From Candidatus Thorarchaeota archaeon (GTDB lineage Archaea; Asgardarchaeota; Thorarchaeia; Thorarchaeales; Thorarchaeaceae): 15,574 nucleotides of DNA. A program made the translations under genes and the position numbers. Location: NCBI GenBank assembly GCA_048882045.1, contig JBHLRZ010000031.1, positions 1 to 15,574 on the forward strand, given 5' to 3'. Below, piece after piece: positions 1 through 15,574 of this stretch. Below the pieces are notes generated by a model that was given only the letters and a program-made list of their open reading frames with translations, searched no databases and was not told where the DNA came from. Position 1 is the first letter of the stretch, and each line of letters begins with the position of its first letter.

Positions 1-68
1 CTCATATCAACCACATCGCAGTTATCATTTGCACTTACATCGAGGGAGAAAAGGGTTTTCCACGTCAT
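1..68 (-). CDS. 5' end of a probable YjbQ-family (secondary thiamine-phosphate synthase-like) protein; runs off the window edge
   Basis: ATG at 68-66 on the minus strand opens MTWKTLFSLDVSANDNCDVVDM. This resembles the typical YjbQ N-terminus (..T.g.c.iiDiT). Only 22 codons are visible. Confidence 0.45.
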   Translation of the reverse strand, partial: MTWKTLFSLDVSANDNCDVVDM

Positions 69-78
69 GACGACAGAG

Positions 79-86
79 TTATAAAA
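79..86 (+). promoter_or_regulatory. TATA box (TTATAAAA) for the 126..650 gene, in a divergent intergenic region
   Basis: Matches the archaeal TATA consensus, ~40 nt upstream of ATG 126. A GGTGA RBS lies at 116-120. Confidence 0.55.
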
Positions 87-125
87 CAAACACAGAGTGA
101 CGCTCTGAGTGCGACGGTGAATCTG

Positions 126-650
126 ATGGTAAACAAGGAAAAGACACTGAAGCGAGAACTGACCAGGCTCCGGAAGACCCAGAATCCTCAACAGCTCGAT
201 TTTAGAAGAATGAGGAAGGTCAGCACCGCCAAAGCCAAACTCAAGAGGCTCAAGAGAAGACCAGTCGCAATTGCACCTGAGGCTCCTAGAAAGAAGAAGA
301 CCAAGCTAGAGAAGGCAAAGAAGCCAAAGAAAGAGAAGAAGCCTGAGCTTGAGTTAGTCGATGATGAGGCCGAACTAGAGTTCATGGATGAGCTTGATGA
401 GATTGAAGAAGAGCTCATTGCTGAACGAGAAGCAGAAAAAGAGAAGGCTAAGGCTGAAAAGAAGAAAAAGAAGAAAGAGAAAGAGCCTGAGCTAGAAGTC
501 ATTGAAGAGGAAGAACCCAAGAAGAAGGAAAAGGAGCCGGAGCTTGAGGTCATTGAAGAGGAAGAACCAGAATTAGAAGAGATTGTTGAAGATCTGGACC
601 TTGAAGACCTCTACTCCTATGATGAAGACATTGACGAAGAGGATGTCTAA
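126..650 (+). CDS. Hypothetical low-complexity protein with a basic N-terminus and a Lys/Glu-rich, very acidic C-terminus
   Basis: Open frame. GGTGA at 116-120 favours ATG 126 over GTG 117. The coding strand is purine-rich, and the antisense frame reads as a poly-Ser/Phe shadow. Confidence 0.8.
   Translation: MVNKEKTLKRELTRLRKTQNPQQLDFRRMRKVSTAKAKLKRLKRRPVAIAPEAPRKKKTKLEKAKKPKKEKKPELELVDDEAELEFMDELDEIEEELIAEREAEKEKAKAEKKKKKKEKEPELEVIEEEEPKKKEKEPELEVIEEEEPELEEIVEDLDLEDLYSYDEDIDEEDV
468..569 (+). repeat. In-frame 51-nt tandem duplication encoding KKKEKEPELEVIEEEEP twice
   Basis: 468-518 and 519-569 encode identical 17-aa peptides but differ at several synonymous positions. Partial copies (KKEKKPELELV, PELEEI) flank them. 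Confidence 0.85.
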
Positions 651-721
651 TAGCTCGTCTTTAGCCATGAAAAAGAATAAGACGGTCATTACACTCAGTC
701 GTCACTAGGCAGAGTGATGTC

Positions 722-1552
722 ATGACCAGTCTTCTAGATGTTGTGAAGTGGCTCCAACAGCTAGCTCCAAGAGAGCTCACTGTTCGAGGACTCGAGAGTA
801 GAGTGGAGATAGGCCCACAGACACAGACTGAGCAGACAAATACAACGGTCAATAAGCTGCTCATCGCTACATATCCTTCAGCACGAGTCATTACAAAAGC
901 CACTCAAGACAAGGCCAATCTTTTGGTCACATATAGACCACTGTTTCCCTTTGCAATAGATCGACTCTCTGGACTGGATCTTGTACGTGTTAGACTGCTC
1001 ACAAAGAACTACATCTCATCCTATGTCATTGGCAGTGGGTGGCTCTGCGCAAAGGACGGTCTGAACGAGGCACTGATTCAAAGTCTAGGTATGAAACAGA
1101 CTGGCGATTTCATGACCGAAGGTGACTTTGGGGAACTCGTGGCGATAGGAAGAGCTTGCAGACCACCTGGTGTAAAGAACCACTCAGGATTTGTCAACTA
1201 TATCGCAGGTAAGTTGAACCTCGACAATATCCTATTTACTGGGAACCTCGATGACGAGGTTGATGATGTCCTAGTTATTGCAGGAACTAATTTGGACATG
1301 CCTGAAATCATCAACGCAAAGAATCAGGATTTAGTAACTCTGGTGACTGGAGAGCTCTCTCCTGAGATTAGACTACTAGCAAATGAAGAGGGAATCAACA
1401 CGCTAGAACTTGGTGCCTTTGCCTCAGAGGAACCTGGAATGAGGCGACTTAAGGATGTCATGAGTTTAGAACTTCCTGAGCTGAAGGTAGATTTTATTGA
1501 ATCGATTAATCCGACTAAAGCCCTGAGGGCATACAAAGACGATATGGCTTAG
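722..1552 (+). CDS. NIF3/YbgI-like (Nif3 dinuclear-metal hexamer family) protein with degenerate metal ligands
   Basis: NIF3 layout: 'L.qlaP', 'lLvt..Pl.f', 'GLNeaL...LG', 'lvTGE', 'leLG.faSE..gm..L'. The length (276 aa) is typical. Confidence 0.8.
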   Translation: MTSLLDVVKWLQQLAPRELTVRGLESRVEIGPQTQTEQTNTTVNKLLIATYPSARVITKATQDKANLLVTYRPLFPFAIDRLSGLDLVRVRLLTKNYISSYVIGSGWLCAKDGLNEALIQSLGMKQTGDFMTEGDFGELVAIGRACRPPGVKNHSGFVNYIAGKLNLDNILFTGNLDDEVDDVLVIAGTNLDMPEIINAKNQDLVTLVTGELSPEIRLLANEEGINTLELGAFASEEPGMRRLKDVMSLELPELKVDFIESINPTKALRAYKDDMA

Positions 1553-1553
1553 T

Positions 1554-2441
1554 TCATTCAGGAGGCAGTCTGATCAGAACTACATTCTTGTTTCTGGGGA
1601 CTCCTACATGTCCAGCAACTGGATTACACTTTGTACGCATGATATGAACAATTGGGCATGCAGGCTCAAACTCGGTCAATGACTCGAAGTTGCCCATTCC
1701 TTTTGCGACGATGAGCTCTGCGGAGTTAAAAAGGTCAATGAATTCTTTGGAATTTCTTTCGAGATTCACTCCAATAGCTGAAGCACCTGTGGTTCGAACT
1801 TCATCAGCACATTCACCCAATGCTACATCTTCCGCGTCAATCATGGTAGCATCATTAAGAACAGGTCCACCTTTGACCACAGCGATTACTTTGGGACCCA
1901 GCTTCTTAATCTCACGAATGAGTATCATATCAAGGACTATCTCCCCAGCATTGTCCATAAGGTAGAGGACTTCCTCAGCCCTTTCACAGAGTTTTCTGAA
2001 CTGGTCGACGTGGTCTATCACAAGGTCCGATTCCACATTGTCCAGAATGACACGGAGTTCTTCTAGACTAAACTCACGTCCTGTAACATCGAACTCGATT
2101 GAATTGGCTGCAGCAGCGATTAGAGTTCCCATTCGAAACTGATGATTAGGAGTTTCCTGTTCTGCAACAAGTTCTTGAAGCTCGGGAAGAATGCCAAGAG
2201 CCATCTCATTGGACATGTGCTTCAAAGACTCGTACGGATCGTTCCCAGTCATCTTCTGTACGATTAGGTCCCTTTCTGTCCCAATGTGACTTGGAACTGC
2301 AGCTCCATTGAAGTTCTCCCCAAGAAACTTTGTCATCACCTCGACTATATTCATCTGGAGGTCATGATCATCAGTTGCCAGCTTTATCTGGTTTATCGCC
2401 CTTTCGAGTAGGCAATGAGCACATTCCATTGTCACTTTCAT
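1554..2441 (-). CDS. DUF89/ARMT1-like damage-control metal-dependent phosphatase (archaeal PH1575/AF1104 type)
   Basis: N-terminal ECxxC, DPY..lK..sN, DNAGE, GPVLNDAT, AKGMGNFESL and KC motifs. AGGAG RBS upstream. Confidence 0.92.
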   Translation of the reverse strand: MKVTMECAHCLLERAINQIKLATDDHDLQMNIVEVMTKFLGENFNGAAVPSHIGTERDLIVQKMTGNDPYESLKHMSNEMALGILPELQELVAEQETPNHQFRMGTLIAAAANSIEFDVTGREFSLEELRVILDNVESDLVIDHVDQFRKLCERAEEVLYLMDNAGEIVLDMILIREIKKLGPKVIAVVKGGPVLNDATMIDAEDVALGECADEVRTTGASAIGVNLERNSKEFIDLFNSAELIVAKGMGNFESLTEFEPACPIVHIMRTKCNPVAGHVGVPRNKNVVLIRLPPE

Positions 2442-2495
2442 ATGGTTCTCCTGTTCGAGGCTCAGAAAATCCTATGAAAAGTCAACCGCTATGTA

Positions 2496-3179
2496 CTATT
2501 TTCTCAGTGGTCCAGCAAGGCTCTTGAGGACTTCAGCAGGTTTATCGGACTTTGCAACCGCAGAGGCAAGAAGAACACCTTGAGAACCAAGCTTCATTGC
2601 TGCAGAAACATCATCGCCATTACTGATTCCAGCGCCGCAGAGAATGACAACCTCATCATTGACTTTGCGAATCAGATCCACAGTACCAGTGATAACTTCT
2701 GGTTGAGCCTGGGAAACAGAGATTCCAGAACCTATGAGTTCAGGAGGTTCTACAGCAACAGAGTCAGGATTCATTGTGGCTGCAGCAACACTCACTGCGG
2801 GATTGTTAGTACATACGACCGTGTAGAGATCTAATTTCCGAGCCTTAGTGATTGCTTCTTCAATGTCAGCCAATTGCATTCGATTCTCCGAGTGGTTGAG
2901 TAGAGTTCCTGAACATCCGGTTTCAACAAGAGTCTCACCAAGCGTGTGTCCGGTGAAGCGACCAGGATCTCCTGCATCCATGTGTTGCGAGAAAACTGGA
3001 ATATCAACTGACTGCACAACTCGATATAGGTCAGGAATCTGTGGAGCGACGACGATAGGAACATCGAATTCTTTAGAAACTGACTCACAGGTCTTGGCAA
3101 GTTTGACTGCAGCTTCACCTGTCGCCTGCGGATAGGTCTTGAAGTTGATAATGACTACCGGTGTTTTAATCTCTGGCAA
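2496..3179 (-). CDS. tpiA: Triosephosphate isomerase, archaeal type
   Basis: INFKTY, NHSE, AVEPPELIG, CGAGI and GVLLASA motifs in 227 aa. TTG start with an AGGTGG RBS. Confidence 0.97.
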   Translation of the reverse strand: MPEIKTPVVIINFKTYPQATGEAAVKLAKTCESVSKEFDVPIVVAPQIPDLYRVVQSVDIPVFSQHMDAGDPGRFTGHTLGETLVETGCSGTLLNHSENRMQLADIEEAITKARKLDLYTVVCTNNPAVSVAAATMNPDSVAVEPPELIGSGISVSQAQPEVITGTVDLIRKVNDEVVILCGAGISNGDDVSAAMKLGSQGVLLASAVAKSDKPAEVLKSLAGPLRK

Positions 3180-3245
3180 ATTAACACCACCTGAACATGG
3201 CAGTCTGATGCTTGTGCCCGTTTTAACTATTGCTAGAGATGAGGG

Positions 3246-3830
3246 CTACCTGGCGGCTCCTATGAGTAATTTCAGAATAGGAACACGAGCGTATCCTTTT
3301 CTATTGAGGTCTATTATCGGCTTACGGGTTTCAATCTTGATGAATCGCCCAGCTTCGGATGTCTTGTAGTGTTTCAGGTAGATTCTGGAGAATTCAGTGA
3401 ATGTCGCTGCCGCAAGGAGGTCACTTACAGAGTCGTTTGAGATTCTTATATGAGCGTCTTCATCAGTAGCTTTCCCAACCTTTGTTTCAATGTTTCCAAG
3501 GGCAGCCTTTCCTATCCAGAATCTCTCACCCATTGCCATGAATTCAAGGGTGAACTCGTGGGTCCCTTCAAGTCCATCAGCCATCTTCTCGTCATTCAAC
3601 ATGTACACAAGACGATCTTGGATGGAGTCGTGATAGGGTATGATATCACCTCTACCCTCAGGTATGGGTTCAGCAACCTCACTAGCAGCGGGCTCTTCTT
3701 CAGCTACCTCTGCAGGCTCAGCTTCTACTGCAGGTTCAACAGCTGGTTCTTCTACAGCTGGAGCTTCTTCTTCTGGTTTCGCTTCAGTTTTTTCTTCGTC
3801 TTTCTTTTTTCGTCGGAAGAATCGTGACAT
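3246..3830 (-). CDS. Hypothetical protein: basic/aromatic N-terminal tip, acidic Pro/Ala/Glu linker, C-terminal SCP2 (sterol carrier protein-2)-like domain
   Basis: ATG 3830 follows an AGGAG RBS, which favours it over TTG 3857. The segment 'ERFWI..G.IETKVGKATDEDAHIRIS..SV.DLL' resembles the SCP2 beta-hairpin/'pDv.i.ms' pattern. Confidence 0.6.
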   Translation of the reverse strand: MSRFFRRKKKDEEKTEAKPEEEAPAVEEPAVEPAVEAEPAEVAEEEPAASEVAEPIPEGRGDIIPYHDSIQDRLVYMLNDEKMADGLEGTHEFTLEFMAMGERFWIGKAALGNIETKVGKATDEDAHIRISNDSVSDLLAAATFTEFSRIYLKHYKTSEAGRFIKIETRKPIIDLNRKGYARVPILKLLIGAAR

Positions 3831-3894
3831 ATCGAGTTCGCTCCTAGTCGAGAGCAATACTTGTCCCTGTCTTGCTCATGAGTTGGAGTGAATC

Positions 3895-3907
3895 TATATA
3901 GAAAAAG
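3895..3907 (-). promoter_or_regulatory. T-run plus TATA-like element (TTTTTCTATATAG on the minus strand): possible terminator of the RHH gene and/or promoter of the SCP2-like gene
   Basis: Oligo-T ~16 nt after the RHH stop codon, directly followed by CTATATA. Confidence 0.35.
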
Positions 3908-3922
3908 GTAGTTCAGCTGTAT

Positions 3923-4147
3923 CTATTTCACTGGTTCAACAGGCATATCTGGCATTGCTAGTTTCTGTATCTGTGCGATGAGAGGGAGACTATTAGTTGG
4001 TTTTCGTTCTCCCCAGAGCTCGTCTACAAGAAGATCGCGAATGGCTATTCTGATTACCTCTGATCGATTGGGATATTTGTTTTGTCCAATCAACTCATCT
4101 ACACCTTCGACATATGTCTCTGGCAGGCATATAGTGACGACTCTCAT
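3923..4147 (-). CDS. Ribbon-helix-helix (CopG/Arc/MetJ) transcription regulator, CdrS/aCcr1-like
   Basis: N-terminal beta strand MRVVTICLP, then a helix, then YPNRSEVIRIAIRDLL. GGTG RBS upstream. Confidence 0.9.
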   Translation of the reverse strand: MRVVTICLPETYVEGVDELIGQNKYPNRSEVIRIAIRDLLVDELWGERKPTNSLPLIAQIQKLAMPDMPVEPVK

Positions 4148-4226
4148 TCTACACCAAGGAATTGCAGTGCAAAGGACATAATGAAACGGTGTCTGATTGT
4201 GGTGCGTATCGGGGTATTACTAGGTT

Positions 4227-5267
4227 TTAGGGTTGGAGAACTATCTTTCCGAACTGTTCGCCCTTTTCTAGTCTTTCATGGGCTGTCTTTGCTTCTGATA
4301 ATTTATGAACCGAATCCACAACTGGTGTGAGACTTCCATTCCAGACCAATTTGAGAACATCTCGTAGTTCAGATCGGCTTGCCATTGTTGAGCCAAGAAT
4401 TTCGAGCTGTTTCCAGAAGACCAGACTGACGTTAGTCATTGCTTTAGAACCTGAAGTCGCCCCACAGGTCACAAGTCGACCCCCCTTTGTGAGACTTCTA
4501 AGACTCCGTTCCCATGTCACCTCACCAACTGAATCCACAACAATATCAACACCTCGTTTGTTGGTGAGTGTCCACACTTCCTTGTGATAGTCTGGAGTCT
4601 TCTTGTGGTTGATTCCAACATCAGCCCCGAGTGCGATAGCCCTCTCTATCTTCTCATCAGAGGAACTTGTCACAAGAGTACGTGCTCCAGCAGAATTGGC
4701 GATCTGGAGAGCTGCGAGAGAAACACCACCACCAATCCCGATGATCAAAACACTATCACCCTGCCTAATCCTTGCTTTGGGATGAAGCATCCTCCATGCT
4801 GTCATGAACGTGAGTGGAGCTGCAGCGAGATGTGGAAAGTCAAGATCAACATCTTCAGGGACAGGAACGATATTCAAAGAGTCTACAGCAATGCGTTCAG
4901 CATAACCCCCTCGAGAGTGTTCTCCAATGATTCCATATTGAGCACAGAGTGATTCTTCTCCAATATTACAAAACTCACAGACTCCGCAGGACGTGCCTGG
5001 ATCGATGACTACCCTTTGACCAGGTTGTAGATCTTCTGAAACATTGACGTCAACTTCTCTGATGACACCTGAGATGTCACTTCCTAGAATGTGGGGCATT
5101 TCGAGGTTGAGACCTGGAATTCCTTTCCGGACAAATAGATCAAGATGGTTGAGAGCTACAGATTTCACGTCGACCAAGACTTGTCCTTCTTTGATTTCAG
5201 GATCCGGAAAGTCTTCATACTTTAGTACATCCACTGATCCGTGTTCATGGAATACGGTTGCTTTCAT
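4227..5267 (-). CDS. Medium-chain dehydrogenase/reductase (zinc-binding alcohol dehydrogenase/quinone reductase-like)
   Basis: LNHLD, PHILGSD, structural-Zn CGVCEFC..C, a Rossmann-like GIGGGV, and C-terminal QFGKIVL. Confidence 0.93.
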   Translation of the reverse strand: MKATVFHEHGSVDVLKYEDFPDPEIKEGQVLVDVKSVALNHLDLFVRKGIPGLNLEMPHILGSDISGVIREVDVNVSEDLQPGQRVVIDPGTSCGVCEFCNIGEESLCAQYGIIGEHSRGGYAERIAVDSLNIVPVPEDVDLDFPHLAAAPLTFMTAWRMLHPKARIRQGDSVLIIGIGGGVSLAALQIANSAGARTLVTSSSDEKIERAIALGADVGINHKKTPDYHKEVWTLTNKRGVDIVVDSVGEVTWERSLRSLTKGGRLVTCGATSGSKAMTNVSLVFWKQLEILGSTMASRSELRDVLKLVWNGSLTPVVDSVHKLSEAKTAHERLEKGEQFGKIVLQP

Positions 5268-5380
5268 GGAACATCATCCTCTGGTTTATTCACTTCTTGA
5301 CATAAAACCTAGGATATATGACGAATAAGACAAGTTTAAGACTGCGCACCTAGTAGCTCCATCAAATCCTGGTGATCTAA

Positions 5381-5671
5381 ATGGCTAAGGGAAAAGCTGG
5401 AAAAGTTCGAGCGAGCCACATCCTTGTTAACAAGCACGGTCAGGCATTAGCGCTGATAAGCAGAATCAGAGAAGGCGAGGATTTCAGAAATATTGCCATG
5501 CAACATAGCACTTGCTCATCAAAGAAGAAGGGTGGAGACCTGGGATGGTTCTCAAAAGGTAAAATGGTCCCTGAGTTTGAGAAGGCAGCTTTCGGCCTTA
5601 ATGTAGGTGCAATGACAAACGAACCTGTGAAAACCAAGTTTGGGTATCACATCATAAAACGGACTGGTTAG
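5381..5671 (+). CDS. ppiC: Single-domain parvulin-type peptidyl-prolyl cis-trans isomerase
   Basis: ASHILV, S.CSS.KKGGDLGWF, MVPEFE.AAF and VKTKFGYHII motifs. GGTGA RBS upstream. Confidence 0.95.
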   Translation: MAKGKAGKVRASHILVNKHGQALALISRIREGEDFRNIAMQHSTCSSKKKGGDLGWFSKGKMVPEFEKAAFGLNVGAMTNEPVKTKFGYHIIKRTG

Positions 5672-5742
5672 CAACAGACTGCTTCTCTCGCTCCAATTGA
5701 TTGCAAGAAAAGTCCTTAAGATTTGGACTCTCTGCCGAGTAC

Positions 5743-7101
5743 ATGTCTGGGAGGAGAAGAGAGTGGATTAGTTGGACTATTTTGGCGAGTTCTATTCTAG
5801 TCCATTCTGTATTTATTGTGTCGCTCTTTACAGGGACGTTAGATCCCCTTTTTCATGACACGAGATATATCCTTGACAAAGGAATCGACTTCTTCGCCTT
5901 TTATCAAGCGGGACATAATGTTTTGAATGGGATTGACTGCTATGCAGTCCCTGACCCTCTGACTGTCCCCTATATGTTCCCCTATCGCTATCTTGCGTAC
6001 TTTGCATATTCTTTCGGAGCTATCTTTAATCTTGCACCTCCTGTACTGGCATATTGGATTTGGGATGCAATAATACTGATCAGTGTCTGGTTGGCTGCGT
6101 TCAGAACACGTTCAGTTTCCAAGACTCTTGGTCGACAGGACTGGGAGTGGCGCATTGGAGTGAGTATGTGGTTGATCTTCTCTCCAGTCTACATTGAACT
6201 CTATCTGGGGCAAGTTACTCTCATGGCTGCAATCCTAATGTTTTTCGCACTCACCTCAAAATCCTTCGTCAAGGGTCAGGGAGGAAATTGGACCATGACC
6301 ACCTTGTGGACCATAGGAGGGCTCATGAAGTTGATTCCATTCTTCATTGCACCGGTACTCATAGCAGCTGGAAGGGTTCGTTCTGTATTGGTTGCAGTCG
6401 CTGTCTTTCTGGTAGGAGTGTTTGCAGTCCCATCAGCTTTGGAATCGTTGCAATTCTTTCTCACATTTAATTCAGGCCAATTGGTTTATGTCAATCCGTA
6501 CATCGGAAACCATTCACTAAAGATGCTCCTCTATTATCTCCTTGGCGAACCAGGTCCAGATTTCGCTGTAATTACAGGACTAATTATCGGAATCTTCTTG
6601 GTGCTAACTATTGGAACGACATTCTACTCACGAGATGTATGGGCTTGTGCAGGCATGTTCTCCCTGTTGTTCTTCTTCATTATGTTTGATGTTTGGGAGC
6701 ATCATTATACATTTCTTCTGCCCATCATGGTGCTTATGTGGATTAGAGGAGAACCTGGGAAGATGTCACGATGGGTGCCTTTCATACTGACGCTTCTGAT
6801 GAGTATACCCATGTTGCCACTTGTTGAATTTCTTGCAGGCGCAGCTCCCGGAGTCCATCCGATAAACCTTGATCCTGTGTGGCTGATTGTCTACCATAGC
6901 TCCAAAGTCGTACCTGCCCTCATATTGTATGTTTGGCTCATGAGGAAAGCATTGCAATCAACAAGGGATGAGGAAATTCTAGGAAGTACTCAAAACGCCT
7001 ACATAATGGCGTGGAACAATCTAATCGCAGGTAGTTACCCTACAATTGAGGGAGGGATAATTATCCAAAAGGAGCTGGGAACTATAGAGCGGGATAAGTG
7101 A
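5743..7101 (+). CDS. Polytopic GT-C glycosyltransferase, GT87/DUF2029 (PimE-like) family
   Basis: DF.AFY.AG, PYRY, GQ, K.iP and WEHHY motifs plus many hydrophobic segments. ATG 5743 is preferred; TTG 5701 is possible. Confidence 0.8.
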   Translation: MSGRRREWISWTILASSILVHSVFIVSLFTGTLDPLFHDTRYILDKGIDFFAFYQAGHNVLNGIDCYAVPDPLTVPYMFPYRYLAYFAYSFGAIFNLAPPVLAYWIWDAIILISVWLAAFRTRSVSKTLGRQDWEWRIGVSMWLIFSPVYIELYLGQVTLMAAILMFFALTSKSFVKGQGGNWTMTTLWTIGGLMKLIPFFIAPVLIAAGRVRSVLVAVAVFLVGVFAVPSALESLQFFLTFNSGQLVYVNPYIGNHSLKMLLYYLLGEPGPDFAVITGLIIGIFLVLTIGTTFYSRDVWACAGMFSLLFFFIMFDVWEHHYTFLLPIMVLMWIRGEPGKMSRWVPFILTLLMSIPMLPLVEFLAGAAPGVHPINLDPVWLIVYHSSKVVPALILYVWLMRKALQSTRDEEILGSTQNAYIMAWNNLIAGSYPTIEGGIIIQKELGTIERDK

Positions 7102-7127
7102 GGGATCTTGTTCATGAAAATTGGACA

Positions 7128-7143
7128 GGGACCATTTGGTCCC
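7128..7143. terminator. Perfect inverted repeat GGGACC-ATTT-GGTCCC between convergent genes; putative terminator
   Basis: 6-bp GC-rich stem in the 51-nt gap between the GT87 and fbp stop codons. A short T-run follows on the minus strand. Confidence 0.5.
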
Positions 7144-7152
7144 AATCCTATA

Positions 7153-8301
7153 CTATTCTGCGGAATCTGACGTGTCCTTAGACTTCCCCTTTGGTACAAT
7201 CTCTTCCTCTATGAATCGATTTTCGCAGCGTGTAAGGACCTTGGGGAGTGTTGTATATTCCATCTCATTTTCACTAAGACGATGAGGTTGGAATGGTCCG
7301 ATGCGTCTAAGATAGTCTGCTATCTCCATGCCTCTCTGGCGAGTTATATCAAAGGCAACATCATTAAACAGGTCAACGGGGCCAATAAGCATACCATTGG
7401 ACACCTGGAAACCAAGACCAACGACTCGTGGAGGTCCGTCAAACCGAGTACATCTCGAGTCCTCCAGACTCACCGGGAGAAGAGGACCAGCGTGGGAACC
7501 ACGCATCCAGCCTGAAACTAGGTGAGGTAATGTGAAAGCCTCGAGCACTTCACCCATTGCAGGAAGACCAGAATGTGCTCGGATAATTGCCACTGGGTCA
7601 TCCTTTCCAACATACTTCCCTGCTACTGCATGAAGTTTGTCAGTGCTGACAGAAGCAGTGATCATTCCGTCATGACGGTAGACCTTCTTGATGGTGTAGC
7701 GACCTGTGCTACCAAGCAGTGCGAGTACATCATATGATTCTTCAGGAGTCTTCATGTTGATGAAACATGGGACATCCTTCATGATATCCTGAATAATGAA
7801 ATTAAAACCATCATGGAGGTTGGGATCTATGACCAGTCCAGCTGTGTTGAATGGGTCGGCATATATCTTGTACAATGGGAGGTTGAATGCACCAGGTTCA
7901 GTCTTATCGGCCATAAAGACAGCAATTGGTTCAGACTTACGCTCCTCAATCACCATCTCTGCAGACCCAGGACCCATACCCTTTACATTCCCACTGAATG
8001 TGTCAGCAAGCATATCTTGCCCAGCTGCATAGATCTTCTTCTCTCGGGCAAGTTCTGTACCCTTCATGAAAGTATCCCACGCGAGCTTGTGTACATCCTC
8101 ATCACCTTCGCCCTTGTTGTGGGTCATTATCAACTCAAGGTCGTCACCGGCGTTGGAAACATAGAAGTCGTTGATTATCTTCTTGTTGACTGCCTCTTTC
8201 ATCTCCTTTCTCGCAAGTTCAAAGAGAAAGTCAGGTACTACTACATGACCGGCTAATGAGCCGATATCCGCTTTGATTACGCTAATGGTTGTTTCTACCA
8301 T
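7153..8301 (-). CDS. fbp: Bifunctional fructose-1,6-bisphosphate aldolase/phosphatase (FBPase class V)
   Basis: IKADIGS..GH, GDD, AGQD, ADKTEPGAFN, YVGKDDP (Schiff-base Lys and catalytic Tyr intact), GWMRGSH and MEYT motifs. Confidence 0.97.
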   Translation of the reverse strand: MVETTISVIKADIGSLAGHVVVPDFLFELARKEMKEAVNKKIINDFYVSNAGDDLELIMTHNKGEGDEDVHKLAWDTFMKGTELAREKKIYAAGQDMLADTFSGNVKGMGPGSAEMVIEERKSEPIAVFMADKTEPGAFNLPLYKIYADPFNTAGLVIDPNLHDGFNFIIQDIMKDVPCFINMKTPEESYDVLALLGSTGRYTIKKVYRHDGMITASVSTDKLHAVAGKYVGKDDPVAIIRAHSGLPAMGEVLEAFTLPHLVSGWMRGSHAGPLLPVSLEDSRCTRFDGPPRVVGLGFQVSNGMLIGPVDLFNDVAFDITRQRGMEIADYLRRIGPFQPHRLSENEMEYTTLPKVLTRCENRFIEEEIVPKGKSKDTSDSAE

Positions 8302-8381
8302 CCGTATCTCGCTCCATTAATTGATGATTATGTGGGCTCCAAAATTCGAAGCCTTTTGACTCCTTCGGCTATTCTTTACCC

Positions 8382-8389
8382 ATATAATA
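8382..8389 (-). promoter_or_regulatory. TATA-like box (TATTATAT) for fbp
   Basis: AT-rich box ~80 nt upstream of the fbp ATG, in the 133-nt gap after the aldolase gene, preceded by purine-rich GAGAAC. Confidence 0.45.
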
Positions 8390-8434
8390 GTTCTCATCTG
8401 GTGGAAGAAAGACTACAGGTTCGAAACATGAATT

Positions 8435-9322
8435 TTAGACCTTTAACATGATATCCTTGAGTGTCTTAGTCATCTTCATGGCATCTTCCCAATCTCTCTG
8501 CCACATGTTTCTGCCAAAGATCAGTCCGGTTGCTCCTTGCTCCATGCAAATTTTTGCACGCTCAATGACCTGTTCATCTGTTGCCATCCCACCACCAGAG
8601 AAGAGCACTAGTGTCTTTCCTGCAGTCTTCACTACTTTGGCAACCATATCCTCAGTTGAAAGGTCAAGTTTGTCATATGGAGGTCTCTGTTTCTTCCTGC
8701 TTTCAGGACTATTGAGAGGCACATTTAGTTTGACAACATCTGCTCCCAGTTCATCTGCGACCCTTGCAGCATAATCAATTGCAAACAATGAGTCCCGACC
8801 TCCCTTCTCATCAACAGCGCTACCTCTGGGATAAGCCCAGACTATGATTGGCATACCATAACGCTCTGCATCCTTCTTGACTTTCCTGAACTGAGTGAAG
8901 TCTGTGTGTTGATTAGGACTTCCAACATAGAGGGTATAACCAATAGCATCAGCACCGATTCTAACAGCATCCTCAACAGAACCAGTCATTGGAGAAACAG
9001 GCTCGTCAGCTGGAGGGATGCGTGTCTTTCCATTAATCTTCAACACGATAGGAATCTTTCCAGCAAATTTCGGACCGTACTTTTCTGCGAGTCCGAGGTG
9101 CAATGCGATTCCTGAATATCCACCCTCAACTGCGAGTCTGAACTGATACTCTGGATTCAGACAATCATGATCAGTGAAGAAATCGACGGGTCCATGTTCC
9201 ATTCCTTGGTCAATTGGAAGTATGACCATAGTACCGTTTCCCGGACCATGTTCGTACATCATTCGGTGGAGTCGAGTTCGTTTTCCCAAGTTCAGATGAT
9301 GTAAATCGTCAAGCTTTGACAT
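8435..9322 (-). CDS. fbaB: Class I (DhnA/FbaB-type) fructose-bisphosphate aldolase
   Basis: PIDQGMEHGP, LKING, SVEDAVRIGADAIGYT.Y.GS, WAYPRG, GADVVK (Schiff-base Lys), SGG and GRN.WQ motifs. Confidence 0.92.
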   Translation of the reverse strand: MSKLDDLHHLNLGKRTRLHRMMYEHGPGNGTMVILPIDQGMEHGPVDFFTDHDCLNPEYQFRLAVEGGYSGIALHLGLAEKYGPKFAGKIPIVLKINGKTRIPPADEPVSPMTGSVEDAVRIGADAIGYTLYVGSPNQHTDFTQFRKVKKDAERYGMPIIVWAYPRGSAVDEKGGRDSLFAIDYAARVADELGADVVKLNVPLNSPESRKKQRPPYDKLDLSTEDMVAKVVKTAGKTLVLFSGGGMATDEQVIERAKICMEQGATGLIFGRNMWQRDWEDAMKMTKTLKDIMLKV

Positions 9323-9431
9323 GCAGATGACCTCAGATTGATTTTCCTAGAGAATGCCTCCCCCTATATGCTTAGCGAGTGAAACAAAAGTAAGAAATCG
9401 TAGTTTTCATGCTTATTACAAGTGATTTTTC

Positions 9432-10253
9432 ATGAACGGGAAGAAGATTTCTGCAACCCGACCAGTGACTGAGGACAGAGAGCAATATCACCTCGAGGTA
9501 AAGAAAGGTGATGTAGCCAAGTCTGTATTGATTCCTGGAGACCCCCAGCGTGTCGAGAGAATCAGTGCCCTCTGGGATGAAGCGACAGAGGTCGCAATGC
9601 ACAGGCAGTTTGTTACTCACACTGGGAAATACAAAGGTGCAGACATCTCAGCTTGTTCAACCGGCATAGGAGGACCCGGAACAGCCATTGTCATTGAGGA
9701 GTTAGCAAATGTTGGTGCTGAAACCTTCCTCAGAGTGGGATCTTGTGCTACATTGAAAGAGGAAATCGAGATTGGTGACATTATCATCTCCACCGCAGCT
9801 GTTAGACTAGAAGGGACTAGCAAACAGTACGTACGACCAGAGTATCCAGCATCTGCATCATATGAAGCCATCTTGGCTTTTGTAGAAGCAGCAGAAACTC
9901 TGGGTTTGAAATATCATCTTGGAATTTCCGCATCAACCGATTCATTCTATCTGGGGCAGTCACGACCTGGTTTCGGAGGTTATACGCAGAACATGAGTGA
10001 AACACTGATTCAAGACCTCACTAAAGCGAACGTGACAAATTTCGAGATGGAAGCTGCAACTCTCTTCACACTCGGTAACATCTACGGATTCAGGACTGGA
10101 GCTGCCTGTGCTGTGTATGCAAATAGAGTCCGTGACGAATTTGCTGTGAAGGGAGAGAATGATGTCATTCGATGTGGGAATGAAGCGGTGAAGATTTTGG
10201 CTGAGATGGATGAAGAGAAATCAGGAAGGATGTTTTGGAGCCGAAAACTTTAG
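9432..10253 (+). CDS. udp: Uridine phosphorylase
   Basis: QYHL, PGDP.R, STGIGGP, EEL, RVGSC, R.EGTS..Y, DSFY.GQ.R and NFEME motifs. Confidence 0.93.
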   Translation: MNGKKISATRPVTEDREQYHLEVKKGDVAKSVLIPGDPQRVERISALWDEATEVAMHRQFVTHTGKYKGADISACSTGIGGPGTAIVIEELANVGAETFLRVGSCATLKEEIEIGDIIISTAAVRLEGTSKQYVRPEYPASASYEAILAFVEAAETLGLKYHLGISASTDSFYLGQSRPGFGGYTQNMSETLIQDLTKANVTNFEMEAATLFTLGNIYGFRTGAACAVYANRVRDEFAVKGENDVIRCGNEAVKILAEMDEEKSGRMFWSRKL

Positions 10254-10270
10254 TCACCATCGCTTGTTGG

Positions 10271-12091
10271 CTACTTGCCCCTTCCTACGTAGTAGTATTC
10301 ACCAGAAGCCTTCTGCTGTGAGTCCAACTGGGACCCATCCTTATTCACTCTCGGTCGTCCAGTCTGGGGGTCTCTTCGGAATGTCACTCCCATCTCCTTA
10401 AGGAACGTGTTCATCCCGTTTCGAAGTGTTCTGACTGATGATGCAACACCAGACTTACCCGGAACTCCTTTGAACACGATAAGGCTGTCGCTAAGATAGT
10501 CAGCCATGAGAATGGAGTGCTCTACGACGAAAGCGGTCTTCATATTGTTTCGGACCAGCCGTCTTATTGCACCGGATACTGCCAGTCGCTGTTCGATGTC
10601 TAAGAACGCTGAGGGCTCATCCAGGAGGTAAATATCAGATTCCCGGGCGAGACAAGCTGCGATAGCTGCCCTCTGAAGCTCACCTCCACTGAGGTCTGGA
10701 ACGTTGTGTTCCAGTAGGTGCTCGAGCTCAAGCTTCTTTATGACAGAGGTCTTGAAGTCTGCTGAGTCAATCGTGCTTCCGCCTGCTTTTCTGAGATACA
10801 TTCGTAGATTTCCATCAAAGTCATTAGGGATGTACTGTGGCTTGTAGCTTATCTTCAGGTCTAATCCTGTGACTGTCTTTGCTGGCACGTCACCCCCATC
10901 AGGCTCAAGCTCCCCCGCGAGCATCCTCACGAAAGTGGTCTTACCTATACCATTCGCTCCCAGTATGCCAATGATTTGACCCTTGGAAACACGACCCCCC
11001 TTGGCCTCAAGTGTGAAGTCCTCAAAGTTCTTCTTCAGATCACCATACTCCAACAAGGTCTCAGCTGACCTGTACTCTTCATCTTCACCGGTCATCCCCT
11101 TGAACGAGATTGCAGAGTCACGGAACCGCATGTTTTCATCAGGGATGAAACCATCGAGGAAGATGTTGACACCTACACGTGTGCTATGGGGGTGTGACAC
11201 AATACCATAGACTCCAGGGTTTCCATAGAACATACAGACCAGGTCTGATACATAGTCAAGGATTGACAGGTCGTGCTCAACTACGACTATTGTCTTTCCT
11301 AGAGCGGAGAGGTTTCGTATAGCCCGTGCCATTCTAAGGCGCTCTCGCACATCAAGGTAGGCAGTGGGCTCATCGAAGAAGTATGTATCACCTTCCCTGA
11401 TAATGGCTGCAGTGACTGCTACCCTCTGGAGTTCTCCACCACTGAGAAACTTGATAGGCCTATCCCAGATTTCCTCAAGACTCATGTCTTTCTTGAGATC
11501 TTTTAGACGCCCTGAGGAGTCTGACGCCTCCAGAAGGTCACTGATTGGTTTGTCTGCAAGATCTTTGACCTTTGGGAGGTCGGTGATGTTCTGGGGTTTG
11601 AGAATAGGAACAAGGGAACCAGCCTGAATCTTCTCAAAGAAGGGTTGTAGCTCTGAGCCTCTGAACTCCCGGATTATCTCATCCCATTCTGGAGGATCTT
11701 CCACTCTACCCAGGTTTGGAGGCATCTCCCCTGCCAGGATCTGGATAGCGGTTGTCTTTCCGACACCATTCGGTCCAATTAGACCCAACACCTGTCCATC
11801 CTTTGGCGTTGGAAGTCTGAACAACTTGAAGCCGTTGATGCTGTATCGGTGGCTGGTGTCGGTTTCTAGCTCCTCGGGCAGATTGACTATCTTGATGACA
11901 TTGTAAGGGCATTTCTTGACGCATATCGCTTCTCCAGAACATAGAGCCTCCACTATGACGGGTGGTTTGTCGGGACCATCTGGAAAGATTACAGTCTCAT
12001 CACCGGTTCTTACCCGTGGACAGAACCTCTGACACTCATGAGTGCAGTCTTTTGGTCTACATCTATATTTGTCAACAATAGCAATACGCAT
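10271..12091 (-). CDS. abce1: ABCE1/RLI ribosome-recycling ATPase
   Basis: N-terminal Fe-S domain, two NBDs (GPNGVGKT, GANGIGKT, LSGGELQR twice, DEP, VEH), the F..ENmRFR hinge and C-terminal TFRRD..GRPR.NK. Confidence 0.98.
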   Translation of the reverse strand: MRIAIVDKYRCRPKDCTHECQRFCPRVRTGDETVIFPDGPDKPPVIVEALCSGEAICVKKCPYNVIKIVNLPEELETDTSHRYSINGFKLFRLPTPKDGQVLGLIGPNGVGKTTAIQILAGEMPPNLGRVEDPPEWDEIIREFRGSELQPFFEKIQAGSLVPILKPQNITDLPKVKDLADKPISDLLEASDSSGRLKDLKKDMSLEEIWDRPIKFLSGGELQRVAVTAAIIREGDTYFFDEPTAYLDVRERLRMARAIRNLSALGKTIVVVEHDLSILDYVSDLVCMFYGNPGVYGIVSHPHSTRVGVNIFLDGFIPDENMRFRDSAISFKGMTGEDEEYRSAETLLEYGDLKKNFEDFTLEAKGGRVSKGQIIGILGANGIGKTTFVRMLAGELEPDGGDVPAKTVTGLDLKISYKPQYIPNDFDGNLRMYLRKAGGSTIDSADFKTSVIKKLELEHLLEHNVPDLSGGELQRAAIAACLARESDIYLLDEPSAFLDIEQRLAVSGAIRRLVRNNMKTAFVVEHSILMADYLSDSLIVFKGVPGKSGVASSVRTLRNGMNTFLKEMGVTFRRDPQTGRPRVNKDGSQLDSQQKASGEYYYVGRGK

Positions 12092-12220
12092 CTAATGCTT
12101 CAACACCTGTGAGGAACTGTACGCGGATGATTTTGGAGACTATTTAGCGCTTTGGCTGTGTGAAATGGGCAATTGCAAATCCTTTTGTACGATTTGGATG
12201 AATCAATTCTTGAAATTGCA

Positions 12221-12454
12221 ATGAAGATACTCGAAAGACTTCTCGATGTTTTTGGCAGACGCCGTCAGCTACTTCTAGGTGCTAAGTCTCAACCAAACGA
12301 TCTAATGGCACTGGTTCGAGCAGTCCGTGCAAATGCATACTTCAAGATAACAGGAAAGAGATTGCCGGTTCAAGAATTACCAACTGGTAGTAGTATAGAT
12401 GACATGACGAGAGACCTCTCTCCATCTAGACGACTTGCGCGGAGAGATCTATAG
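12221..12454 (+). CDS. Small basic hypothetical protein
   Basis: Fills the gap between ABCE1 and the next gene. Start is ATG 12221 or TTG 12173. No recognisable motif. Confidence 0.55.
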   Translation: MKILERLLDVFGRRRQLLLGAKSQPNDLMALVRAVRANAYFKITGKRLPVQELPTGSSIDDMTRDLSPSRRLARRDL

Positions 12455-12487
12455 TCGGAAATTCTCATTACGTTTATAGCCTCTGGA

Positions 12488-13147
12488 ATGTTAGTTCTCA
12501 GGGGATTGAAGATTCCGAATAGAGGATTGATTGTTGTCATCTGTCTGCTCATCTCATGTGCGATTATAGTCCCATGGTTCTTTCCCCAGGTATCGAATGA
12601 TGACAAAATAGGTTGGCTAACTCTGACGTACAGTGTAAGCGAGCAAGTGTACCTTAATGGTTCACAAATTCGATCCACAGAACGGACGGACGAAATGGCA
12701 TTTGTTACTTCTAGGAACAACATGGAGAAAATGTTGGGTCCGCAATATTACTATGAATATCCGCTTGTTATGAATGTGAGTTCTTGGGAGATTAATGATG
12801 GGGTGGAATTAAGGAACAGAAATGGCGGAACAGTAATGTCAGTAATAGTGACAGAAACAAGTGTCGAGGGATATGATTGTTGGGTGTGCGAGATTGGTCT
12901 GAATAATGCTCTCTTCTATGACGAGATTACTGGACTCCTAGTTATGGTAAACCTGACAATAATGCAGACAGATTCTGTCCTCTATGAAACGCTCATAGTA
13001 GCTCAGCTCGTAGAAGCAAATTACGAAATACCAGGAGAAGGTTATCCCACTCAGGAAAGTCTGTTTCTGGCCGGAATTTTCATTGAGATGGCGATCGTTG
13101 TGTGGTTTGTTCCAAACTATATGAGAAAGAAACAGCATCAACCTTAA
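12488..13147 (+). CDS. Membrane-anchored extracytoplasmic protein (N- and C-terminal TM helices), paralog A
   Basis: Hydrophobic termini around a beta-rich core with the motif GYDCW...FYDEITGLLV. Carries N-x-S/T sequons. Confidence 0.8.
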   Translation: MLVLRGLKIPNRGLIVVICLLISCAIIVPWFFPQVSNDDKIGWLTLTYSVSEQVYLNGSQIRSTERTDEMAFVTSRNNMEKMLGPQYYYEYPLVMNVSSWEINDGVELRNRNGGTVMSVIVTETSVEGYDCWVCEIGLNNALFYDEITGLLVMVNLTIMQTDSVLYETLIVAQLVEANYEIPGEGYPTQESLFLAGIFIEMAIVVWFVPNYMRKKQHQP

Positions 13148-13169
13148 AGCCACTCACAGCGAGAAAGTC

Positions 13170-13808
13170 GTGGGGATTGAGATTTCAAGAAGAGTAGTCG
13201 GATTAATAGTTGGAATTCTCCTGATTGTTTCAGTGAGTAGTCCTTTCATCTTCTTTAGTCACTACCCTGATTACGACAACGTGATAGAACTTACTCTGAA
13301 ATATAGCCATCAAGAAGCGAACTATTCGTCGGACGATGGATGGAATACTTTGGTAGACGAAACAATTGTCCGGACTTATTTCACAAGTCTGAACAACATG
13401 AGTAGGATATTGAGCAACGAAACCATTGCGGGATATCCACTCATAACTGATGTGAGTGACTGGAGAATTGGATTCAGTGTCAATATACGAGGACATACTG
13501 GTTATGTCGACTCAGACATGCAAGATAGTGGTCACAACTGTTGGATAGTTTCGATTGATGATTACAACAGTGTCTATTATGACAAAGATTGGGGATTACT
13601 TGTTGAGAAGAGGTATTCGAGAGTGGTATACTTTGGAAGTGTGTTTGATATAGAGAGAGAAATTATCGAATATACTCTCACTGATTCAAACCTAGAAGAT
13701 TTTGGTTCCTACTACATATCGCTTGATGGCTGGTTGTTCTCAGGGATACTTGTGCAGATTGTAGTGGTTATCGGATTTGTCTATGATCGGCGTTATGGTG
13801 AAGTGTGA
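13170..13808 (+). CDS. Membrane-anchored extracytoplasmic protein (N- and C-terminal TM helices), paralog B
   Basis: Same architecture as paralog A, with GHNCW...YYDKDWGLLV. Colinear motifs are shared with 12488..13147. Confidence 0.8.
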   Translation: MGIEISRRVVGLIVGILLIVSVSSPFIFFSHYPDYDNVIELTLKYSHQEANYSSDDGWNTLVDETIVRTYFTSLNNMSRILSNETIAGYPLITDVSDWRIGFSVNIRGHTGYVDSDMQDSGHNCWIVSIDDYNSVYYDKDWGLLVEKRYSRVVYFGSVFDIEREIIEYTLTDSNLEDFGSYYISLDGWLFSGILVQIVVVIGFVYDRRYGEV

Positions 13809-13850
13809 GGTTTCGAAAGCATATTATGTCTCCAGCTCAATACATCTCCT

Positions 13851-13926
13851 GTCGGGATGATGAAGAAGCATGGATGGCGAGCGAATTCATCAGCGCGATG
13901 AACCTCTAAACCGCAGTCTGACCGAT
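13851..13926 (+). ncRNA. Box C/D 2'-O-methylation guide sRNA
   Basis: C box ATGATGA (13857-63) and D box CTGA (13918-21). Terminal stem TCGG(13852-55)/CCGA(13922-25) gives exact k-turn geometry. C'-like GCGATGA (13895-901) and D'-like GCGA (13877-80). TATA-like ATATTAT lies ~25-30 nt upstream. The element is intergenic. Confidence 0.78.
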
Positions 13927-13955
13927 GCGCCATTCTGGCAGGAGAACCTGATACT

Positions 13956-14372
13956 TTGAGCCCATTTGTCTGCAACCACGACGGATCATGTAAGGAGGTC
14001 CGTCTGTGTTGTACTGAAACAGAGATGACCCTGACCCGTGAGGATGCCGAAAGGATTGAGGCTCTTGGTTATGATAGGGACGTTTTTCTAGTGAAAGTGA
14101 AGGATGGCTTCTGTGAACTGAAAAATGTGGACGGTTTCTGTTATTTCTACGATATTGAATCAAAGAAGTGCAGAATCTATGAGCATCGTCCGGAGGGGTG
14201 CAAGTATTATCCAATCATTTATGATTCGAGAAGAAAGAAGTGCATCATAGATAGAGACTGCCCTTCTGGTGAAACCGAAACTAGGGAGGAGGTCCGTAAA
14301 GTGTGTCATAAGGTCAGGAAGCTTGTCGAAACTCTCATTCAGGAGGCAGCACATGGTGAGAGCCCGTGCTGA
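13956..14372 (+). CDS. YkgJ-family (CxxCxxCC-like) cysteine-cluster protein
   Basis: CC..tem.LT.eD..RI, G.C.FyD..sk.C.IYE.RP..C..YP and a distal CP. TTG start with an AGGAG RBS. Confidence 0.9.
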   Translation: MSPFVCNHDGSCKEVRLCCTETEMTLTREDAERIEALGYDRDVFLVKVKDGFCELKNVDGFCYFYDIESKKCRIYEHRPEGCKYYPIIYDSRRKKCIIDRDCPSGETETREEVRKVCHKVRKLVETLIQEAAHGESPC

Positions 14373-15192
14373 TCTCCACACTCACTCCTCAGGATCAGAT
14401 GGGAGTGATTCACCATCTGAGATAGCCAGAAAAGCAGACAAGATGGGACTCGGTGGAATTGCTCTCACAGACCATGACTCACTCGATGGTATTAAGGAGT
14501 TCATGGAAGCGGATGTGTCTGATGAGATCACACGAGTTCCTGGGTTAGAGATCAGTGCGGAGTATAACGACAAAGAGGTCCACATCCTCGGATACTTCGT
14601 GCCTTTGAACTCAAAGCCTCTCAATGAAAGCCTACAAAGCCTCAGACAGGCAAGGCATGACCGGCTTCCCAAGATGATGAAGAAGTTGAACGACTTAGGT
14701 GTCGATGTCACACTAGAGCAGTTATATGACACACTCGAAGGAGTAGCAAGTCCAGGTCGACCCCATGTTGCAAAATTACTAGTTGAGAAAGGATATGTCA
14801 AAACATTCCGAGAGGCTTTCGAGAAGTATCTTGCGGCAAACAGACCTGCATACGTAAAGAAAGAAAGAATGGAAGTTCGTGAAGCAGTGAGGTTATTCAA
14901 GAGAGTTGGAGCAGCCCCAGTCCTAGCGCACCCTCTCACTATCAAAGTACCCGACCTACGACCTGTTATTGAAGAACTGATGGATGAAGGTCTTGTGGGT
15001 GTAGAGGTCAAGTATGACTATGGTCATATAGTCATGAGATTCCCAGACATAGATGTGGAGGAAACAATCAAAGATCTGGATTTAGTTAAGACTGGTGGTA
15101 GTGACTATCACGGACCAATACATTACACAGAACTTGGTAGCATAACTGTCCCTGTTGAGATCATTGATGAACTTAGGAGGAGAACGAATTGA
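14353..15192 (+). CDS. PHP-domain phosphoesterase (TrpH/YciV-like)
   Basis: DLHTHS..SDG, ALTDHD, GLEIS, VHILGY, GRPH.A, LAHP and GGSDYHG motifs. AGGAGG RBS at 14341-46 places the start at ATG 14353. Confidence 0.95.
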   Translation: MVRARADLHTHSSGSDGSDSPSEIARKADKMGLGGIALTDHDSLDGIKEFMEADVSDEITRVPGLEISAEYNDKEVHILGYFVPLNSKPLNESLQSLRQARHDRLPKMMKKLNDLGVDVTLEQLYDTLEGVASPGRPHVAKLLVEKGYVKTFREAFEKYLAANRPAYVKKERMEVREAVRLFKRVGAAPVLAHPLTIKVPDLRPVIEELMDEGLVGVEVKYDYGHIVMRFPDIDVEETIKDLDLVKTGGSDYHGPIHYTELGSITVPVEIIDELRRRTN

Positions 15193-15574
15193 AAGTTATA
15201 GACGTACATACCCATACTTGGACTCAGGACATAGTTAGCCAAAAAGATTTGGAGGCTAGAAGAGTAGCTGCTGCTAGGTTGGGTGTTGAACCGAGACTGG
15301 AGTCGCGAATCGAACATCTACAGGAGAAGATGAAAGATGGCGGTGTGGAGCGAGCTGTTGTTCTTCCGATAGACAGTGGTCTGAGTAAGAATGTACCAAT
15401 CTCTCTTTCTGAGAAGACTGACCATCATGTGAATGAGGTGAAGGACATCCCAAATATCTCAACCTTCGTCGGGATTGATCCTAGAAGAGGTGAGGTTGGG
15501 CTGCGAGAACTGGAGCGTGCAGTGAAAGAGAAGGGCTGTCTAGGGTGGAAGATGTATCCACCCCAAGGATTCTA
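15189..15574 (+). CDS. Amidohydrolase_2-family metal-dependent hydrolase, 5' part; runs off the window and is absent from the ORF track
   Basis: TTG start overlaps the PHP stop codon (TTGA), with AGGAGG at 15175-80. Translates as MKVIDVHTH...GVERAVVLP...FVGIDPRR...ELERAVKEKGCLGWKMYPPQGF. Confidence 0.9.
   Translation, partial: MKVIDVHTHTWTQDIVSQKDLEARRVAAARLGVEPRLESRIEHLQEKMKDGGVERAVVLPIDSGLSKNVPISLSEKTDHHVNEVKDIPNISTFVGIDPRRGEVGLRELERAVKEKGCLGWKMYPPQGF

Follow-up and report, generated by a model that had tools for sequence, protein, structure and literature searches.

The window analysed here is a stretch of 15,574 nucleotides, positions 1-15574 of contig C31 of a 3.6-Mb MAG that is 93% complete. 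Sequence comparison of the YkgJ-family gene near its 3′ end placed the nearest relatives in Ca. Thorarchaeota. The gap in front of this gene holds the element described below (Table 1), and the element's own (+) strand contains no long ORF. An Rfam search returned no matching family, the best score being 23.8 bits against a gathering score of 40, and in the literature searched we found no paper on C/D guide RNAs of Asgard archaea. The earlier note had read the site as an unannotated box C/D guide sRNA. Boxes, stem, homologues and covariation all agree with this reading, and on the sequence evidence the case for a genuine, conserved and uncatalogued Thorarchaeota box C/D guide, belonging to an already known kind of RNA, is well supported.

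On the 5′ side the sRNA is preceded by tandem paralogous membrane proteins (12488-13147 and 13170-13808), which share 30% identity and match nothing in Pfam. The sRNA of several relatives instead directly follows a gene whose end resembles ORF 12173-12454; the tandem pair therefore looks like a lineage-specific insertion. On the 3′ side, ykgJ is followed by a gene (14353-15192) for a PHP-family protein that resembles both RNase AM/Rnm and nucleoside bisphosphate phosphatases, scoring below both NCBIfam cut-offs. A role of this protein in trimming of rRNA or of the sRNA heading its operon would be speculation. The next gene, amidohydrolase-like (15189-15574 onward), enters a scaffold N gap, after which about 23 codons are repeated; we regard the repeat as an assembly artefact. 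Elsewhere in the window, 3246-3857 (-) and 3-650 (+) encode acidic proteins of low complexity that match neither Pfam nor NCBIfam.

Table 1. Features of the sRNA locus (window coordinates)
Feature	Position	Strand	Remarks
BRE/TATA-like promoter (GAAAG, then ATATTAT)	13815-13827	+	From sequence; ~24 nt before the RNA; putative function
Box C/D sRNA	13851-13926	+	In the gap between the end of the membrane-protein gene (13808) and the start of the YkgJ-family gene (13956)
Terminal stem I, 5′ strand	13851-13855	+	Pairs with 13922-13926; two-sided changes in 4/5 pairs
Box C, ATGATGA (consensus)	13857-13863	+	Found in every homologue
D′ spacer/guide	13864-13876	+	Pairs with 16S 1378-1390; G13872 (D′+5) faces C1382
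Box D′, GCGA	13877-13880	+	GUGA in most relatives; A at 1n in 46/48; G·A/A·G tandem with C′
Internal K-turn stem I	13881-13883 with 13894-13896	+	3 bp, 95% paired; closes a 10-nt loop, 13884-13893
Box C′, ATGAACC (working register)	13898-13904	+	Bulge 13897-13899
D spacer/guide	13905-13917	+	13907-13916 pairs with 16S 949-958; G13913 (D+5) faces C952
Box D, CTGA, and 3′ strand of terminal stem	13918-13926 (CTGA 13918-13921)	+	Invariant in alignment A1
RBS (AGGAG, 13940-13944) and YkgJ-family CxxCxxCC gene (13956-14372)	13940-14372	+	PF03692; outside the sRNA

Boxes C and D were said in the earlier note to be closed by a TCGG/CCGA stem with a 3-nt bulge, and every one of these elements is in its place. 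TCGG (13852-13855) pairs with CCGA (13922-13925), the stem is extended by G13851·U13926, and the bulge is GAT (13856-13858), so that the terminal boxes form a K-turn with stem I. Measured from box C through box D, the RNA is 65 nt long, or 76 nt with the stems, at or slightly above the range of about 50-70 nt given for archaeal C/D sRNAs (PMC7994747). In alignment A1 the boxes and the D guide are invariant and the flanks variable. A strict rule that demands consensus boxes, a 4-bp stem and nine nucleotides of rRNA match yields 0.002 occurrences per Markov-resampled window, and applied to the 3.6-Mb genome it finds this site alone. Thus, the element is not a product of chance. Taken together, the terminal and internal stems show two-sided changes in six of eight pairs, more than in any of 500 shuffles or any slid control; such counts are inflated by relatedness, but the changes nevertheless recur in several genera.

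A covariance model detected one strong copy each (E<1e-12) in 59 of 86 Thorarchaeaceae genomes from 11 of 16 genera, that is, in 58 genomes besides the source genome. We based the homologue count on these model matches and not on the bare D-guide pattern, whose count of 64/85 contains chance matches. The model found no sRNA in the other Asgard genomes searched; its best match outside the family (E=0.0014) falls in an apparent coding region and was rejected as a homologue. A pattern search of 301 genomes of the phylum was consistent with this distribution, and the matches in 2 of 224 genomes outside the family lack the family's sRNA layout. Conservation of boxes and guides upstream of ykgJ in relatives, a check proposed in the earlier note, was borne out at 26 of the 30 closest loci, where the sRNA sits between divergent flanks. 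The gene was not found in five of the 16 genera, and two genomes of the source genus (G013 and G001) retain just a decayed remnant upstream of ykgJ. As a separate observation, the 16S of G013 and G046, which have no detectable sRNA copy, carries base changes in the D-guide target, and other genomes without the sRNA gene have no such changes. The 16S binned with G039 is strongly unlike other 16S of the family around 950-1030 and may be mis-binned.

The internal part of the RNA required more revision. Degenerate D′ and C′ boxes, as described previously, are indeed present, but the register of C′ had to be corrected: the RUGAUGA look-alike at 13895-13901 was rejected in favor of a working C′ three bases further 3′. 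This placement, which also rules out a bulge-less stem, makes both spacers 13 nt long. In this register, L2 is a purine (48/48), L3 is U (46/48) and 1b is G (48/48), and 5b-5n is paired in 39 of 48 copies, compared with 26 in shuffles (0/2000). The internal stem II has C and G exchanged with respect to the consensus boxes, and its changes are compensatory, with four pairs changed in one copy; the first pair of the internal stem I is G-C in 17, A-U in 15 and G-U in 13. Judged by its sequence, the internal D′/C′ motif is therefore a full K-turn with a covarying stem, not a K-loop. The extended D′-C′ insert to which the unusual length had been attributed does exist as a region, yet it consists of the 3-bp stem I of this K-turn and a conserved 10-nt loop. 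Since internal K-turns are already known in archaea (PMC8413462), this feature alone is not new. It is also not confined to one family: a second Thorarchaeal sRNA family, present in 40 genomes, has the same design with a GC/GC stem and variable loops (UUCG, GAAA). Strict motif scans had suggested that the sRNA was the only C/D sRNA of its genome. This was refuted by three further ones, on contigs C33 (~14720-14800) and C45 (~21880-21950 and 22005-22080), which those scans missed and which have degenerate C boxes and stem-closed internal K-turns.

Neither 16S nor 23S rRNA of the source MAG itself is assembled; targets were read from the 16S of same-genus and same-family genomes, plus a contig from a mixed sample. 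The latter comes from sequencing run X1, which contains 95% of the sampled words from window positions 13200-14400; no RNA run was listed among the sequencing runs containing this DNA. Its 513-nt Thor-type 16S contig, whose link to the source MAG is not certain, has seven differences from the reference, none of them in either target or in the helix-33a loop. The E. coli 16S record that we used for numbering is 6 nt shorter than the standard, and positions were corrected by +6, a correction that rests on what we take to be the standard positions.

The D guide, TAAACCGCAG (13907-13916), contains a core, AAACCGCA, that is invariant in alignment A1. As the earlier note proposed on the basis of the D+5 rule, it aims at 16S position 952: G13913 faces C919 of the reference 16S, which aligns to E. 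coli 952 in helix 30. The rRNA sequence assumed there, CUGCGG, did not stand, because every Thorarchaeaceae 16S examined has UUGCGG at the site. Taken literally, this is the finding that the earlier note had named as refuting its reading, yet the target at C952 survives. Most homologues carry a matching A at D+2, giving a perfect 10-nt match with 10 Watson-Crick (WC) pairs, and the source copy, like a minority of others, has G there and forms G·U instead (9 WC pairs and 1 GU with the same-genus 16S). None of the 49 distinct copies departs from the D+5 pair or the register at C952. Partners of lower energy, tRNA-Thr and 23S 2705, were rejected, because their pairing either fails to be Watson-Crick at D+5 (G·U or mismatch) or is interrupted beside the box.

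The D′ guide had previously been left without an assignable target. We found one in 16S 1378-1390, where C1382 lies opposite D′+5; among 16S, 23S and the tRNAs of the genome this is the best duplex (11 WC, 1 GU, 1 mismatch). When tested on same-genus 16S, both D+5 and D′+5 positions form WC pairs. In the source copy, U13871 makes a U·C mismatch at D′+6; in most relatives the pairing runs through without interruption. The D′ arm is under looser constraint than the D arm: most copies target 1382, others are set to 1381 or 1383, and about six have a decayed guide. Both guides fit letters specific to the family, U949 and U1388, where most other Asgard 16S examined have C. In the 16S of three genomes (G030, G013 and G050), a hairpin of 30 nt is inserted after E. 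coli position 1386. It is probably an intron; it splits the D′ target and would have to be removed for complete pairing. The 30-nt insert of G035 sits a little further upstream.

The proteins needed for such an RNA are encoded in the source genome: the fibrillarin and Nop5 genes adjoin on contig C2, and L7Ae lies on C11 (42604-42975). L7Ae, Nop5 and fibrillarin are thus likely to assemble on the sRNA and 2′-O-methylate C952 in helix 30, as far as sequence comparison allows prediction. The same modification is predicted for C1382 in most of the family, but it is doubtful, at slightly below even odds, for the source organism, where the mismatch adjoins the target. In the 30S head, both nucleotides are presumably close to tRNA contacts. 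Position 952 does not come up in the papers that we consulted on modified archaeal ribosomes. PMC4644070 lists no sRNA for either site in any of its seven archaea; the family thus predicts two 16S modifications, Cm952 and Cm1382, that are not listed for those organisms.

Taken together, these observations favor, with a probability of about 0.85, a stand-alone archaeal box C/D double-guide sRNA of ~76 nt. Sequence and comparison directly show two K-turns, a pair of 13-nt spacers, and guides complementary to 16S 949-958 and 1378-1390. Transcription would start at the sRNA's own promoter at the head of a ykgJ-PHP-amidohydrolase operon, and the transcript would probably be trimmed to the part protected by protein. 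L7Ae, Nop5 and fibrillarin would then assemble and methylate C952 and, in the majority of the family, also C1382. Most homologues are likewise preceded by an AT-rich box at a comparable distance, no terminator-like site was found between sRNA and ykgJ, and the two are probably co-transcribed; processing from an operon leader would follow known archaeal cases (PMC7994747). A sigma-70 promoter scan is inapplicable to archaea. The sRNA might also hold both 16S strands during pre-16S folding, since its targets are 430 nt apart, yet both at the base of the 30S head; a folding role has been proposed for Nanoarchaeum sR15 and sR17 (PMC4644070).

Two alternatives shift the weight elsewhere. In one, the sRNA is mainly a folding chaperone of the 30S head and methylation is incidental, above all at the D′ site. 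That site does move by one base between lineages while pairing is kept, and long-range double guides at helices 28 and 30 have been proposed as chaperones (PMC4644070). However, the D+5 pair and register at C952 are invariant, and entire genera apparently live without the sRNA gene, which makes this an improbable primary role. In the other, the element is a cis-acting, L7Ae-binding K-turn in the 5′ leader of the ykgJ operon that regulates its expression. Its position between promoter and RBS, with no terminator-like site, fits such a role, as does its adjacency to ykgJ in 40 of the 41 relatives in which both were located, and regulation by L7Ae through mRNA K-turns is reported (PMC5539422). 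Nevertheless, a leader K-turn leaves two conserved, rRNA-complementary and family-fitted guides unexplained, the RBS starts 18 nt past box D, and in one genome (G042) the sRNA lies 5 kb from ykgJ on the opposite strand, showing that it can be independent of the operon. We consider this possibility very remote. The double-guide sRNA remains the reading that we adopt.

The conserved 10-nt D′-C′ loop, with pyrimidines before its AUCA core, may add a further function to the double guide. Our tentative proposal, somewhat less likely to be right than wrong, is that the loop acts as an extra base-pairing element on the 16S helix-33a loop (~1013-1016) and boosts methylation directed by the D guide, a function with a precedent in the D′-C′ loop of yeast snR70 (PMC3116282). 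Within 16S plus 23S (4.6 kb), the loop 7-mer has a single exact complement, in the helix-33a loop, which is also the best site by WC pairs across 26 loop variants. It lies 61 nt from C952 in the 3′ direction, the one in which strand geometry would place the partner of an arm located 5′ to the D guide. The loop is intact in most copies with a decayed D′ guide, the equivalent loop of another Thorarchaeal sRNA family varies freely, and an A-to-G change in the loop of genus g4 matches a U-to-C change in the helix-33a loop of G030 16S. On the other hand, the duplex has just 6-7 bp, and by energy helix 33a ranks first for the source copy but lower or not at all for most others. The pairing is interrupted in G015, the g4 loop occurs in G054 with its 16S unchanged, and known extra elements adjoin their targets. 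Once G·U is allowed, 16S 408-416 scores above helix 33a; in genus g2 an A·C mismatch disrupts that pairing, which may hold in other genera. Moreover, the loop is complementary to the sRNA's own boxes, and its conservation might instead reflect a switch formed in the absence of protein, in which it pairs with box C or C′. The protein-free MFE structure does pair the loop with box C, and 80-82% of the cells pair when the loop is set against the own boxes. Yet covariation with C′ does not exceed shuffles (300/500 equally high), the test against the invariant box C is uninformative, and the base after the core is U, which fits box C, in one of 26 variants and G, which fits rRNA, in 11. We consider the switch unlikely.

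More speculatively, the Thorarchaeal C/D RNPs could be intermediate between archaeal and eukaryotic ones, with a Snu13-type L7Ae that may recognize stem-closed K-turns alone, guides built with internal K-turns to match, and a freed D′-C′ loop that in this family serves as a third rRNA arm on helix 33a; we give this idea rather low odds. In the literature searched, no paper was found that describes a third rRNA-pairing D′-C′ arm in an archaeon. Loop 9 of the L7Ae encoded in the source genome reads I-E-R-P, compared with I/L-E-V in Thermococcales and V-S-R-P in yeast Snu13. The Snu13-type Arg-Pro is present in 47 of 47 Thorarchaeaceae proteins, whereas the Arg occurs in only four of 23 L7Ae proteins from other Asgard families. 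The inability of Snu13 to bind K-loops has been attributed to loop 9, but no single decisive residue was found for K-loop binding (PMC8413462), so that no claim about binding follows from the Arg; its coincidence with internal K-turns is a correlation within one clade. The two eukaryote-like details, loop pairing and the Snu13-like residue, are thus unproven; if true, they would bear on when eukaryotic snoRNP features arose. The sRNA itself is confined to one Asgard family and consequently gives no pointer to an ancestral eukaryotic site.

Among catalogued RNAs, the archaeal sR and SNORD families of Rfam share the box motifs, although no score comes near any gathering threshold. The closest archaeal counterparts are Nanoarchaeum equitans sR15 (helix 30) and sR17 (helix 28) and Pyrobaculum calidifontis sR56 (PMC4644070, Table 3). 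They have the same C/D′/C′/D layout, follow the same N+5 rule and likewise address two 16S targets that are distant in sequence and lie at the base of the head domain. They target other nucleotides, however, and the corresponding alignment positions, C935 and C1369, are not among the predicted sites (PMC4644070). The Thorarchaeal sRNA also exceeds them in length and has a conserved loop closed by an internal K-turn stem; the likeness seen is one of layout. Closer to home, the Thorarchaeal sRNAs on C33 and C45 share the stem-closed internal K-turn, but their loops are short and variable. In the arrangement of D′, stem, conserved loop, stem and C′, and in the complementarity of the loop to rRNA, the sRNA resembles the snR70-type snoRNAs of yeast (PMC3116282), in which the pairing lies beside the target and has been shown to raise methylation, whereas the candidate Thorarchaeal pairing would lie 61 nt away.
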